Of a stretch of 64,000 bases of DNA, positions 1-64,000 are shown piece by piece. Location: IMG/VR virus record IMGVR_UViG_3300010885_076238, positions 1-64,000 of that record, one strand, 5' to 3'. Numbering within the stretch: position 1 is the first letter of the stretch; each line of letters begins with the position of its first letter. The notes below the pieces were generated by a model. That model worked only from the letters and a program-made list of their open reading frames with translations, did no database searches and was not told where the DNA came from. The translations under genes and the position numbers were made by a program.

Positions 1-1
1 A

Positions 2-1234
2 ACCGAGTCTAGTACAAGTACACCTACTCCAACGTTGACACTGACCAATACTCCAACCGTCACTGAATCTAGTACAAGTACACCTACTCCAACGTTGACA
101 TTGACTCCTACTGTTAATTTCAGTGATGTAGTTGAAATTATCACTACACCTACACCAACGTTAACCGAGTCTAGTACGAGTACACCAACACCAACTAATA
201 CTAATACTCTAACTTTAACAAAAGGTCCTGATTGTGATGTTTTCCTAAGGTTCACACCTACTCCAACACCAACAGAAGCTCCTAATTGTGATGTTTTCTT
301 GAGAGTGACTCCTACAAGCACTTGCACTCCAACTCTAACTCCAACTCTAACTCCTACTTTAACTGCTACTCCAACTTTTACTCCAACCCTTACTCCAACC
401 GATGTGCCTAACATTTTGACAGAACAATCAGAAAAAATATTAACAGAAAATGAAGGCTATATTTTATTAGATTTTCTAATTGGACCAAAACCAACTCGAA
501 CTCTTACTGCCACGCCAACTATTACTCCTACGAGAACTATTACTTCTACAATAACAATAACAAAAACAATAACAAAAACAATGACGCAAACATTGACCTC
601 AACTAGAACAAATACTAGTACTCCTACCCAAACTCAAACTAAAACTTCAACAAGCACTGTCACTTCGACCAGTGCCGCAACCAAAACTCCAACTCCAACT
701 AATACTAACACTCCAACTACAACAAGCACTGTTACTGCTACTAAAACCCCAACTCTAACTTCAACTCTAACTTCAACTAAAACACTAACTCCAACTCCAA
801 ATCCAACCTTAACTTCAACTAATACCTTAACTTCAACTAATACTCCAACTTTAACTTCAACTAAAACACTAACTCCAACTTTAACTAAAACTCCAACTCC
901 AACTCCAACTCCAACACTAACTCCAACTCCAACACTAACTCCAACTCCAACACTAACTCCAACTTTAACTAAAACACTAACTCCAACTTTAACTAAAACA
1001 CCAACTCCAACTTCAACTAAAACACTAACTCCAACTTCAACTAAAACACTAACTCCAACTTTAACTAAAACACTAACTCCAACAACCACGCCTGGACTAA
1101 CATTAACACCAACACCAACAATAATAAATCCTCTCAACTATAGTAGATCAAGTGTAAATAACACTTCTCATACAAATTGGGGTTTGTTAAGATCTATAAT
1201 TTCATCTAATATTAATAATTGGGGGTCTGAATGA
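2..1234 (+). CDS. Pro/Thr-rich mucin-like protein, 5'-truncated by window edge; probably virion-associated
   Basis: Frame is open from nt 2 (TESSTSTPTPT). Long TPTPTLT repeats, two PxCDVFLR motifs, and an ILTEQSEKILTE motif typical of phage structural proteins. Confidence 0.75.
   Translation, partial: TESSTSTPTPTLTLTNTPTVTESSTSTPTPTLTLTPTVNFSDVVEIITTPTPTLTESSTSTPTPTNTNTLTLTKGPDCDVFLRFTPTPTPTEAPNCDVFLRVTPTSTCTPTLTPTLTPTLTATPTFTPTLTPTDVPNILTEQSEKILTENEGYILLDFLIGPKPTRTLTATPTITPTRTITSTITITKTITKTMTQTLTSTRTNTSTPTQTQTKTSTSTVTSTSAATKTPTPTNTNTPTTTSTVTATKTPTLTSTLTSTKTLTPTPNPTLTSTNTLTSTNTPTLTSTKTLTPTLTKTPTPTPTPTLTPTPTLTPTPTLTPTLTKTLTPTLTKTPTPTSTKTLTPTSTKTLTPTLTKTLTPTTTPGLTLTPTPTIINPLNYSRSSVNNTSHTNWGLLRSIISSNINNWGSE
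640..1120 (+). repeat. Coding low-complexity tandem repeats (actccaact / TPT units)
   Basis: Dense ACTCCAACT and ACTAAAACACTA units. A 60-bp-period direct repeat also occurs at 1-100. Confidence 0.9.
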
Positions 1235-3810
1235 AAGAAATAGAAAGCATCGATGACATTTTATCTGGACTGAAGCGGATGGACTCCGAACCCGGATCAG
1301 ATCTTAAGAAATTTACAATTGTTTTAAAAAATCAACAAGATAAACAAAATTTTATTGATGATATGCGTTCTCAAACATCTTTGGTTTCAAACATACCAAG
1401 TAGATTATGTAAAGCATTAAATGAAATAGAAAATAGCAGAAGGGTTTTAGAGTATAATTTAACTAAAGAAGAAGCTGAAAATATTAGAAAAGACTCAAGG
1501 GTAGAGTGTGTAGAACAATATATTGAAAAAAAAATAATTAACTTAGGCTTTAGAGATGAGACGATCTTGCCAAAGCCTTTTGATTATGTAGAAACTCCCC
1601 TAGATTCTAAGTTAAAAATTCAGTCCTTCGATCAATCTGCGGTAATATCAGGTTTGCCTGATGGTTCTGATGTTGATGTTGTAGTAGTCGATGGTTTCAT
1701 GGCCCCAGCCAATCCAGAATTCGCAAGCAACCCTGATGGAACTGGTGGTAGTAGAGTTAATCAAATAGATTGGTATGACGTAATAAGTTATACCAATCCT
1801 TCGTATCCTTCTTATCCATATTCTTCATTTATCACAGGAAATAGCAATTCTGATCTCAATAATAATCATGGATCTCATGTTGCAGGAACCATCTCCGGTA
1901 ATACTCAGGGCTGGGCAAAAAAATCAAATATATATAATATAAATCCATATTATTCATTCATGCCAAGCGCAGGAAAAGATCTATATTTATATGCAATTAA
2001 GACTTGGCACGAAAATAAACAAGTAAATAATTTATATGGGAACAAAAATCCAACTATAAGCAATCATAGCTATGGTTATATTTGGCCATATAATATAGAT
2101 ATTAGAAACGTACTATCAATTAAATATAGAGGAGCAACTTTAATTGCTCCAAGAAATTATAATGGAGCACGATTATCTGCTGTTTTAAACGGTTCCGGTG
2201 GGATATCCGTAATAAATGTTATAAATAATGGAACAAACTATACTAACGAGCCGCAGATATCATTTTATGGAGGGGGTCAAGCAACAGCCACTGCTGAGTT
2301 AGCTAGTGGATCTGTTTATGAGATAATTATAACCGATGGTGGTTCGGGCTATAGTTCCTCTAACCCACCAACAGTAACTTTTAGCAGCCCGCCAGCAGGA
2401 GGCACTAGAGCCACTGCAACAATAGTTTCTCGTCGATTAATAGATGATTCTTCTGGCAACCCCTATGTTTATGTGAATGACAATCCAATGTATCAAATTG
2501 GAAGTCCAGGAGTTGGTCAAATTTTTGGAATTGAAATAACAGAAGCTGGTTCTGGATACATTAATCCTCCAACGGTAACTTTTTCTAATCCTGGTCCTGG
2601 GGGAAGAGTTGCGCAAGCAACTGTTGGGCTAGGATCTAACTTTATTAAAAAAATAAATATAACAAATGGAGGAACGGGATACAGCAACAATGATAGTATT
2701 CCTGATGTTATATTAAGTGGAGTAAATTATACTGAAAGTGCAAGAATTGATAAATTTTTGGTAATTCATAATGGAGAACGAAGGTACACAGACTCAAATG
2801 GATCCTTATTAAATGGAATTTATCAACCTGGTATGAGAAGATATCAGAACTTTTTCGGAGGTCCTTTGTATATACGTTACTCTGCTGGAGGCAATTACAG
2901 TTCTAGTCCAACAGTTTCATTCTATGGTGGAAATTCATTTCCTACATTCGGACCGAATGCAGGAACAATTGTAGGAACTAAACCTCATGTTAGAGCGGTA
3001 ATGGGAACTGGATCTAATGCTGGCAAAATAATGTCAATAGATGTTATTAAATCAGGAGAAGGTTATACCTCTCCTCCAAATATAGTAATAACCAACGGGG
3101 GAGGTTTTACAGAGCAGCAACTTTCAAGCTATGGCGTTGTTATATATTATAGCGACTATCTTGAAGATTTAAATAGACCTATTATGTCCGAAATGCCTAT
3201 GAGAGATTCAGGAGTTGATTCTGATATTCAAGATTTGATTGATTCTGGGGTTGTGGTTGTGGTAGCTGCTGGCAACAATTACTACAAAATAGATTTGACT
3301 TCCGGCCAAGACTATGACAATTATATTCAAGTAATTGATACTTATCATAGGAGAGCCGAACCTTCAATACTACCCGCTGAGCTGGAAAGCACAATTGATT
3401 TTTACTACCACAGAGGTTCTTCTCCTGGAAGTTGTCCTGGTGTAATTTGTGTCGGAGCATCCGCAGCGGCATCAACGGAATATAAGACTGATTTTAGTAG
3501 TACTGGACCTAGGGTTGATGTATATGCACCGGGACAACATATAAATTCAAGTACTTATAACGATGGATTAAATGATCCAAGAGATAGCAATTATCGTTTG
3601 GCTAAGTGGTCGGGTACGAGTATGGCAAGTCCTCAGGTAGCAGGAATGATTGCTTGTTATGCACAGAATAATAGAACTATAAATCAACAAGATGCTCGTG
3701 ATTTTATTATAAATAATGCAAAACCAACCGTTCAAAATGGAACTAATTATAAATCTTTACAAGGTGGAACTAATAAGTATGCTTATTTCCCGGGAATTAG
3801 CTATAGATAG
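1231..3810 (+). CDS. Subtilisin-like S8 serine protease with a large internal insertion of ITxGGSGY repeats
   Basis: Catalytic triad motifs VVVDG (D154), HGSHVAGT (H213) and GTSMASPQVAG (S797). Repeats INNGTNY, ITDGGSGY, ITEAGSGY, ITNGGTGY, IKSGEGY lie between H and S. Confidence 0.9.
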   Translation: MKEIESIDDILSGLKRMDSEPGSDLKKFTIVLKNQQDKQNFIDDMRSQTSLVSNIPSRLCKALNEIENSRRVLEYNLTKEEAENIRKDSRVECVEQYIEKKIINLGFRDETILPKPFDYVETPLDSKLKIQSFDQSAVISGLPDGSDVDVVVVDGFMAPANPEFASNPDGTGGSRVNQIDWYDVISYTNPSYPSYPYSSFITGNSNSDLNNNHGSHVAGTISGNTQGWAKKSNIYNINPYYSFMPSAGKDLYLYAIKTWHENKQVNNLYGNKNPTISNHSYGYIWPYNIDIRNVLSIKYRGATLIAPRNYNGARLSAVLNGSGGISVINVINNGTNYTNEPQISFYGGGQATATAELASGSVYEIIITDGGSGYSSSNPPTVTFSSPPAGGTRATATIVSRRLIDDSSGNPYVYVNDNPMYQIGSPGVGQIFGIEITEAGSGYINPPTVTFSNPGPGGRVAQATVGLGSNFIKKINITNGGTGYSNNDSIPDVILSGVNYTESARIDKFLVIHNGERRYTDSNGSLLNGIYQPGMRRYQNFFGGPLYIRYSAGGNYSSSPTVSFYGGNSFPTFGPNAGTIVGTKPHVRAVMGTGSNAGKIMSIDVIKSGEGYTSPPNIVITNGGGFTEQQLSSYGVVIYYSDYLEDLNRPIMSEMPMRDSGVDSDIQDLIDSGVVVVVAAGNNYYKIDLTSGQDYDNYIQVIDTYHRRAEPSILPAELESTIDFYYHRGSSPGSCPGVICVGASAAASTEYKTDFSSTGPRVDVYAPGQHINSSTYNDGLNDPRDSNYRLAKWSGTSMASPQVAGMIACYAQNNRTINQQDARDFIINNAKPTVQNGTNYKSLQGGTNKYAYFPGISYR

Positions 3811-3887
3811 AATTTGAACCAAGATTCATATTTTAATATATTAATTAGTCTTAAAATAATAAATACAAGATAACAACAGAGGAGAAA

Positions 3888-4112
3888 ATGGATAAAAAAA
3901 TATCAGAACTAGAAGAATTATTAATAGCAAAAAATAATGATTTGTTGGTTATAGTAGACTCCATCAGTCCTACTTTAGTTACAAAAAAAATAAAAAGCAT
4001 AAACTTAAGAAATGCATTTATACCAATAGAAATTAGTGACGTCAACAATCTTCAATCTGTTTTAGATAACAAGATTAATTATCAATCAATTATAGACGGG
4101 GGGTCATTTTAA
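3888..4112 (+). CDS. Small phage structural-type protein
   Basis: KISELxxL...DLLVIVD...TKKI motif seen in tail-fibre-associated proteins; GAGGAG SD. Confidence 0.6.
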   Translation: MDKKISELEELLIAKNNDLLVIVDSISPTLVTKKIKSINLRNAFIPIEISDVNNLQSVLDNKINYQSIIDGGSF

Positions 4113-5461
4113 TGTCCGCATCATTTATTCCGGGATTTCCCGAGTCTATCTCCCTTCAACCGCCAGATGTAAAAGTATTTTTTTTAGGTACTAATAGACT
4201 ATCTCATTGTGATTATACTTTGAAATTAAGTGAATCTTGGCCATCTTTCCCCGGCTTTCAAAATTGGGAGCTAGATCAAAATTCGGGAGAATTGACTTTA
4301 AATAATGCCGATTTTGATGAATCTGGATTCGATGTTCATATAGGTAAAAATATAGAGGTGACCATAGGAATATGTTCGGAATCTGGCAAGTGGCATGAGT
4401 GCGGAAATCTTTCAAAAACATACAAAGGAATATATACGATAACAGACATAGGTATGTGGTCAGACAAAATTATCTGCTCTCCAGATCCTGCAAACGATAA
4501 TATTCCTAGTGAATTTTTTAACCTTGGATCTGGCGAAGTCCAATATATGGAAAGTTTTTGGAATGCCTATCAATATTGTCCTATTCAAGAAAACTATTAT
4601 ACAAATGAAGTTTTAAAATTTGGAATTCAGGTTATAGGTGCAGGATCAGCCCTAGGATATAAGGTTATAGGAACCCCTAAATTAGCGATTTCTTTTTCAG
4701 GTCAAAATGGAAATATAACAAGATACGCAGAATTCAAAGAGGAGTTCAGCTCATATTCTGATTCTTCGAGAGAGGCCTATTTTGAATTTCATTATGCCAT
4801 ACAAGGCGTGGACAATGGAATTCCTAGGATTGGCGACAAAGCCACCCCTTGGTCGTCTGATGCTCTCAATTCAATTCGATGGAGCGCCCCCGATAATAAT
4901 TATTATTCTAGTTTCACCTCATATTTGCCCGTTACGGATATGACCAGAGTTAGGGTGAATATGGATGGAGAGCCATCTGGAAGAAATAGCGGTCAAGTCA
5001 CAATATTATTGAAAAGAAGTGATGTTCCAGGTAAAGCACCTAGTTCTTCAGATATTTTATTGGGAGAGCCTGCTTTAAACACAAGTGACGGCAAGCTATT
5101 TATTAAAAAAGAAGACGGCTCAGTAATATCTATAACTCCGATTGAGCCTCAAATTTTTACTACAAAAAATATAGATATAACATCAAGTCAAAATGATTTA
5201 AACTTAGAATCTAGTGCTACTGTTAGATTGAATCCAACCGTTGAAAGTGCCAATATAAGTGGATTTGCAGCAGGAACACCAGGAGAAATTAAATTATTAT
5301 TTAATGCTGGGACTCAAAGTTTAAATATACTTCATAATTCAAGTGACAGCATAGAAGGCAACAGAGTATTAATATCTGGCAATGATAATTTTTCTTTGGA
5401 TGTAAATTCAGGAGTTACTATTTTATATGATGAAGCTAGTAATGCTTGGAGATTATTTTAA
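4112..5461 (+). CDS. Putative tail fibre / virion protein
   Basis: C-terminal half has ILLKRSDVPGKAPSSSDILLGEPALNTSDGKLFIKK, a common tail-fibre N-terminal-type module. Abuts the previous stop. Confidence 0.6.
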   Translation: MSASFIPGFPESISLQPPDVKVFFLGTNRLSHCDYTLKLSESWPSFPGFQNWELDQNSGELTLNNADFDESGFDVHIGKNIEVTIGICSESGKWHECGNLSKTYKGIYTITDIGMWSDKIICSPDPANDNIPSEFFNLGSGEVQYMESFWNAYQYCPIQENYYTNEVLKFGIQVIGAGSALGYKVIGTPKLAISFSGQNGNITRYAEFKEEFSSYSDSSREAYFEFHYAIQGVDNGIPRIGDKATPWSSDALNSIRWSAPDNNYYSSFTSYLPVTDMTRVRVNMDGEPSGRNSGQVTILLKRSDVPGKAPSSSDILLGEPALNTSDGKLFIKKEDGSVISITPIEPQIFTTKNIDITSSQNDLNLESSATVRLNPTVESANISGFAAGTPGEIKLLFNAGTQSLNILHNSSDSIEGNRVLISGNDNFSLDVNSGVTILYDEASNAWRLF

Positions 5462-6577
5462 ATGTGGATTATTAGAAATAAAAGATTGGTTTTTACTCCT
5501 ACTCCTACTCCTACCGTAGCGCCTGACTGTGATTTTTCTTTAATTGAAGTTCCTGACTGTGATTTTTCTTTTATATTTACACCTACCCCTACACTATATG
5601 GGCCTTATGGACCTACAAGCACCCCCACTCCTACAAAATACGGAGCTGTTTATTCTCGTTTTGGTCTTGAATCTTTAGAATATAATTCATTAGGCAATTT
5701 CAATATCAATGAAAAATACAAATCTCCAAATAAAAGAGACATGGCTGTTTGTTTAGCTTTCTTTTCTCCAGTAGGATCAAAAAATCTATTATTAAATTAT
5801 AATAGAGTTAAAAATAAATTAGATAAAGCTAAAATTCCCAACTACACAATAGAATTAACTTATAACAATAAAAAATTAATAAAAGATCCATTTGTAAGGT
5901 TAAACACAAGTTCCATAATGTTTCATAAAGAAAATCTATGGAATATTTTGGCAAATAAGATATCGAAAAGATATAAAAAATTATTGTTCTTGGATGCAGA
6001 CATAATGTTTACAAATCCAAATTGGTACAATGATTTATCTATAGCGCTAGATTTTAATGATATAGTTCAGCCTTTCGAGTCTGCAGTATGGCAAAATTCA
6101 AAAGGCAAATTTAATTCTACTAATCCTTGTTCTGCTCAATTTATAGGATTAAATAAAAAATTAAACTTTTCAATGTGTCATCCTGGATTCGCTTGGGCAA
6201 TGACAAGAAATACATTTGATAAAATTAATGGATTTTACGAATATCAAGTTCTTGGCGCTGGCGATGCGCTATTTGCAATGGCATTAAATAAAAATGAATT
6301 TCTACCTGGAAATTATGGGTACCACTATTCTTTAGCAAGTTATTATCAACAATATGTAGATAAAATAAAAAAATATAGTCTTAAGATAAATTATTTAAAT
6401 AATTGCAATGCACTTCACTTATATCACGGATTATTAGAAAATAGAAATTATGGAGGAAAAGAAATTCCTAAAAATCTTGAATTCATAAGGACAAAAGATG
6501 GATTATTAGAATGGAAAAACCAAGAGAATAATCAAATAATGATTAGAAATTTCTCTAGTAGAAAAGAAGATTTCTAA
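5462..6577 (+). CDS. Glycosyltransferase-like protein with N-terminal TPTP/PDCDF repeats
   Basis: LLFLDADIMF DxD motif, HPGFAWA, HLYHG; paralog of 21437..22288. Confidence 0.7.
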   Translation: MWIIRNKRLVFTPTPTPTVAPDCDFSLIEVPDCDFSFIFTPTPTLYGPYGPTSTPTPTKYGAVYSRFGLESLEYNSLGNFNINEKYKSPNKRDMAVCLAFFSPVGSKNLLLNYNRVKNKLDKAKIPNYTIELTYNNKKLIKDPFVRLNTSSIMFHKENLWNILANKISKRYKKLLFLDADIMFTNPNWYNDLSIALDFNDIVQPFESAVWQNSKGKFNSTNPCSAQFIGLNKKLNFSMCHPGFAWAMTRNTFDKINGFYEYQVLGAGDALFAMALNKNEFLPGNYGYHYSLASYYQQYVDKIKKYSLKINYLNNCNALHLYHGLLENRNYGGKEIPKNLEFIRTKDGLLEWKNQENNQIMIRNFSSRKEDF

Positions 6578-6638
6578 AGTTATATTGTTTTGTTTTTTGA
6601 ATTAGATTATATTCTGCCTGTCAATTCGAGAGGAACAT

Positions 6639-6932
6639 ATGAAAAGAAAAACAAACAGTATGAATAAGAATACAAATATTTTAGTTAAATTTTATCCAGC
6701 CACAGATAAAGAAATCAATAGATTACTAAAATCTTTGAGTATTATGGGCACCAAAGTTTCTAATTTGATTCCAAGATGGGCAATAGATGTGCCTTTTTGG
6801 AAGGAAAATTATTATGTTGAAAAACTTATGAGTAGCGAGCTTGTGGAAAAAGTTTATAGAAATCCCAATAGTAAAAAATTCAATAGAGAAGTTGAAAATT
6901 CACCTAATGGGGAGATAGTAGATGAACAATAA
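6639..6932 (+). CDS. Hypothetical protein
   Basis: ORF with GAGAGG SD; overlaps the next gene. Confidence 0.65.
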   Translation: MKRKTNSMNKNTNILVKFYPATDKEINRLLKSLSIMGTKVSNLIPRWAIDVPFWKENYYVEKLMSSELVEKVYRNPNSKKFNREVENSPNGEIVDEQ

Positions 6933-7152
6933 ACTAGTTGAATTTAGAAAAATTTTAGCTGAACAAGGTAAGGAATTAACCCTAGATCAGGCGAAAGTTC
7001 TTTATATTTCTGCTGAAAAGTTGCTAAAAAGATCAAAGAAACTCTCTCAGATAGATCTATGGAACATGCAGGATGAAAAGATTGAAGGAATGACAGAGAA
7101 AGAAAAGCAAGAAGCCATAGCCTTATATCAGTACATTAGAGATCTTGTATGA
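6922..7152 (+). CDS. Hypothetical protein
   Basis: Coupled overlap at both ends (ATGA with glf). Confidence 0.65.
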   Translation: MNNKLVEFRKILAEQGKELTLDQAKVLYISAEKLLKRSKKLSQIDLWNMQDEKIEGMTEKEKQEAIALYQYIRDLV

Positions 7153-8240
7153 ATTTTGATTTTCTAATTGTTGGAGCCGGTCTTTTTGGTTCCACCTTTG
7201 CTAGAACAGTAGCGGAAAAAGGAAAAACTGTTTTAATTGTTGAAATAAGAAACCATATAGGTGGTAATTGTTATTCCGAAAAAATAGAAGGAATAAATGT
7301 TCACAAATATGGTCCGCATATATTTCATACTAATGACTTAAGAATTTGGAATTTTATCAATAGATTTTCTAAATTCAATAGTTATCAGCATAGACAAAAA
7401 GTTAATTATAAAAATAAAATTTATTCATTTCCCATAAATTTGATGACTTTATATCAGATTTGGGGAGTAACCTCACCAGAAGAAGCAAAGGCAAAGATTG
7501 ATTCTATCAAGGTTCCCAATATAGAATCTGATAATCTAGAAGATTGGGTTTTGTCTCAAGTTGGCGAAGAATTATATGAAATTTTTGTCAAAGGATATAC
7601 AACCAAGCAATGGGGAAAAAGCCCTAAAAGTTTGCCAAATTTTATAATTAAAAGATTGCCAATAAGACTCACGTACGACGACAGATATTTCAATGATGAA
7701 TATCAAGGAGTTCCAGTTGACGGCTATACTGGCATTTTTGAAAATATGCTTGACCATCCCAATATAAAAATTCAAACAAATGTTGATTTTTTCAGCAATA
7801 AAAGCGAACTACTGAATCAAGCAGAAAAAATTATTTTTACAGGGAAGATAGATGAATTTTATGAATATAAATTTGGGGAGTTAGAATATAGATCTTTAAG
7901 ATTTGAAAATAAAATATTAGATGGTGATCATCAGGGTGTTGCAATTATGAATTACACTGAAAAAGAAATCCCATTTACTAGAATTGTTGAACACAAGCAT
8001 TTTGAATTTAATAATTCCAATAAAACTGTTGTTACTTGGGAATATCCTGATAACTATTCTATAGGAAAAATACCTTATTACCCAATCAATGACGAAAAAA
8101 ATAATAATTTATATAAAAAATATGAAGGTCTTAATGAAAGTGGAAAAATTATTTTTGGTGGCAGACTAGGTAAATATGAGTACCGGGATATGCATCAAAT
8201 AATAGCTTCTGCACTTGTTTGTGCGAAAAAAAATATATGA
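7149..8240 (+). CDS. glf: UDP-galactopyranose mutase
   Basis: IVGAGLFG FAD motif, HIGGNCY, HKYGPHIFHT, PYYP, GRLGKYEYRDMHQ. Confidence 0.95.
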   Translation: MNFDFLIVGAGLFGSTFARTVAEKGKTVLIVEIRNHIGGNCYSEKIEGINVHKYGPHIFHTNDLRIWNFINRFSKFNSYQHRQKVNYKNKIYSFPINLMTLYQIWGVTSPEEAKAKIDSIKVPNIESDNLEDWVLSQVGEELYEIFVKGYTTKQWGKSPKSLPNFIIKRLPIRLTYDDRYFNDEYQGVPVDGYTGIFENMLDHPNIKIQTNVDFFSNKSELLNQAEKIIFTGKIDEFYEYKFGELEYRSLRFENKILDGDHQGVAIMNYTEKEIPFTRIVEHKHFEFNNSNKTVVTWEYPDNYSIGKIPYYPINDEKNNNLYKKYEGLNESGKIIFGGRLGKYEYRDMHQIIASALVCAKKNI

Positions 8241-8950
8241 TAACATCAACAAAAGTTTTAGTATTAAATAAAAATTGGACAGCAATAGGCATAACTTCTT
8301 TACAAAGAAGCATGTCTTTGTTGTATTCCGAATATGAGAATGGCGAGCCTAAAGCTCACATTGTAACTCCTCCACCGAAAGGTAGCTATGAGGTTTGGAG
8401 TTGGAAAGACTGGTCTGAACTTTTTCCGTCCGAAGGAGAAAATGGGATAGTCTCAGCAAAAAGAGTTTATAAAGTGCCTGAGGTTATACTTCTTAGTAGA
8501 TATGAAGAAGTTCCATCTACAAGAGTCAATTTTTGTAGAAGAGCCATATGGAAAAGAGATGAGTTTAGATGCCAATATTGTGGAGTCAGACCAAATTATG
8601 ATGAAGCTACGTTAGACCATATTATTCCTAGATCTTGTGGCGGAGAAACAAGTTGGACAAATTGTGTTTTAGCCTGTTATCGATGCAATAGTCAAAAAGC
8701 AGATAGGGAACCACATCAGGCTTTTAGACCCAAAGATAAAGAAAAAGCCAAGTTTTGGAGAGGTCCTTCTCCAATGAAGTTGTTGAAAGAACCAAATAGA
8801 CCTGAGTTTTCAATATTTAGGGGCGAGTATAGAATTAAAGTTTTGGATACTTGGAAGCACTGGATTGATAAATTATATTGGGATATAACTTTAGATAATG
8901 ATATGGAAGAAGAAGATTTGGACATTGCAAAATTAGCATACGAAAACTAA
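8237..8950 (+). CDS. HNH endonuclease
   Basis: KVLVLN N-terminus; RDEFRCQYCG...TLDHIIPRSCGGETSWTNCVLACYRCN. ATG 8237 overlaps the glf stop. Confidence 0.9.
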   Translation: MITSTKVLVLNKNWTAIGITSLQRSMSLLYSEYENGEPKAHIVTPPPKGSYEVWSWKDWSELFPSEGENGIVSAKRVYKVPEVILLSRYEEVPSTRVNFCRRAIWKRDEFRCQYCGVRPNYDEATLDHIIPRSCGGETSWTNCVLACYRCNSQKADREPHQAFRPKDKEKAKFWRGPSPMKLLKEPNRPEFSIFRGEYRIKVLDTWKHWIDKLYWDITLDNDMEEEDLDIAKLAYEN

Positions 8951-10387
8951 TTGTTTTTTGTCGTCATAGCAATCAAAGCCAGATTTTGCATAGGGTATTT
9001 GAATTACTTTTAGATGATCTTGATTTGAAAAATACAACATAGCAACCCTTTCATAAAGAAAGGCTGCTTTTCTTTTGTCTTGACCGAAATCTACCTTATA
9101 GTCAAAATTGTATCCATATTTGCTATTTATATAATGAAAAATATCTCTAAATTTATAAATAAAATCAGCAAAAACAAATTTATGGCATATAAAGTTATTC
9201 GCCCAAAAAACATGCTTCCTTCTTATGGGTAGATTAAAAACCTCAGAAATCTCTCTAATATATTTTTCTATTCCTGGATGGTAATTTATAGAATAGTCAA
9301 ACCATTCTTTTCTTGCAAAATGACATGTAAATACACATCTTTCGTCTAGCTTGTCAACCATTTGTGGTAGTTTTTTGATATCTAAATTATATTTTTGTTT
9401 GTATCTATGAGTCATAACCCCAACGTATGATTCTTTGCAACGAAAAACATAATCTGTTAGATAAAATTTATTTTCTGCTATATCTTCTGTGTTTGGTATT
9501 GATAATTCTAATTTGCCTAAATCTAGCTTTTGTATAAAAGGTTCATTTTCCACCTTTTTAAGGGATTCTTCATTGTGCCCAAGAACAAAAACTTTTAATG
9601 AATTTTTTATATTTTTATTGCTTATGTCTTTTTTGAACCAAAAGTAAGGCTTAGGACACCCGCCCAGATGAACTATTGTGCTTTTTCTTTTCTTAAGTTC
9701 TTCATACAATAAATTTGGACTTTCTAACCTTAGATTAGGATTATATAAAGCATCATTGAATTCTCTTTCACAAAGAATAACATTAGAATTTTTACTTGCT
9801 TCTAATGCCCAATGAATTACTCCTTGATCCCACCACTTTATCAGATCTCTTAAGTGTTGTGATTTTGCAGCCTCCTTCGTTAAAAATAAATATTTTTTCA
9901 AAAAGTCAATATCTTTTTTTCTAGTTTTGCATATTCCAAGAACTCCTCCGTTTGGAGGATTTTTTAGACGCTCTTCAACAGGATAAATTTCATATAATTC
10001 TTTTTTATTGTTTATCTCTGCTCCAAAGAAATCTTTTATCGAAACTATATTTTTTTTCAATACTTCAAATAATTTATTTAATTTTTTATAAACAATTGTG
10101 TCTGAGTCTAACCACAAGGTATATTCGAATGGTGATCTAAAAATATAATCCGGTTTATTCCAGGTTTGCCACATGAATAGGCTTTTGGGAATTATTGGGT
10201 TTTCATATTTTATTAAATTAATTTTATTTTTTTTGCACCAATTAATTTCTTTTGATTCTAGTCCTATGTCAAAAACCAACAATGGAATGTTTGGATTTGT
10301 TTTTCTTAAGCTATGACTGAATAGTTGAAAAGCAGAAAAACAGATAGAATCTGTTGAAGTAACTATACCTTGGCTAACTTTTTTCAT
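8933..10387 (-). CDS. Two-domain glycosyltransferase-like protein (GT8-like N-terminus)
   Basis: TLWLDSDTIV, NGGVL, WDQG, IVHLGG; second domain has NNFIC and FLYER motifs. Confidence 0.7.
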   Translation of the reverse strand: MKKVSQGIVTSTDSICFSAFQLFSHSLRKTNPNIPLLVFDIGLESKEINWCKKNKINLIKYENPIIPKSLFMWQTWNKPDYIFRSPFEYTLWLDSDTIVYKKLNKLFEVLKKNIVSIKDFFGAEINNKKELYEIYPVEERLKNPPNGGVLGICKTRKKDIDFLKKYLFLTKEAAKSQHLRDLIKWWDQGVIHWALEASKNSNVILCEREFNDALYNPNLRLESPNLLYEELKKRKSTIVHLGGCPKPYFWFKKDISNKNIKNSLKVFVLGHNEESLKKVENEPFIQKLDLGKLELSIPNTEDIAENKFYLTDYVFRCKESYVGVMTHRYKQKYNLDIKKLPQMVDKLDERCVFTCHFARKEWFDYSINYHPGIEKYIREISEVFNLPIRRKHVFWANNFICHKFVFADFIYKFRDIFHYINSKYGYNFDYKVDFGQDKRKAAFLYERVAMLYFSNQDHLKVIQIPYAKSGFDCYDDKKQLVFVC

Positions 10388-10426
10388 ATAACTTTTACCG
10401 AAGTTTGACTGTTATAATATAGTTTT

Positions 10427-11188
10427 TCAATTGTGTTTTCTTTTGTAAAATTTTACATGAATATCGATCCAGGCCTTATATCTGGATATTCTTGTGTGTC
10501 CGCTTTCATCTCCAAATTTTGAATTTGGCCTTCCATTAGAGCTGGAAACAAATGAATTAATTCCAGCTAATTTTCCATCAATAAATAAGCCACCTCCACT
10601 ATCCCCATGGGCAATTAGAAATTCCAAAGAAGTTGGGTTATTTTTACTCATATCACAAAACAAAATTGAATCTGTAACAAGCATTATCTTATTACTTCCT
10701 GCTCTTTTTTTATCATCACTTTTATGACTTCCGCTTTGTCCTGTTCCGGTCAAACCGTACCCAGCGATTCCGCAAATCTTATTATGTTCATCTTCTTTTT
10801 CATAGAGAATTGGGTAAAAATCCATCTCAATTTTTTCTTCAACATAGCATAATGCTAAATCTCCTGAACTCATCGTTTTGTTTTCGTCAAAATCTGGGTT
10901 TACTATCACCTCTTTTATTGTGTATTTTTTTTCTTTTATTATAAAATAAGGCTCTTCCATGCAATTGAGGACGTGTGCAGCAGATAAAATCCAATGCTCA
11001 GAAATTACAACGCCAGAACCAGAAGCAATGACTTTTTCATTCTTGAGCCGTCCTGATACTTTAACGACACATTTATATTTTTCTCCATATTGTATATAAT
11101 TTGAGTCAGGAACATCTGGCCTTATTGTTCCGCCATATAAATTACTACCAAATAATAAAGAAAAAATTAAAATTGTATTTTTAATCAT
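10427..11188 (-). CDS. Secreted trypsin-like (S1) serine protease
   Basis: Signal peptide; ILSAAHV, GDLAL, GDSGGGL triad motifs; AAGGAG SD. Confidence 0.9.
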   Translation of the reverse strand: MIKNTILIFSLLFGSNLYGGTIRPDVPDSNYIQYGEKYKCVVKVSGRLKNEKVIASGSGVVISEHWILSAAHVLNCMEEPYFIIKEKKYTIKEVIVNPDFDENKTMSSGDLALCYVEEKIEMDFYPILYEKEDEHNKICGIAGYGLTGTGQSGSHKSDDKKRAGSNKIMLVTDSILFCDMSKNNPTSLEFLIAHGDSGGGLFIDGKLAGINSFVSSSNGRPNSKFGDESGHTRISRYKAWIDIHVKFYKRKHN

Positions 11189-11289
11189 AACACTCCTTTA
11201 TGTTAAAATCCTTGCTTATATTTAGTCTTTTAATACATAGATATGTAAAAAGGAGAAAATATGATTTTTTCATCTAAAAGGTTGGCAAA

Positions 11290-11565
11290 ATGAAAAATAA
11301 AAGCGATCTTCCATTTGAAGAATTAAAAAAAGACAATGTTTTTATTCGCAAGTTTTCTGAAAATATCGACTCTCAGGAATTACATTGGCACAAAGATAGA
11401 GAAGATAGAATTGTCACCCCATTAAAAGAAACAGATTGGCTATTTCAAAGAGACAACCAACTCCCAGAGCCAATTATCGAAGGATTAAAAATAAAAGCAG
11501 GCGAATGGCATAGGGTTATAAAAGGAACTGGGGATTTAGAAATAAAGGTTAATAAATGTTATTGA
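11290..11565 (+). CDS. Conserved small phage protein, cupin-like
   Basis: ELHWHKDREDR and WHRVIKGTGDL motifs. Confidence 0.6.
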   Translation: MKNKSDLPFEELKKDNVFIRKFSENIDSQELHWHKDREDRIVTPLKETDWLFQRDNQLPEPIIEGLKIKAGEWHRVIKGTGDLEIKVNKCY

Positions 11566-12404
11566 CTTTATTTGTTCTTGCTTTTGGCAAGCCAAAACCT
11601 TTTCACTCTGTTATAATCAAAAATTGGAAAAAAATCCCAGATGTTAAGTTTGTATTAATTACAAATTATAGTGAATGTTGGCAAGAATTAGTGCAAGATC
11701 AGAAGCAATTTAAAATTGTTCAAATATCAATTGAATCTTTTTTTTCTTATTTTTTTAAATTTTTAGATTGTGATAATTTTAATAATTTTAGTGAAAAGTA
11801 TGGCAGTTTGTTTGATATTAAACGACATCCAATAAGTGGTTGGCTTGCTTGTACTTTAAGGCCTTGTCTATGTAGATTTATAAAGCCAGAAACTCTTTGG
11901 TGGGGATGGATCGACTGGGATGTTTTTATAGATAAAAAGAGTATTTCAGAATCACTAAATAGTAGTTCTTTTGATGCTTTTTACTTTCCAAAACAAGGTT
12001 GCCAATGGGAGCAATTCAAGGTTTTTAGATCTAATCTTCCGATAGACGAAATTTATCTAAAGACTCTTAATGAAAATCATTCAAAAAATATTTATTTGGG
12101 TCAACCCTTAGATGTTCATGTTATTTATAAAATTAGAAGTGAAGGTTTGTTTTCTCTTGATGATTCTTCTATAGAAGAATTTGCTGTTCATTGGGAATAT
12201 ACAAATAAACATAATTTGCCACATGTTCAAAAAAACGTACTACTAGACAGTAGTTATTGTAATTTATTAGATGAGAACAATACTTGTATTAAGTTTTTTA
12301 TGGCAGACATTCAAGGTAAAAAATATGGTCAAAATGAAGTGGATTTAATATTTGATAAAATTAATAATGATGGTTATTTTATTTTTAATTATAATAAAGA
12401 TTAA
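11556..12404 (+). CDS. Glycosyltransferase-like hypothetical protein
   Basis: WWGWIDWDVF DxD-like motif, VKFVLITN; glyco-gene context. Confidence 0.5.
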   Translation: MLLTLFVLAFGKPKPFHSVIIKNWKKIPDVKFVLITNYSECWQELVQDQKQFKIVQISIESFFSYFFKFLDCDNFNNFSEKYGSLFDIKRHPISGWLACTLRPCLCRFIKPETLWWGWIDWDVFIDKKSISESLNSSSFDAFYFPKQGCQWEQFKVFRSNLPIDEIYLKTLNENHSKNIYLGQPLDVHVIYKIRSEGLFSLDDSSIEEFAVHWEYTNKHNLPHVQKNVLLDSSYCNLLDENNTCIKFFMADIQGKKYGQNEVDLIFDKINNDGYFIFNYNKD

Positions 12405-12454
12405 ATAACCTCCCATTTTAGAATTGCTTCTGGATCACTCAATCAAGCCAAAAG

Positions 12455-12547
12455 AACCGTAGGAACGTCGGGAATGGACCTGTGAAGACCTGAGAGCAAC
12501 AGAGGCTGAATCAGGAAGCCCAATCCCTTTAAGGGCTTTGTAGTTCG
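12455..12547 (+). mobile_element. Orphan IS200/IS605 TnpB right-end / omega-RNA-like remnant
   Basis: AACCGTAGGAAC..CGGGAAT, CCTGTG..GA...TGAATCAGGAAGCCCAATCCCTTT..GGG..GTAGTTC pattern. Vestigial TVGTSG and QEAQSL* frames like TnpB C-termini. No tnpB ORF nearby. Confidence 0.65.
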
Positions 12548-12559
12548 TTTCTGATCGGA

Positions 12560-13330
12560 TTAAGGGTAGTATTCATTGGTGTTATAAGTAATCAAATTAT
12601 TATTAATTAAATGTTCAATTATATTATGATAGTCGTTTTCTATTCCAATATTTTTAATGACTTGATTAAAAAATGGCACCCTATCCTCAGAATGTCCAGA
12701 GCCAATATGTCTTAAAAATTGTGAAGGATATTCTTCAAACATCCAATCATCAATAACTGAAATCTTATTAATAAAATTGTTTAGATTGATGTACAACGAA
12801 TTTTGTTCCCAATTATGTAATAAATTATTTCTCGGATTATCGGTTTCAAACCATGTTTTAAACATCTCCCTACTACTAGAGTTGTTTTTAAATATATAAA
12901 AACCCGAGCAAGGCAATACCGAACTCCAGGGTTTGTCATTTAAGAATATTAGAGTAGCTTCATCAATTGAAACGCCATTGACTACTTTGGAATTTGCCAG
13001 ATAATTAGAAATACTTAAATTAATATCATAAAATATGCAATCACTATCGATATAGACTACATAATCATATTGGGGGTATTCATCAATAATTTTAATTGAT
13101 GATAATAATTTAGACCAGGCACAATATCTTAATTCATTTTTGGAAGAAAAACAATTATTGATAGGGTATTCATTTTCTAATCCAGGTCTTAAGTATAAAA
13201 AATCATAATTCATTTTTTTTGAATATGAATAATTTATTGCCGCGACCAAAGAATTATAATTTGAATTATTTAATATATTTGATAATCCCCTATTATCTGA
13301 CATTGAAATTAATATTTTTTTACTATTCAT
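12560..13330 (-). CDS. Galactosyl/xylosyltransferase-like protein (GT34, GMA12/MNN10-like)
   Basis: YVVYIDSDCIF, CSGFYIF, WEQNSL. Confidence 0.7.
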   Translation of the reverse strand: MNSKKILISMSDNRGLSNILNNSNYNSLVAAINYSYSKKMNYDFLYLRPGLENEYPINNCFSSKNELRYCAWSKLLSSIKIIDEYPQYDYVVYIDSDCIFYDINLSISNYLANSKVVNGVSIDEATLIFLNDKPWSSVLPCSGFYIFKNNSSSREMFKTWFETDNPRNNLLHNWEQNSLYINLNNFINKISVIDDWMFEEYPSQFLRHIGSGHSEDRVPFFNQVIKNIGIENDYHNIIEHLINNNLITYNTNEYYP

Positions 13331-13418
13331 TTTTCCCCACTTTTTACATATTTATATGTATTTGTGTGAATTTATTAATATAAAATCTTTTATAGGCTTG
13401 CCATAACTATATAACCAT

Positions 13419-13973
13419 GTGAAAGTTTACACTCCAAATAAAATAGATAATCCCAAGGTTATCCAAGCAATTTCTGCTTGGGGAGATATTCCCAATATTC
13501 TTCTAGACATAATTGAAAGATTCAACATTTCAAGAAGAAAATGCTTAGAATTTGGCGTTGAATTTGGCTATTCCACATCTGCATTGGCGAATTATTTTGA
13601 TCAAGTTTTAGGAGTAGACACTTTTGAGGGAGATGCTCATAGCGGACACAAAACAGATCATTTTGAAACAACTAAAAATAATCTGTTAGAATTCAAAAAT
13701 ATTAAACTAATTAAATCTCCGTATCAAGAATTTATTAAAAATAATAATGATTTTTATGATTTTGTACACATAGACATTGTGCACAACTATTTGGAAACTT
13801 TTGAGTGCGGAGATTGGTCTATAAATCATTCAAATTGTGTAATTTTTCATGATACGGAATCTTTTCCTGAAGTTAAAAAAGCCGTAGAAGACTTACAAAT
13901 CAAGTATAATTTAGAAGCTTTTAATTATGAAAATTCACATGGATTAGGAATTTTAGTTGGAAAATCTATATAA
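13419..13973 (+). CDS. Class I SAM-dependent methyltransferase (Methyltransf_24-like)
   Basis: CLEFGVEFGYST, GVDTF, FVHIDIVH, IFHD. Confidence 0.85.
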   Translation: MKVYTPNKIDNPKVIQAISAWGDIPNILLDIIERFNISRRKCLEFGVEFGYSTSALANYFDQVLGVDTFEGDAHSGHKTDHFETTKNNLLEFKNIKLIKSPYQEFIKNNNDFYDFVHIDIVHNYLETFECGDWSINHSNCVIFHDTESFPEVKKAVEDLQIKYNLEAFNYENSHGLGILVGKSI

Positions 13974-13991
13974 AATTATAAGAGGTGTTTT

Positions 13992-14591
13992 ATGAAATTT
14001 AAAGATTTTATTAATAAGAAAGAATCGTCCATGCATTTGGCCTCAGAAGTCATTGTTAGTAAAAATTTACAGTATCATATAGACAATAAAATTCCTCTTT
14101 CTGAAAATATTTTTCGTATTTATAGCAAAGCTTATTTTGATTTGATTAATGAAGCAAGAGATTTGTACGATAGAGATTTGCTTGAAGTTACCGACGAAGA
14201 CGCAGAATTATTAGAAACTGATCTTGGCAAGACGGCAGAATACAATGGAAAATTAGTTCATTTAGACGCTCCGAGACCAATAAAAGAAAAGCTAAATGAA
14301 GCTGACGTTGGTGGCAAAAAGGTAAAATTAAATAAGCCAATGAGAACTCCAGGTGGACCTAAGAAATTTAAGGTCTACGTAAAATCCGGAGACAGGGTAA
14401 AGTTGGTAAGATTTGGTGATTCTAAAAAATCAGGTCTTTCAATTAAAAATAATAATCCAAAAAGAGCAAAAAGCTTTAGAGCTAGACACAAATGCTCAGA
14501 GAAAAAAGACAGAACCACTCCTGGTTACTGGTCTTGTAATGTTTCGCGTTATGCAAAATCTTTAGGACTTAAAAGTGATCGTCCTTGGTAA
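13992..14591 (+). CDS. Conserved phage protein (KVKLNKP...SFRARHKC...YWSC family)
   Basis: Motifs familiar from T4-like and large phages; GAGGTG SD. Confidence 0.7.
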   Translation: MKFKDFINKKESSMHLASEVIVSKNLQYHIDNKIPLSENIFRIYSKAYFDLINEARDLYDRDLLEVTDEDAELLETDLGKTAEYNGKLVHLDAPRPIKEKLNEADVGGKKVKLNKPMRTPGGPKKFKVYVKSGDRVKLVRFGDSKKSGLSIKNNNPKRAKSFRARHKCSEKKDRTTPGYWSCNVSRYAKSLGLKSDRPW

Positions 14592-14600
14592 ATCTTCTCC

Positions 14601-14629
14601 TTGCGTCTTCTTCTTTGTTCTGCTATAAT
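14601..14629 (+). promoter_or_regulatory. Sigma70-like promoter (17-bp spacer, extended -10)
   Basis: TTGCGT-N17-TATAAT with TG upstream of the -10. Confidence 0.55.
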
Positions 14630-14664
14630 TTTGAAGACTGAAGACCAATTCCAAGGAGAAATTA

Positions 14665-14847
14665 ATGTCTTTTAAAGAAAATATTCAAAAGCAATACGTC
14701 TATAAAAAAGACAATGAAAAATGGTCTTTTTATGATGAAAATAATAGACCAATTGGAATTGAATATCTAACAATAGAGAATGCCGTAGATGCCCTTTATC
14801 AGTATTTGGAATTGACTTCTACAAAAGAAGTTGGCCTTTCAAAATAA
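14665..14847 (+). CDS. Hypothetical protein
   Basis: AAGGAG SD, downstream of a promoter. Confidence 0.65.
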   Translation: MSFKENIQKQYVYKKDNEKWSFYDENNRPIGIEYLTIENAVDALYQYLELTSTKEVGLSK

Positions 14848-14857
14848 GGATGTAAAT

Positions 14858-15211
14858 ATGCCATATATCAAACAAGATAGAAGAAAAGTCTTAAATGACT
14901 CTGTAAGTAAAATGGTTCTATCAATTAGAACCAATACATCAGAGAGTCCATTCACAAAAGAAGAAATTACAAACGAAGAATTTCTTTCTATTTGTGGCGA
15001 TATAAATTATTGTTTTTCTAGAGTTGTTTCTAAATTGATGCAAAATCCAAGTTATTCAAAAATAGCTATTATAACTGGCGTTCTGGAGAACATTAAACAA
15101 GAGTTTTATCGAAGAGTCGCAGAACCTTATGAAGATCTTAAAATAGAAGAAAATGAGGATATTTTAGAGTATTACGAAATTAATTCTTCTATAAGGGTGA
15201 AACCCAACTAA
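14858..15211 (+). CDS. Conserved phage hypothetical protein (MPYIK...EFYRR..PYED.KI.EN)
   Basis: Recognisable phage family motifs; AAGGA SD before ATG 14858. Confidence 0.7.
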   Translation: MPYIKQDRRKVLNDSVSKMVLSIRTNTSESPFTKEEITNEEFLSICGDINYCFSRVVSKLMQNPSYSKIAIITGVLENIKQEFYRRVAEPYEDLKIEENEDILEYYEINSSIRVKPN

Positions 15212-15217
15212 TTGCAT

Positions 15218-16462
15218 ATGTACGACCTAATTCTTTGTGTCCTTGCAACTACTAAAAACAATAGATTATCTATTTTTTCAAAAATAGGTTACAAAAAATC
15301 TAATAAATATAAGACAAAAATAATATATCTCGTTGATTCAGATGACAGACCAGATTTTATTGAAGGCGATTGGATTAATTATGGCCGTTTTTATTCAACT
15401 AGATTTCTTAAGTATTTAGAAGAAACTAAAGATGAATCAAGATGGTTTATGCAGGTCGATGACGACTCATGTACAGACCTAGATAATACAATTGATTTGC
15501 TTGATCATTCTTATGACTACAAAGACCCGGTGGTTGTTACTGGGTCTTTTTGTTATGTTTTAGATGTTCCAAGATATGTTGATCAAACTCAAAGTTCAAG
15601 GCCTTGTTTTTCTAACAACATAGATTCTAAGATGCAGCAAGTTTTAAAAGAAATGAAAATTGAAAACTTGTTTTTGGAAACTGATGATTTAAATCAATAT
15701 GAAACAATGCCATATGTTTGTAGAGGTTGGGAGCAAAGTGTCTTTTCATTAAAAGCATTAGATAGAATTAAGAACTACAATAGATTACAAGAATATGTTT
15801 CTAAGTGTGTTGAAATCAAACCTGATTTCGGTGATCAAGTTCCTTTTGTTTTGGCCAAAATAGCTAAAATTCCAATTTCTCAATGTTTCTTTCTTAGTCC
15901 CGCTCCTTCTGCGAGCGAATACACAGCAATCAATAAAAACGGTAGGTTTTCTCATATACATCATGTTTGTGAATCTTGGGATCAACTAGATTATTTTAAA
16001 GATATAATTGAAAATAATATTATTTTTAATTCTTCTGAGGATGTTGATAAATTCTTAGATAAAAAAATAGAAAATACAGAATGGTTTTTCTTTCACATCA
16101 TAAACAATAAGTTGCAATCAAGGTGCGTACTAAAACTCCTTGATCATGCCAAAATAAAGATTGTAAATATTAATATAGATTGTTTAGTTTCTTATTGTGC
16201 TGTTCCTGAGTTCGATCTAAGTTTTAATTATGAACAATATAATTTTGAAGATAAAGATTGGAATTTTAATTTAGAAGATGATTGTTTTGAAATTTCTAAT
16301 ACTTTTAATCAAAAACTTATTTTTAATAAAATCAAATATAAGTTATATGGGTCCAAAGTCAGTGAAAATGAGTTTTATTTATTGTCTAAAATCAATCCAA
16401 TAGATTCTGTTTATTGGCGACAAAAAAAGTTTTTAGATACAAATTTTACGAGAATTGAATGA
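15218..16462 (+). CDS. Glycosyltransferase-like protein (Fringe/GT31-like DDD motif)
   Basis: WFMQVDDDS, DFGDQV, HIHH. Confidence 0.55.
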   Translation: MYDLILCVLATTKNNRLSIFSKIGYKKSNKYKTKIIYLVDSDDRPDFIEGDWINYGRFYSTRFLKYLEETKDESRWFMQVDDDSCTDLDNTIDLLDHSYDYKDPVVVTGSFCYVLDVPRYVDQTQSSRPCFSNNIDSKMQQVLKEMKIENLFLETDDLNQYETMPYVCRGWEQSVFSLKALDRIKNYNRLQEYVSKCVEIKPDFGDQVPFVLAKIAKIPISQCFFLSPAPSASEYTAINKNGRFSHIHHVCESWDQLDYFKDIIENNIIFNSSEDVDKFLDKKIENTEWFFFHIINNKLQSRCVLKLLDHAKIKIVNINIDCLVSYCAVPEFDLSFNYEQYNFEDKDWNFNLEDDCFEISNTFNQKLIFNKIKYKLYGSKVSENEFYLLSKINPIDSVYWRQKKFLDTNFTRIE

Positions 16463-17499
16463 AACTCACAGAAGAACAAAAATCTGTAATAAGACAAGTA
16501 TCTAAATTTGATAAAAAAGTCTATAAAATTGGCGGATTGGCTGGGACGGGCAAGTCTGTTCTTGTAAGAAATTTAATGGAGCTTTTCCCTAATTTTGCAG
16601 CTTGTGCCTACACCGGCAAGGCAGCGAATGTTCTTAGAAAAAAGGGAGTTTGGAATGCAACAACTATTCATAGCTTAATCTACAAGGCTAGCGAAGACGA
16701 TGAGGGTAATGTCCACTTTTCTTTAGCAGGGAATATTGATTATGATGGCGTGATTGTTGATGAAGCTTCTATGGTTAGTGAAGATATTTATAAAGACCTG
16801 TTGTCTTTTGGTAGGCCGGTTATATTTGTTGGTGATCATGGTCAATTAGAGCCAATAGGCGATAAGTTTAATTTGATGAAAGAGCCTGATTTTACTTTAG
16901 AAGAAATTCACAGGAATGCGGGAGAAATTGCTCATTTCGCTGAGTTTGTCAGAAAGGGATACAAGCCCAGCTCTTGGCAACATAGATCTGGATCTAGCGA
17001 TAAGATTAAATTTTTAAGTAAGTCTGTTTATAAAGAAATGGTCACTGAAGTTGATCAAATTATTTGTGCTTTCAATAAAACAAGAACAGAAATAAATCGT
17101 TTTGTTAGACAAAAAATGGAAATGAATGCAGATTTTCCTCAGATAGGAGACAAGGTTATTTGTCTGAGAAATAATTCTGGCAAGGGCATTTTTAATGGAA
17201 TGCAAGGAAATATAGGTTGGTTTTATGATAAAAATTTTATTCAATTTGTTTCTGAAGATCATTGCGTTGATATCTCCATAGACTTAAACTCTTTTAATCA
17301 AGCAAAATATGAATTTGATTTTGATAAGGATAGTCCTAATCCTTTTGATTACGCATATGCTATAACATGTCATAAATGCCAAGGAGATGAGTTCAATAAG
17401 ATTCTAGTTTTAGAACAAAAATGCGATTTGTGGTCTCATCAAAGATGGGCCTACACGGCGGCGAGTAGAGCAAAAGAAAAAATTTACTGGGTTTATTAA
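16459..17499 (+). CDS. SF1B 5'-3' DNA helicase (Dda/RecD2-like)
   Basis: GGLAGTGKS, VDEASMV, VGDHGQLEPI, YAITCHKCQG, YTAASRAK. Confidence 0.9.
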   Translation: MKLTEEQKSVIRQVSKFDKKVYKIGGLAGTGKSVLVRNLMELFPNFAACAYTGKAANVLRKKGVWNATTIHSLIYKASEDDEGNVHFSLAGNIDYDGVIVDEASMVSEDIYKDLLSFGRPVIFVGDHGQLEPIGDKFNLMKEPDFTLEEIHRNAGEIAHFAEFVRKGYKPSSWQHRSGSSDKIKFLSKSVYKEMVTEVDQIICAFNKTRTEINRFVRQKMEMNADFPQIGDKVICLRNNSGKGIFNGMQGNIGWFYDKNFIQFVSEDHCVDISIDLNSFNQAKYEFDFDKDSPNPFDYAYAITCHKCQGDEFNKILVLEQKCDLWSHQRWAYTAASRAKEKIYWVY

Positions 17500-18423
17500 A
17501 TGAAAAAAATAATAGTTACTGGCGGAACTGGCTTGGTTGGACAAGCACTTAAAAAAGTTGTTGGAAATGATTCAAGATTCTTTTTTTTATCATCTAAAGA
17601 TTGCAATCTTCTTCAATATGACAAAGCTTACGAAACAATAAAATCAATACAGCCAGATTTTGTTGTTCATTTGGCGGCTAATGTTGGAGGTGTTTTTAAA
17701 AATATAAATAAAAAAGTAGAAATGTTTGAAGACAATCTTTTGATTAATTTTAATATATTAAAAATTTGTAGAGAATTGAATGTTGAAAAGTTTTTGGGGT
17801 GTTTGTCTACTTGTATATTTCCTGACAAAACAACCTATCCTATATCTGAAGAGATGTTGTTTAACGGGCCTCCTCATTATTCTAATTATGGATATGCTTA
17901 TTCTAAAAGAATGCTAGAAATTCATTGTAGGGTTTGTAGAGAGCAATATGGGTTGAATTATAATTGCATAATTCCTACCAACATATATGGGCCTTATGAT
18001 AATTTCAATTTTGAAAATGCCCATGTAATTCCCGCCTTAATTCACAAATGCTATTTGGCAAATCAAACAAACGAGCCTTTTGTTGTTAGTGGAACAGGAA
18101 GGCCTAAGAGACAATTTTTATATTCTATTGATCTTGCCAAAATAATTCTAAACTTAATAAATTTTGAATTTAATGAAACAATAATAATATCTCCAAGCGA
18201 AGAATTTAGCATAAAAGACGTTGCGGAAATTATTGCTAATAAGTTTAATTATATAGAAAATATTAAATTCGATACTACAAAATCAGACGGCCAGTACAAG
18301 AAAACAGCTAGCAATTACAGACTAATGAAAATTATGCCTGATTTTAAGTTTACAGAAATTTCTGTTGGACTAAACAGCACAATTGATTGGTTTTTGGATA
18401 ATCAATCAATTGCTAGATTATAA
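17500..18423 (+). CDS. fcl: GDP-L-fucose synthase
   Basis: VTGGTGLVG, HLAANVGG, LSTCIFPD, YAYSKR, PTNIYGPYDNF, HVIPALI, DGQYKKTA. Confidence 0.92.
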   Translation: MKKIIVTGGTGLVGQALKKVVGNDSRFFFLSSKDCNLLQYDKAYETIKSIQPDFVVHLAANVGGVFKNINKKVEMFEDNLLINFNILKICRELNVEKFLGCLSTCIFPDKTTYPISEEMLFNGPPHYSNYGYAYSKRMLEIHCRVCREQYGLNYNCIIPTNIYGPYDNFNFENAHVIPALIHKCYLANQTNEPFVVSGTGRPKRQFLYSIDLAKIILNLINFEFNETIIISPSEEFSIKDVAEIIANKFNYIENIKFDTTKSDGQYKKTASNYRLMKIMPDFKFTEISVGLNSTIDWFLDNQSIARL

Positions 18424-18624
18424 AATCCATCTCCATAAAAAATTTAAAATAGTGCAAATTCCCGAAAGAAAACACACTATGTAAAACGCTACAACTATGC
18501 AGCCAGTAGCAACAACAAATTGGGCTTCAATTTTATCTTTTTTATTTTCATTATGATATAATATAAGCCCGCCGGATACTAAAAAAATTACCAAGTAAAT
18601 CCAAGGATTGTATAGCCATTCCAT
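18418..18624 (-). CDS. Small two-TM membrane protein
   Basis: Two hydrophobic stretches; GAGG SD. Confidence 0.6.
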   Translation of the reverse strand: MEWLYNPWIYLVIFLVSGGLILYHNENKKDKIEAQFVVATGCIVVAFYIVCFLSGICTILNFLWRWIL

Positions 18625-18626
18625 AT

Positions 18627-19574
18627 TTATTTCCTCAAAACGTAATCATGAAAGCATTGTTCTATTTGAAATTTTGGAAAATCATTTATTCCAAATAAAG
18701 TTTTAATTCTATTGGCAACAATTTGATTTTTATCAAAGAAATCTTCATATGTTTGCTTTTCTATATCTTCCGATTCTTTATTGATACCACATTTTCTGAA
18801 TAGTTCTTGATAATCTCTTATAGGAAACAATACGTTGTTGTTTCTTTCTTCTAAAACATATCCCATATTATTTAGTTCTTGTTCTGTAAAAACCAAATGA
18901 ACAAAAGCTTTATTTATTTGTCTGTAATAGTGTCCTCCATGTCTTCCGCACCAAGGATGACATCTAAGATATATTTTTCCGTTATCAGAAAGCACAGATT
19001 TAGCTTTGATCAAAACGTCTTCAGGGTTTTCTGCATGATCTAAGACATCATAGATCATAATTATATCATATGGACCTTTTTCTTTTATTTTGTCAAAATT
19101 GGTAGTAAGTAAAAAGTTGTTTTCTTCTACTTCCCAATTTAATTTAGACTTTTCGGATTTTATTATATCATAGCCAATACTAAATGTTGTTTTTTGATTT
19201 GATGCGTATTTTGCCATATGTCCTTCACCACAACCAATATCTAAAAACTTTTTATTTTCTAATTCTTCTTGGACTAATATATCAATAATTCCTTCCGCTC
19301 TGTCCATTTTTTCTTCTTCTAATTCGATATTGACTATTTGAAATGCACTAACAGCTTCGGGCCATTCGTCGGATTGTAGTAGCATTTTAAGCTTTTCAAA
19401 ATCACTTGAAACTGTTGGAGTTTCATTCAATACGGGTGTATCTTCATTTTGTTTTGGAATAAGCATTTCGCCTTCATGTTTTAGAACTATATTTTCTTCA
19501 TAAATTTCGGCAGCTAGTCTATCTAGATTATTTTTAATTTCTTGAATTAAGTTTAATTTTTCTTTTTTATTCAT
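18627..19574 (-). CDS. Class I SAM-dependent methyltransferase with N-terminal extension
   Basis: FLDIGCGEGH, YDVLDHAENP; AGGAG SD favours ATG 19574. Confidence 0.85.
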   Translation of the reverse strand: MNKKEKLNLIQEIKNNLDRLAAEIYEENIVLKHEGEMLIPKQNEDTPVLNETPTVSSDFEKLKMLLQSDEWPEAVSAFQIVNIELEEEKMDRAEGIIDILVQEELENKKFLDIGCGEGHMAKYASNQKTTFSIGYDIIKSEKSKLNWEVEENNFLLTTNFDKIKEKGPYDIIMIYDVLDHAENPEDVLIKAKSVLSDNGKIYLRCHPWCGRHGGHYYRQINKAFVHLVFTEQELNNMGYVLEERNNNVLFPIRDYQELFRKCGINKESEDIEKQTYEDFFDKNQIVANRIKTLFGINDFPKFQIEQCFHDYVLRK

Positions 19575-19610
19575 TTTTTCTCCTACTATTATTATAGTAT
19601 AGTATATAAT

Positions 19611-20237
19611 ATGAAAATCGCCATACAACAACCTTATTTTTATCCGTATTTTGGTTATTTTAAATTAATTAAATCTGTAGATAAATTTGTATTTTTCAAT
19701 GATGTTCAGTACATTAGAAGAGGCTGGGTCAATAGAAATAGAATTTCTAATGGTTTGTTTATCACAGTGCCCGTTTGTAAATCGAAAAGAAGTGACTTCA
19801 TTAATAAAATTAAAATAGACTATTCATCAAATTGGCACTACAAACATTGTAGAACCTTAGAAACAAGGTATGGGAAAAAATGCACTAATCATCCTATTTA
19901 TTTGTTTTATAAAAATGTTCAAAAATATATTTATCTTGTTGATTTATTGAAAGATTCTATAATGAACGTTTGTGAATTCTTAAAAATAAAAACAGAATTT
20001 ATAGACTCAGAAAAAATTAAAATAAATCCTTTATCTAAAAAACAGCAAAGAATAATAGAAATTTGCAATAGACTAAATTGCAAATCTTATTATAATCTTC
20101 CTGGCGGTAAAGGTCTGTACTCTGCGGAAGACTTTTTGTCTAACGAAATCAGCATACAATTCATACAGACGGAAAAAATTGTTAATTATCTTTCTGTATT
20201 TGACCTTTGCCTAGGAGAAGGTTTAGAAAAAATATGA
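19611..20237 (+). CDS. wbqC: WbqC family protein
   Basis: AIQQPYFYPYFGYF, DVQYIRRGWVNRNRI, YYNLPGG, LSVFD. Confidence 0.92.
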   Translation: MKIAIQQPYFYPYFGYFKLIKSVDKFVFFNDVQYIRRGWVNRNRISNGLFITVPVCKSKRSDFINKIKIDYSSNWHYKHCRTLETRYGKKCTNHPIYLFYKNVQKYIYLVDLLKDSIMNVCEFLKIKTEFIDSEKIKINPLSKKQQRIIEICNRLNCKSYYNLPGGKGLYSAEDFLSNEISIQFIQTEKIVNYLSVFDLCLGEGLEKI

Positions 20238-20836
20238 ATCCATACAGTATAGTAGCAGAATTTGAAAAAACAGTAGCAGAATATGCCGGTAGCAAATATG
20301 CAGTTGCAATAGACAATTGTACAAATGCAATTTTTTTATGTTGTAAATATCTGTGTGTGAAAGAAGTGACTATTCCTAGTCGAACATATGTTTCGGTTCC
20401 TTGTGCAATTATTAACTCTGGTGGTGTGGTGAAATTTTCAGATTATGAATGGTTGAATAAAGGATATTACAAATTAGATCCATATCCAATTTATGATGCA
20501 GCACAATTTTTTAATCGAAATATGTATATTAGACATTCATATTTTTGCTTGTCTTTTTCATCCACCAAGACAATAAATATAGGCAAGGGAGGAATGATAC
20601 TAACAGATGATGAAAAAGCAGCCAATTGGTTCAAACAAGCAAGGTATTGCGGAAGACATGAAGTTCCTTTGATGAATGACAAGTTCGAAATTGTTGGATG
20701 GAACATGTATATGCTTCCAGAGCAGGCCGCAAGAGGATGTCTTTTAATGAGTCACGTTAAAGACATAAATGAACAAAAAAAACCACAATATCCCGACTTA
20801 TCAAAATATGAAATTTATAAATCAAAATCTTTATGA
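20234..20836 (+). CDS. Short DegT/DnrJ-family PLP aminotransferase
   Basis: YAVAIDNCTNA, YDAAQ, SFSSTK (PLP Lys), GKGGMILT, GWNMYM; about 200 aa. Confidence 0.8.
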   Translation: MNPYSIVAEFEKTVAEYAGSKYAVAIDNCTNAIFLCCKYLCVKEVTIPSRTYVSVPCAIINSGGVVKFSDYEWLNKGYYKLDPYPIYDAAQFFNRNMYIRHSYFCLSFSSTKTINIGKGGMILTDDEKAANWFKQARYCGRHEVPLMNDKFEIVGWNMYMLPEQAARGCLLMSHVKDINEQKKPQYPDLSKYEIYKSKSL

Positions 20837-21440
20837 AGAAAAAATAAAAATTGATTTAAATAATAATTATCGTTGGTTTGATTATCATAATTTTTATGAT
20901 TTTATTATAAACAAATATAATCCTAAAGTTTTTGTAGAGATTGGATGTTGGAAGGGACATTCTATTTCTTACTTATCTTCTAAGGCTAGTAAAAATTCTA
21001 TTTTATACGCTATTGATTTGTGGTCTTTAGACTTGGCAATAAAGACTATTGGAAAATTAGAATATGAAAAAATCAAAGATTTTTATGGAGATTTTTTTAA
21101 TGAAGATTTATTTTTTGATATTTTTTTAGAAAATATCAAAAATATAAACAATATAAAGCCAATTAGAAAAAGTTCAATAGATGCTGCTTCTTTTTTTGAT
21201 TATTTGAAGGTGGATTTTGTCTTCATAGACGCGGACCACTCTTACAGCTCAGTAACAAATGATTTATTGTGTTGGATGAAAGTTATAAAAAAATCTAAAT
21301 TTGCAATAATTGCCGGACATGATTATAAAATAAATTCTGTTAGATCTGCGGTTCAAAAAGTTATAAGATCTAATTTGAAAGTTTTTGATTATAATTGTTG
21401 GTATTATATTCATAACAATTACGATAAAATTTATAATTAA
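20769..21440 (+). CDS. Class I SAM-dependent methyltransferase (Methyltransf_24-like); start may be 20808
   Basis: FVEIGCWKGHS, AIDLW, VFIDADHSY, IIAGHDY. Confidence 0.88.
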   Translation: MNKKNHNIPTYQNMKFINQNLYEEKIKIDLNNNYRWFDYHNFYDFIINKYNPKVFVEIGCWKGHSISYLSSKASKNSILYAIDLWSLDLAIKTIGKLEYEKIKDFYGDFFNEDLFFDIFLENIKNINNIKPIRKSSIDAASFFDYLKVDFVFIDADHSYSSVTNDLLCWMKVIKKSKFAIIAGHDYKINSVRSAVQKVIRSNLKVFDYNCWYYIHNNYDKIYN

Positions 21441-22288
21441 TTTTTATCGTAATTAACACAAAGACTGTTCATTTCTTCATGCATCTTTAATTTGTTAGAG
21501 CACCATTCGAAGCATTTTTTTTCATTTATTTTTATATCTTTTTTAGGATCAAAATCTTTTAATATCTCTATTCTTTTATTGTAGTTTCTTTTTTTCATGT
21601 CTCCATGCCATAAGTGTTTTATTTCTGTGTCTAAGAATCCAAAGCTACTCTTTGCTTCTTTATGAAAAGGAATTGCCCATTCTAAATAATGATCTCTCAT
21701 TTCTTTATTAATCAATTTTAGAAAATTAGCATCAAACAGACCGAGTAATCCTATTAGAATTGCCAAGTCGCTACTCCACATCCAATAGTCATAAATTTTC
21801 CACTTTTTAATAAAATCCAAATCACATGCCCAGGCGAAACCGGACCATGCTTTTTTGTCAAATGGGGTCTTGTATTTTGAATAGAAACTACCACAGCTAT
21901 ATCTTGTTTCATTTATTTTATTGTCTTTGTCAAGAAAATGAGCCTTGTAAAATAATTGTATAAATAGATTTTTTTCTAAACATTTTGTTGCTTTTTTGGC
22001 CCATTCTTTATCTTCGAATATTATATCACAATCCACCCAAGCAACAGATCGATATCTGTCCGGCAGATTTTCAATCAGTATATTTATCAGCCTATATTGC
22101 TGCCAAATGTTATTTTTCGCATCAATATTTATTGAAATATTATTTGAACTTTTATTTATTGGCGAATTTTGATTCAATTCTAAAGTATATAAATTTAAAT
22201 TATCTATATTTTTAAGAAATATTTTATAATTGTTTAGTTTTTGTGGATCATTATTTGGATTATAATAATTTGTTATAACTGCTAGCAT
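21437..22288 (-). CDS. Glycosyltransferase-like protein (paralog of 5462..6577)
   Basis: VAWVDCDIIF, GFAWA, HLWHG...RNY. Confidence 0.7.
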   Translation of the reverse strand: MLAVITNYYNPNNDPQKLNNYKIFLKNIDNLNLYTLELNQNSPINKSSNNISINIDAKNNIWQQYRLINILIENLPDRYRSVAWVDCDIIFEDKEWAKKATKCLEKNLFIQLFYKAHFLDKDNKINETRYSCGSFYSKYKTPFDKKAWSGFAWACDLDFIKKWKIYDYWMWSSDLAILIGLLGLFDANFLKLINKEMRDHYLEWAIPFHKEAKSSFGFLDTEIKHLWHGDMKKRNYNKRIEILKDFDPKKDIKINEKKCFEWCSNKLKMHEEMNSLCVNYDKN

Positions 22289-22297
22289 AGGAATTTT

Positions 22298-23764
22298 ATG
22301 TTTTTTGGAATTAACACTGTATCACACGACTTAGGGTTATCTATAATAGATGACACAGGAAAAATAATTTTTTACGCTCCAACAGAAAGATATAACAGAA
22401 ATAAAAAAGGAGTTTCAGAATTTGGACTTCATCTATCTAAAAAAGAAAAGCTCAAGTGTATATTTGATATTTTTTCTAATATTCAAAAGCCAAAAAAAGG
22501 CGACATTGTTTGTTGGGTTTCTGGTGATTTTGGTGGCATGAAGACCAAAAGAGCCATGGAAGAAATGCTAATAGAAAGTTCAAATCAAATTAAAAATATT
22601 TCTACAAATTCAATTTGTCAAGTTGATGAGTGTGATGGAATAAAATATATTAGGCTTGACCACCACATAGCTCACGCAGTTTCTTCTTGGATGTTTAGAA
22701 AAGATGATGAAGAAGGAAAATTTTTGGTTTATGATGGCGGAGGCTATGGGGTAGACCATGTTAGTTACCATTCAACAACGGGCTATATTGATAAGCATAA
22801 ATTAGAAATAATAGATAAGAATACGATTCCTAGTTCTTTTAAAATATCTAATTTATTGGGCTGGATGTCTGCTGGAAAACTAATGGGCCTAGCAGGATAT
22901 TACCCAGAAGCTAATATTCAATGTGAATTTCCTAGTGGCGAACTAATGGAATTTGCTGGATTTTATAAATGTTTTATAGAAGATCTTTGGAACTCAATAG
23001 AAAGTAAACTTGATAAAAAAGTAGTTATAGCAGGTGGCACTGCCTTGGCCTTAGAAATAAATTCTAGAATACATAGTAAAGTCAATGATTTGGTATTTGG
23101 ACCGGCTCCCGACGATAGCGGATTATGTTTGGGATGTTCGGCATACGGTTATTTTTTCTCTAATGGACATTGGCCCAGTTCTATTTCAACCCCTTCAATT
23201 GTTTCTTTGCAAAGTCCTCATTTTCAAGTCGGTCCTCAGAGCACAAGAGAAATAGCAAAGGAAATACACGAGGGTAAAGTAATTTTTTTAATGAGAGGTA
23301 AAGCAGAATGCGGCCCAAGGTCTCTGGGATTTAGGTCTATCTTATCATCTTGTAATATTGAAAATTTAAAATTAGTTTCTGTAGATATTAAAAAAAGAGA
23401 ATTCTATAGACCTTTGGCTCCAATCGTTACGGACAGTCAATTTTTTAATTTTTTTTCTGGACCTAAAGGGCAATACATGCAATACAAAGTAGAATGCAAA
23501 GAAGCCGCAGCCAGATCAATACCAGCAGTAGTTCACAGAGATAACTCTTCTAGGCCGCAAGTTGTATGTGAAAAAATAGATCCTTGGTTACATGAGTTGT
23601 TGGTCGAATATGGAAAGTTGTCGGGGGTTGAGTGTTTAGTAAACACTTCTCTTAATGTTGCCGGAAAGCCAATTTGTAATACAAATAAAGATTTATTAGA
23701 ATTTGACAAAGAAACTATGAAGAATGTTGTTGTTGTTTCAATTCCTTCTTTTAAATTATATTAG
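22298..23764 (+). CDS. Carbamoyltransferase (NodU/CmcH family)
   Basis: HHIAHA, AGKLMGLAGY, AGGTAL, PAPDDSG, GPRSLGFRS, KKREFYRPLAP, VHRDNSSRPQ, NTSLN. Confidence 0.92.
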   Translation: MFFGINTVSHDLGLSIIDDTGKIIFYAPTERYNRNKKGVSEFGLHLSKKEKLKCIFDIFSNIQKPKKGDIVCWVSGDFGGMKTKRAMEEMLIESSNQIKNISTNSICQVDECDGIKYIRLDHHIAHAVSSWMFRKDDEEGKFLVYDGGGYGVDHVSYHSTTGYIDKHKLEIIDKNTIPSSFKISNLLGWMSAGKLMGLAGYYPEANIQCEFPSGELMEFAGFYKCFIEDLWNSIESKLDKKVVIAGGTALALEINSRIHSKVNDLVFGPAPDDSGLCLGCSAYGYFFSNGHWPSSISTPSIVSLQSPHFQVGPQSTREIAKEIHEGKVIFLMRGKAECGPRSLGFRSILSSCNIENLKLVSVDIKKREFYRPLAPIVTDSQFFNFFSGPKGQYMQYKVECKEAAARSIPAVVHRDNSSRPQVVCEKIDPWLHELLVEYGKLSGVECLVNTSLNVAGKPICNTNKDLLEFDKETMKNVVVVSIPSFKLY

Positions 23765-24559
23765 TTTTTCTATTTCTTCAAAAACAAATTCTGCACTGAT
23801 ATTTTTCGTGCAAATATTTTCATGTATACAATTTTCATGCGTTTTAAGAAAACAGGGGCAGCATTGCGTTTTGTATTCAATAACTTTATAGTTATATAAG
23901 TTCCACCAATTAGAGGAAGTAACTCCCGATTGTATTACTAGTCCTTTATTTGCTACCATAGAAACATAATGGCTTGTTCCTGTGTCCATTCCCAAATAAA
24001 TTTTAGAACTTTTTACATAATTCAAGCATTCGTTGTCTTTTATTTTATTTTCATTTAAGTCTATAAATGATATTTTTTTATCTGATAGTAAACTTTTTAG
24101 TTTATTAAAATACGGCCATTTTTTGTGAGTGCTAAATTTGCCAACATCGCTACAAATTACGACATCATATCTATTTATATTTTTTATTTCTTCGTATTTT
24201 ACTGGTATGAAATTTCTATTTATTTTTATTTCTTTTTTTATTTTATATTTTATTTTAAACTGATTTAATAAATCATCAAGTATGCTAATTTTTGTATTTT
24301 TTTTGGCAACATCTTCATTTGGAATGGGCCAATGCACTATCATATTTTCATGGCAATTTTTAGAAAGAGGGCAGTCTATTAAATTTTCTATATATGTACA
24401 TCCTCCCCAAAAGATTGCTGTTTCTTTTTTTATTCTGGACTCATAATAAGACTCTATTCCGTTGTCATTTAAGACATGCACCATCAAAGTTGCAATCAAT
24501 TGATCCCCAAAACTAGCATCTCTACGTATTGAAAATTTCTGATTTTTTTGAAATAACAT
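23756..24559 (-). CDS. GT9-like (heptosyltransferase-type) glycosyltransferase
   Basis: FGDQL, LGMDTGTSH, C-terminal CCPCF...C. Confidence 0.75.
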   Translation of the reverse strand: MLFQKNQKFSIRRDASFGDQLIATLMVHVLNDNGIESYYESRIKKETAIFWGGCTYIENLIDCPLSKNCHENMIVHWPIPNEDVAKKNTKISILDDLLNQFKIKYKIKKEIKINRNFIPVKYEEIKNINRYDVVICSDVGKFSTHKKWPYFNKLKSLLSDKKISFIDLNENKIKDNECLNYVKSSKIYLGMDTGTSHYVSMVANKGLVIQSGVTSSNWWNLYNYKVIEYKTQCCPCFLKTHENCIHENICTKNISAEFVFEEIEKLI

Positions 24560-25400
24560 CTTTCATATTCCATTTTGGATTTTTGTTCATGCAATAAATT
24601 TCTTTTGCCAATTCATTTGTCTCATAAAGATCAAAGATAAAACTAGTCTTATTTAAACCCACGGCATGAAACATTTTGTATTTTATTTTTGCGTTGGCTT
24701 TTTTTAGTCTTGAGGGAGTTAGATGCTCTGATTCGTCTAACTCTTCTACCAAATTTGTACTAGAAGACAAATAATAATTAACAAGTTCATCAGATATCAT
24801 CTTTCTATAATTTTTACATGGATGAAATTCTTTTATTTTTGTAAAATATTCAAAATCTGATAGCGCGAGATCTATAGTCTCTTTATATTTGTCAAAATAA
24901 TTCGAAACTTGATGGGAATTTTTATTGAAATAAAATAACCCGGTATTTCCAAAAGAAGTGAATTTGGATCCGGATTTATTAAGACTTAGAACGTTGTCGA
25001 GCCAAAACACATCACAATCACAATGTATTATTATTTCTTCTTCAATATTAGCAGAGAACTTAAAAATATCCAAGTGCCTAGAAGCCAGAATGGAAATTAA
25101 ATGATCATCTGCTGATATATCTTTTTTGTCGTATGGAAATTTTGTTATTCTTTTGTCTATACCCCATGAAAATATAATTGGTTCGCATCTTATAACTTTG
25201 AAGTTGTATTTTTTTTCGAAGTCTATCCAATTTGTTTTTTCATCACAATCAAGAACATATATTTTTATACTTTTATTGTATTTTCTCAAAGTAGCAATAG
25301 ACAATATAATAGGTGTGCTTGTGTTTTCATTTATTTTATTGCATTCATTACTCCAATAGTAATATACTATTGCATGTTTTTGTTTTTTTATAGATAGCAT
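24522..25400 (-). CDS. GT-A glycosyltransferase-like protein
   Basis: LSIATLRKYN, IHCDCDVFW, NTGLFYF. Confidence 0.6.
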   Translation of the reverse strand: MLSIKKQKHAIVYYYWSNECNKINENTSTPIILSIATLRKYNKSIKIYVLDCDEKTNWIDFEKKYNFKVIRCEPIIFSWGIDKRITKFPYDKKDISADDHLISILASRHLDIFKFSANIEEEIIIHCDCDVFWLDNVLSLNKSGSKFTSFGNTGLFYFNKNSHQVSNYFDKYKETIDLALSDFEYFTKIKEFHPCKNYRKMISDELVNYYLSSSTNLVEELDESEHLTPSRLKKANAKIKYKMFHAVGLNKTSFIFDLYETNELAKEIYCMNKNPKWNMKDVISKKSEIFNT

Positions 25401-25421
25401 TTATTTATTATAGTTTAATTT

Positions 25422-26243
25422 ATGAAATATTGTATGAGCACAATGTGTATTGACACATCATCTTTTGAAGAAAAAGTAAAGGCCATTTCCTTTGGTGGGT
25501 TTGAGTCAATAGAAATTTGGTTAAAAGATTTTAAAGATAAAAAAATTAGCGAAGTCAAAAAAATCATCAAAGATCACAACCTAAGGGTTGCAGAGACTGT
25601 TAAATTGGAAGGTTGGTTTGAATTAGACGGATCTTTAATGGGAGTTAAAAATAATTGGAGTTCAATTTTTGATGAATGTAAAAATAGAATGGAGATTTCT
25701 AAAGATTTAGGCAGTGAATATATTGTAACACTACCCAGCAGAGATGACAGAGGTAAATTTTCTTCTTTTGAAGATGGGGCTGAAAGATATTTTCAAATTT
25801 TAGAATTTGGTAAAAAAATTGGAATATGTCCTACTTTAGAGTTCGTAGGTCAGTCTTCACAGATATATAATGTCAGGACAGTTTTGGATTTTTGCAATTT
25901 AATAAAAGATGATTATTGCAAAATAATTGTTGATGTTTTCCACGTTTGGAGAAGTGGAGATGATATAGAAGAAGTTTCAAAAATACCAGTTGAGCTTGTG
26001 AGTTTGCTCCATCTTCATGATGCTACATCAAAATTTGGTAGAGAAGAATACAAAGACAGACACAGGGTTATGCCAGGAGACGGAATATTGGATTTGAAAA
26101 AATTTATAAATATATTTAAGAAAAAAGGATTTTCTGGAGACATTTCATTGGGAGTTTACAATCATGACAACTGGACTAGGGATCCATATAATGTTTGTAG
26201 AGAAGGATTTTTGAAGATGAAAAAAATAATAGAGGATTATTGA
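25422..26243 (+). CDS. Sugar-phosphate isomerase/epimerase (xylose-isomerase-like TIM barrel)
   Basis: LEFVG, IVDVFH, LHLHD, RVMPGDG metal motifs. Confidence 0.88.
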   Translation: MKYCMSTMCIDTSSFEEKVKAISFGGFESIEIWLKDFKDKKISEVKKIIKDHNLRVAETVKLEGWFELDGSLMGVKNNWSSIFDECKNRMEISKDLGSEYIVTLPSRDDRGKFSSFEDGAERYFQILEFGKKIGICPTLEFVGQSSQIYNVRTVLDFCNLIKDDYCKIIVDVFHVWRSGDDIEEVSKIPVELVSLLHLHDATSKFGREEYKDRHRVMPGDGILDLKKFINIFKKKGFSGDISLGVYNHDNWTRDPYNVCREGFLKMKKIIEDY

Positions 26244-26245
26244 CA

Positions 26246-26821
26246 ATGAAAAAAGCTTGTGTAATTGGATCAAGTGGAAAGTTAGGTTCTGCAATAACTA
26301 GAAATTTGCGCTGTAATCATCAAGTCATAGAGCATCTTGGGCGAAACCACTCAGATTTAACAAAAGAAAATAATGTAATAGAATTTTCCAACGCAGTAAA
26401 TGATATAGATTTATTAATTTGTGCGATTGGAAAAAAAATAGAAGGCTCTGCAACAGGAGAATTTGATGATTTTAATAAAATTTTTAATATAAATTTTTTT
26501 TCTATTTTTTTGTGTTGTAAGCATATTTCTAAAAAAATGAAAGAAAATTCTTGCATACTAATAATTGGAAGTGTAGATGGTTGTTTTGGAAACAAGTCAG
26601 CAATGTACTCCACGGCAAAATCTGCTCTTCACATGTATTCAAGATGTCTTTCTAAAGAGTTGGTTGATAGAAAGATAAATGTAAACTGTATTGCACTTGG
26701 AACTCTTTATGATTATAATATTGAAAATTGTGCCAAGTCCATATTAGGACTTGCAGATTGTAAACATATTAATGGACAGGTCATAAGAATAGATGGAGGA
26801 AACCATACATTCCCATGTTAA
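26246..26821 (+). CDS. Short-chain dehydrogenase/reductase
   Basis: VIGSSGKLG, YSTAK, INVNCIALG, INGQVIRIDGG. Confidence 0.88.
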   Translation: MKKACVIGSSGKLGSAITRNLRCNHQVIEHLGRNHSDLTKENNVIEFSNAVNDIDLLICAIGKKIEGSATGEFDDFNKIFNINFFSIFLCCKHISKKMKENSCILIIGSVDGCFGNKSAMYSTAKSALHMYSRCLSKELVDRKINVNCIALGTLYDYNIENCAKSILGLADCKHINGQVIRIDGGNHTFPC

Positions 26822-27585
26822 AAAATGAAGGATTTTTATTAGTTAAAAATTTTTTTAGTAAGAATAAAATTACAAAAATTAAAAAAGAAATGGAGTATTG
26901 TTTTGAATTGATTTCAAAAAGAAATCACAATGAAATTGACAAAGATATAATTGAATTATTTAAAAAAGATACGCAATCTTTTTTGGGTTGGGCCAATTTA
27001 TGTCAAAATTTATTATCCCTTCATAGGCTGTCTAGTTCTAAAAAAATAGAAAATCTTCTAAAAAAATTAGGACTAAATAAGCCAACAATAAACACGAGAC
27101 CTCTTTTGTCTCTAAGTTGTAAAAGTTTGTCAAAACACGATTCACATTGGAAAGTTCCAAGTCATCAGGATTGGCCCAGCACAAGAGGAAGCCTTAATGG
27201 GGTAACGGTATGGATTCCTTTGGTTGGCATAAACAAGGATATTGGGCCATTAGAAATTGCACCAAAGAGTCATTTGCTGGGATTTTTAGAACATCATAAT
27301 GATGGCTTAGTGCCTATAATATCAAAACTAGAAGATAGAAAATTTATTTCAAATTCCATGAATGTCGGTGATATTTTAATTTTTAATTATTTTACTATAC
27401 ATAAGTCGGGATTGAATATCAATCTTGATAAAATAAGATGGTCTGTCCATTTCAGATACGACGACGCAGAAGAAAAAACTTTTATTGAAAGAAAATACCC
27501 TAGATATAAAAAAGAAATAAGATCTGATGAAAATATTGATTCTTCTTTCCCAAATCTTAAACAGATTGAGGACTCTCTAAAATGA
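26815..27585 (+). CDS. Phytanoyl-CoA dioxygenase-family 2OG-Fe(II) enzyme
   Basis: HQD, VTVWIPL, GPLEIAPKSH, GDILIF, HKSG, RWS. Confidence 0.88.
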   Translation: MLKNEGFLLVKNFFSKNKITKIKKEMEYCFELISKRNHNEIDKDIIELFKKDTQSFLGWANLCQNLLSLHRLSSSKKIENLLKKLGLNKPTINTRPLLSLSCKSLSKHDSHWKVPSHQDWPSTRGSLNGVTVWIPLVGINKDIGPLEIAPKSHLLGFLEHHNDGLVPIISKLEDRKFISNSMNVGDILIFNYFTIHKSGLNINLDKIRWSVHFRYDDAEEKTFIERKYPRYKKEIRSDENIDSSFPNLKQIEDSLK

Positions 27586-28292
27586 AAGTAAAATTAGATA
27601 AAATTAAAAAAGACTACGAAAATAATGGATTTGTTTTTATTGATGATTTTTTAGATAAAAATCTTTTTATTGAATACGTCAATAACATAAACAACATTAC
27701 TATTTGGAATGATCCAAATAATGGGTTTTTGGAAAGACAAAAAAAACAAAACAAAAGCAATTATGAACTTCATGAAAATTATTCTTCTGAGTATAATCCA
27801 ACAAGCAATAGAACGGTTGCAGACAGAAATCAGATAAAACAAAATTTACCAAAAACTATTAGTTTTTTTTCTTCTTTTGATTTTATAAATTTCATAAAAA
27901 ATGTTTCTGGTATTGATGATTTGTTTTTTGACGATAGTCTAAGGGGTGGAGGATTGCAAAAAAGTGAAAATGGAGCCTATCTAAACATTCATTTAGATAA
28001 TAACTGGAGTCCCAACACAGAGAGCTATCCTGTAGTCAATTTGATTTTATTTTTTAGCAATTGGAAAAAAGAGTATGGTGGAGAATTGGAAATTTGGAAC
28101 AAAAATTATAAAAACTATATTTTGCCAAAAGAAAACAGACTGGTAATCAGGCACAACTCAGAAGAATCTTATCATGGATTTCCAAATCCAATTAATTGTC
28201 CAAAAAATGAAAATAGAATTGCTTTAGTCTTATTCTATCATACAAAAAAAATAATTCCAAAAAATAAAAGATCAAGTGCATTATGGATTTGA
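27582..28292 (+). CDS. 2OG-Fe(II) oxygenase
   Basis: GGGLQ, LNIHLD, YGGELEIW, SYHGFP, RIAL. Confidence 0.88.
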   Translation: MKVKLDKIKKDYENNGFVFIDDFLDKNLFIEYVNNINNITIWNDPNNGFLERQKKQNKSNYELHENYSSEYNPTSNRTVADRNQIKQNLPKTISFFSSFDFINFIKNVSGIDDLFFDDSLRGGGLQKSENGAYLNIHLDNNWSPNTESYPVVNLILFFSNWKKEYGGELEIWNKNYKNYILPKENRLVIRHNSEESYHGFPNPINCPKNENRIALVLFYHTKKIIPKNKRSSALWI

Positions 28293-29023
28293 GACTTCCT
28301 GATTTTATCTGCGTTGGCACACAAAAGTCTGGGACAACTTGGTTGTATCATGAGTTGTCTAAGCACCCGGACATTGATATGCCAAAAACAAAAGAGGTTG
28401 GAAATAACAACGCCTCAACAGGAGTTGAAAAAAATAAACATGGAATTTCTTCGCCTTTTTTAAATTTAGAAAAATATTCTTCTTATTTTCCTAAAAACAA
28501 TAAAATAACTGGAGATATTACCCCCCTCTACTTCTACGAGCCAGATTGTGCCAAACAAATAAAAAAAGTCTTGCCTAATTCATTTGTTTTTGTAATATTA
28601 AGAAATCCTGTAGATAGGGCTTTTTCTCAATGGAGAATGGTTAGAAACTTAGGGGCAATGGAGAAAACAGCAACATTTATGAAGTGTTTTGAAGAAAATG
28701 TGAGAAACATAAAAACTAGAGGTCTATATATTAATTATATTAGGTCTTTTATTGATGAATTAGGAGAAAATTTTAAATTTTATTTTTATGATGATATTTT
28801 GAAAAATCCAAATTATTTTTTAAAAAATATATTAAAAAATATAAATGTAAATTTAGAATTTAACTTTAGTTCTTCTTGGTTAAAAATGCCCTACCATGAT
28901 GACAATCAAATAATTAAAAAAGAAGACAAGAAAAGATGCATGTCTTTTTACTATAGTTCTATTAAAGAATTAGAAAAACTTGTTCATGTCAATACGGAAT
29001 GGACATATGAAAAAATTCTATGA
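28283..29023 (+). CDS. Sulfotransferase
   Basis: PDFICVGTQKSGTTWL (5'-PSB), ILRNPVDRAFS (3'-PB). Confidence 0.92.
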   Translation: MDLRLPDFICVGTQKSGTTWLYHELSKHPDIDMPKTKEVGNNNASTGVEKNKHGISSPFLNLEKYSSYFPKNNKITGDITPLYFYEPDCAKQIKKVLPNSFVFVILRNPVDRAFSQWRMVRNLGAMEKTATFMKCFEENVRNIKTRGLYINYIRSFIDELGENFKFYFYDDILKNPNYFLKNILKNINVNLEFNFSSSWLKMPYHDDNQIIKKEDKKRCMSFYYSSIKELEKLVHVNTEWTYEKIL

Positions 29024-29438
29024 TTTAGTTCTTCACAGCTCAGTAATAAATAAAAGTAATACTTATAAGGTTGCAAAAAAAATATCTAATTTTTTGAAAA
29101 TAGATATTTTACACATAGATGATGTTGATTTTTTTAAATATAAAAACATAATAATTTGCTGTTCTACTTTTGGTGATGAAGAATTACCTTTTAATATGGA
29201 GTTTTTTTTAGAAAATTTAAAAATTAAGTCAAAAAATTATACTATTTGTGAATTAGGTAACTATTTTGGAGTCGATGATAAAGAATTCGGAGCAGCCAGA
29301 ATAATTAAACATAAGTTGAAATATTTGAATTGGAAACTTATTGATGAGTGTCTTTCTTTAGATTCTGTGCCTGAAATAGATTGGCAAAGTTTTTCTTTAT
29401 GGATTAAAAAAATAAATGAAAGATATAGAAATAATTAG
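29007..29438 (+). CDS. Flavodoxin-like protein
   Basis: SNTYKVAKKI, CSTFGDEELP, ELGNY..FGAA. Confidence 0.7.
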   Translation: MKKFYDLVLHSSVINKSNTYKVAKKISNFLKIDILHIDDVDFFKYKNIIICCSTFGDEELPFNMEFFLENLKIKSKNYTICELGNYFGVDDKEFGAARIIKHKLKYLNWKLIDECLSLDSVPEIDWQSFSLWIKKINERYRNN

Positions 29439-30288
29439 TAAAATTAAAAAAATTACTAATTGCAAATTTATTTTAAAAGAAGATAAGTGTATTTTTTTAG
29501 ATTTTTATGATAATGAATCTACTTATGGTGGAGTTTTTAGACATTCCACTAAAAAAAAAGAAATTTTAGATCTTTTAAACAATCTTAAAAATATTATTTA
29601 TCTTGATTTAAGAAAGAATAGAATAAACTCAGAGTTTAATCTTGATTTGCCAAATTTAAAACATTTAGATTTAGGTTCTAATTATTTGTCAAAAGTTCCA
29701 TTTTGGATTAAAAATTTATCTTTAGAATATTTAAATTTGGGAGTAAATCAATTAAGTACAGTCCCAGAATGGTTTGCAGAAAAAAAATTTACCACATTGA
29801 AAATTCATAAAAATAATTTAAATCACATGCCTGTTCTCAGAGCGGATAATTTAATATTTTTAAATCTTTATCAGAATAAATTTGAAAAAATTCCTGAATT
29901 TGTTTTTAGTTTATATAAATTAAAATATTTTTGTTGGGGCATGAGTTGTATTGAAGAGATCCCAGAAGAAATTTCGAACTTAGTTAATTTAGAGTGGCTT
30001 TCTTTGGTTCCTAATAAAATAAGATTTTTACCTAGTAATTTTAATAATTTAAAAAAATTAATTGGAATTAGAATTGGTAAAAACAAACTATCAGAAATTC
30101 CAAATTTTTTTGATGAATTTTCTAATTTGAAGCAATTATCTTTATATAAAAATAAAATTAAAAAAATACCTGATAGTTTGTTTAATTTAAATAATATTGA
30201 ATATATAAATATACAACAAAATCCAATAGAAACCAAGTCAATAAATAAATTAAAAAAATATTTAGTCAATGCTAAAATTGAATATTGA
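29416..30288 (+). CDS. Leucine-rich repeat protein
   Basis: About 9 LxxLxLxxNxL repeats. Confidence 0.92.
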   Translation: MKDIEIISKIKKITNCKFILKEDKCIFLDFYDNESTYGGVFRHSTKKKEILDLLNNLKNIIYLDLRKNRINSEFNLDLPNLKHLDLGSNYLSKVPFWIKNLSLEYLNLGVNQLSTVPEWFAEKKFTTLKIHKNNLNHMPVLRADNLIFLNLYQNKFEKIPEFVFSLYKLKYFCWGMSCIEEIPEEISNLVNLEWLSLVPNKIRFLPSNFNNLKKLIGIRIGKNKLSEIPNFFDEFSNLKQLSLYKNKIKKIPDSLFNLNNIEYINIQQNPIETKSINKLKKYLVNAKIEY

Positions 30289-30664
30289 TTATAATAAACA
30301 TATTAATTTTATTAAAAATTTTGATGAAAAAAATATAAAATCTAATAAGAAATTTTTAAAATTATTGTTAAAAAATAATAATTTTAAAAATTTCTTATTA
30401 GATGATATTAGATTTTGTTATTATTTTTGCCATTGGGTCATTGAGGGTCGTTGTGAAGTTTTAGAAGATATTTTTGTTTCAAATTCTTGTTACGCTCTCA
30501 ACTACGCAGCATTTGTATTGAATAGCAAATTACCTGAAAATTTACATAATTGCATGATACTGAAGCATTTATCAGAAAAAGACGAGTGTGCAAATCAATA
30601 TTTTATTTGGCTTCTTAATAAAGAAAATAAAATTAATATCGGTGTATGGGGAGATTACAAATGA
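30269..30664 (+). CDS. Hypothetical protein
   Basis: Overlaps both neighbours; YY..WVIEGR..E and YA..VL..LPE phage-like motif. Confidence 0.6.
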   Translation: MLKLNIDYNKHINFIKNFDEKNIKSNKKFLKLLLKNNNFKNFLLDDIRFCYYFCHWVIEGRCEVLEDIFVSNSCYALNYAAFVLNSKLPENLHNCMILKHLSEKDECANQYFIWLLNKENKINIGVWGDYK

Positions 30665-31512
30665 TTCCACACCTAGTCATAATGCTTAGTCCTAAAAAAC
30701 CAAACATGCAAATAAATGCCAAGTTTTGTATCGAATCAATCCGAAGGTTTTCAGGTTTTGAAAATTTTTATACCACATTGGTTGTGCCTGATCATGAGAA
30801 AGATCATTTGGATTCTTGGTTTTATAAAAAAAAGTGCGAGGTATATGCATATAAATATAATAATAATTTTCATTGTCCTTGGAATTTTGGTCCAAGATGG
30901 TATATAGAGCCTAAATCTGAATTTTATTTGGCATTGGATGCTGATGTTATTTGTCTTAATACAATTGCATCGATTCAAAAATTAATAAAAAATAAATCTT
31001 TTAATGCCGTTTCAGCTGTTTCTTGCCCATTTGATTTGAATCCTTTTGACATGTGGAGAAAATTATTCGAAGCAGCAGGATTGATTTTTCCTAATAAAAC
31101 ATATTCATACAGAGAAAAAAGAAGTATAAAAAATAAAAGTATTGATGATTATTCTCCTTTTTACCCAAATTGTGGAGTTCTATTATTAAATTCTTGTTTA
31201 TTAAAAGATATTAAGAAGGCATGTCCAGAAATTGTTAAAATTGTTGATAGGTTTTGTAGGAAAAATTATTATTTCCCACAGATAGTAAGTTCTTTGTTAA
31301 TATATTATTGTAATTTTGAAATTAATGAGTTAGAGTCTAATTGGAATTCGCTCGAAACTTTCGACAATCACAGCCCAGAAGTAATTTTTTATCATCACAA
31401 TCGATTTTCAATTTTTGAAAAAATAAAAAATGCACATAACTCAAATTTAGATTTAACCAAAAAACTAGATTCTATAAAAACTTCTATAGAAAAAAAGTTC
31501 AAGTTATTGTAG
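30661..31512 (+). CDS. GT8-like glycosyltransferase
   Basis: YLALDADVIC, YPNCGVLL, NWN, YHH. Confidence 0.7.
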   Translation: MIPHLVIMLSPKKPNMQINAKFCIESIRRFSGFENFYTTLVVPDHEKDHLDSWFYKKKCEVYAYKYNNNFHCPWNFGPRWYIEPKSEFYLALDADVICLNTIASIQKLIKNKSFNAVSAVSCPFDLNPFDMWRKLFEAAGLIFPNKTYSYREKRSIKNKSIDDYSPFYPNCGVLLLNSCLLKDIKKACPEIVKIVDRFCRKNYYFPQIVSSLLIYYCNFEINELESNWNSLETFDNHSPEVIFYHHNRFSIFEKIKNAHNSNLDLTKKLDSIKTSIEKKFKLL

Positions 31513-31521
31513 AATTTGATT

Positions 31522-32157
31522 ATGAAACTTATTATTTTTGGAACCAATGAAATTTCTTGTTTGGCCAAATTTTATTTCGAAAATGATAGTCAATTTAGTT
31601 GTTTTTCTTATTGTTTGGACTCTGGGTTTATAAAGGAAAATAGTCTAGAGGGACTACCAATTATTTCTTTTGAAGAAATAGATGTAAAAAAATATCCAAT
31701 TGAAGAGTATTTATTTTTTGTGCCTCTTTATGAAAACAAATTGAGAGATTTGAAAACAAAACAGGTCTTATCTAAAGGGTATGGTTTAGCATCATATATT
31801 TCTTCAAAAGCAACGGTTTTTTCAAAAAAAATTGGTTCTAATTGTTTTATAATGGAAAATAATGTAATTCAACCATATGTTGAAATAGGAGATAACAACA
31901 TATTTTGGAGTGGTAATCATATTGGTCATCATAGTATTATAAAAAATAATGTATTCTTTTCTTCTCATGTTGTTTTATCAGGAAAATGTTTGGTTGAAGA
32001 TTATTGTTGGTTCGGAGTCAACAGTTGCATAAGAGATAGACTAGAAATAGCAGAGGGTTCTTTTATATCAATGGGATCTGTTATTACAAAAAGCACAAAA
32101 CCTTACAAAAAGTATTCAGGCAACCCAGCCAAGGAATATGGCGATGTTGTTTCATAA
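31522..32157 (+). CDS. Hexapeptide-repeat sugar acetyltransferase
   Basis: IGSNCFI, IGDNNIFW, IGHHSII, GNPAK. Confidence 0.9.
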   Translation: MKLIIFGTNEISCLAKFYFENDSQFSCFSYCLDSGFIKENSLEGLPIISFEEIDVKKYPIEEYLFFVPLYENKLRDLKTKQVLSKGYGLASYISSKATVFSKKIGSNCFIMENNVIQPYVEIGDNNIFWSGNHIGHHSIIKNNVFFSSHVVLSGKCLVEDYCWFGVNSCIRDRLEIAEGSFISMGSVITKSTKPYKKYSGNPAKEYGDVVS

Positions 32158-32923
32158 ATTAGGGCTAGTTTTTTCTGACCAAGCTCAACTTCCAACATTA
32201 GAAGACCGAAACGAAATCATCAGAGTTTATTATTCGTACAGAATAAATAAACAAAGTCACATAAATTATTTTGAAATACTTAAAAAAAATTTAAAATTAA
32301 AATACAAAAATAAAAGACCAGTTTTTTCTCCTGGTCATACGGGTTGTTTTGATGACGTGGGAGTTATGCCTTCCTGCCTAGTTGGAGGAAGACTATATTA
32401 TACAGGTTGGAATTTGCGCGGAACTGTTCCGTACGGCCACTCAATAGGTTTTGCTATTTTCAATGAAAAAAAAAATAAATTCGAAAGAATTCAAAAAGGT
32501 CCGGTTTTGGACAGAGGTAGAAAAGTTCCTTATTTAGCAAATTCTCCTTTTGTAATTGGCAATAAAATGTGGTTTTGTAATGGAACCGGTTGGGATGGAA
32601 ATTTTGCAAAATATACTATATGGGAAGCAGAAAATAACAATGAAGATTGGATTGTAAAAAAACAATTATTCGGCAAATTAAATGAGGCTTGTTCAAGAGC
32701 CTGCTATTCTGAAATTGGATTTTTATTTGCAAAAAAAACAAAAAAAACTCAATATGAAATATTTTTATATAAAAAAAATAAAATTAAAAAAATTATAAGA
32801 AAATCTTCAAAAGACGACTGGGACTCTGAGATGACATGCTATCCTTATTTTTTTAAGGATATGATTTTTTATAATGGCAATGGATACGGAAAGTCTGGCG
32901 TTGGTGTGGTTAGGCTAGAATGA
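32138..32923 (+). CDS. Five-bladed beta-propeller glycoside-hydrolase-like protein
   Basis: FDDVGVMPSC, LYYTGWN, CYPY, FYNGNGYGKSG. Confidence 0.65.
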   Translation: MAMLFHKLGLVFSDQAQLPTLEDRNEIIRVYYSYRINKQSHINYFEILKKNLKLKYKNKRPVFSPGHTGCFDDVGVMPSCLVGGRLYYTGWNLRGTVPYGHSIGFAIFNEKKNKFERIQKGPVLDRGRKVPYLANSPFVIGNKMWFCNGTGWDGNFAKYTIWEAENNNEDWIVKKQLFGKLNEACSRACYSEIGFLFAKKTKKTQYEIFLYKKNKIKKIIRKSSKDDWDSEMTCYPYFFKDMIFYNGNGYGKSGVGVVRLE

Positions 32924-33796
32924 TTTTTTTATATGTTTTATATATTCTGCTATGCCTTCCTTGATTGTGTATTTAGGCTCCCATCCTAATTCTTTTTTTG
33001 ATTTTGATATGTCACATTTTGTGTCTATTTGATATTTTTTTGAAAAACAGCAATTAATATATTTAGGCTCTAATTTTGTTTTTAAGTTTGTATTTATAAT
33101 TTTAATTAATTCCAAAAAACTCACAGAATTACCAGACCCAATATTAAAAATTCCGCTTTTATTGTATTTTAGGCATTTTAGATTTGCTTCCACAACATCT
33201 TCAACAAAACACCAGTCTCTTTTCTGTTTTCCAAATTTGAATATCTTAGGATTTTTATTTTCCATCATTTGTTTGATTATTTGAAATATCATGCTTGATC
33301 TTTTTTCTTTTATTTGTTCGTAAGGCCCATACACATTGCAATATCTTAGTCCTATTATGCTAATGTTATTTTTTTTTGCAAAATCTTCTGCAAATTCGTC
33401 AAACGCCAGTTTTGATTCGGCATACAAATTTAGAGGATTTGTTTTTGTTTTTTCACTAAATGGAGCTGGGCTGTTACCATAAACAGCGGTAGAAGATGCA
33501 TAAATAAATTTTTTACATCCATTTTCTAATAATTCATTAAATAGATTTATGGGTTCATGTAAATTTGCCCTAAACATTTCTTTTGAATTTGTACATGTTG
33601 TATCATTGTTTGCTGCCATATGAAAACATACATCTTGTTTTTTTAAATTTTTAATATTATTTATAAAATAAGTTTTTTTAAAAATTGGATTTTCTTTTGT
33701 TTTTCCTGTAATAGAGATTGTATGTTTTTGTTTTATTATTTTTTTAATTAAATTAAATCCTATAAAACCAGTTGCACCAGTGACTAAAATATTCAT
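32915..33796 (-). CDS. NAD-dependent epimerase/dehydratase (HldD/RfaD-like)
   Basis: VTGATGFIG, YASSTAVYG, PLNLYAESK, RYCNVYGP, RDWCFVEDVV. Confidence 0.88.
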   Translation of the reverse strand: MNILVTGATGFIGFNLIKKIIKQKHTISITGKTKENPIFKKTYFINNIKNLKKQDVCFHMAANNDTTCTNSKEMFRANLHEPINLFNELLENGCKKFIYASSTAVYGNSPAPFSEKTKTNPLNLYAESKLAFDEFAEDFAKKNNISIIGLRYCNVYGPYEQIKEKRSSMIFQIIKQMMENKNPKIFKFGKQKRDWCFVEDVVEANLKCLKYNKSGIFNIGSGNSVSFLELIKIINTNLKTKLEPKYINCCFSKKYQIDTKCDISKSKKELGWEPKYTIKEGIAEYIKHIKKSF

Positions 33797-33827
33797 ATTT
33801 TAATATTAGTTATACTATTTTATAAAT

Positions 33828-34628
33828 ATGTCAAACACCAAAACAGCAAAGCCACTATCTTTTGTTCCTTTTTCAAAGTCCAGAGTAGATATAATAATAC
33901 CTTTTCATGGTCAATATGAAAAGGTAGTCTCCCTCGTTCAGAGTATAATATTTTCTGTAAAAAGCAATCCTTATCAAATTACTTTAGTAGACGATCACTC
34001 AGAAAATGAAACTTTCCACAAAGAGTTGGCAGATCAATTTAAGAAAACAACCCCAGAAGGCTATAGACATCAAGTTGTTTGCATTAGAAACAAAAAACAA
34101 CTTGGTTTTGGTGGCTCTTTAAGAGTGGGATATGAAAATACAAATTTGCCTTGGGTTTTGTTTTTGCATTCTGATTGTTTGGTGGAAGATCCCAACTTTA
34201 TGATTGAAATGGGCCAGTCGCTATTAGATTGGAAAGAACAGAACGTTCCTGTGAAATTTGTTTCTGCAAGATCAAATAATCCTGGTGATCTACTAAAAGC
34301 AAAAGCAAAAAGCCATGAGAAAGAAAATAAAAATATAGTTTTAGAAGAAAATGAAACATTGCCTCTTTTTTGTGCAATGTGTCATAGAGAATTGTTTGAA
34401 AGAATTGGAGGTTTTATAAAAGAATATCCGTATGCTTGGTATGAAGATGAAGAATTAGCACATAGAATGAGAAAATACGGATACAAACAAGGAGTATCAA
34501 CTAAATCTTGGATTTATCACGAAGGCGGTTCTACAATAAAATATCTTTGGGATAAAAATAAAAAAGCAAAAGAAATTATGGACAACAACAGAGAATTGTG
34601 CTTGAGCGACATAAAGTCAATTAAATGA
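33828..34628 (+). CDS. GT2 glycosyltransferase
   Basis: DIIIPF, LVDDHS, FLHSD, WYEDEE, YHEGG. Confidence 0.85.
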   Translation: MSNTKTAKPLSFVPFSKSRVDIIIPFHGQYEKVVSLVQSIIFSVKSNPYQITLVDDHSENETFHKELADQFKKTTPEGYRHQVVCIRNKKQLGFGGSLRVGYENTNLPWVLFLHSDCLVEDPNFMIEMGQSLLDWKEQNVPVKFVSARSNNPGDLLKAKAKSHEKENKNIVLEENETLPLFCAMCHRELFERIGGFIKEYPYAWYEDEELAHRMRKYGYKQGVSTKSWIYHEGGSTIKYLWDKNKKAKEIMDNNRELCLSDIKSIK

Positions 34629-34705
34629 TATGGAATTATTTTTTTCCATAGTTCAAATATAAGCATTTGAACAATGAATAAATAAGGTTGAACAAATTTG
34701 TTCAA
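34629..34705. promoter_or_regulatory. Three consecutive inverted repeats, including the perfect palindrome TTGAACAAATTTGTTCAA
   Basis: TATGGAA/TTCCATA (34629-34650), GTTCAAAT/ATTTGAAC (34651-34672), 18-bp palindrome (34688-34705). Confidence 0.6.
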
Positions 34706-34726
34706 ATTAACAAGGAGGAAACATAT

Positions 34727-34948
34727 ATGTATTGTCGCAGACCAGATGGTGTATTGATAAATTTCGATTCAGTAAAATACAAACGTTGTTCAAACGGTCT
34801 AACCAACGCAGCTGGACAAAAGTCAGCTAAATGCGGTGGTTGGAAATATTTTTATGCTAATTGCCCAAAAACCAATTTTATGTGCTCCGCTCTTTCTGGA
34901 GCTTGGGTTTCGGCCATAACCGTATGCCGTCAGCAACTTTATAGCTGA
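34727..34948 (+). CDS. 73-aa Cys-rich protein (6 Cys)
   Basis: Strong AAGGAGG SD before ATG 34727; followed by a terminator hairpin. Confidence 0.6.
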   Translation: MYCRRPDGVLINFDSVKYKRCSNGLTNAAGQKSAKCGGWKYFYANCPKTNFMCSALSGAWVSAITVCRQQLYS

Positions 34949-34962
34949 TCTTTCGGTCTCAT

Positions 34963-35007
34963 AAATAAATCCTTGTAAATTAATTTTTATGAGGATTTAT
35001 TTTTTTA
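34963..35007 (+). terminator. Intrinsic terminator-like hairpin
   Basis: AAATAAATCCT/AGGATTTATTT arms plus T tract. Confidence 0.6.
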
Positions 35008-35032
35008 ATTTATGAAACCAGCACGCAAATCA

Positions 35033-35060
35033 TTGACAACAAAAAAAATTCATGTATATT
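35033..35060 (+). promoter_or_regulatory. Sigma70-like promoter, 16-bp spacer
   Basis: TTGACA-N16-TATATT upstream of csrA copy 1. Confidence 0.65.
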
Positions 35061-35103
35061 GTTGTTGCTGTCTAATTTGTTCTCAAGAAAGGAATCTTTT
35101 ACA

Positions 35104-35286
35104 ATGCTTGTTCTTTCAAGGAAGATTGACGAATCTATATTAATTTCTAACAATATCGAATTGATAATTGTTGATATCATTGGAGATAAAGTTAAAATTG
35201 GAATCAATGCTCCGAAAGATGTTAGAATTCTAAGATCTGAAATCTATGAAAAATTGTGCAAAAAAAATATTGTGCAAAAAAAATAA
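35104..35286 (+). CDS. csrA: Carbon storage regulator CsrA (copy 1)
   Basis: MLVLSRKIDESILI...VKIGINAPKDVRILRSEI. Confidence 0.93.
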   Translation: MLVLSRKIDESILISNNIELIIVDIIGDKVKIGINAPKDVRILRSEIYEKLCKKNIVQKK

Positions 35287-35290
35287 TTTT

Positions 35291-35318
35291 TAAAGTATTT
35301 TTTTTACATGGTCGATAA
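35291..35318 (+). promoter_or_regulatory. Candidate sigma28-type promoter
   Basis: TAAAGTAT...GTCGATAA; 16 nt between TAAA and the -10. Confidence 0.35.
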
Positions 35319-35459
35319 CAGTACTACTTGGTTTATATCCAAGTTTTTTACTAATTTTTTAATTTTAGCTAATATTTCTTTAGATTCGCTAATTCTTTTC
35401 GGCAAAAATTTTGTCGGAAATTATCTTAATTTTAATCATTAATTAAATATTTTATTCAC

Positions 35460-35487
35460 TTTACTCCTTGAGTATTCGGCCTATAAT
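35460..35487 (+). promoter_or_regulatory. Sigma70-like promoter, 16-bp spacer
   Basis: TTTACT-N16-TATAAT. Confidence 0.65.
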
Positions 35488-35512
35488 CGTCTTAAACTGA
35501 ATGGAGTTGATT

Positions 35513-36151
35513 ATGAAAATTTTATTCCCGCCTCATCCAAACGTAAGAATTCCATCTCACAAATTAAGTGAGTATGAAAAAACTGGAAATTGGATTGCAC
35601 AAAGAAAATTCAACGGAACTAACGTTGTAATTTATGTGTCTTTAGATAGAAAAATTCATATTCTGACGAGACATGGAACTCCCCCTAAATTATTTTCTTT
35701 GAGCAAATCACACACAGATCAAATTTTGTCTCTAAATTTAGAGCAAGGAAAAGATTATTGGTTAAATGGAGAACTTCTGGATCATAAGACAAAAAATCCT
35801 GAATATAAGAAAAAAATCGTTTTATTCGATGTTCTTCATGCAGGAAGGTATTTGATCAAAAATCCCAATCAAGAAAAAAGATTGGAAATATTAAATGACA
35901 TTTGTAAAAATCCTACAAAATTAGAAAAAAATGGTTTGGCTTTAGAAATATCTGATGATATTTGGTTGGCAAATTCTTGGAAAAATGATTTTGAATTTCA
36001 TTATAAAGAGTATTTAGATCGAGATGAAATTGAAGGATTAGTTTTGAGGAAATTAAATTCATTTATAGATAATTTTGGACAAAAAGAACATGATGTTTCT
36101 TGGATCGTTAAGTGCCGAAAGCCCCACGCTGGAGGCAACTACAATTTTTGA
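35513..36151 (+). CDS. ATP-dependent ligase-type nucleotidyltransferase, adenylation domain only
   Basis: Motifs I QRKFNG, III LNGEL, IIIa VLFDV, IV EGLVLR, V WIVKCR; no OB-fold; GGAG SD before 35513. Confidence 0.8.
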   Translation: MKILFPPHPNVRIPSHKLSEYEKTGNWIAQRKFNGTNVVIYVSLDRKIHILTRHGTPPKLFSLSKSHTDQILSLNLEQGKDYWLNGELLDHKTKNPEYKKKIVLFDVLHAGRYLIKNPNQEKRLEILNDICKNPTKLEKNGLALEISDDIWLANSWKNDFEFHYKEYLDRDEIEGLVLRKLNSFIDNFGQKEHDVSWIVKCRKPHAGGNYNF

Positions 36152-36159
36152 TCTTCCTC

Positions 36160-36187
36160 TTGACAAGTACTTTTTTCTGTTTTATAC
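36160..36187 (+). promoter_or_regulatory. Sigma70-like promoter, 16-bp spacer
   Basis: TTGACA-N16-TATACT. Confidence 0.7.
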
Positions 36188-36307
36188 TAATGCCCAACAT
36201 TTTGGGGGTCTCTTACTCATTGGAGATTTGTTTTCTTAGAACTCTTTTTCTTCAAGAGTATAGCATAGTATATCGTCGCCTTTCCCTTTATTCACGGATG
36301 GATAAAC

Positions 36308-36907
36308 ATGAAAATAAAAATTGGTTTAAAGCAGAAGACGGTTCAGTCAGTTGAAATCGCAGAAAAAATAAGCATCAAACCCAAGGAAATTTCTTGTGGG
36401 GTTGATGAACAAAAAAAATCTATTTCAAATGAATTAAATAATTCTGATATTGAAGAGCATATCAGACAATATTTCTTAACTCCCTTAAAAGAATTGATCA
36501 AAAATGAAGGAGTTAGCAATGGCTACTTAATTGCCAACGTGGAGGCTTTAGGTGTTATCAAAAAAATTATAAAATCCATACTAAAACAGAAGAAAATTTC
36601 AGTTATAGAAATTTTAGAAAAGGCCGCATTCGAAGAATATGGAGAATATAAAGAATCTGATGAGCCTGGAGAATATGAATCAGAAGAAGAATCTGTGGAA
36701 TATGAGTCCGAGGAATCTGACGAAGATGAGTCTGAAGCATCTGTAGAATCTTCTATTGTTCAAAAAGCCGTACTTGTCACCGAAGAGGAAGAAGAGGAAG
36801 AGGAAGAAGAGGAAGAAGAGGAAGAGGAAATTGACGAGTACGACTTGGAAGAGGCGAGAGAATGCGATTCATACTGTTTTAATGAAGATGAAAGTATGGA
36901 CGGATGA
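36308..36907 (+). CDS. Hypothetical protein with highly acidic C-terminus
   Basis: C-terminal ~90 aa dominated by E/D, including a poly-Glu run; ATGA overlap with tilS. Confidence 0.7.
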   Translation: MKIKIGLKQKTVQSVEIAEKISIKPKEISCGVDEQKKSISNELNNSDIEEHIRQYFLTPLKELIKNEGVSNGYLIANVEALGVIKKIIKSILKQKKISVIEILEKAAFEEYGEYKESDEPGEYESEEESVEYESEESDEDESEASVESSIVQKAVLVTEEEEEEEEEEEEEEEEIDEYDLEEARECDSYCFNEDESMDG

Positions 36908-37542
36908 TCAAAATAATTAAGGAAATTTTACCTAAAGATAAAAAATATTATTTTGCTGTTTCTATGGGGGTTGATAGTGTAGCTGCATATCTCTTTTTGA
37001 GGTCAAAAGGCTATAAGGTTACCCCTGTTCATTTTAATCATAAACTAAGAATTCAAAATGATCTGATGGAGCAGAAGTATATTGAATTATGTAAATTTAC
37101 CAATGTTGATCCAATTGTTGGACATGGCGAAAATTTAACAACAGAATCCGATTGTAGGAATGCAAGGTTGAATTTTTATAAACAATTTTGCCACAATGAA
37201 ACAATAATTACGGCTCATCATATGAACGATTGGATCGAGAGCTATTTATTAAACTGCTTCAGAGGTCAGCCAAATAACGATTGCATCGAATTAACTAGTG
37301 AATTCAAAAGCTTTAAAATAATTCATCCATTCCTTCTATCCAGAAAAAAAGATTTTGAACAGTATCTTGAACGCAACAACTATTTGTGCTATACTGTTCA
37401 AGACGAAACCAATTTCATTTGCAAAGGAAGTAGAAGAAATTGGATTCGGAAGCAGATTTTTCCTGAGATGATTAAAAATAAATTGTCTTTAGAAAAATTT
37501 GCTGAAAGAAAAATAAAAGGAGATTTAGTAGAAAGCATTTGA
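36904..37542 (+). CDS. tilS: tRNA(Ile)-lysidine synthetase, minimal catalytic domain
   Basis: AVSMGVDS PP-loop, HFNHKLR, RNAR, TAHHMND..E..L..FRG, DETN...RNWIR. Confidence 0.88.
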   Translation: MIKIIKEILPKDKKYYFAVSMGVDSVAAYLFLRSKGYKVTPVHFNHKLRIQNDLMEQKYIELCKFTNVDPIVGHGENLTTESDCRNARLNFYKQFCHNETIITAHHMNDWIESYLLNCFRGQPNNDCIELTSEFKSFKIIHPFLLSRKKDFEQYLERNNYLCYTVQDETNFICKGSRRNWIRKQIFPEMIKNKLSLEKFAERKIKGDLVESI

Positions 37543-37567
37543 ATAAGGTAGCGGAATCAAATACATT

Positions 37568-37641
37568 GGGCCATTAACTCAGCTGGTTAGAGTGTCAAAC
37601 TCATAATTTGAAAGTCCTTGGTTCGAATCCAAGATGGCCCA
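37568..37641 (+). tRNA. tRNA-Ile2 (anticodon CAT, lysidine-modified type)
   Basis: Cloverleaf: acceptor GGGCCAT/ATGGCCC, anticodon stem TCAAA/TTTGA with loop CTCATAA, GGTTCGAATCC T-arm, A73, no encoded CCA. C4:G69 and C5:G68 present; no initiator features. Confidence 0.9.
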
Positions 37642-37713
37642 CTTCAGTCACTTTTGATTCCTCTACTTTTATCAAAATGAACTTCTCTGACTTCTAATTT
37701 TTTCACTTAGATA

Positions 37714-38499
37714 TTATGTCTTGTCTACAATCCAATGCGAGTTTCGATTCATGTAATATATTTTTTCTTTACCTAAGAGATATGTGTAGTGTAGCATCCA
37801 ATATTCACTCAAATTTTTGTAATAGAAAGAAGTAGAGAAATTTGGGAAAATTATTTTTGGAATTGTATAAACATTCATGTTTAGTGGAGTAATTTTTTGA
37901 TTTATGAAATTTTGATTTCCACTATAATTCTTAATATCTTCTTTGTTATAAGAAAGAAGTTCAATAATTTTGTCTTTTTTTTCGCTATTGAAAACCATGA
38001 AGCCTGTGCAATAGTTATCGCATTTTCTCTTTTTTACCAATACGCCATCAATTAGATCGCAACACTCATCGGTGCCATTTAAATAATCTTCGCCATCTTG
38101 AAAAATAATATCAAAAGGATCGCTTTTTTTCTTCAACATATTTTTTAATATTTTATCTAACTCTTTGGTGAAGTTAAAGTTCACCCAAATATCAGTGTCT
38201 ATATAAGTTACGAAAGGATAGTTTTTACTTTCTTGCTCAATAAATTTTTTCTTTATATCCAGCTTATTGAATACTATTTCTTTATATTTTTTTGTTTCCC
38301 ACTGATGAAACTTTTCAGATAAATTTTTGTTTTCTACTAACTCACAATCAGCTCCTTCTTTTTTTAACTCTTCGTAACAAATGTTATCCGTACAAATAAA
38401 AACTAATTTCGAATCTATTTTTAATTGCTTCCATCTTTTGTAGAAATTAAAAGCAAAATATTTGTACCCATTGTTTATTATTGCGAAAAATATATTCAT
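37714..38499 (-). CDS. Nucleotide-diphospho-sugar transferase (GT77-like)
   Basis: YIDTDIW, IIFQD, CTGFM, NQ, FPN, LHY. Confidence 0.8.
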   Translation of the reverse strand: MNIFFAIINNGYKYFAFNFYKRWKQLKIDSKLVFICTDNICYEELKKEGADCELVENKNLSEKFHQWETKKYKEIVFNKLDIKKKFIEQESKNYPFVTYIDTDIWVNFNFTKELDKILKNMLKKKSDPFDIIFQDGEDYLNGTDECCDLIDGVLVKKRKCDNYCTGFMVFNSEKKDKIIELLSYNKEDIKNYSGNQNFINQKITPLNMNVYTIPKIIFPNFSTSFYYKNLSEYWMLHYTYLLGKEKIYYMNRNSHWIVDKT

Positions 38500-39257
38500 A
38501 GCACTCCCTTTGTAGGATAGTCTAAATTATTGTTTCTTATTTTATTTATCATTAACGAGAAAGAGCTTTCGTTTGACCCAATAAAATAACGACAACTTTG
38601 CAAGATAAAAAAATCAGCTATAGTGTGGATATCGCTTGTATATCTAACAACTTTTTTTCTATCATACATACCTTCAAACTTTTCTTCTCCTTTGCTTATT
38701 CTCTCGAACAATATTATTCTATCTTTGAATATTTCGATGAATTTTCTTTGAGTTTCTGCGTTATCTGTTGCTAAGAAAATTTTTTTATCATTAGTCTCTA
38801 GAAATCTTACAATAGCTCTTTGAGGAATCGGTTTATCTCTTGTCTTATCAGACATCAACAGTGCTGTCTTGCAACCCGTTCTTATGTGCAGACCGATAGT
38901 TTCTTTGATTTTAAATTTTTCAACAAAGTCTTGAAAAAAGTTCTTATATTCTTCTTTTAATTTCAAATAGCTATAGGCTTGTCTGAACAAATCTGTAGAA
39001 GAGTTACACTTAAATGTTTCCATCATTTTTTTAAACGAAGTGGTTTTTATAACATCATCCGCTTCTGTTAATTTTTCAAATTTCAAAGAAGGAAGATAGT
39101 CGAAAAATTTTAAAAATTCTACTAAGTTATGGTTGTTTACAATCCATTCTTGCGTTGCTTCGCTTGCAATTTTTTTTTCAACCAAAAGATTCGCAGCCAA
39201 TGACAGTCTTAGTTGATTTGCAAATCCATCTGGGCATTTTATATAAATTTTATTCAT
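38496..39257 (-). CDS. Fucosyltransferase-like protein (GT23/NodZ-type)
   Basis: GFANQL, IGLHIRTG, IFLATDN, DFFIL, SSFS. Confidence 0.75.
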   Translation of the reverse strand: MNKIYIKCPDGFANQLRLSLAANLLVEKKIASEATQEWIVNNHNLVEFLKFFDYLPSLKFEKLTEADDVIKTTSFKKMMETFKCNSSTDLFRQAYSYLKLKEEYKNFFQDFVEKFKIKETIGLHIRTGCKTALLMSDKTRDKPIPQRAIVRFLETNDKKIFLATDNAETQRKFIEIFKDRIILFERISKGEEKFEGMYDRKKVVRYTSDIHTIADFFILQSCRYFIGSNESSFSLMINKIRNNNLDYPTKGVL

Positions 39258-40197
39258 ATTTTTCTACCAAAAAATTAGAAGTATAAAACGCCTCTTTTAA
39301 ATGAAGTACATTTGAAAATTCATGCCAATTCATCTGTACTTTACACTTAGACTTATCTACTCCTTGTGAAAGCCTTATAGAATAATGTCCTGGCTCTTTA
39401 AGTTCAAGCTTTATGGTTTCTCTTTCATAATGGCACCAAACATCCCATATTGGGTATTTACTTAAAATTTTTCCATCCTTATAAATTTCCACACAATCAG
39501 AGTAGGGACCAATAGTTTGAAAAATGCCTATTAATTCGTCTTCAACATAAATATCAATAAAATTTTTAACACTTATGTTTAATTCTTTTATTAGTATTTC
39601 TGTATATTTATTTTTTAATGGACAGACTATGTTGTAATTCGAGTGCAATGGCTCATCAGGGTGGTTGAATACGTTGTGCTCTAGGTGTTGGAATATTTTT
39701 GAGGAATAATAATTTCCTCCAAATTCTGTGGTATGAACATAGTCCTTAATTATTTGACTAATCTCTATTTTATCTTCTAAAAATTCTTCATAAACATTTA
39801 TGCAATGAATATTGTGTTCAGAAGAATATTTTTTAACGTCATCATACATCTCAAGTCTTGAGTTTAGCATTTCACTTATTGGGAAAAGCAAAAAAATTGG
39901 AGTTATATTGTTTTTTAAAAGTTTAAAAGTTATACAATCAAGATATTCAAAAATTTTCTTATCATAATTAGTTCTAGAAGTTGAAAACCAATCAATTAAA
40001 CATATTTCTGGTTTGTATTCTATTACTTCTTCTATAAAGCAAATTCCCGCATCCGATAAATGCATAGATCCATAGCCGAACTTCCTATACTCTGCTTGCA
40101 CCATTGACATGAGCGAATCTGCGTATGAGTTATTTTGCTTCGTAACAGATGCTCCGAAGAAAGCTATTTTATTGTATGTTATTTTCATATATTTCAA
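39250..40197 (-). CDS. SGNH/GDSL hydrolase-like protein
   Basis: FFGASVT block I, DYVHTT DxxH. Confidence 0.7.
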   Translation of the reverse strand: MKYMKITYNKIAFFGASVTKQNNSYADSLMSMVQAEYRKFGYGSMHLSDAGICFIEEVIEYKPEICLIDWFSTSRTNYDKKIFEYLDCITFKLLKNNITPIFLLFPISEMLNSRLEMYDDVKKYSSEHNIHCINVYEEFLEDKIEISQIIKDYVHTTEFGGNYYSSKIFQHLEHNVFNHPDEPLHSNYNIVCPLKNKYTEILIKELNISVKNFIDIYVEDELIGIFQTIGPYSDCVEIYKDGKILSKYPIWDVWCHYERETIKLELKEPGHYSIRLSQGVDKSKCKVQMNWHEFSNVLHLKEAFYTSNFLVEKYE

Positions 40198-40375
40198 TCA
40201 ATGCTAGTATTATCTCGTTTTCTTGCAAGTAGTATGACTCTTTATCATATGGATCTTTGATTAGTTCAAAAAAATATGGATTTTTACTTAATTGTATTTG
40301 AGTCTCAAGTATAAAAAAATCTTTATCTTCAAATAACTTTTTCTTATATTCTTCAATATTCATTATCTTCTTCAT
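40169..40375 (-). CDS. Hypothetical protein
   Basis: ORF within a tight minus-strand operon. Confidence 0.55.
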   Translation of the reverse strand: MKKIMNIEEYKKKLFEDKDFFILETQIQLSKNPYFFELIKDPYDKESYYLQENEIILALIEIYENNIQ

Positions 40376-40541
40376 CCTTTATTTGATAAAAATAATCATT
40401 ATAGTCTAGATTGTTATCATAGTCTTTTTTTTTGGCATCATCTATGTAATTCTTCGCTTCATCTAAAGATAGAAAATTTTTGCGATAAATTTCTTTAAAT
40501 ATATCTGCGTATCCCTCGTATTTGATTACTAAAAATTTCAT
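40353..40541 (-). CDS. Hypothetical protein
   Basis: ORF within a tight minus-strand operon. Confidence 0.5.
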   Translation of the reverse strand: MKFLVIKYEGYADIFKEIYRKNFLSLDEAKNYIDDAKKKDYDNNLDYNDYFYQIKDEEDNEY

Positions 40542-41232
40542 AAAATTCTTTCTTGAAAAAATCTAAACTCATTTCGAAACTATTGTTTTTTATTTCTTTA
40601 CCACTGTGTTTATTATTGATTAATAAATGATATTTTCCCTCACAGAATTTAGATATTTTTTTGTAACAATTAGAATTAAACCCATTATTTAATTCTAATA
40701 TTTTTGTTTTTTTACTGCAAAAAATAATATTGGTTAGCCCTGCTCCGTGAGAAGCGACAACACAATCGGCATTATACATAATGTTTGCTTGTTGTTCTAC
40801 TGAATAATTTTCTAAAAATATTTCTACGAAATCTTGTTGGGCCAAAAAGTCTAATATTTCTTTAGAAATATATCTATTGTTCCTTTTTATTATAATTTTT
40901 TTATGACTATTTTCTATATTTGATCTTATTTGCTTTAAATAACAAGCCAATTCTTCATTAATGCTATTTTTTATTTCTTCGTATTTAAAGGCGACTTTAT
41001 CAGATGGATCAAAAGAACTTAATACATTTATTGTTTTTTCTTTATATAATTCTTTTAAAATTTTTTCGATCAATAAAATTTGATCATTTGGCAGATCAAA
41101 AAATAAATCAAAAGAATTAAAGTTTTTGTATATTTCGTGAATAATTGGTAAAAAATCAATTATTGCATGATGATAATTTGATACTTGTTTTGAATCTAAA
41201 AATATGAACTTTTTTGATGATTTGCTACTCAT
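40495..41232 (-). CDS. GT61 (DUF563-like) glycosyltransferase
   Basis: NYHH, IKRNNR, EQQA..M, VASHGAGLTN. Confidence 0.85.
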   Translation of the reverse strand: MSSKSSKKFIFLDSKQVSNYHHAIIDFLPIIHEIYKNFNSFDLFFDLPNDQILLIEKILKELYKEKTINVLSSFDPSDKVAFKYEEIKNSINEELACYLKQIRSNIENSHKKIIIKRNNRYISKEILDFLAQQDFVEIFLENYSVEQQANIMYNADCVVASHGAGLTNIIFCSKKTKILELNNGFNSNCYKKISKFCEGKYHLLINNKHSGKEIKNNSFEMSLDFFKKEFYEIFSNQIRGIRRYI

Positions 41233-42238
41233 AAATGTATTCTATATATTTATCAATCATGTATTCGAAAACTTTGTACATAAAGTTTTCACTTAAATAC
41301 TCTGAGGCGAACAAATTTGCTTGATTCTTTATTTCTAAGCATTTGTCATCATTTTTAATACACCATGAAATCTGCTCATGCAGGTCTGATAAATCTTCTT
41401 TTATTGGCAAGTAATGAATATATGGTTTCAGTAAAGGCTGGAACCATTCTAAAACTTCTGCGGAGTGTATTACTGTTACGCTGTTCATAAACAACAATAT
41501 TCTTAATCTTTCTGCCCAATCTATATTATTACCGATATTCAATATGAATTTGTATTGTTGCTGATCAGACATTGGCATAAAATCAGACAAAGGAATTTCC
41601 GGTTCGTATGACTTGGTGAATCCTATGTCGAATAACGGATCGTTGTGAAAATTTTTGTATAAAAAACCTCTGGTAGTATCCGACCAGCACGATGATTTTT
41701 CTACACCAACTTTTGCTATTTTCCAAGTTTTTTTGGATAGTTGTCCTCGAAAAACAGCTTTGTTAATCTTGGCATCCCAGGGATATAAACTTTGTTTTTT
41801 TACAATAGTTTTATCGATATAATCATCCCATCCAATAATTGGTGTGCCACAACTTCGCTCTATTCCTCGATCATTTCCCATAGGTATGGGAATATTGTAC
41901 ACAGCTTTTTTAGATTCTCTTGTGATTGAGAAACAAGGTATATTTAGTGGTCTGCCGTCGTTTAATACAAATAAAGCAGTAAAGTTTTTACTAGGATTAT
42001 TAAAAATATATTTATTTAAAAAATAATTTAGGTGCTTGAATCTCGCGTGCTTATCTGTGTCTCCGATACATAATAATTCTCCTCCCGAAATTTTTATTAA
42101 ACAAGAAACATCTGAGATGTGTGTTGAATTTTGAAAAGACTCTAGAAGTTTATTGTGCGAAATCTTACACCCAGCGGAAATCAATGAATTAAAATAGGCA
42201 TCTAATGTTTCTTTTGTCGCCTTATCTATTGTGTGCAA
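41225..42238 (-). CDS. GT90 (CAP10/POGLUT-like) glycosyltransferase
   Basis: AVFRGQ, QYKFILNI, WAERL, EWFQPLLKPYIHYLPIKEDLSDL. Confidence 0.85.
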   Translation of the reverse strand: MHTIDKATKETLDAYFNSLISAGCKISHNKLLESFQNSTHISDVSCLIKISGGELLCIGDTDKHARFKHLNYFLNKYIFNNPSKNFTALFVLNDGRPLNIPCFSITRESKKAVYNIPIPMGNDRGIERSCGTPIIGWDDYIDKTIVKKQSLYPWDAKINKAVFRGQLSKKTWKIAKVGVEKSSCWSDTTRGFLYKNFHNDPLFDIGFTKSYEPEIPLSDFMPMSDQQQYKFILNIGNNIDWAERLRILLFMNSVTVIHSAEVLEWFQPLLKPYIHYLPIKEDLSDLHEQISWCIKNDDKCLEIKNQANLFASEYLSENFMYKVFEYMIDKYIEYIYE

Positions 42239-42754
42239 CTAATCTATTTCTCCAAGTATTATTTCAGGGTATTTTTCACTTATTATTTCTTGGACTTGAA
42301 TGTTATTTATTTCTTCAAACTTCTTTGTAATGGCATTCAAGATATAGTCATCTTTTTCTTCTGCTGACATTGTGTTTAATACTTGGATGGCATATTTATT
42401 TATAAAATAATTCCTGTTGTGATCAACTACATATCCATCCATATTTTTAATCTCTTCTTCTACAACGTATTTGTCTAATTCTCGTAGATCTATTTCTTCA
42501 TCTCTTCCTCGGAGTTGATTATTTTTTTTTATTTTTTCTGTTTTTAATTTTTCAAACTCTTCTCTACACCCACAGAGTCCAAGGTTTTTACCAAAAAAAA
42601 TATAGTGATAAAACAATCTTTGTCGCTCTGTTATGCTATTTTCCCGGCAGTATGGTTGGTAAAAACTTTTTACATCACCAGTTTGCGTTATATAAAATTC
42701 ATCATCAAAATTTTTTTCTATAAGATTTTTTTCGTAAAACTCAATGATTTCCAT
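42239..42754 (-). CDS. Hypothetical protein
   Basis: Heads the minus-strand operon. Confidence 0.6.
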   Translation of the reverse strand: MEIIEFYEKNLIEKNFDDEFYITQTGDVKSFYQPYCRENSITERQRLFYHYIFFGKNLGLCGCREEFEKLKTEKIKKNNQLRGRDEEIDLRELDKYVVEEEIKNMDGYVVDHNRNYFINKYAIQVLNTMSAEEKDDYILNAITKKFEEINNIQVQEIISEKYPEIILGEID

Positions 42755-42833
42755 GTTTTAAACACATCCTTTTTTTGTAAATTATAACGACATCCGCCTC
42801 CGTAAGATTATAATAGCACAAACAACTATATTT

Positions 42834-43505
42834 TTGAAAAAAACATTCATATCATCTCTATTATTCAATATGTCTTTAGATTTTTATACTTCTTTTTCAA
42901 AAAATTATGGCGATCAATATAAAACTTGGCTTTCATTTGCAAATGAAATTTTTGCGATTCAAGCACAAGAAGAAACCAGTCCAAATGATGCAGAGACAAT
43001 ATGCAATAAAGCCAATTTAGTTGATAATAAAAATCTCCATAAAATTAACGATATAACAAAAATTGCCAGAAACAACTCTGGCAATTTTTGTTTAACTAAT
43101 TGTGATATTGAATTAGTAGGCGATCATTTTATTTGGGATGAAATTTTAAAAAAAGAAGGTCTGATAATTGGCCAGAGATATAATTATAAAAAAAAATACG
43201 AACATATAGGTCAGAACTTTGGTGGAATAGATTTTTTTATATTTAATAGGCAATTTGAAATTGAAGAATCAAATTTTGCCATGGGATCTTGTTGTTGGGA
43301 TTGGTGGATTGTTTATTTAGCTATGATTCAAAGTGTTCCGATATACAAAATAAATATTCCTTTTGTATATCATGAAATCCATGATCGAAGATGGTCTGAT
43401 GATCAATGGATGAATCAAATGAAGATTTTTGAAAGCATGTATGGAATAAAACAAGACAGAGAATTTAAAATAAAATTATTAAATTATGCAATTGATATTT
43501 TTTAA
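42834..43505 (+). CDS. Hypothetical, glycosyltransferase-like protein
   Basis: LTNCDI, GIDFFIF, GSCCWDWW, HEIH. Confidence 0.55.
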   Translation: MKKTFISSLLFNMSLDFYTSFSKNYGDQYKTWLSFANEIFAIQAQEETSPNDAETICNKANLVDNKNLHKINDITKIARNNSGNFCLTNCDIELVGDHFIWDEILKKEGLIIGQRYNYKKKYEHIGQNFGGIDFFIFNRQFEIEESNFAMGSCCWDWWIVYLAMIQSVPIYKINIPFVYHEIHDRRWSDDQWMNQMKIFESMYGIKQDREFKIKLLNYAIDIF

Positions 43506-43507
43506 TT

Positions 43508-43705
43508 TTATTGTTCTGCTGCTACTGTTTTTTGTTGAATCTTTTCATCAAGTTCTGATCTTAGTATTACAACATCTTTTTCAGCTTCGACTCCTATTCT
43601 AACCTTGTTCATGTTGTCGATCCTTACAACAGTTAGACGGATGTCCTCTCTTCCAGGTATTCTTACAATAATTGTCTCGTCTTTCTTTCGGCTTAAAACT
43701 AGCAT
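43508..43705 (-). CDS. csrA: Carbon storage regulator CsrA (copy 2, divergent)
   Basis: MLVLSRKKDETI...KVRIGVEAEKDVVILRSEL; AAAGGAG SD. Confidence 0.9.
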   Translation of the reverse strand: MLVLSRKKDETIIVRIPGREDIRLTVVRIDNMNKVRIGVEAEKDVVILRSELDEKIQQKTVAAEQ

Positions 43706-43775
43706 TTTTGTCTCCTTTCTTTTTCCTTGCTAATAGTAGTATAGTATTCTTATCAAAAAAAATTTTCACCAAAAA

Positions 43776-43812
43776 ATAAATTAATAATAATTTTTTTTTA
43801 TTATTAATTTAT
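43776..43812. repeat. Perfect 15-bp all-AT inverted repeat
   Basis: ATAAATTAATAATAA-T7-TTATTATTAATTTAT. Confidence 0.85.
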
Positions 43813-43895
43813 GGTCTAGAAAAAAAATTATCGACGTAAGTCTTTGATTACAAGGTCTTTGCGACGTTTATTCTAGGAAAATCTGAAAAAGTTTT

Positions 43896-43923
43896 TTGAC
43901 ATTCGAACCCTGTTACGTATAGT
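43896..43923 (+). promoter_or_regulatory. Sigma70-like promoter, 16-bp spacer
   Basis: TTGACA-N16-TATAGT. Confidence 0.7.
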
Positions 43924-43937
43924 TGAATAGGAAACAA

Positions 43938-43989
43938 CGAGTGGTTGAAACAAAGGCTCATCAACCGGTCGCTATAAAACATCGAGCCT
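43938..43989 (+). promoter_or_regulatory. 5'-UTR H-type pseudoknot candidate
   Basis: Stem1 CGAGTGGTTGA/TCAACCGGTCG; loop AGGCTC pairs with downstream GAGCCT. Confidence 0.5.
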
Positions 43990-44013
43990 AAAATTGGAAA
44001 CGGGAGTTGTGTA

Positions 44014-44703
44014 ATGACTACTAAGCAGTTCGAAAGGACGATTGCTCGGATTAAGGATTTTCATTCTAAGGCTGAAAACCTCATCAATGAGATTTTCACT
44101 TCGCACAAGGTCGAAGAAAAGACGGTTGCTAAGAAAGAGGCAAAGGCCTCTAGAAAGGCCGATAAGACCACCAAGGTCAAGACGGGAGCAGAAAAGCCTC
44201 GTTCTGGTCGAGATGGCGGTCCTAATCGTTCGGAGCTTATCCGTGCTTATTTCAAGAAGTACGGCTCTAACGCTCGTCCTAGAGATGTTATTGAAGCTCT
44301 CAAGAAAGAGGGCATAGAGGTTGCCCCTGCTTTGGTTTCTATTGTGAAGAATAAGCTTAACGGCGGAGCAACGGTTACTCCTAAAGTGGATAAAACCGTT
44401 GTGAAGAAAGCTGAAAGAGTCGCCAAGAGCGGCGATCCCCTTCCGGCAGTTGTTCAGTCTGTTCTTGGGAAAAATAAGGATGGACTTAAGTTGGCGGATT
44501 TGACCAATAGGGTTGAAGAGGCTGGCTATAATTATAGCGGTAAGAAAGGTCGCGATGGATTGAAGCAGAATGTCTATCAGTGTCTTTACAGTCTCTCGAA
44601 AGAGAAACACCACCCTGGTTATGAAGGTACTGATCCGGTCGTTCTTCACGACGAAACTAGCAAAAGGTACATGCTGAATCCTAATGCTAAACGTACCGCT
44701 TGA
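44014..44703 (+). CDS. Lys-rich putative nucleoid-associated DNA-binding protein (planctomycete-type HTH plus C-terminal winged helix)
   Basis: NRSELIRAYF...PRDVIEALKKEGIEV.PALVS.VK; C-terminal VQSVL...GLKLADLT..VEEAGY. Confidence 0.7.
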   Translation: MTTKQFERTIARIKDFHSKAENLINEIFTSHKVEEKTVAKKEAKASRKADKTTKVKTGAEKPRSGRDGGPNRSELIRAYFKKYGSNARPRDVIEALKKEGIEVAPALVSIVKNKLNGGATVTPKVDKTVVKKAERVAKSGDPLPAVVQSVLGKNKDGLKLADLTNRVEEAGYNYSGKKGRDGLKQNVYQCLYSLSKEKHHPGYEGTDPVVLHDETSKRYMLNPNAKRTA

Positions 44704-44713
44704 TTTTTAGATC

Positions 44714-44752
44714 AAAAAATCCCACCCTCTGAAAAAGGGGGTGGGATTTTTT
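44714..44752. terminator. Bidirectional intrinsic terminator
   Basis: A6-TCCCACCCTCT/AGGGGGTGGGA-T6 between convergent genes. Confidence 0.85.
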
Positions 44753-44762
44753 ATTTAATTAA

Positions 44763-44945
44763 CTACCAAGGCATATCTTTTAATAATTCAATTATCCGGC
44801 GAGCTAAAGCTGCTCCACCAACAATGCGTCCATCACAATAATCCTCGCCATAACCAACTTTAGATTCATGCTTCTTTTGCTCTTCTATCTTCTCATTGCA
44901 TAATTTTATTATTTTAGAGATCTTCTCTTTTTGTTTAATATTCAT
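44763..44945 (-). CDS. Hypothetical protein
   Basis: GGAGG SD, 60 aa. Confidence 0.65.
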   Translation of the reverse strand: MNIKQKEKISKIIKLCNEKIEEQKKHESKVGYGEDYCDGRIVGGAALARRIIELLKDMPW

Positions 44946-45012
44946 AAAACCTCCAACAAATAAACCGCAAAAATAAATAATAATAACGAGTTAATTATAT
45001 TTTATTTTACAC

Positions 45013-45040
45013 TTTACTTTTCAATCGTTTATTCTATAAT
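45013..45040 (+). promoter_or_regulatory. Sigma70-like promoter, 16-bp spacer
   Basis: TTTACT-N16-TATAAT. Confidence 0.65.
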
Positions 45041-45106
45041 GTTGAGCGTTCGAAGAAGTTTGCAGAATTTTTGCAAATGGATTTCTCTAAAAGAAAGGGA
45101 TTGACT

Positions 45107-45622
45107 ATGACTAGGTTTGTTATGTTTTCGGCTATGTTTGTTTTTTCTATGGTTGTGAATGCTGCTGAGAATGGCGTTCCCACCTTAGCAAATGACACGC
45201 AGAGCGTTTTAAAGACTCCTGCTCAGGAAACCGTTCCTGCTCAGGAAACTACTACTACGTCTGCCGCTGCTGTGCAGGAGCAGATTTCCTCGACTCTTCT
45301 TGTTGTGGATTCCGCACCTGTCTGCAATGGCCCTAATTGTGTTAAGTATAAGCACAAGGGTAGAATTGCTCCTTGTGCTGTGCCGACCTCTGTTGGGGTC
45401 TGTATGACAGAAACGGGTTGTGATGCTTGTTGCCAGAAGGTAACTACCAGAACTCCTGTTTCTGTTGAAATTTGTGCTCCTCCTTGCCCCTCTAAGCAGG
45501 AAGTAAGGAAGAACAAGGACGGCAGTAGAGTTGTCTATGATTATGGCCGATATGAGGCTGTGGTCACTGGCAAGGATGGCGTTGTTGAAGTTAAGTATCG
45601 CAAGAGACTCTTCAATCGCTAA
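45107..45622 (+). CDS. Secreted Cys-rich protein of planctomycete type
   Basis: Signal peptide (VVNA/AE); CVKYK..IAPCAVP...EICAPPC...DGSRVVYDYGRY; PAQET tandem duplication. Confidence 0.75.
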   Translation: MTRFVMFSAMFVFSMVVNAAENGVPTLANDTQSVLKTPAQETVPAQETTTTSAAAVQEQISSTLLVVDSAPVCNGPNCVKYKHKGRIAPCAVPTSVGVCMTETGCDACCQKVTTRTPVSVEICAPPCPSKQEVRKNKDGSRVVYDYGRYEAVVTGKDGVVEVKYRKRLFNR

Positions 45623-45635
45623 TCTAATCTTAAAA

Positions 45636-46403
45636 TTAAAGCCCCGATGTCTTAACCGGCATCGGGGCTTTTTTATTTAATTTATAAAAATCCCAACCAG
45701 TATGATTTTCATTTCTATTAGATTCTAAAAAATGGTAGCCATTGCATTCTTTATATTTTGCATAAGCACAATCATAAATTAATATTTGATCTTCTGGTAT
45801 GACTATTGCCTCATTGTTCATTGTTAAAGCTGCGGTTATAATTCCTTGATCATCATTATGAGCAAGCTCTCTATCTTGTTTCCAATTTCCAATGCATAAA
45901 TTTTTTAATTTATCTTCAAAATCAAAGTTAGGTGGAATTCCAAATAATCCTCCATTTATTATGTATTTTTGATCTATAAAATGATCGTATTGTCCATAAT
46001 ATCTTTTTTGCACCTCTTTTCCATTAACTTTATGACGCTCGCCAGTAAATCCTGATAATATTATTGTTTTTTCTTTTTCTCGCAGAAACTCATCAATTTG
46101 TGGTATTTTATTTGTTATTATTAAGTCATTATCCAAGAAAATTTCATGTGTATTTGGGCTTAGTCTAGGAGGGCAAATTTTCCAAATTTCTTTTATTGGA
46201 GCGTACGGAAGACTATTTGTATATTTTTCTTGATCAATTAACTCTTCATTTATTTCTCTTAATATGTCTTTATTTTTTATTTGATTGTAACAAACAACAA
46301 TGTCGCAATCATAATTTTTTTTAAGTAAATTAATGGATTCTTTTAGTATTTCAAATCCTAAATTTGAAACAGGACCCAGAGTGTATCTAAATAATGGTTT
46401 CAT
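45636..46403 (-). CDS. GT-A glycosyltransferase-like protein
   Basis: IFLDNDLII, INGGLFG, DDQG. Confidence 0.6.
   Translation of the reverse strand: MKPLFRYTLGPVSNLGFEILKESINLLKKNYDCDIVVCYNQIKNKDILREINEELIDQEKYTNSLPYAPIKEIWKICPPRLSPNTHEIFLDNDLIITNKIPQIDEFLREKEKTIILSGFTGERHKVNGKEVQKRYYGQYDHFIDQKYIINGGLFGIPPNFDFEDKLKNLCIGNWKQDRELAHNDDQGIITAALTMNNEAIVIPEDQILIYDCAYAKYKECNGYHFLESNRNENHTGWDFYKLNKKAPMPVKTSGL
45638..45674 (+). terminator. Intrinsic terminator (possibly bidirectional)
   Basis: AAAGCCCCGATGTC/GGCATCGGGGCTTT plus T tract. Confidence 0.85.
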
Positions 46404-46430
46404 TACTAATTTAATTTAAAGGAGATTTTT

Positions 46431-47042
46431 ATGAGACTAGACCATCTTGCTTATAGAGTATCGGATAGGAGAAAAACCGCACAATTTTTTATTGATGCTT
46501 TTGGATATCAAATTCAAACTGAGTTTGATATAAACTTTGCTGAAGGAACATTATCAAAATGCATATCACTAGAACCGCCAGAAAAGCCAAAGGTGGAAAA
46601 TTTACATTGGCTCATCAGACAATATGTAGGTGATTTTTTGACTTCAAAATCTTCGAAAAAATCAAGTTCTTTTTCAAGTGATGAAATAGATGATACAAAA
46701 TTTGCAGAATTTCATCTTCCTCCAGAAATATTCATATCAGATGGAACTCCAGATTCTAGTGTTGGAAAATGGGTTGCAAGAAGAGATGGCGTTGGGGGTA
46801 TTCATCACATAGCATATCAAGTTGAAAGTGTTGAAAAAATAATGAAAGAATGGCAGGAAAAAGGATATGCCGAGTTTTCTTCAAGCAAACCGTTGACATG
46901 TCCTGGTTTAACACAAGTTTTTACAAAACCGAGTGCGTTGACAGGCGTTATTTATGAATTTATTGAACGTGGTGAGCATGGTTTCTGTACAGAAAATATA
47001 AAAGATTTAATGGAGAGTGCTAAAAATAATAATGAATTTTGA
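46431..47042 (+). CDS. VOC/glyoxalase-family protein
   Basis: LDHLAYRV, GIHHIAYQV, YEFIER. Confidence 0.85.
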   Translation: MRLDHLAYRVSDRRKTAQFFIDAFGYQIQTEFDINFAEGTLSKCISLEPPEKPKVENLHWLIRQYVGDFLTSKSSKKSSSFSSDEIDDTKFAEFHLPPEIFISDGTPDSSVGKWVARRDGVGGIHHIAYQVESVEKIMKEWQEKGYAEFSSSKPLTCPGLTQVFTKPSALTGVIYEFIERGEHGFCTENIKDLMESAKNNNEF

Positions 47043-47781
47043 AAAAATCAAAGAAGAATTATTATTGTCTGATAGTTCTGATGGAATAAACAAAGACATA
47101 TTAATTGTTGTTCATAATCAATATGATTATGTTAAAAATTGCATAGAATCAATTTACAAAAACACTAAAAACTTTAATTTATTTATTTGGGACAACGCCT
47201 CAGATAAAAATACAAAATTTTATTTACAAAAACTTAGTAATAAAAATAAAAATGTTAAGCTATACAGATCTGAAGAGAATATAGGATTTGTTATTCCTAA
47301 TAATAAAATGGCAAAGGAGACTACGTCGCCATACATTTTATTGCTGAACTCAGACACAGAAGTTCGACCATATTGGGATGGTGTTTTGATTGGATTTTTA
47401 GAAAATAATAAAGATGTGGCAGCCACTGGTTTTGAAGGTGGAATTGTTGATTCGATGGGAATGGGTGTTTCAAGAAATTATGGTTACGAAATAGATTATA
47501 TTTGTGGTTTTTGTTTATGTATTCCGCGTAAAATTTATGAAGATTTTGGCTTATTTGATGAAGAAAACATTAAATTTGCTTATTGTGAAGATTCTGATTT
47601 TTCATTTAGACTAAAAGAAAAAAATAAAAAAATATATGCTTGCTATTCTTCTGATCTTGTTTTTCACTATGGAAGCGTAACATCTAACTCTGTTGCACAA
47701 AAAATAAACTTAAAATATAATATTCAAAATAATTTAATTTATTTACAAAAAAGATGGGGCAAATATTTAATTAAAAATTAA
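47017..47781 (+). CDS. GT2 glycosyltransferase
   Basis: IVVHNQ, WDNAS, ENIGF, LLNSDTE, YCEDSD. Confidence 0.88.
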   Translation: MLKIIMNFEKIKEELLLSDSSDGINKDILIVVHNQYDYVKNCIESIYKNTKNFNLFIWDNASDKNTKFYLQKLSNKNKNVKLYRSEENIGFVIPNNKMAKETTSPYILLLNSDTEVRPYWDGVLIGFLENNKDVAATGFEGGIVDSMGMGVSRNYGYEIDYICGFCLCIPRKIYEDFGLFDEENIKFAYCEDSDFSFRLKEKNKKIYACYSSDLVFHYGSVTSNSVAQKINLKYNIQNNLIYLQKRWGKYLIKN

Positions 47782-47797
47782 ACGTTTCTTCTCATGG

Positions 47798-47826
47798 TTT
47801 ACTGGGTCGTCTCTTTGGGCTACAAT
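47798..47826 (+). promoter_or_regulatory. Sigma70-like promoter (17-bp spacer)
   Basis: TTTACT-N17-TACAAT upstream of clpX. Confidence 0.5.
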
Positions 47827-47867
47827 GTGCGTGTATATAAAATCATTGTTCCTAAGGAGTTGTATTT

Positions 47868-49130
47868 ATGAGCAGGAAGAAAGTTGAAGAAAAAAAGTGT
47901 GATTTTTGTGGCAAGGCCTCCAAAGAGATTGGCCCTCTGGTAGAAGGTGGGCCGGAAGGCACTGATCGCGTTTATATTTGCAGCGATTGCATTGATACCG
48001 CCGATAAGGTTATGTCTAAGAGAATTGCATCATCGCCTAGCAAGCCTAAAAAATTAAGCATTCCATCTCCAAGAGAAATTGTTTCGAAATTAGACGAATA
48101 TATTTGTGGTCAAACTGAAGCTAAAAAGAATTTGGCAGTTAGTGTTTATAATCATTACATTCGTCTTATGGATAAAGAACTGAGTAAGACCATAACGGAC
48201 AAGACCTTAGCAGAGACTCAGATTGACAAAAGCAATGTTTTGATGGTTGGTCCGACTGGATCGGGCAAAACTTTGTTGGCTTCTACTTTGGCTAAAATTT
48301 TGGAAGTTCCTTTTGCCATTGGAGATGCTACTACGGTTACGGAAGCTGGGTATGTTGGCGAGGATGTTGAGAATCTTCTTCTAAGACTCATTCGTTCTGC
48401 TGATATGGACATAGGCAGAGCAGAGATGGGAATTCTTTATATTGATGAAATTGACAAAATTGGTCGTTCTTCTGGAAATGTCTCTATAACAAGAGACGTT
48501 TCGGGAGAAGGAGTCCAGCAAGCTTTGCTAAAGATGCTTGAGGGAACCGTGTGCAATGTTCCTCCCGTCGGAGGTAGAAAGCACCCAGAGCAAGAGTTCT
48601 TGCAGGTAAATACTCAAAATATTTTGTTTATTTGCGGAGGAACTTTTGTTGGGATTGATGATATTATTAAGAAGCGTTTAGGCAAAAAGCAAATAGGTTT
48701 TGGAAGTCCCTTCGGTGATGCCTCTAAATTTCGAGGCGATTCTTGGATGGATTTCCTTCAATCCGAAGACCTAGTTGAATTCGGGATGATTCCTGAGTTT
48801 ATTGGAAGGCTTCCTGTCCAAACTTGTCTTAGAGAGCTTACTGAAGATGAATTGGTTCATGTTTTGACTGAACCAAAAAATGCTCTCCTTAAGCAGTACA
48901 AGAAACAATTTCTTTATAGCAATGTAAATTTAGAATTTACCAAAGAAGCCATAAAGGAAATTGCAAAAATGGCAATCAAAGAGAAAACAGGAGCTAGAGC
49001 TTTGAGAAGAATTGTTACTAAAATTATGAATCCCATTACTTTTGACTTGTCTGAGTTTGAAAGTAAAGATCTCATAATTGATGAGAAGATTATTAGAGGA
49101 GAAAGAGATATTTTCAAAAAAGCGGCTTAG
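47868..49130 (+). CDS. clpX: ATP-dependent Clp protease ATP-binding subunit ClpX
   Basis: Zn finger CDFCGK...[46 protein letters not shown] loop, TGARALR. Confidence 0.97.
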
Positions 49131-49391
49131 TTGAAACCAAACCACAAGAACGCAAATAAACCTAATTATTACGGGATGAAAATGGATTTTTGTTCAATAT
49201 GCTCGCTATTTTCTAGAACTTCAGAAAAAGCTCATAGAAATCCCGAATATGTTTGCAAGTGCAACTTTGAATTAAATTCAAGTAAGTCTATTTGCGATTC
49301 TTGTGGTTTGTTTTTTAAATCTTCGTCCCATTTTTATCTTTGCAAATGCAAGGATAAACCCACCAAGAAAAAAGCAGTAAGTAAAAGTTGA
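49131..49391 (+). CDS. Small Cys-rich protein with duplicated CxxC...CxC motif
   Basis: CSIC...CKC and CDSC...CKC; start uncertain. Confidence 0.45.
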   Translation: MKPNHKNANKPNYYGMKMDFCSICSLFSRTSEKAHRNPEYVCKCNFELNSSKSICDSCGLFFKSSSHFYLCKCKDKPTKKKAVSKS

Positions 49392-49415
49392 CTTTTATAT
49401 AAAATTGATTATACT
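49388..49415 (+). promoter_or_regulatory. Sigma70-like promoter, 16-bp spacer
   Basis: TTGACT-N16-TATACT. Confidence 0.65.
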
Positions 49416-49434
49416 AAGCCAAAGGAGGGCTTTT

Positions 49435-49722
49435 ATGAAAACTTCATCCGTTTCTGATAAACTACCCACAATATCCATTGAGGCTTTGGCCGCGATTAAA
49501 AAGGGGGTTGAAGAAAAACACTCTATTTCTAATTTGGAAAATTTAGGAGTCAAGCAAAGATTAATTAATCTACTTGAATCTCATAAAATTTCAAATTTAG
49601 AACAATTGATGTTTCATAAAAAAGAAACTTTATTATCAATCCCAAATTTTGGAAAGAGACAATTATTTGTTTTGTTTGAAGCTCTTTCTAAATATAATGA
49701 ATTAGAAAACGAGTACAAATGA
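49435..49722 (+). CDS. Stand-alone RNA polymerase alpha-subunit C-terminal-domain-like protein
   Basis: LENLGVKQRLINLLESHKISNLEQL...LLSIPNFGKRQL matches alpha-CTD ELSVRS.NCL...L....NFG.KSL; AAGGAGG SD. Confidence 0.8.
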   Translation: MKTSSVSDKLPTISIEALAAIKKGVEEKHSISNLENLGVKQRLINLLESHKISNLEQLMFHKKETLLSIPNFGKRQLFVLFEALSKYNELENEYK

Positions 49723-50780
49723 TGTTGTCGTTTTCTAATTTGGTTGCAATAGCCGCTTCTTTTTTGGCAGCTTGGGCTGTTGTTAAATATCTAATATTAA
49801 TAGAAATAAGGATTGACGAAAATTCTTACAAGGTTTTATATGATATATGTAAAAATAACAAAATCGTATTAATTGAAGAAGAATTTACTCATGAAAGAAA
49901 ATATCCAATAGTTTTTTCTGCCTTATGTTTTATAAAAGAATGTCCCGGTTTTTATATCAATCATCAAGAAAGATTAATGAGTGCTGGCTTTGAAGCAAAA
50001 GATTTCATTACCAAAGTAACCCTGTTCAGATTTAGTTATTATGATTTTAAAGAATACCTAATAAAATCTCATAAGAATTGCGTAAATGTTCCGATTGATT
50101 TGTTGTTTCCTTATGGATCTGACAAGATCGGAAGCATAAAGAGCAAAGAATTGAATCCAATCATACTCAATGAAATATGTTTGGATTTTGAAAAAGAAAT
50201 AGGAGATAAAGTAAAAACAAGTGCTTTATTCTATGGCAACCCAGGTAATGGGAAAACTTATTTTATTAAATATTTGGCCACAAAATACAATTTGCCAATA
50301 AAGATGATTACTTTTTCTCCTGATTTTACCAATCATGATTTATTGATGCTTTTTTCTCAGATCCCATCTGATTGCATTGTTTTGTTGGAAGATTTTGATA
50401 ATTACTTCGACAAAAGAAAATGCATTATTGGCGACGACAATAAAAATATTAAATTTACATTCGACATTATCTTGAATGCTTTTGACGGTGTTTACAACAC
50501 CTATGAAAATGTCATTTTTATAATGACCGTTAATGATATTTCTAAAGTAGATGATGCTCTGAAGAACAGACCCGGTCGATTCAAATATGTTTTGGAATTT
50601 CCAAATCCAAGTGTAGAAATTATTGAAAAATTAGTTGATAATAAAGATTTTGCAAAAAGAATGGTTGGAATGAATCTAGATCAGGTTCTTACTGTTAAAA
50701 AATATCTTACAGCAGGAGTTGACTTTGAAGATTCATTAAAACGAATCAATTATCAAAAGGAAGTAGCTCCCATCGGCTAA
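49719..50780 (+). CDS. BCS1-like AAA ATPase with N-terminal TM helix
   Basis: FYGNPGNGKT, LLEDFD, FIMTVN, ALKNRPGRF. Confidence 0.8.
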   Translation: MMLSFSNLVAIAASFLAAWAVVKYLILIEIRIDENSYKVLYDICKNNKIVLIEEEFTHERKYPIVFSALCFIKECPGFYINHQERLMSAGFEAKDFITKVTLFRFSYYDFKEYLIKSHKNCVNVPIDLLFPYGSDKIGSIKSKELNPIILNEICLDFEKEIGDKVKTSALFYGNPGNGKTYFIKYLATKYNLPIKMITFSPDFTNHDLLMLFSQIPSDCIVLLEDFDNYFDKRKCIIGDDNKNIKFTFDIILNAFDGVYNTYENVIFIMTVNDISKVDDALKNRPGRFKYVLEFPNPSVEIIEKLVDNKDFAKRMVGMNLDQVLTVKKYLTAGVDFEDSLKRINYQKEVAPIG

Positions 50781-51561
50781 TCTTTTTATGTTTTCTATTA
50801 TTGAATAAAGTTTTTTCAATATAAAAAACTTTTGAAGTGTTATAAAGTCCTGCCAATATAGAAAATGAGCTTGGGGCTGTTACTAGAACATCAGATTTCG
50901 TTAAGTTATAAAAGCTTTCAAAAACATTTTCATTTGCATGAATTTTTATATTTTGGTTTTTAAAATAATCGAATTCGTTTAGATTTTTTTTAATTTCTGT
51001 GAATATATGAATTTGATAATTTTCATATATTTTTTTTAATTTTTCTATAAGTTTTTTATAAAAATCTATTGGAACGTATCTTTTAGGATAAGATTTTATT
51101 GTTACATCTCCTCTCCTAATATGAATTGATATATTGCGGGATTTTTCATCGAACCGCAGTTGTTTTTTTGAAATTAGAGGACGCAACACGGGCATAATTT
51201 CATCATAGATTTCCATGTAATTTTTATTATCATCCCATCCTTCTATAATTCCAAATGGCAAAAAAATTCTAACTAGTGTGTTTTGTTTTTGTTCTTTGAT
51301 TTTTTCAAGTTGACTTTCTGTCGGATACAATATGTCTATTATTTGGTCATATTTTATTTGATCTACATTTTTGTAAATTTTATTTATATTAAAAAAATCT
51401 TCAGATTCTTTTGCGTCTACGCAATGCTCTATGCTTGTGATTGGAGAGTGGACATATTCACAATTTAATATTTTTGATAAAGCTATTATTCCTATTATTC
51501 TTTGATATTGTGCTCCTAGCCCATCTTTTTTTTCTTCTGTTTTATATGTCAAGTAAAGCAT
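50746..51561 (-). CDS. Fucosyltransferase-like protein (GT11-type)
   Basis: DGLGAQ, SIHIRRGD, DVLVTAPSSFS. Confidence 0.75.
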   Translation of the reverse strand: MLYLTYKTEEKKDGLGAQYQRIIGIIALSKILNCEYVHSPITSIEHCVDAKESEDFFNINKIYKNVDQIKYDQIIDILYPTESQLEKIKEQKQNTLVRIFLPFGIIEGWDDNKNYMEIYDEIMPVLRPLISKKQLRFDEKSRNISIHIRRGDVTIKSYPKRYVPIDFYKKLIEKLKKIYENYQIHIFTEIKKNLNEFDYFKNQNIKIHANENVFESFYNLTKSDVLVTAPSSFSILAGLYNTSKVFYIEKTLFNNRKHKKISRWELLPFDN

Positions 51562-51563
51562 GT

Positions 51564-52535
51564 CTATATGTTATTTAGCCAATACTCTATCATTTCATCC
51601 ATCATGGATTTGAAAGTATATGACGGTTCCCACCCTAGTTTTTCTTTAGCTTTAGAAGCATCACCTTTCAGATAATTTAGTTCTTCAGGTCTAATGTATT
51701 TCTCATCGCAAGCAATGTATTTTTTAGAGTCTAATTCTAAATTATTAAAGACATAATCAACCAAATCTCTTACGCTTCTAGATGACCCCGTCGCCAGAAC
51801 AAAATCCTCGGGTTCTTTTTGTTGCAGCATTGACCACATTCCAACAACATAATCTTTCGCATGTCCCCAATCTCTTCTTGCATCTAAATTTCCTAAAGAA
51901 AGCTTATTGGACAATCCTTTTTTAATTTTTACTGCTTCTAAGGCAACTTTATTTGTAACAAAATTTATTCCTCTCCTTGGACTTTCGTGGTTAAAAAGAA
52001 TTCCTGAACAAATGAAAAGATTATATGAGTTTTTGTAATTATTGCATAAGGAGTGTGCAAATAATTTTGAACAACCATAAGGACTCACAGGTATCATTTG
52101 AGTTGTTTCTCTTTGATATCCATCCGCATCACAGCAATTTCCAAACATTTCTGAAGTTGCTGCATGGTAAACTTTTGATTTTGGAGAGAATTTTTTTACA
52201 GCTTCAAGCACGGCCAAAGTTCCTCCAGCATTAACATCAAGAGTATATTTGGGCAATTCAAAAGATATTTGAACATGGGACTGAGCTGCTAAGTGGTAAA
52301 TTTCATCTGGTTTTAATTTGCTAATTACCGTTTCAATACTTAGCGGATCTGTTAAATCTGTATAATGAAGACTTATTAGGTTTTCTGCATGTATATTTTT
52401 AATTCTTGTTGTTTGTGACTCGGGAACAGAATTTCTTCTTATTGTGCCGTGTATTTCATATTTTTTTTCTAGTAAAAATTCTATTAAATAAGAAGCGTCT
52501 TGTCCATTTGCCCCTAAAATTAGTGCTTTTTTCAT
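51564..52535 (-). CDS. gmd: GDP-mannose 4,6-dehydratase
   Basis: GANGQDASYL, HLAAQSHV, AATSEMFG, SPYGCSK, FNHESPRRG..FVT, LGNLDARRDWGHA. Confidence 0.96.
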   Translation of the reverse strand: MKKALILGANGQDASYLIEFLLEKKYEIHGTIRRNSVPESQTTRIKNIHAENLISLHYTDLTDPLSIETVISKLKPDEIYHLAAQSHVQISFELPKYTLDVNAGGTLAVLEAVKKFSPKSKVYHAATSEMFGNCCDADGYQRETTQMIPVSPYGCSKLFAHSLCNNYKNSYNLFICSGILFNHESPRRGINFVTNKVALEAVKIKKGLSNKLSLGNLDARRDWGHAKDYVVGMWSMLQQKEPEDFVLATGSSRSVRDLVDYVFNNLELDSKKYIACDEKYIRPEELNYLKGDASKAKEKLGWEPSYTFKSMMDEMIEYWLNNI

Positions 52536-52543
52536 AAAATATA

Positions 52544-53452
52544 TTAGTAAATTTTTTCTTTATTGTCTACTGGTAATCTTTGTTTTTTATGAAGTATAGC
52601 ATAATTATATAAATTAATAATTTTATTTTCATCAAAATTTTCATCAAAACTAAGACTGAAATTAAATATGAATTTATTTGCTACGTAGTTTCTATTGATA
52701 AATTTCCAAAAAAAGTGGTCTTTTTTATTTTTTATATTTTCATTTATAAAACATCTAAAAGCCCAATCGTATGCTAAATTAGGAGTTTGTTTAACTGATT
52801 CTAAAAAATCTTGTTCAAAATGCTGCATAAATATTTGGAAGTTTTTTTTACCTGTTGCGTATAAAGCAACTCCATTTATATGCGTTAACATAGTAGGATC
52901 TGTTGAGAATTGCTCCCCATCGTACAAAGCCCCAGAAATCCAAAATTCATTTGAATTTTCAACATAATTTTTTATTTTTTCTAGCCAATCATTAGATAAA
53001 ATACAATCTGTTTCTAGTAGCAAAGTGGTATCATATTCTTTTGATAATTCCATAGATTTAAAAAACATTAAATTTGGTCCTGATTTTATTCCGTAAGCAG
53101 GAATATTATCTTTATTTTCTTCAATGTATCGCTTCTCTATCTTAAAAGGAATATACAAATCTTCATGCTCAGTAAGATTTAAATTATAAATTTTAACTTC
53201 TTTGAACATTTCTTTTAAATCAACATCTTCTTCAGGCATAAAGTTATTTGCTATTATTATAAAACATAAATCTTTTGATAAGTTTTTATTTGTTTTATTT
53301 TTTAATTGATTCAAGAAAATTTCATATTGATTTTTTTCTTTTGAAATAAAATTTATACAAACACACTCTAGCTTGTTTGGCTCACTTTTTATTTCATTTA
53401 AATTTAAACTATCTATTAGACTTTTGTAAATTACATTTTTAATCTCGCTCAT
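52544..53452 (-). CDS. Hypothetical protein, possibly glycosyltransferase-like
   Basis: LLETDCIL, WISGA, HINGVALY; in the gmd operon. Confidence 0.55.
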   Translation of the reverse strand: MSEIKNVIYKSLIDSLNLNEIKSEPNKLECVCINFISKEKNQYEIFLNQLKNKTNKNLSKDLCFIIIANNFMPEEDVDLKEMFKEVKIYNLNLTEHEDLYIPFKIEKRYIEENKDNIPAYGIKSGPNLMFFKSMELSKEYDTTLLLETDCILSNDWLEKIKNYVENSNEFWISGALYDGEQFSTDPTMLTHINGVALYATGKKNFQIFMQHFEQDFLESVKQTPNLAYDWAFRCFINENIKNKKDHFFWKFINRNYVANKFIFNFSLSFDENFDENKIINLYNYAILHKKQRLPVDNKEKIY

Positions 53453-53459
53453 TTTTTCC

Positions 53460-54344
53460 TTAAGATAAATGATTTAACTCAATTTCTATATCAAATATTT
53501 TACTAATCCAAAAAGAAAACCCAGAACCCCAAAAATGAGAGCTATAAGAAATTATGTTTTTCGATTGTGATAATATTTTCAAATCTAAAGCTAAATCAAA
53601 CATGTTTTTTATAGAAATACTCTTTTCTTGAAGACAAAGAAAACCGGGTTTATTTACACAGTGGTTGCTTTTTGTTTTGGCAACTACAATTCTTTTATTT
53701 TTTTTATTTATTAGAAACTTTTTGAATTTATTGGAGTCCGATAGCACCACTATTTTCTCTTTTGTTTTCATAAGAATTCTATTATAAATAATTTCATATT
53801 TGAATTTAGTTTGAATTTTAATTTTTTCAATTATTTCGATTGGCTCTTTTTCTAGTAACTCTATGTCTCCAAGTCTAAAATGAAACACTTTATATTTTTT
53901 TTCTTTTAGTCTATTTTCTTTTAAGAATTTTTCGTATTCCAATTCTATTTTCTCATTAAAAGAAAAGCAATTTCTAAAAAATTGCTTTTCTTTTTTTTCT
54001 AATTTAAAATTTTCAATTTTTTCGTAAAGATTTTTATTGAAATTTGTTGGAAAAACATCAAAATAAAAAGAGCTAATAAAATGATTTTTATCTTTTTCTG
54101 AAATAATTTTTTGTATAATTTCTTCTACTTGAATAATTTTTTTTGACGCATCTAGATTGATTATTTCGCATTCTTTGTAGTCTAAATTTGATTCATTCTT
54201 ATTAATTAAATAATTAGATATTGGGTGATGCTTAAAATCAATAAATAAGTTTTCTGGGCATTTTCTATAAAGAAAAACACCTCCTCGAATGAAGTCGCCA
54301 ATTCCCCCGGAAAAATTTTTATTATATGATTGAATTATTGCCAT
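53460..54344 (-). CDS. Fucosyltransferase-like protein
   Basis: GGIGDFIRG, FHFRLGD, VLSDS, LDLKIL, GSGFS. Confidence 0.7.
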   Translation of the reverse strand: MAIIQSYNKNFSGGIGDFIRGGVFLYRKCPENLFIDFKHHPISNYLINKNESNLDYKECEIINLDASKKIIQVEEIIQKIISEKDKNHFISSFYFDVFPTNFNKNLYEKIENFKLEKKEKQFFRNCFSFNEKIELEYEKFLKENRLKEKKYKVFHFRLGDIELLEKEPIEIIEKIKIQTKFKYEIIYNRILMKTKEKIVVLSDSNKFKKFLINKKNKRIVVAKTKSNHCVNKPGFLCLQEKSISIKNMFDLALDLKILSQSKNIISYSSHFWGSGFSFWISKIFDIEIELNHLS

Positions 54345-54475
54345 TTGTATATTTTAATTTAGCTTCTGCACAAATTATTTATCAAATATCATTGAATTTA
54401 AATTTAATAATATTTTTACAAATTTGTCGCTTAAATTTTTTTTTTATTATTAATAAATCCATCATGAAATCGCTA

Positions 54476-54503
54476 TTGACAGAAAAAAAATATTTAGTAT
54501 AAT
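54476..54503 (+). promoter_or_regulatory. Sigma70 consensus promoter, 16-bp spacer
   Basis: TTGACA-N16-TATAAT. Confidence 0.75.
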
Positions 54504-54531
54504 AATTTTGTCACTAAAATTTGGAGGGTTT

Positions 54532-54771
54532 ATGTTCTTGTACTATGTTAGAACGGGATCGGTTGATACAAGACAATTAGCTTCAAGTCACAAGCAAGCG
54601 GCCATAAAAACTTTAAAAAGCTGCAGTGATTTTGGAAAATTTGTGATAGTTGGAACCAATGATATTGATGACGCAACCACCAGTGGTTCGCAGATGTTCT
54701 TTTCAACCTCTGCTCTATTAGAGGATTGCGAATCAGATTTGCTTGATAACAACATGAAATTAGTTTATTAA
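54532..54771 (+). CDS. Hypothetical protein
   Basis: GGAGG SD before ATG 54532. Confidence 0.7.
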   Translation: MFLYYVRTGSVDTRQLASSHKQAAIKTLKSCSDFGKFVIVGTNDIDDATTSGSQMFFSTSALLEDCESDLLDNNMKLVY

Positions 54772-54810
54772 AAAAATAATTTTTATTATTTTATCTATAA
54801 TTTTTCTTGC

Positions 54811-54838
54811 TTTACAATCTTGAATTGCGACCTATGAT
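54811..54838 (+). promoter_or_regulatory. Sigma70-like promoter, 16-bp spacer
   Basis: TTTACA-N16-TATGAT. Confidence 0.6.
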
Positions 54839-54989
54839 ATAGAGTCATGTGAATGATTTACTCAGTCGTTGAGTAAGTTATTTCAAATCAAATTAAATTT
54901 TTTAGGTCAAAAAATCGTCTAAAATATTAATTACTAAGACTCGTTATCCAAGTGTGTCCAACATAATTCCGAAAACAAGGAGAGAAGTT

Positions 54990-56024
54990 ATGGCTAAGAA
55001 GATTGATATTGTGAAGAAGTCTGAAACCAAGCCCGAAGCAGCATCTAAGTCTGATGCCGCTCATTCCATTCCTATGGGTGGGGATCGTGAAGCTCCTCGC
55101 AAGCATAGTAAGGTTGTGGATCGCTTTAGGACGAAGGTGAAGCCTTCTACTAAGGAGGTCAAGGCTGACGCTCGTCCAGTCATCGATATTGATGACGAGA
55201 CGAAGGAAAAGTTTGTAGAATTCGCTGCTACCAAGGAACTTTTTGACATTTTTGAGGCCAGCAAAAAGAGTCAGACGGCAGATATTTATGGGGCCATTTT
55301 TGAAAAGTATAAGGATACTTTGTGGCGTTCCAAGACTCAGCCTAAGAATCCTTCTATCAAGGTTCAAAATTTGGATGGAAGTCTTGAAGCCGAAGGTCAG
55401 TTTATTGTTCAAGTTGGAACTAGAATTAAGATTAATATGCCAGAGGTTCCAGAAGATGAGTTGCCGGAAGATGTCCTTCTTAAGGCGCTTGTCGATCTTG
55501 GCGTAAAGAAGAGCAATGCGGCTCGTATTATTGAAGATGAGGTTTCATTCGTTCCTCAGTGGAGTCTTAACTTCACAGATATGCTCAATGGCGTGATGGT
55601 TGAAGGAAAGTTGCAGCCTGCAACAGACCCTCAGATTTCTGCTTCCGAGCTTCTTTTTCAGGTTATAAATGGTCAGGATGAAGATGGAATTGAATTAAAT
55701 TCTAAGTCTCGTCTTGATATGTTGAAAAAGATTTCGGAAGAAGGTTGGGTATTGATCAAGCAGAATGTGGAAAGTCATACCAAATACTTTCCGCAGCTTG
55801 TTGACGGTGCGGATTTTCTTGATAGAGTTTGCAATTACGCAGAATCTAAGGATGAATTGGATTCTATTCTGACAGTTTTCTGCCCTGTGCATTTCTGTCA
55901 GAGAGTCAAGTTTGCTTGTAGTGACGCTCCTGCCGATAAGACCGCAAGGCTTTTGTCGGAAGCAGAAGCTACTATTACCGGCAAGCCGAATGATGATGAA
56001 GTTGAAAGAGCTTATAAAAAGTGA
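54990..56024 (+). CDS. Hypothetical protein with Lys-rich N-terminus and host-like codon usage
   Basis: AAGGAG SD before ATG 54990; AAG/GCT/CGT-rich codons. Confidence 0.8.
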   Translation: MAKKIDIVKKSETKPEAASKSDAAHSIPMGGDREAPRKHSKVVDRFRTKVKPSTKEVKADARPVIDIDDETKEKFVEFAATKELFDIFEASKKSQTADIYGAIFEKYKDTLWRSKTQPKNPSIKVQNLDGSLEAEGQFIVQVGTRIKINMPEVPEDELPEDVLLKALVDLGVKKSNAARIIEDEVSFVPQWSLNFTDMLNGVMVEGKLQPATDPQISASELLFQVINGQDEDGIELNSKSRLDMLKKISEEGWVLIKQNVESHTKYFPQLVDGADFLDRVCNYAESKDELDSILTVFCPVHFCQRVKFACSDAPADKTARLLSEAEATITGKPNDDEVERAYKK

Positions 56025-56040
56025 AAATTAGGAGTGCGTG

Positions 56041-56358
56041 ATGAGAAAAAAGTCTAGAACCGATATTATCAGAGAACACTTGCTTTCTGCAAAATCATTT
56101 GAACAAAGCCCAAATGCTGTTGTTCAGGATTTGAAGAAAAAGGGAGTTGATGTTACTGTTCATCATGTTGGAATGGTGAAACTCTCTATTAGAGGCAAAA
56201 GAGTTTTGAAGAGAATCGGTAATAGAAGTGGTCGTAGCGGTAGAACTAAGAAAAATTCTGGATTATTTATTGCCAAAGATCTTTTGAAATCTTGTAATAA
56301 TAATCTCGATTTGGCTTTGCAAAATTTGAAAGTTGTTGCCAAGCTAATGAATGATTAG
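56041..56358 (+). CDS. Planctomycete-type small DNA-binding protein (paralog)
   Basis: SRTDIIREHL...PNAVVQDLKKKGVDVT; C-terminal LFIAKDLLK...LALQNL. Confidence 0.7.
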   Translation: MRKKSRTDIIREHLLSAKSFEQSPNAVVQDLKKKGVDVTVHHVGMVKLSIRGKRVLKRIGNRSGRSGRTKKNSGLFIAKDLLKSCNNNLDLALQNLKVVAKLMND

Positions 56359-56410
56359 GCGTTGTGTGTCGCAATGCTATTGTTTCTAAAATGCCAAAGG
56401 AGAAAATTTT

Positions 56411-56770
56411 ATGGCTGAAAAGGAAGTGGTTAATCGGTCTCAGGCGATTCGTGAATATTTGAATTCGGTGAAGCCGTCTGATCGTGGCCCTAGGGCTGTT
56501 AGCGAAGCTTTGAAGGCTAAGGGTCTTAGCGTTAGCCCACAGCTTGTCTCCCAGGTTAAAACTTCTTTGAATAAGAAAACTTCTTCAAAGAAGAAGGGTC
56601 GAGTTTATGATTCTTCTTTTTCAAAGAAGATTAAGAAGTCTCGTCCAGATTGGTTTCAATTGGAAAGTGTTGACACTTTGATTAGTGCCAAGAATCTTCT
56701 TAAGTCTGTTGGTGGAGATTTGAATGCTGCAAAAAAGAATTTAGAAATCATTTCTAAGCTCTTGTCGTAA
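56411..56770 (+). CDS. Planctomycete-type small DNA-binding protein (paralog)
   Basis: VNRSQAIREYL...GPRAVSEALKAKGLSVSPQLVSQVK; LISAKNLLKSVGG. Confidence 0.75.
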   Translation: MAEKEVVNRSQAIREYLNSVKPSDRGPRAVSEALKAKGLSVSPQLVSQVKTSLNKKTSSKKKGRVYDSSFSKKIKKSRPDWFQLESVDTLISAKNLLKSVGGDLNAAKKNLEIISKLLS

Positions 56771-56775
56771 GCAGG

Positions 56776-56830
56776 AAAAGAGAGTAGAATTCCCGTCTGA
56801 GATACGGCGGGAGTTCTATTTCTCTTTTTA
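56776..56830 (+). terminator. Long intrinsic terminator hairpin
   Basis: AAAAGAGAGTAGAATTCCCGTC/GGCGGGAGTTCTATTTTCTCTTTT. Confidence 0.85.
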
Positions 56831-56841
56831 AAAGGATTTTT

Positions 56842-57192
56842 ATGAAAATTGACAAATCTTTAATCTTAATTGCTGTATTTTCAATTGTATCTTGGGAGAT
56901 ATTTTGTTATCAAAATAATCAAATCAAAGTATTGAAAGAATTTGTTGAAATAAATAAAAAATCTCAAGAAATTAACGAAGATGAAATTAGAGATTTAATT
57001 TGTGCAGTTCAAGAAGAAAAAAACAAAAATGAGGGAATTGCTACTCGCAACTATGTCGCTGGAATTTTGGATGGAGTGAATAAAAAAGACTACTACGCCG
57101 AGGTTTGGCATAAAGGATTCGATAGTGGCATTCAAAATAAAATTTTAATAGGAGAATCTGAAAAGGCATATGTTGTGAATAAAGGCGAATAA
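56842..57192 (+). CDS. Hypothetical protein with N-terminal TM anchor
   Basis: LILIAVFSIVSWEIF followed by a coiled region; AAGGA SD. Confidence 0.7.
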   Translation: MKIDKSLILIAVFSIVSWEIFCYQNNQIKVLKEFVEINKKSQEINEDEIRDLICAVQEEKNKNEGIATRNYVAGILDGVNKKDYYAEVWHKGFDSGIQNKILIGESEKAYVVNKGE

Positions 57193-57198
57193 AAATTA

Positions 57199-57356
57199 AT
57201 TTAAGGTGTTATGGATTGGATTGGGATTGCCCACAATCAAAGATAGTGCTTTGATTGAGCAATAACTTAAGCGAGCATAGTTGGTCACTCCAATGATTTT
57301 TGGGAAAGTGAGCGTTGTCGCGTCTCAAAAATAGCACCAATCCATAACCCTTAAAT
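57199..57356 (+). ncRNA. Unclassified structured RNA candidate
   Basis: 20-bp closing stem (57199-57219 with 57337-57356), second stem with G-U pairs, 9-bp hairpin 57234-57257, hairpin 57285-57311. Confidence 0.45.
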
Positions 57357-58046
57357 AAATTTAGGCTTTCTTTTAATTATGCTTGTTGTATCATCAAATA
57401 ATAAAAGATCGTCAATTGATCCTATTAATCCATCTGCTAAGATTTGAATCATTTCATCATTTTCTCTTAATTCTTTGACAATTTCAATTTGCATAGAATG
57501 GACATGGTTGTTAGGATACCATATTCTAAATAATTGATTCATATTGTTTTTCGAACGCCCAGAATATTTTCCTCTTTTTTTTCCTTCATAAACACCGAAC
57601 GATTCGTTTTCTAAAAAATAACAAAAAGCATCTTTTATACGAAGATCACAAGTATATGAAGAAGGATTTCCTTCTCCGTAACCTATAATTAAGTCTAAGT
57701 TTTGATCGGCAACTTCATTTTTTACGCTATTACTGCATCCATGTAAATAAAAAATATAAACTCTGTTGTCTATTTTTTTTAGAATTCTAGCTGTCATTCT
57801 TAGAATTTGTTCTAAAAATTCTTCTTTTATAACATCTTCGTGAACATGACCAACATGATTGCAGTCTGCTTCATCTGCAAAATAATTAAATTTTTTATTT
57901 CTTTTCCATCCTCTGTTTATAACGGCAAAAGCTCCCATCTCAGAGGCAACAGTGTCCGCAATCAAGGCGGTATTTGTATCGTCTAGACCATGGGGAGCAA
58001 CCAAAATTACCGGGATGTCTCCATTTATCAGACTTACTCTTTCCAT
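57351..58046 (-). CDS. N-formylglutamate amidohydrolase / poly-gamma-glutamate-hydrolase-like Zn hydrolase
   Basis: PVILVAPHG, FYLHG, SMQIEI; AAGGAG SD. Confidence 0.6.
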   Translation of the reverse strand: MERVSLINGDIPVILVAPHGLDDTNTALIADTVASEMGAFAVINRGWKRNKKFNYFADEADCNHVGHVHEDVIKEEFLEQILRMTARILKKIDNRVYIFYLHGCSNSVKNEVADQNLDLIIGYGEGNPSSYTCDLRIKDAFCYFLENESFGVYEGKKRGKYSGRSKNNMNQLFRIWYPNNHVHSMQIEIVKELRENDEMIQILADGLIGSIDDLLLFDDTTSIIKRKPKFI

Positions 58047-58184
58047 AAAATTTACTCCTTATTTTTCAATATTATAGTTGTTTTATAAATTTAAAAATAC
58101 TTTAAACAAACTTTAATTTATTGTGCATAAATTTTTTTTATTCTCGACCGTTATGTCGATAGACACCTGTACAAGGAGATAAAA

Positions 58185-59198
58185 ATGATGATTCCATATG
58201 TTCCAATAAACGAAAATCGTCGAGAAGAACTTCAAATTGATCTTTCGAATTGTAATAAAACCTTAAAAAAGTATTACAAACAAGTTGCTCATCGAAAAGG
58301 AAGCAGGGGATTTGTAACTAGCAACAACGAAAGTATTAATAGACCCAAATATTACAAACAAATATTGGGTGCGTATAGAAGTTGTCCCACGGCAGATATT
58401 AATTTGCACGGAGTCTTAATTCCAAATTGTGATGTTAGGGCAATAGTTTTTCTTGAAGATATTAGATGGGAAATTCTAACATCTATTTCGGGAATGCTCA
58501 CTGGGCTTGCCAATAAGAAAAACAAAAGCAAGAGTCTTTGTGATTCTGCGTTATCTTTTGAGGATTTGGAAAGTGAAGCTTTCAAGTCTGCCCTTTCCTC
58601 TATTCACTCTTACGCAAAAGAAAAGATTTGTTTTTCTACATATTTTTATGTTTGTGCAAACAGACACATCAGCAGCTTGTGCAGTAGATCTAATTCTATG
58701 TCTAAACTTAGCAAAAAATCAATTAAACTAAAAAGAAGATACATAGAAGTTCAAAAGTCTTTAGGAAGAAACTCTAATTTTGAAGAAGTTGTTGAACTTA
58801 TGAATTTGAAAGAAAATGAAATTGAACTTCTCCGATCTACATTGAATTGTTTCGTTTCTCATCACGATGAAAAAACTACAATGAGTAAGCATTACGCTGG
58901 AGTTGATGGGGCGAAACATTATTCTTCCTCTGGGAAAAGGGGTGGGGATTTGATTTTATCTTCAAATAATACTTTTGTAGAATCGTTAGATGATAAAGAG
59001 ATTGGAGGCATGAATCTCACCGATTTGGAAAAAGCTGTCTTAGAAGGATTTATGCAATCTTCTAGCAAACTAGGAATAAACTCCGTTGCTAAGAATGTTG
59101 TCAATCCTAAGACTGGCAAGCCTTTTTCAAGGATGGCTGTGACTTATGCTTGGAGAAGGGTAAAAGAGAAAATCAATAACTTCAGGAAAGTTGCCTAA
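58185..59198 (+). CDS. Divergent sigma70-family RNA polymerase sigma factor
   Basis: Region 2 (FEDLESEAF...Y..EKICFSTY...NRHI), region 3 (QKSLGRNSNFEEVVELMNL), region 4 (LTDLEKAVL...INSVAK...SRMAVTYAWRRVKEKI); AAGGAG SD. Confidence 0.75.
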   Translation: MMIPYVPINENRREELQIDLSNCNKTLKKYYKQVAHRKGSRGFVTSNNESINRPKYYKQILGAYRSCPTADINLHGVLIPNCDVRAIVFLEDIRWEILTSISGMLTGLANKKNKSKSLCDSALSFEDLESEAFKSALSSIHSYAKEKICFSTYFYVCANRHISSLCSRSNSMSKLSKKSIKLKRRYIEVQKSLGRNSNFEEVVELMNLKENEIELLRSTLNCFVSHHDEKTTMSKHYAGVDGAKHYSSSGKRGGDLILSSNNTFVESLDDKEIGGMNLTDLEKAVLEGFMQSSSKLGINSVAKNVVNPKTGKPFSRMAVTYAWRRVKEKINNFRKVA

Positions 59199-59204
59199 TA
59201 CATC

Positions 59205-60329
59205 ATGCAGAAACATCTTAATTTTTTGGTTCCGAGTTTAGACGCTAGAAGAAATTTTATTCAATCTGGCCAGTGTAATTTGAATTCTTTCATTGGAAAT
59301 GAGGAGGCAATAAGGCGCCTTTCTAGAGCGGTTTTTTCTGCCATTGGAAAAGAAGACCACTGCTGTTCGGACTATTCTTTTGCTTTGTGCGGGCCACCAT
59401 CTACCGGCAAGACTTATCTTGCAAAACTATTTGCCAAGACATTGTCTATACCTTTTGTTGTTATCGAACCGCAGACAGTGAAAAAAGTTGATGATATTTT
59501 CTTTGAAACCCAAAAGGCAATTACCGAGCATTATCAAAAGCTTGGACTAAACTTTGAATTATTTGACTTTGGCGACAAAGTTTATTGTCCTCCTCCTTGT
59601 GTTGTTTTTATCGATGAGGTTCACAATCTAAAATCAAATGTTGTTCAAGGTTTATTGAAGGCGACAGAGCCAAACGATAGACTTATGATTACTGAAGAAG
59701 GAAGTACGATTCATACAAATAATATCTGTTGGGTGATAGCAACCACAGATAGAGGCGATTTGTTCGATGCTTTTGATACAAGATTTCAAAAAGTATTTCT
59801 AAGACTGTATTCCAAGAAAGAAATTTCTAAAATTATCAACTCCAACAACCCAGATTGGAGCGAGGAGATTTGCGATATTGTTTCAAACTATAATTCACAA
59901 GTTCCAAGAGAAGCTATTGCTTTTGCAAAAGACATGAGGGTTGAACAAGAAATGAATCCAAGAGATTGGAAATTCGTTGCTCAATCTGTTGCAAGGGATC
60001 ACGGAATTGATGAATTTGGAATGAGCCAAATAAGAGTTGATATTCTTAAAGCATTGGGTCAATCTCCAATGTCTGCATCGCAACTTCCATTTGTTGCACA
60101 TGTAAAAGAAGATGAACTTAGAAAGTATATTATGCCCCCACTTCTCTCTAGAACCCCAGATCAAGCGATTCCCATGGTTACAGTCTCGACCAAAGGGTAT
60201 ACAATAACCATTGCTGGAATTGACGAGCTAAATAAGAGAGGGATTAGAAACAGGGGTTTAGAGGCTATTCCAGAAAGCGTTAGACATTCTTTCGTAAAAG
60301 AAGAAGAAAAGGAGATTTCTTATGCCTGA
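59205..60329 (+). CDS. RuvB-like AAA+ ATPase
   Basis: FIGNE, CGPPSTGKT, FIDEVHNL, IATT.RG...TRF, VPR sensor 2, GIDEFG, C-terminal winged helix. Confidence 0.85.
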   Translation: MQKHLNFLVPSLDARRNFIQSGQCNLNSFIGNEEAIRRLSRAVFSAIGKEDHCCSDYSFALCGPPSTGKTYLAKLFAKTLSIPFVVIEPQTVKKVDDIFFETQKAITEHYQKLGLNFELFDFGDKVYCPPPCVVFIDEVHNLKSNVVQGLLKATEPNDRLMITEEGSTIHTNNICWVIATTDRGDLFDAFDTRFQKVFLRLYSKKEISKIINSNNPDWSEEICDIVSNYNSQVPREAIAFAKDMRVEQEMNPRDWKFVAQSVARDHGIDEFGMSQIRVDILKALGQSPMSASQLPFVAHVKEDELRKYIMPPLLSRTPDQAIPMVTVSTKGYTITIAGIDELNKRGIRNRGLEAIPESVRHSFVKEEEKEISYA

Positions 60330-60462
60330 TAGTTTGAAGTTCGCAATTGCTTTAATTATAGTATTTTTTATCTATCCTCCATTGATGGGTTTGTTTTTCG
60401 GTCTTGGCGTAATTGTTTGCATTAGACTTTTGATAGAAAAAATTGTAAATGACTTTACGTAA
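60322..60462 (+). CDS. 46-aa two-TM membrane protein (below the ORF-track cutoff)
   Basis: AAGGAG SD 7 nt before ATG; MPDSLKFAIALIIVFFIYPPLMGLFFGLGVIVCIRLLIEKIVNDFT; overlaps the RuvB-like stop. Confidence 0.65.
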   Translation: MPDSLKFAIALIIVFFIYPPLMGLFFGLGVIVCIRLLIEKIVNDFT

Positions 60463-60468
60463 TTATGA

Positions 60469-60497
60469 TTGAAATTTGAATTTGAATTCGATATAAT
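60469..60497 (+). promoter_or_regulatory. Sigma70-like promoter (17-bp spacer)
   Basis: TTGAAA-N17-TATAAT. Confidence 0.55.
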
Positions 60498-60526
60498 GAT
60501 TCTTCCTCATTAGAGAATTAATAATT

Positions 60527-60973
60527 ATGTCTTATTCAACAAATAGAGTGGTTGCTATTCCTGCCGGGAAATGCCCTGTAAAATTGCAAAGCACTAAAAA
60601 AGAAGATGTTGTCGAATGGGCAGAAGAAGTTATTGCTACTGGATTTAAAAGCAATATAAATTACCTTCCTTCTTCTTTAATATTTTTTGCACAACAATTT
60701 TTTAATATTTTTACCGATGATTACAAAACGGTTTGCAATCACATAAACTTAGCATATAATACTGACTCCAAAGAGCTTCAAAATTTAATTGATAAAATTA
60801 GCATTGAAAAAAGAATATTAGACAAGCAAAAAGAAAAACAAAGAGAAGAGAAAGACAAAGAAGAAAATATTTTGAGGCTAAAAAAAGCTCAAGCACAAAA
60901 ACCTCAAATAGTCCAAAAAACAGAAGAGAAGCCTGTGGAAGTAAAAAAGAAGATTGTCATAAGAAGAAAATAA
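60527..60973 (+). CDS. Hypothetical protein
   Basis: 148-aa ORF with a charged C-terminus. Confidence 0.7.
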   Translation: MSYSTNRVVAIPAGKCPVKLQSTKKEDVVEWAEEVIATGFKSNINYLPSSLIFFAQQFFNIFTDDYKTVCNHINLAYNTDSKELQNLIDKISIEKRILDKQKEKQREEKDKEENILRLKKAQAQKPQIVQKTEEKPVEVKKKIVIRRK

Positions 60974-60984
60974 GACAATTAATT

Positions 60985-61053
60985 ATGGAAACAACGGCTT
61001 TAATATGGGTGTTAGTAGTTTTTGTTTACGCCTACTTTTGTAGCTTTGACTAA
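60985..61053 (+). CDS. Possible 22-aa single-TM peptide
   Basis: METTALIWVLVVFVYAYFCSFD fills the gap between genes; no clear SD. Confidence 0.35.
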   Translation: METTALIWVLVVFVYAYFCSFD

Positions 61054-61066
61054 CTTAGGAGTTTTT

Positions 61067-61267
61067 ATGAAGGATCATGTTCGTGACTATTCGCCTAGTC
61101 AGGAAGAAATTGAGCAGGCTTGCTTAGAGATAAGAAAAAAATGGTCTGAAGCTGAGTTTTTTAAACGAGCAAACATAAAGAAGCAAGATTATCATGTTCC
61201 ATTTTGTGATATAAGCAACTCATGCAGTGAATTTGAAGCAGAGAAAAACATCTATAGATTAGGATAA
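61067..61267 (+). CDS. Small protein with planctomycete-like PSQEEIEQACLEIRKKWS motif
   Basis: TAGGAG SD before ATG 61067. Confidence 0.65.
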   Translation: MKDHVRDYSPSQEEIEQACLEIRKKWSEAEFFKRANIKKQDYHVPFCDISNSCSEFEAEKNIYRLG

Positions 61268-61330
61268 AATTTTATTTAAGGTGGAACGTTATGGATTAGC
61301 ATAGATGAATTTTTTCCTGCGAGATTCCAC

Positions 61331-62239
61331 ATGAAATTCGGCGTTTGTTGTATAGTTCTTGATTTAGAAAATAATGATTCGCCTAAAAAGTTTCAAAAAA
61401 TAACTTACAAAAGATTTTCTTCTCTTCCTAGAGAAGAGGCAGTCGGAATTCTAAGTCAAAGAATATTAAATAATATTGACGTTACTTTTCACGCAATCAA
61501 GTATTGTGCGGAAAGAAATTACTGTTACAGGCTTTCTAGCGATTTGTTTCCTCTAATAACTTATGATAAAGCTAACGTAACTTTAGAAGAACTACCAGAT
61601 TATTCTAAAATAGAGAATTTGTTTTCTCAAATTAAAGAATATATTTGTGCAAGTAATACTAGAATTTCTTGTCATCCTAGTGAATATAATGTTCTTGCTT
61701 CTAAAAACCAAGAAGCGGTAAACAAAACTATAAAAGAATTAAATTTCTATAGTTGGTTCATGGATCAAATCGGATGTCCAGCCAATTATAATTCACCTAT
61801 GAATCTTCATATTCACAATAACGATGGTGATCCTTCGGAGATCATCGATAGATTTATAAAGAATTGCGAAGGTCTTGATGAAAATTGTTGGAACAGACTT
61901 GTTATTGAAAATGATGATAAAATTAATTGTTGGAGCGTGAATAAATTAATTAAATATTATCATTCTGCTACAAATAAGCCAATAACTCTTGATTATCTTC
62001 ATCACAAGTGTCATCCTGATAATCTTAGCGAAAAAGACGCTGTAGCCGCTTGTTGCAACACTTGGGGTGAATACAAGCCTTTATTTCACTACTCAGAAAG
62101 CAAAGAAGGCAAAAATCCACGCGCCCACGCAGATTATGCCATTAATAAATTTGACAACTACGGATTTGATTTTGATATTGACTTTGAATTGAAAATGAAA
62201 GACCAAGCCATAGCAAAATATTTGCAAGAAGTAGCATGA
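61331..62239 (+). CDS. uvsE: UV damage endonuclease
   Basis: YRLSSDLFP, RISCHPSEYNVLAS, LVIENDD, LDYLHH, HYSES, AHADY, ELKMKD. Confidence 0.93.
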   Translation: MKFGVCCIVLDLENNDSPKKFQKITYKRFSSLPREEAVGILSQRILNNIDVTFHAIKYCAERNYCYRLSSDLFPLITYDKANVTLEELPDYSKIENLFSQIKEYICASNTRISCHPSEYNVLASKNQEAVNKTIKELNFYSWFMDQIGCPANYNSPMNLHIHNNDGDPSEIIDRFIKNCEGLDENCWNRLVIENDDKINCWSVNKLIKYYHSATNKPITLDYLHHKCHPDNLSEKDAVAACCNTWGEYKPLFHYSESKEGKNPRAHADYAINKFDNYGFDFDIDFELKMKDQAIAKYLQEVA

Positions 62240-63204
62240 TTGATTTATTAGAAAAATACCACGATCAAAAATTACTAATTAAACAGAGCCACCCTACTCT
62301 TCCTTTAATTATTTGGAATTATTCTCCAAAAGTTCAATATGATCGGCTATGGAACGAAACAACCCTCATGTGCCGAGCTTTGGTTACTGATCAAGAAGGC
62401 AATATAGTAGCTAGAAGCTTCAATAAATTTTTTAATTTAGAAGAAGAAAAGCAAATACCAAACGAGCCTTATGAAATTTATGAAAAATTAGACGGATCAT
62501 TAATTGTTCTTTTCTGGTACAAAGACGAATTGATTGTATCTTCTAAAGGATCATTCATTAGTGATCATGCTTTGCAAGCTAAAAGGTTATTGAATAATTA
62601 TGATTTATCCTGTTTAGATTCTACGAAAACTTATTGTTTTGAACTTGTGGCTCCTTGGAATCGAATAGTTTGCTCTTATCCTAAAGAAGAATTGTTTTTA
62701 TTAGCTAAATTCGACAATTCTGGAAAAGAATACCCAATAGACACTTACACGAACTTTCCTTTTGTTAAAAAATATAATTCTTTAGATATTAATAAAATAA
62801 AAGAAACTATAACCGACGATAGAGAAGGTGTGGTTGTTCGTTTTGATTCTGGGAAAAGAATTAAAATAAAAGGAAGCGAATATGTCAGATTGCACAAACT
62901 GGTTACTGGGCTATCTGAAAGTTCTATTTTAGAACTATTAAAAAATAATCAATCCGTCGAATCCATATTAGACAAAGTTCCTGACGAATTCTATCAGTGG
63001 GCCAAAAGTGTCGAACAAAAATTTAAATTTGAATTTAATGAAATATTAAATGAGTGTAAAAATTCCTACAAGGAAATGGGAACCAGAAAAGAAACTGCCT
63101 TGTATTTTTTGAGTCAAAAATATCCTCAAATTTTATTTGCTTTGCTTGATAAAAAGGAAACAAATGATATAATTTGGAAAATAGTTGAGAAAAATCATGC
63201 TTGA
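62236..63204 (+). CDS. T4 Rnl1-like RNA ligase
   Basis: WNYSP, MCRALV, RSFNKFFN, EKLDGS, FEL, EGVV, IKIKG..Y..LH. Confidence 0.9.
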   Translation: MIDLLEKYHDQKLLIKQSHPTLPLIIWNYSPKVQYDRLWNETTLMCRALVTDQEGNIVARSFNKFFNLEEEKQIPNEPYEIYEKLDGSLIVLFWYKDELIVSSKGSFISDHALQAKRLLNNYDLSCLDSTKTYCFELVAPWNRIVCSYPKEELFLLAKFDNSGKEYPIDTYTNFPFVKKYNSLDINKIKETITDDREGVVVRFDSGKRIKIKGSEYVRLHKLVTGLSESSILELLKNNQSVESILDKVPDEFYQWAKSVEQKFKFEFNEILNECKNSYKEMGTRKETALYFLSQKYPQILFALLDKKETNDIIWKIVEKNHA

Positions 63205-63472
63205 ACACAGAGAAAGTTGCGGACATACTGAAGGGGGTTGGTGTTCTTATTGTATTGAGTTGTGGAAAGAAGCATATTATAAAGGCAAAAAAGATGGAGT
63301 AGTTGGGAAAAAAGCGTTCATGTGCGTTACAGATTATGAGTATGATCTAGAATCAGCAAGTGGTGGCTGTAGGATTTATCCAAGTGAAACAGACTTGAAA
63401 AAGCATTCCAAGTGCTGGGCAGAGTGCGGAATAGTTGAAGTTGAAGTAACACTAAAGAAAGAAGAGTCATGA
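63197..63472 (+). CDS. Hypothetical protein
   Basis: Overlaps neighbours; C/H-containing motifs. Confidence 0.6.
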   Translation: MLEHRESCGHTEGGWCSYCIELWKEAYYKGKKDGVVGKKAFMCVTDYEYDLESASGGCRIYPSETDLKKHSKCWAECGIVEVEVTLKKEES

Positions 63473-63933
63473 AAGAAGAACTTGAGCAAAAATTATTTGA
63501 TAAATATCCTTATTTATTTGAAAATCGTCATAAGTCCATTCAAGAAAGCTGTATGGCTTGGGGAATTGAATTTTCCGATGGGTGGTTTGATATTATTAAT
63601 AATTTGTGTTTTGAAGTAGAGCAATATGAAAAAGAAGTCGCAAATGAAAAGTCTTCAAGATATAACAAGGATTACCAAAAGGTAAAATTTGATCAAACTA
63701 AAGAAAAATTTGGCGGGCTTAGAGTTTATTATTCTGGCGGGGACGAATACGTCAGAGGACTAATCAACATGGCAGAAGCAATGAGTTATTCTACTTGTGA
63801 AAATTGTGGAAATAAAGGCAAGCCCAATGAAGGTGGTTGGATATCAACTCTTTGTGAAAATTGTAGAACCAAGGCAAGACTAGATTCTTTGCAAAAATTA
63901 TCAGACTCGGATCAGGAATTGGGATTCGTATGA
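63469..63933 (+). CDS. Conserved phage protein (DQ.KEKFGGLR.Y...CENCG)
   Basis: Widely seen phage motif GWFDII...QTKEKFGGLRVY...TCENCG. Confidence 0.75.
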   Translation: MKEELEQKLFDKYPYLFENRHKSIQESCMAWGIEFSDGWFDIINNLCFEVEQYEKEVANEKSSRYNKDYQKVKFDQTKEKFGGLRVYYSGGDEYVRGLINMAEAMSYSTCENCGNKGKPNEGGWISTLCENCRTKARLDSLQKLSDSDQELGFV

Positions 63934-64000
63934 AATATCACACCAGCCCAGAAAGATTCAGCTTTCTGAAAAACAATAAAGAAAATGACTTGTCTTTAAC
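63930..64000 (+). CDS. Partial ORF truncated at right edge
   Basis: ATGA overlap with the previous stop; frame open to the end. Confidence 0.45.
   Translation, partial: MKYHTSPERFSFLKNNKENDLSL

What the first reader, a model, noticed from the sequence alone, without database searches (positions are those of the whole stretch)
57199..57356. 158-nt multi-stem RNA candidate near the phage sigma gene
Seen: a 20-bp closing stem, a second stem TTGGGATTGC/GCGTCTCAA and a possible GCAATAAC/GTTGTCGC stem, plus hairpins CAATCAAAG/CTTTGATTG and TCACT.CCAA/TTGG...AGTGA. The G-U pairs favour the + strand. This is far more structure than a terminator needs. Inference: a novel ncRNA; a 6S-like RNAP sponge or a CsrA partner (four GGA motifs, mostly paired) are testable ideas. 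An SD-like site also opens an 11-aa micro-ORF, MDWIGIAHNQR.
Basis: partly seen in the sequence, partly recalled or inferred. Interest (0 to 1): 0.6.

Follow-up and report, generated by a model that had tools for sequence, protein, structure and literature searches.

The report
Structured RNA nested in phage hairpin
The 158-nt stretch is a real, conserved, strand-specific folded RNA element of an uncultured freshwater T4-like phage, about 115 nt of hairpins nested in the loop of the hairpin that ends a small gene's transcript, matching no described RNA family and with no known function.

Summary
Window 57199-57356 folds far better than shuffles (z -7.2), with a 20-bp closing stem. It is among the most structured places in the 204-kb virus record.

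Related phage contigs show what it is. The stem, with an invariant tip GGAUUGG/CCAAUCC, is the hairpin that follows a 116-124-aa membrane-protein gene. In some relatives it is a plain hairpin with an 8-nt loop. In this phage and in four other distinct sequences from three relative lineages, a 115-140-nt multi-hairpin module sits in its loop.

All module-bearing versions share a 3' core of two hairpins plus a 16-nt linker. Nearly every substitution in a stem keeps the pair. All wobble pairs lie on the + strand, and the + strand always folds better. The element is more conserved than the flanking genes, and strains about 5% diverged in those genes show no listed change in it.

Rfam has no match. 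The 6S idea fails. The CsrA-sponge idea is not supported, although the phage encodes two CsrA homologues. The micro-ORF is not conserved.

Most likely this is a new 3'-UTR-borne structured RNA, perhaps released through the long stem. Expression and function were not shown.

The parts
57199..57219 (+). P1, 5' arm of the closing stem (tip GGAUUGG invariant in all seven versions)
   Evidence: 20 bp with one bulged U, pair probability 0.93-1.0. The lower stem covaries between own, type B and the plain hairpins (U-A/G-C/C-G at one position, A-U/U-A at another).
57337..57356 (+). P1, 3' arm of the closing stem (tip CCAAUCC invariant). Its last 6 nt overlap the stop codon of the convergent 231-aa gene.
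57226..57263 (+). 5' domain specific to this phage (type A): AUUGC/GCAAU enclosing CAAUCAAAG-AUAGUG-CUUUGAUUG. It replaces hairpins hp1-hp3 of the type B relatives.
   Evidence: It cannot be aligned with type B, and it has no relatives in IMG/VR.
57264..57279 (+). conserved unpaired linker AAnUUArGCrAGCAnA
   Evidence: the longest conserved single-stranded stretch. No complementary site was found in the phage genome.
57280..57294 (+). hp4: 5-bp hairpin with loop UCACN
   Evidence: C-G to U-A and U-A to C-G double changes, and G-C to G-U
57297..57331 (+). hp5: UUUUUrGGA / internal loop / GUGA-GCGUUG-UCGC / UCyyAAAAA, the most conserved part
   Evidence: A-U to G-C double change, G-C to G-U, and an invariant U.G pair. 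Model R1 scores 82.8 bits here, and this is the only significant match in the own genome.
56842..57192 (+). 116-aa gene (N-terminal hydrophobic helix, no family) whose transcript the hairpin ends. P1 starts 6 nt after its stop codon.
56782..56821 (+). conserved terminator-like hairpin directly upstream of the 116-aa gene, with a promoter-like TTGnnn-16/17-TAGAAT overlapping it. This possibly marks the start of the transcription unit.
   Evidence: inference
57351..58046 (-). convergent 231-aa gene (some homologues are named N-formylglutamate amidohydrolase). It was used as the anchor to find relatives.

Best explanation
The element is a structured RNA read from the + strand as the 3' end of the transcript of the 116-aa gene.

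Its closing stem P1 is the conserved hairpin that ends this gene's transcript in the whole phage clade. In this phage and three relative lineages, the loop of that hairpin holds a 115-140-nt module. The module has a conserved 3' core (a 16-nt single-stranded linker, hairpin hp4 with loop UCACN, and hairpin hp5) and a variable 5' part.

Shown: the fold, its conservation above that of the neighbouring genes, pair-preserving substitutions, and the strand.

Inferred: the roughly 20-bp stem serves as a 3' stabiliser and as a double-strand-specific (RNase III-type) processing site. Cleavage there would set the nested module free as a stable small RNA. That RNA would then act through its conserved linker and hairpins on a protein or an RNA, most likely of the host. 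The only solitary tRNA of this genome, tRNA-Met, is nested in a long stem in the same way.
For: Structure: z -7.24, and a top-ranking window in the genome.

The stem belongs to the 116-aa gene. The same stem occurs as a plain hairpin after the orthologous gene in L017/L018 and L151-153, in the latter with a different downstream gene. It occurs with a nested module in L019, L020, L143 and L154.

Covariation, type B alignment A4: 57 pairs, 99.6% of cells paired against 31-47% when the partners are slid. Three pairs have changes on both sides. Eight one-sided changes all go to or from wobble pairs.

Covariation, core alignment with own: 98.6% paired, 3 double changes, 8 of 500 shuffles as good.

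P1 covaries between the three groups.

Strand: the + strand folds better by 2.7-14 kcal/mol in all seven versions, and the wobble pairs would be A.C mismatches on the other strand.

Conservation: the element is 88-94% identical among type B, against 73-83% for the flanking genes. In strains about 5% diverged in either flanking gene, no substitution is listed inside 57145-57359.

Other points: it is single-copy in the genome. No frame is conserved. tRNA-Met is nested in a -24 kcal/mol flank duplex at another convergent junction.
Against: There is no evidence of transcription or of discrete ends. The one RNA run holds a contig only at 56574-56719.

Only five distinct sequences carry the module, four of them close kin, so the covariation statistics are weak. 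The shuffle controls reach the observed values in 6-28 of 500 trials.

No U-tract follows P1 on the + strand, so the way the 3' end forms is unknown. No target complementarity was found in the phage. The phage has no RNase III gene of its own, so processing would depend on the unknown host.

G.T wobbles would also fit a strand-specific single-stranded DNA hairpin. The read-laying table left 12 differences unlisted, so invariance among strains is not proven letter by letter.
Confidence: 0.45

Rival explanations
1. The element is purely cis-acting. The whole structure would be an elaborated 3' end for the convergent gene pair, acting as a terminator, a block to exonucleases, or a retroregulation site of the lambda sib kind. 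No separate small RNA would be produced.
For: It sits exactly between convergent genes, 6 nt after one stop codon and overlapping the other. The relatives' plain hairpin at the same place looks like a bidirectional terminator (L017 has T-runs on both sides). This genome's terminators are unusually long hairpins. On the - strand a U-rich run follows P1.
Against: A plain hairpin does the job in close relatives, so the strongly conserved nested core needs another reason. There is no U-tract on the favoured + strand, and the terminator scan finds nothing here. The wobble pairs weaken the - strand stem.
Confidence: 0.25
2. It is a small non-autonomous mobile or selfish DNA element (MITE/PATE-like) that inserts into the loop of this hairpin. 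Its hairpins would serve transposition as single-stranded DNA.
For: Presence and absence at one precise site are scattered over the gene trees. The plain hairpin clade is nested among element-bearing lineages. The own loop start ATTGGG resembles the plain loop of L151, as if an insert followed it. The element is more similar than its flanks among type B. Subterminal hairpins and G.T wobbles are also features of IS200/IS605 ends (own knowledge).
Against: It is single-copy in the 204-kb record and in every related locus, and always at the same site. The record has no Y1 transposase and no reverse transcriptase. No further copy was found in IMG/VR. The 5' half differs completely between type A and type B while the 3' core is kept, which is unlike a transposing unit with two defined ends.
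Confidence: 0.1
3. It is a binding partner or decoy for the phage's own CsrA-family proteins, acting through the GGA-containing invariant tip GGAUUGG, the GGAUU repeats and hp5.
For: The window encodes two CsrA homologues above the Pfam cut-off, at about 35104-35286(+) and 43508-43705(-). The own sequence has three tandem GGAUU units at 57213-57229. The tip GGAUUGG is invariant while the rest of P1 covaries.
Against: Four GGA in 158 nt is within expectation. No GGA lies in a hairpin loop, and only two are conserved, both paired. The extra GGA of own and of L019 are absent in L143 and L154.
Confidence: 0.07
4. It is a 6S-like sponge for RNA polymerase.
For: The size is similar, it has a long closing stem, and a phage sigma gene lies 830 nt away.
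Against: The conserved fold is a multi-branch of short hairpins without a central open-promoter-like bubble. Rfam 6S models give no match even at E<=10 in own or type B. The hairpin is linked to the 116-aa gene, not to the sigma gene.
Confidence: 0.02
5. It is a chance structure, or a small protein gene (the 11-aa micro-ORF or the 43-aa frame on the - strand).
For: An SD-like AAGGTG followed by ATG lies at 57204-57213, and a 43-aa TTG frame lies at 57209-57340(-).
Against: No frame is conserved on either strand among own and type B, and the micro-ORF's ATG is absent in type B. Conservation and pair-preserving changes argue against chance.
Confidence: 0.02

Closest known systems
3'-UTR-derived small RNAs, and RNase III-processed 3' hairpins of phage transcripts (T7 inter-gene sites, lambda sib) - from own knowledge
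   Same: It lies at the 3' end of a gene's transcript, directly after the stop codon. A stem of about 20 bp has the length a double-strand-specific nuclease needs. It sits at a convergent junction.
   Different: The known cases are plain or internally looped hairpins. None has a conserved 115-140-nt multi-hairpin module in the loop. There is no U-tail of the kind Hfq-dependent 3'-UTR sRNAs carry. Processing was not tested here.
T4 stable RNAs rnaC and rnaD (species 1 and 2), function unknown
   Same: They are small (119-139 nt), structured, phage-encoded RNAs of a T4-type phage, without a known role.
   Different: There is no likeness in sequence or structure: model R1 finds nothing in the T4 region. 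rnaC carries a tRNA-like T-arm and lies in the tRNA cluster. Ours has no tRNA-like part and lies in a gene's 3' hairpin.
Bacterial and phage Y-RNA-like RNAs (YrlA)
   Same: A long stem formed by the 5' and 3' ends encloses a structured module.
   Different: There is no tRNA-like module and no Rfam match. The genome record has no Ro/TROVE gene.
CsrB/RsmZ-type CsrA sponges
   Same: It is a multi-hairpin RNA in a genome that encodes CsrA-family proteins, and it contains GGA motifs.
   Different: Sponges carry many GGA in hairpin loops. Here none is in a loop, and the number is as expected by chance.
6S RNA
   Same: It is of similar length and has a closing stem.
   Different: It has no central bubble, the fold is multi-branched, and there is no Rfam match.
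Candidate structured RNAs predicted in viral contigs by comparative genomics (PMC10690425)
   Same: It is the same kind of object: a conserved intergenic fold in uncultured phages with no assigned function.
   Different: That survey worked on IMG/VR, where this family has only this one copy. The relatives found here come from other assemblies. Whether the family is in their list could not be checked.

Membership tests
6S RNA (Rfam RF00013 and kin) | Match to the covariance model | tested here: not met
   No 6S match at gathering score or at E<=10 in the window region or in type B loci
6S RNA (Rfam RF00013 and kin) | Rod-like fold with a large central bubble that mimics an open promoter | tested here: not met
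   The conserved fold is a closing stem plus 3-5 short hairpins at a junction
CsrA-sequestering RNA (CsrB/RsmZ type) | Several GGA motifs, mostly in hairpin loops or single-stranded stretches, conserved among homologues | tested here: not met
   There are 4 GGA in own and 2-3 in type B. None is in a hairpin loop. Two are conserved, both paired. The density is not above the genome background.
CsrA-sequestering RNA (CsrB/RsmZ type) | A CsrA protein present in the system | tested here: met
   Two CsrA homologues are in the window, at 77.2 and 54.3 bits against a cut-off of 27
CsrA-sequestering RNA (CsrB/RsmZ type) | Binding of CsrA | not testable with these tools
   Needs a gel shift or CLIP
Intrinsic (Rho-independent) terminator | G+C-rich hairpin with a short loop, followed directly by a U-run | tested here: not met
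   The scan finds none at 57199-57356. The loop is 115 nt. AAAUAAAUUUAGG follows on the + strand. A U-rich run follows only on the - strand.
Retron msr-msd RNA | Adjacent reverse transcriptase gene | tested here: not met
   No RVT_1 match in the 204-kb record. The neighbours are a 116-aa and a 231-aa gene.
IS200/IS605-derived miniature element (PATE) | Several copies, or a Y1 transposase in the genome, and copies in different contexts | tested here: not met
   It is single-copy. There is no Y1_Tnp. It is at the same site in all relatives.
Y RNA / YrlA | Ro-binding stem, a tRNA-like module, and an Ro (TROVE) protein | tested here: not met
   No TROVE gene, no tRNA-like match
tRNA / tmRNA | Cloverleaf detected by ARAGORN or Rfam | tested here: not met
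New structured RNA family (proposed here) | Homologues with pair-preserving substitutions, strand asymmetry, and conservation above the neighbouring genes | tested here: met
   but with only five distinct sequences
New structured RNA family (proposed here) | A discrete transcript | tested here: inconclusive
   Only assembled contigs of one RNA run could be laid, and none covers the element

The most novel reading that the evidence does not exclude
The hairpins that end transcripts in this phage clade may serve as landing pads for small RNA genes. On this reading, a portable RNA module (the conserved hp4-hp5 core with exchangeable 5' parts) has been gained, swapped and lost in the loop of one conserved hairpin. 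The long stem would then double as the processing signal that releases it. The phage's solitary tRNA-Met, nested in a 24-nt inverted repeat at another convergent junction, would follow the same design. That would be a previously undescribed architecture for acquiring and expressing RNA genes in phages. The released RNA might act on a host factor or on the phage's own CsrA-type proteins.
Probability: 0.15. Interest if true: 0.7.

Novelty: new variant of a known kind. Interest (0 to 1): 0.5.

Why it matters
Large uncultured phages carry many conserved non-coding folds whose roles are unknown. This one offers an unusually clean natural comparison: the same hairpin occurs at the same place with and without a nested, conserved RNA module, in phages otherwise 75-80% identical.

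That comparison gives a direct handle on what the module adds, whether mRNA stability, a released small RNA, or a protein decoy. It also bears on how phages gain RNA genes. The phage additionally encodes two CsrA-family RNA-binding proteins, a tmRNA and 14 tRNAs, so it invests heavily in RNA-level control of the host. A new RNA partner in that network would be of interest to phage and RNA biologists.

If it turns out to be only an elaborated 3' end, it is a minor curiosity.

Tried and rejected
- **Rfam:** the gathering-score search and the permissive search of own and type B gave only chance-level snoRNA-type hits.
- **Cultured phages:** blastn found no match.
- **IMG/VR pattern scans:** the P1 arm, the hp5 core, a degenerate hp4-hp5 pattern and the type B hp2 gave nothing beyond the window itself. 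One hit was a chance match in a high-GC coding region.
- **Own 5' hairpin in IMG/VR:** 12 matches, all unrelated coding palindromes.
- **17-mer in bacterial genomes:** 120+ hits across unrelated, mostly high-GC taxa. This number is expected by chance, so they were not followed.
- **Relatives of the 116-aa gene in IMG/VR:** none found. The single-sequence word search found only a 98% identical strain.
- **Distant relatives (43-51% identity in the 231-aa protein):** they have no spacer at this junction.
- **Core model R1 in two distant relatives' full records and in T4:** nothing found.
- **Target search:** no complementary site to the conserved linker or loops in the phage genome.
- **GGA-dense stretches elsewhere in the genome:** these turned out to be Gly- or Glu/Asp-rich coding sequence, not sponge RNAs.
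- **Contigs without DNA:** two relatives (P0124 with a 46-nt spacer, P0126 with a 133-nt spacer) could not be read because no DNA was served.
- **Loop-loop complementarity:** AGUG/CACU in own and GUGA/UCAC in L154 was seen but is absent in L019 and L143, so it was dropped.

Full report
**1. What is at the site**

Window 57199-57356 fills the whole spacer between two convergent genes. One is a 116-aa gene on the + strand (56842-57192). The other is a 231-aa gene on the - strand (57351-58046), whose stop codon lies inside the last bases of the element.

The + strand folds to -59.6 kcal/mol (z -7.24; none of 200 shuffles as good). The - strand folds to -51.6 (z -6.1).

The window is the first 64 kb of a 204-kb IMG/VR virus record (GC 35%, CheckV completeness 88%), and the element occurs there once. 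In a scan of 2552 windows of that record, this one ranks sixth after correction for GC. The windows ranked above it are plain long-hairpin terminators and an AT-rich palindrome.

The phage is of the T4 type. It has a Dda-like helicase, baseplate wedge proteins, a clamp loader and a sigma-like factor.

**2. No known family**

Rfam gives only the tRNA-Met of the window at gathering scores. Around the element it gives nothing better than chance snoRNA-type hits at E<=10, and the same holds for the relatives' versions. ARAGORN finds no tRNA or tmRNA here. Cultured phages have no similar DNA.

**3. Relatives tell what it is**

Distant relatives (43-51% identity in the 231-aa protein; L002-L014) have no spacer at this junction at all. 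The protein word search then gave a graded series of closer relatives at 61-81% identity. Their contigs were fetched. Three states of the junction appear.

- **Plain hairpin.** L017/L018 and L151-153 have ..CUAUGGAUUGG - 8-nt loop - CCAAUCCAUAG.. directly after the orthologue of the 116-aa gene. In L151-153 the gene that follows is a different one running the same way. The hairpin therefore belongs to the 116-aa gene, not to the 231-aa gene or the sigma gene.
- **Nested module.** The same stem has a 115-140-nt module in its loop. This is the window itself ('type A'), and L019, L020, L143 and L154 ('type B', five inner hairpins).
- **No hairpin.** Either an extra gene lies between (a 2OG-Fe(II) oxygenase in L144, 76-77-aa genes in L147 and L149), or the 116-aa gene is missing (L015, L021).

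The 116-aa proteins of these contigs are 33-54% identical to the window's.

**4. Anatomy**

Guided by the relatives, the window's element reads as follows.

| Part | Coordinates | Notes |
|---|---|---|
| P1 | 57199-57219 with 57337-57356 | 20 bp, one bulged U |
| Type A 5' hairpin | 57226-57263 | specific to this phage |
| Conserved unpaired linker | 57264-57279 | 16 nt |
| hp4 | 57280-57294 | loop UCACU |
| hp5 | 57297-57331 | most conserved part |

This fold costs only 1.3 kcal/mol more than the unconstrained optimum.

Type A and type B share P1 and the linker-hp4-hp5 core (mean column identity 86% in alignment A5). Their 5' parts cannot be aligned.

**5. Evidence for selection on an RNA fold**

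- **Type B alignment.** 57 pairs are 99.6% paired, against 31-47% when the partners are slid by 1-3 columns. Three pairs changed on both sides. All eight one-sided changes are between Watson-Crick and wobble pairs. One cell of 228 is unpaired.
- **Core alignment including the window.** 98.6% of cells are paired, with three double changes: C-G to U-A and U-A to C-G in hp4, and A-U to G-C in hp5. Only 8 of 500 shuffles do as well.
- **P1.** It covaries between the three groups. One position reads U-A, G-C or C-G, and another A-U or U-A. The tip GGAUUGG/CCAAUCC never varies.
- **Strand.** The + strand folds better than the - strand by 2.7-14 kcal/mol in all seven versions, the plain hairpins included. 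The wobble pairs would be A.C mismatches on the other strand. The molecule is therefore read in the sense of the 116-aa gene.
- **Rate.** Among type B the element is 88-94% identical, while the flanking genes are 73-83%.
- **Strains.** Contigs from other lake samples differ from the window by about 5% in the 116-aa gene (run X5) or in the 231-aa gene (runs X3, X5). The table lists no substitution between 57145 and 57359, only a 1-nt change in the A-run at 57191. Twelve differences were not listed, so this is strong but not complete evidence.
- **No coding.** No reading frame is conserved on either strand, and the 11-aa micro-ORF lacks its ATG in type B.

The sample is small. There are five distinct module-bearing sequences, four of them close kin, so these figures support the fold but do not prove it.

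**6. What it is not**

- **6S RNA:** no model match and no central bubble.
- **Retron:** no reverse transcriptase in the record.
- **Y-RNA-like:** no Ro gene and no tRNA-like part.
- **IS200/IS605-type miniature element:** single copy, always at the same site, no Y1 transposase.
- **Canonical terminator:** the scan finds none, and no U-run follows on the + strand.
- **T4 rnaC/rnaD:** no likeness.
- **CsrA sponge:** the GGA count is as expected, no GGA is in a hairpin loop, and only two are conserved, both paired. Yet the window encodes two CsrA-family proteins, and the invariant tip of P1 contains GGA. A weaker form of this idea, CsrA binding that competes with P1 formation, remains open at low probability.

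**7. How it most likely works**

*Shown:* it is a conserved, strand-specific fold placed 6-13 nt after the stop codon of the 116-aa gene family.

*Inferred:* the 116-aa gene and its hairpin form a small transcription unit. A conserved terminator-like hairpin lies directly upstream (56782-56821). It carries TAGAAT in its 5' arm, with TTGnnn 16-17 nt before it in the window, L017, L019 and L151. A promoter may therefore overlap that terminator.

P1 is long enough for a double-strand-specific nuclease. The phage has no RNase III gene of its own, so the host's enzyme would act. I take the most likely reading to be that P1 stabilises the 3' end, and that cleavage in P1 releases the nested module as a stable small RNA. 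Its conserved linker and hp4/hp5 would then bind a protein or RNA partner that is still unknown. No complementary target was found in the phage genome.

A parallel in the same genome supports the design. Of 14 tRNAs, only the solitary tRNA-Met (37568-37642) is enclosed by a strong flank duplex (-24.4 kcal/mol; arms 37538-37561 and 37653-37676), and it too lies at a convergent junction.

The main rival is a purely cis-acting 3' end. It does not explain why close relatives manage with a plain hairpin.

A mobile-DNA reading is kept at about 0.1. Presence and absence are scattered on the gene trees, and the window's loop begins like the plain loop of L151.

**8. Novelty and verdict**

This is a new candidate RNA family, unrelated to any Rfam family. 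It has an unusual architecture: a conserved module nested in the loop of a conserved transcript-ending hairpin, with natural plain-hairpin controls.

It belongs to a known kind of object, conserved structured RNAs of unknown function in uncultured phages, of which thousands have been predicted (PMC10690425). I rate it a new variant of a known kind, with interest 0.5. Expression, processing and function remain to be shown.

The operators' limits on read laying were kept (1701 letters).

Noticed in passing
window 35104-35286 (+) and 43508-43705 (-): There are two small genes of the CsrA family (MLVLSRK... motif). Both score above the Pfam PF02599 cut-off (77.2 and 54.3 bits). A phage with two CsrA-type RNA-binding regulators is unusual, and their RNA targets are unknown.
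   Followed up: partly
window 37538-37676: tRNA-Met (37568-37642, +) is enclosed by a 24-nt inverted repeat (37538-37561 with 37653-37676; flank duplex -24.4 kcal/mol) at a convergent gene junction. None of the other 13 tRNAs of the genome has such a stem. The nested design is the same as that of the element studied.
   Followed up: partly
G000 (own genome, outside the window) 183421-187063 and 184864-185213 (-): There is a cluster of nine tRNAs and a tmRNA gene (tag GTNSYAMAA). The record holds 14 tRNAs in all.
   Followed up: no
window 56782-56821: A terminator-like hairpin with a 16-20-bp stem is conserved in all relatives directly before the 116-aa gene. Its tip covaries, and a promoter-like TTGnnn-16/17-TAGAAT overlaps its 5' arm. 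This may be a terminator and promoter in one.
   Followed up: partly
window 30016-30408: Very AT-rich stretch (GC 8-19%) with 35-nt near-perfect palindromes. It is one of the most structured places of the genome and possibly a replication origin.
   Followed up: no
window 326-1083 (inside ORF 35-1234): Arrays of 6/18/24/48-nt repeats (ACTCCA units, Thr-Pro type) lie in a 399-aa ORF next to structural genes. This is probably a flexible linker of a virion or fibre protein.
   Followed up: no
G000 77640-77690 and 124590-124660; window 45625-45684: This phage's terminators are unusually long, near-perfect hairpins (20-27 bp) with A- and T-runs on both sides, so they are probably bidirectional.
   Followed up: partly
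G000 120-170 kb: GC content rises from about 0.32 to 0.41-0.47 over roughly 50 kb of the record. This could be a region of different origin, or the structural or late genes.
   Followed up: no
L144 2183-2635; L147 2199-2432; L149 2193-2423: The junction between the 116-aa family gene and the 231-aa gene is a hot spot for gene gain. Other relatives carry a 2OG-Fe(II) oxygenase or 76-77-aa genes there.
   Followed up: partly
window 57191: One A of the A-run between the stop codon of the 116-aa gene and P1 is missing in contigs of runs X4 and X5. This is the only difference listed near the element among strains.
   Followed up: yes

What the first reader, a model, noticed from the sequence alone, without database searches (positions are those of the whole stretch)
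58185..59198. Phage-encoded divergent sigma factor with a rewired region-4 recognition helix
Seen: regions 2, 3 and 4 are recognisable. Region 4 has an NPKTGKPF insertion in the HTH and SRMAVTYAW in place of the TRERIRQIE-type -35 helix. There is also a ~90-aa N-terminal extension. Inference: it recognises non-canonical promoters, probably for middle/late genes.
Basis: partly seen in the sequence, partly recalled or inferred. Interest (0 to 1): 0.68.

Follow-up and report, generated by a model that had tools for sequence, protein, structure and literature searches.

The report
Jumbo-phage sigma factor with odd region 4
This gene encodes a divergent but complete sigma factor of a 204-kb freshwater jumbo phage that has no RNA polymerase of its own, and it probably steers the host polymerase to about 80 phage promoters of an unusual type that I found in the same genome.

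Summary
It is a sigma-70-family protein. Region 2 is found by HMMs, at borderline scores. The N-terminal 170 residues superpose on RpoS sigma1.2+sigma2 (Z 12.4). The C-terminal 66 residues fold like sigma4, with sigma4 domains filling the top structural matches (Z 6.8), but no sigma4 HMM matches. A complex model puts helix 2.2 on the beta' clamp helices (0.81, control 0.00).

The "N-terminal extension" is region 1.2 plus a ~45-residue insertion. The loop INPxTxKPY[ST]RM in the region-4 helix-turn-helix is conserved across a family seen only on jumbo or huge phage contigs.

The phage has one sigma and no detected RNAP. It carries 83 copies of AAA-N17-CGTTAT (about 3 expected), all between 42 and 167 kb. 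These sit in front of replication and repair genes, small ORFs and the sigma gene itself. Their geometry matches sigma28 promoters, and the start codons lie 10-12 nt (leaderless) or 22-28 nt downstream.

Assigning this regulon to the sigma is an inference (about 0.55). The regulon looks middle or replication-class, not late. Verdict: a new variant of a known kind, of moderate interest.

The parts
58185..59198 (+). Sigma-factor gene, 337 aa
   Evidence: ORF. Sigma70_r2, PHROG 351 and TIGR02937/FliA HMM matches. Full-length fold matches to sigmaA, sigmaS and sigma70 chains.
58212..58286 (+). Region 1.2 helix (residues 10-34)
   Evidence: Model residues 4..169 superpose on the RpoS sigma1.2+sigma2 fragment 5h6x_B: Z 12.4, rmsd 2.2 A, 94 of 96 residues.
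58287..58424 (+). Insertion of ~45 residues (35-80) between regions 1.2 and 2.1: two beta-hairpins and one helix. This is the position of the non-conserved region of primary sigmas.
   Evidence: AF2 model, pLDDT 85-95. It is not aligned to the RpoS fragment. Residues 51-61 touch the beta' clamp helices in the complex model.
58425..58694 (+). Region 2 (residues 81-170). Helix 2.2 (125-142) carries the invariant residues D127, L128 and E131. Helix 2.3/2.4 carries the FSTY motif.
   Evidence: Pfam Sigma70_r2 at residues 116-166. Invariant columns. Predicted interface with E. coli beta' 267-298: score 0.81, best control 0.00.
58713..58847 (+). Region 3 (residues 177-221, three helices)
   Evidence: The FliA/WhiG and PHROG 351 alignments reach residue 222. 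Superposes on sigma70 101-501 and sigmaB 30-212.
58851..59003 (+). Linker (residues 223-273). Low confidence in the model and variable in length across the family. This is the position of the region 3.2 linker.
   Evidence: pLDDT 27-36. Insertions and deletions in alignment A1.
59004..59195 (+). Region 4 (residues 274-337): a helix-turn-helix with an enlarged turn
   Evidence: Domain model. VIA-align top rows are sigma4 domains, Z 6.4-6.8. No HMM match.
59091..59129 (+). Enlarged turn of the helix-turn-helix (residues 303-315), containing NPKTGKPF (307-314)
   Evidence: A loop with a beta-bridge between helices 298-302 and 316-336. N307, P308, T310, P313, R316 and M317 are invariant in 25 sequences. 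The loop is kept in distant huge-phage relatives.
58128..58154 (+). Phage-type promoter in front of the sigma gene: TAAAT, 16 nt, then CGTTAT (58149-58154). The Shine-Dalgarno sequence AAGGAG is at 58173-58178.
   Evidence: Sequence. Member of the AAA-N17-CGTTAT class.
54921..54947 (+). Promoter of the same class. The GTG start of the 356-aa gene lies 12 nt after the C, which predicts a leaderless transcript.
   Evidence: The orthologous site in relative L004 reads TGTTAT.
61266..61292 (+). Promoter of the same class, upstream of the UvdE gene (61331-62239)
   Evidence: UvdE assignment by Pfam, 4.4e-38.
44983..45009 (-). Promoter of the same class, on the minus strand
54476..54503 (+). Perfect canonical sigma70-type promoter (TTGACA, 16 nt, TATAAT), in tandem with the phage-type promoter at 54921-54947
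   Evidence: It is one of three perfect sites in the genome. Of 18 sites matching at least 11 of 12 positions, 9 are intergenic, while only 11% of the genome is intergenic.
59205..60329 (+). AAA+ ATPase (374 aa), RuvB-like or clamp-loader-like. It always lies directly after the sigma gene in relatives.
   Evidence: Pfam AAA 1.1e-13, NCBIfam RuvB 1e-15, PHROG clamp loader 6.8e-14. Synteny holds in 11 of 13 loci, even where other genes have moved.

Best explanation
The gene encodes a functional sigma-70-family factor with a group-3-like layout: region 1.2, a ~45-residue insertion, regions 2 and 3, a linker, and region 4. It has no region 1.1. The phage is a freshwater jumbo phage that has no detected RNA polymerase of its own.

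The sigma binds the host core enzyme through helix 2.2 on the beta' clamp helices. It then most likely directs the core to the phage's own promoter class, AAAAT(A/T)(A/T)T, 13 nt, (T)CGTTAT.

In this reading, CGTTAT is the -10-like element, read by regions 2.4 and 3.0. The A-rich element about 20 bp upstream is read by region 4, whose helix-turn-helix has an enlarged proline-containing turn. Transcription starts about 12 nt after the C. This yields leaderless mRNAs, or mRNAs that begin at the Shine-Dalgarno sequence.

The regulon is the 42-167 kb block: replication, repair and nucleotide genes, many small ORFs, and probable tRNA genes. It includes the sigma gene itself, which would give positive autoregulation after a first burst from host-type promoters.

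Shown here: sigma identity by sequence and by fold; the existence, number, strand bias and geometry of the promoter class. Inferred: core binding, which rests only on an in-silico model, and the pairing of this sigma with this promoter class.
For: Sigma identity: HMMs; full-length fold; RpoS sigma1.2+sigma2 Z 12.4; sigma4 fold.

Core binding. The score is 0.81 against a best control of 0.00. That mark was reached by 51 of 78 solved complexes and 2 of 108 mismatched pairs. The runs share at least 82% of their contacts, and the partner's pLDDT is at least 76. The interface is sigma 121-141 with beta' 267-298, the canonical region 2.2/clamp-helix contact, and it includes the invariant D127, L128 and E131.

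Only sigma, no RNAP: there is one Sigma70_r2 match in the 204 kb and no beta' match, with 14 of 14 control genomes positive.

Promoter class:
- CGTTAT occurs in 38 upstream regions against 4.7 expected.
- Among 58 intergenic sites, AAA at -20..-18 is present in 58 of 58 and T at -17 in 57 of 58.
- AAA-N17-CGTTAT occurs 77 times on the + strand and 6 times on the - strand. The reversed control gives 3 and 3. Markov simulations give a mean of 2.8 and a maximum of 6.
- The spacing is rigid: N14 to N16 give only 1-3 sites on the + strand.
- Start codons lie at +10..12 in 26 sites and at +22..28, with AGGAG between, in about 26 sites.

A group-1 sigma is unlikely to read these promoters. They lack A at the -11 position: it is T in 58 of 58 sites. 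Canonical TTGACA/TATAAT promoters also exist in the same genome as a separate class.

The geometry equals that of the sigma28 promoter in the P. aeruginosa open complex: -36 TCTAAAG -30 and -15 GCCGATAA -8 (PMC12784957). Host sigma28, however, needs A-11.

Orthologous promoters keep their place in relative L004. Other clades carry their own motifs upstream of sigma, AAA+ and the 356-aa gene, with the same 21-nt offset.
Against: No experiment or expression data are available. No RNA run holds this DNA.

The sigma gene is itself preceded by a CGTTAT promoter. This fits a cascade in which another factor reads CGTTAT and this sigma reads a later class just as well as it fits autoregulation.

The region-4 helix ([ST]RMA.[ST][YL]AW[KRV]RV) is nearly the same in clades whose upstream promoter halves differ: AAAATAAT, TAAAAAA and TCCTGAWWT. 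This argues against simple base read-out by that helix.

Region 4 has no HMM support, and its fold Z of 6.8 is only middling for a small helical domain.

The pass may reflect likeness to solved sigma/beta' complexes, and E. coli is not the host.

The record is 88% complete, so a second sigma or a polymerase could lie in the missing part. The T7-type RNAP search had no positive control.
Confidence: 0.55

Rival explanations
1. It is a true sigma factor, but for a later class. The CGTTAT promoters would be read by something else, such as a host alternative sigma or host holoenzyme altered by other phage proteins. They would drive middle genes, including this sigma gene. The sigma would then switch on the late or structural block (1-42 kb and 167-204 kb), as in the SPO1 and T4 cascades.
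For: The sigma gene has a CGTTAT promoter and no strong host-type promoter of its own; the best candidate is TTTACT, 16 nt, TATAGT, matching 9 of 12 positions. The CGTTAT class is absent from the blocks that hold the tail-fibre-like genes. Region 4 is conserved across clades while the upstream promoter half varies.
Against: I found no conserved motif upstream of genes in the other blocks, only generic AT-rich words, and TATAAATA is not enriched there. No other phage sigma or RNAP was found that could read the 83 CGTTAT sites. CGTTAT fits neither a primary sigma, which needs A-11, nor sigma28's CGATAA.
Confidence: 0.27
2. It is a sigma-like core-binding protein that does not itself recognise promoters. 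It would act as a decoy that displaces the host sigma to shut off host transcription, or as a scaffold whose conserved region-4 loop binds a protein partner rather than DNA.
For: No sigma4 HMM match. The region-4 loop is invariant across clades of different G+C content and different promoter motifs. There is a weak, recurrent likeness of the loop to SBDS domain II, which is not a promoter-binding domain. The predicted core contact is strong.
Against: All four DNA-facing sigma modules are kept, including the FSTY melting motif in region 2.3 and a basic last helix with invariant R316 and K327. The top fold matches are DNA-bound sigma4 domains. The genome carries a promoter class that needs some alternative sigma.
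Confidence: 0.08
3. The sigma works only together with the AAA+ ATPase encoded immediately downstream. This would be an ATP-driven step in open-complex formation or in sigma loading.
For: Sigma is followed directly by the AAA+ gene in 11 of 13 related loci, including loci where the 356-aa and 119-aa genes have moved to the other side. The pair is also kept, with one gene inserted between, in the 595-kb phage LR756511.1. The gap between the two genes is 6 nt here, and they overlap by 1 nt in L004 and L007.
Against: Gene order is generally conserved in related phages. The ATPase looks RuvB-like and lies in a repair and ligase neighbourhood (UvdE, RNA and DNA ligases), so a recombination role explains it. 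L017 and L018 have the sigma without the ATPase within 10 kb. No interaction test was run.
Confidence: 0.1

Closest known systems
Group 3 alternative sigma factors (FliA/sigma28, SigF, SigH)
   Same: The domain order is 1.2, 2, 3, 4 without region 1.1. These are the best HMM and PDB sequence matches (FliA/WhiG 2e-4, SigH 3mzy 4.5e-5, SigF 1l0o). The region-4 fold matches SigF, SigH and sigma28. The candidate promoter has sigma28 geometry: AAA lies 20 nt before a CG-led -10 element.
   Different: Scores are far below the family cut-offs: 21 bits against 189.6 for FliA/WhiG. hhalign against E. coli FliA gives a probability of 2.4%. This protein has a ~45-residue insertion between regions 1.2 and 2.1 and an enlarged proline-rich turn in the helix-turn-helix. 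The -10-like element has T where sigma28 flips out A-11.
Phage-encoded sigma factors of large phages that use the host RNAP: Bacillus phage SigF/G-like sigmas, and the 'complete' sigmas of group 2 jumbo phages (Iyer et al. 2021, PMC7824862)
   Same: The strategy is the same: no phage RNAP, and a phage sigma to redirect the host core. The best BFVD fold match is the sigma-B/F/G-type factor of Bacillus phage Deep Blue.
   Different: There is no detectable sequence match to any GenBank phage (tblastn). The family is known only from metagenomic jumbo or huge phage contigs. It has its own region-4 loop signature and an N-terminal insertion.
T4 gp55 with gp33 and the sliding clamp (late transcription)
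   Same: A phage sigma that reprograms host RNAP. There is a possible link to a clamp-loader-like AAA+ ATPase encoded next door.
   Different: gp55 has only a region-2-like domain and needs gp33 in place of region 4, and T4 late promoters are a single TATAAATA box. This protein has regions 3 and 4, the candidate promoter is bipartite, and TATAAATA is not enriched.
Primary sigma factors (group 1)
   Same: Region 1.2 is followed by an insertion at the site of the non-conserved region. The full-length fold alignment covers sigmaA and sigma70 from region 1.2 to region 4.
   Different: There is no region 1.1. The positions of the two region-2.3 tryptophans hold V and C. The candidate -10 element lacks A-11.

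Membership tests
Sigma-70 family | Region 2 (Pfam Sigma70_r2) detectable by HMM | tested here: met
   Borderline. The protein scores 23.2 bits against a cut-off of 24. The six-frame scan scores 24.9 bits, over the cut-off. 18 of 25 relatives match. The family profile hits SigH 3mzy at 4.5e-5.
Sigma-70 family | Fold of sigma1.2+sigma2 | tested here: met
   RpoS fragment 5h6x_B: Z 12.4, rmsd 2.2 A, 94 of 96 residues. 201 chains reach Z of 8 or more, and the rows listed are sigma factor chains.
Sigma-70 family | Helix 2.2 binds the beta' clamp helices of core RNAP | tested here: met
   In silico only. The score is 0.81 against a best control of 0.00. That mark was reached by 51 of 78 solved complexes and 2 of 108 mismatched pairs. 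Contacts agree in at least 82%, and the partner's pLDDT is at least 76. The interface is sigma 121-141 with beta' 267-298. The pass may come from likeness to solved complexes, and it does not show binding.
Sigma-70 family | Region 3 | tested here: inconclusive
   No Pfam Sigma70_r3 hit. The FliA/WhiG and PHROG 351 alignments extend over residues 177-222. Three helices superpose on sigma3 of sigma70 and sigmaB chains.
Sigma-70 family | Region 4 detectable by HMM (Sigma70_r4 / r4_2) | tested here: not met
   No hit at E up to 1. The genome-wide PF04545 scan hits another ORF, not this one. The C-terminal profile against PDB finds nothing significant. hhalign against FliA aligns only the 4.1 helix, E 0.32.
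Sigma-70 family | Region 4 fold (four-helix helix-turn-helix domain) | tested here: met
   Sigma4 domains lead the VIA-align rows and fill most of the top 30: SigF Z 6.8, SigH 6.7, SigD 6.6, CnrH 6.6, sigmaE region 4 on DNA 6.5, sigma28 6.4. They align 54-57 of 66 residues at 1.9-2.4 A. The Z values are middling, and LuxR-type helix-turn-helix domains score alike.
Sigma-70 family | Promoter-specific initiation with core RNAP | not testable with these tools
   Needs in vitro transcription or 5'-end mapping. No RNA run holds the locus.
FliA/sigma28 subfamily | Score over the family cut-off | tested here: not met
   TIGR02479 scores 21 bits against 189.6. hhalign against E. coli FliA gives probability 2.4%, E 0.019.
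FliA/sigma28 subfamily | Promoter TAAA-N15-GCCGATAA with A-11 | tested here: not met
   The spacing is the same, but the element is CGTTAT, with T in 58 of 58 sites at the A-11 position and no GC before it.
ECF (group 4) sigma factors | Only regions 2 and 4; score over the TIGR02937 cut-off | tested here: not met
   22.3 bits against 42.9. Region 1.2, region 3 and a long linker are present.
T4 gp55-type late sigma | A region-2-like domain only, without region 4 | tested here: not met
   A sigma4-like C-terminal domain is present. No gp55 HMM was run.

The most novel reading that the evidence does not exclude
A sigma-70-family factor that forms an obligate pair with a dedicated AAA+ ATPase, the RuvB-like or clamp-loader-like gene that follows it in nearly all relatives. 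Promoter opening or sigma loading on a sigma70-type holoenzyme would then need ATP hydrolysis. So far that is known only for sigma54 with its enhancer-binding proteins and, indirectly, for T4 gp55 with the clamp and clamp loader.
Probability: 0.1. Interest if true: 0.85.

Novelty: new variant of a known kind. Interest (0 to 1): 0.5.

Why it matters
Phage sigma factors are the classic way for large phages without their own polymerase to take over host transcription, so the kind is known.

Three things are new here. First, this is a separate sigma family confined to uncultured freshwater jumbo and huge phages. It escapes the region-4 models because of a conserved enlarged turn in the helix-turn-helix, and it has an insertion at the site of the non-conserved region of primary sigmas.

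Second, there is a concrete and testable candidate regulon: about 80 rigidly spaced promoters with sigma28-like geometry, a T at the position of the flipped-out A, and a predicted start that makes about a third of the site-linked transcripts (26 of 83 sites) leaderless.

Third, this gives a ready in vitro system (one protein, one 27-bp promoter) for asking how region 2 can accept a non-A base at -11, and what an enlarged region-4 turn does. It would also improve annotation of temporal classes in jumbo phage metagenomes. Orthogonal sigma/promoter pairs of this kind are also useful parts for synthetic circuits.

Tried and rejected
- tblastn of the sigma, and megablast of 12 kb, against 50,697 GenBank phage records found no match.
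- Membership in the recently described 'moraphage' lineage (PMC12619734) was rejected. The genome has no HSP70 and no glutamine synthetase.
- Sequence tests for region 4 gave nothing significant: the profile of the C-terminal domain against PDB, Foldseek with the domain model (best E 1.3), and hhalign against E. coli FliA. Only the exhaustive structural search placed the domain.
- Searching the relatives' loci for the identical AAA-N17-CGTTAT motif found none. Each clade has its own variant.
- The whole records of the closer relatives could not be searched, because they are not held. A genome-wide covariation test of sigma against promoter was therefore not possible.
- IMG/VR holds only two distant relatives.
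- A word search with one mismatch for a late-promoter motif in the 1-42 kb and 167-204 kb blocks found only AT-rich words. TATAAATA is not enriched.
- The T7-type RNAP search found nothing, but its control rang nowhere, so it says little.
- Expression: no RNA run holds the locus.
- The large representative-protein search was not run. The operators flagged its cost, and no claim here rests on an absence of relatives.
- PHROG scans of ten large ORFs outside the window did not find the capsid, portal or terminase genes, so the 'late' block is defined only by tail-fibre-like and baseplate-like matches at 1-6 kb.
- No other genetic code was needed.
Full report
OBSERVATION. The window is the first 64 kb of a 204,311-bp linear IMG/VR virus record that CheckV rates 88% complete. 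Its G+C content is about 30%. The ORF 58185..59198 (+) is exactly as stated and gives 337 aa. NPKTGKPF is residues 307-314, and SRMAVTYAW is residues 315-323.

IS IT A SIGMA FACTOR? By sequence, only region 2 and part of region 3 are visible.
- Pfam Sigma70_r2 scores 23.2 bits as a protein (cut-off 24, E 6e-5, residues 116-166) and 24.9 bits in the six-frame genome scan.
- PHROG 351 'RNA polymerase sigma factor' matches at 1.3e-7 over residues 92-222.
- NCBIfam sigma70-ECF matches at 7.9e-5 and FliA/WhiG at 2e-4 over residues 98-222. Both are far below their cut-offs.

The word search found 24 relatives of 32-58% identity. All come from metagenomes, several from contigs of 120-490 kb, and two are named sigma factor by JGI. 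Their alignment (A1) shows invariant D127, L128 and E131 in helix 2.2, the FSTY motif of region 2.3, and an almost invariant C-terminus. The family profile hits SigH (3mzy, 4.5e-5), another sigma (8b3z) and SigF (1l0o) in the PDB.

The AlphaFold2 model built from this alignment has a mean pLDDT of 76. Foldseek matches full-length sigmaA chains (E 6e-5) and phage sigma factors in BFVD. With VIA-align, model residues 4-169 superpose on the RpoS fragment 'region 1.2 + region 2' (5h6x_B): Z 12.4, rmsd 2.2 A, 94 of 96 residues. Many sigma70, sigmaS and sigmaB chains align from region 1.2 to region 4.

REGION 4. No HMM sees it. Foldseek with the domain model is blank, and hhalign against E. coli FliA aligns only the 4.1 helix.

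The domain model covers residues 272-337 and has a pLDDT of 79. It was compared with 48,161 PDB representatives. The top rows are almost all sigma4 domains: SigF Z 6.8 (rmsd 2.2 A, 54 aa), SigH 6.7, SigD 6.6, CnrH 6.6, sigmaE region 4 on -35 DNA 6.5 and sigma28 6.4. LuxR-type helix-turn-helix domains are interspersed among them. These Z values are middling for a small helical domain. The argument rests on the enrichment for sigma4 and on the domain's position at the end of a sigma.

In the model a short helix (298-302) is followed by a 13-residue loop with a beta-bridge (303-315), and then by the long last helix (316-336). The loop signature I-N-P-x-T-x-K-P-[YF]-[ST]-R-M is kept in every clade. 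That includes relatives of 21-27% identity in phages of 340, 533 and 595 kb.

MAFFT against FliA region 4 anchors A322 on the A of 'AIKRLR' and opens a gap of only three residues. The 'insertion' is thus partly a remodelling of the helix ends by two prolines. I could not settle which register is right.

CORE BINDING. A complex model of residues 1-175 with E. coli beta' 255-320 scored 0.81 (runs 0.79, 0.81, 0.82) against a best control of 0.00. That mark was reached by 51 of 78 solved complexes and 2 of 108 mismatched pairs. The runs agree in at least 82% of contacts, and the partner's pLDDT is at least 76. The interface is sigma 121-141 (helix 2.2), plus residues 51-61 and 91-98, with beta' 267-298, which are the clamp helices. 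This shows likeness to the canonical sigma-core contact. It does not show that this protein binds, and E. coli is not the host.

WHAT WOULD IT READ? The record has one Sigma70_r2 match and no beta' match, with 14 of 14 control genomes positive. It has no T7-type RNAP match either, but that control was empty.

I called ORFs on the whole genome and looked for words enriched in upstream intergenic DNA. CGTTAT stands out: 38 upstream regions against 4.7 expected. The aligned sites give a bipartite motif. AAA sits at -20..-18 in 58 of 58 sites and T at -17 in 57 of 58, followed by AAT(A/T)(A/T)T, then (T)CGTTAT at 0..5.

- AAA-N17-CGTTAT occurs 77 times on the + strand and 6 times on the - strand. 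The reversed control gives 3 and 3. Markov simulations give a mean of 2.8 and a maximum of 6.
- The spacing is rigid: N14 to N16 give 1-3 sites on the + strand.
- The first start codon of an ORF of 40 aa or more lies 10-12 nt after the C in 26 sites with no Shine-Dalgarno sequence. It lies 22-28 nt after it in about 26 sites, with AGGAG starting near +12.
- Both patterns point to a transcript start about 12 nt after the C. That makes CGTTAT the -10-like element, puts the A-rich element near -33 to -26, and makes about a third of the site-linked transcripts (26 of 83 sites) leaderless.

The geometry equals that of the sigma28 promoter in the P. aeruginosa open complex, -36 TCTAAAG -30 and -15 GCCGATAA -8 with A-11 flipped out (PMC12784957). 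In both cases the first A of AAA lies 20 nt before the C of CG. The phage element, however, has T at the A-11 position in all 58 sites.

Canonical TTGACA/TATAAT promoters also exist as a separate, smaller class. Of 18 sites matching at least 11 of 12 positions, 9 are intergenic against an intergenic fraction of 11%. Three sites are perfect, one of them at 54476-54503. Relatives have them too. So the host appears to use ordinary primary promoters. The CGTTAT class needs another specificity factor, and the phage's only sigma is the obvious candidate.

WHICH GENES? All sites lie between 42 and 167 kb. None lies among the 54 ORFs of 1-42 kb or the 57 ORFs of 167-204 kb. The genes behind them include DNA ligase, DNA helicase, an HNH-type protein and an ATPase. 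They also include UvdE (61287), the 356-aa gene at 54954, many small ORFs at 148-166 kb, and what look like tRNA genes near 131 kb.

The sigma gene itself has such a site: TAAAT, 16 nt, CGTTAT at 58149-58154, with AAGGAG at 58173-58178. The tail-fibre-like and baseplate-like genes at 1-6 kb have none. If this is the sigma's regulon, it is a middle or replication class with autoregulation, not a late class.

The same facts also fit the rival reading: another factor reads CGTTAT, the sigma is a middle gene, and it switches on late genes whose promoter I could not define. I weight the two readings at about 0.55 and 0.27. CGTTAT fits neither a primary sigma nor sigma28, and nothing else in the genome could read it.

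RELATIVES. Gene order around the sigma is conserved. The order is the 356-aa gene, one or two ~110-aa paralogues, a 231-aa gene on the other strand, the sigma, and then directly a ~370-aa AAA+ ATPase. The ATPase matches Pfam AAA at 1e-13, RuvB at 1e-15 and PHROG clamp loader at 7e-14.

The sigma-ATPase pair stays together in 11 of 13 loci, even where the 356-aa module has moved downstream. In the 595-kb phage LR756511.1 it is kept with a SpoU-like gene in between. The sigma is much less conserved (27-57% identity) than its neighbours (AAA+ 59-71%, the 231-aa gene 55-78%).

Orthologous promoters keep their place but change letters. L004 has TGTTAT or TGTTAA. The L024/25/27/28 clade has TAAAAAA...YGGTAWT in front of sigma, the AAA+ gene and a third gene. 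The L021/22 clade has TCCTGAWWT...CGGTWW. All keep the same 21-nt offset. This looks like a fast-evolving sigma-promoter system. However, the region-4 helix barely changes between these clades. That argues against simple read-out of the upstream half by that helix. The sample is a few sites per clade, because the whole records could not be searched.

COMPARISON AND NOVELTY. Jumbo phages without an RNAP that encode 'complete' sigma factors are a described category (PMC7824862). This protein works like a group-3 sigma, but it fails the FliA, ECF and gp55 membership tests.

It belongs to a family seen so far only on uncultured jumbo or huge phage contigs. No GenBank phage matches it. The family has two structural peculiarities and a well-defined candidate regulon. 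I rate it a new variant of a known kind, with interest 0.5.

The most novel reading that the evidence does not exclude is functional coupling to the neighbouring AAA+ ATPase. I put its probability at about 0.1.

LIMITS. No expression data exist for this DNA. The host is unknown. It is a freshwater organism that uses Shine-Dalgarno sequences and canonical promoters. The genome is incomplete. My ORF calls are mechanical. The structural genes outside 1-6 kb were not identified.

Noticed in passing
window 49405-49722 (+): A small ORF (105 aa) with an RNA polymerase alpha C-terminal domain: PF03118, 26.8 bits against a cut-off of 23.8. It lies between a ClpX-like gene (47868-49130) and another AAA+ gene (49719-50780). 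The same trio occurs in relatives L007 and L020 and in the P0021 contig. A free-standing phage alpha-CTD could bind A/T-rich promoter DNA or mimic the host alpha subunit.
   Followed up: partly
window 59205-60329 (+), and loci L004, L006, L007, L020-L028: An AAA+ ATPase (RuvB-like or clamp-loader-like, with a possible C-terminal winged helix) always lies directly downstream of the sigma gene. It is 59-71% identical across clades in which the sigma is only 27-57% identical.
   Followed up: partly
window 54954-58046: A conserved module travels with the sigma. It comprises a 356-aa protein with no family match, two paralogous ~110-aa proteins (56038-56358 and 56411-56770, with weak hits to small DNA-binding domains), and a 231-aa gene on the minus strand (57351-58046, with a weak FGase-like hit). 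In some clades the 356-aa and 119-aa genes lie after the AAA+ gene instead of before the sigma.
   Followed up: partly
G000 genome 122523-157665 (outside the window; loci L012-L014): Eight + strand copies of the 16-mer AACACCTGATGTTTAT lie at gene ends, several of them 30-50 nt upstream of CGTTAT promoters. A partial copy (ACACCTG) lies in the leader of the sigma gene at 58163. Its function is unknown. It could be a regulator site, a processing site or a homing-endonuclease target.
   Followed up: partly
G000 genome 148-166 kb (locus L014): A dense array of small ORFs, each with its own CGTTAT promoter. Many are leaderless and begin with the same few codons (ATGGC[CA]GCGATTGAGAC), which suggests a paralogous family of small proteins.
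   Followed up: no
window 298-335 of the protein (nt 59076-59189): The region-4 loop and helix give a weak but recurrent match to Pfam SBDS_domain_II: 20 of 25 family members, best E 8.4e-5, below the cut-off. The shared motif is NP-x-T-[KR]-[KR]-P-Y-[ST]. This is probably convergence on a similar helix-loop-helix.
   Followed up: partly
window 7149-34628: A large block of sugar-modifying genes: UDP-galactopyranose mutase (52% identical to prophage and bacterial copies), a Nol-like carbamoyltransferase, and many ~250-300-aa ORFs. None has a CGTTAT promoter. The divergent intergenic regions at about 11.2 kb and 13.4 kb contain an inverted repeat, TACATA..TATGTA.
   Followed up: no
window 56782-56821 (+): A strong terminator-like hairpin (16 pairs plus a T-run) lies after the second small paralogue. 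A similar hairpin sits at the same place in L004 and L007.
   Followed up: no
G000 76742-76816 (+), locus L003: A second, weak Sigma70_r4-type helix-turn-helix (16.7 bits, below the cut-off) lies in a 244-aa open frame. The contig that encodes P0021 has a 298-aa Sigma70_r4 protein directly upstream of its sigma gene.
   Followed up: no
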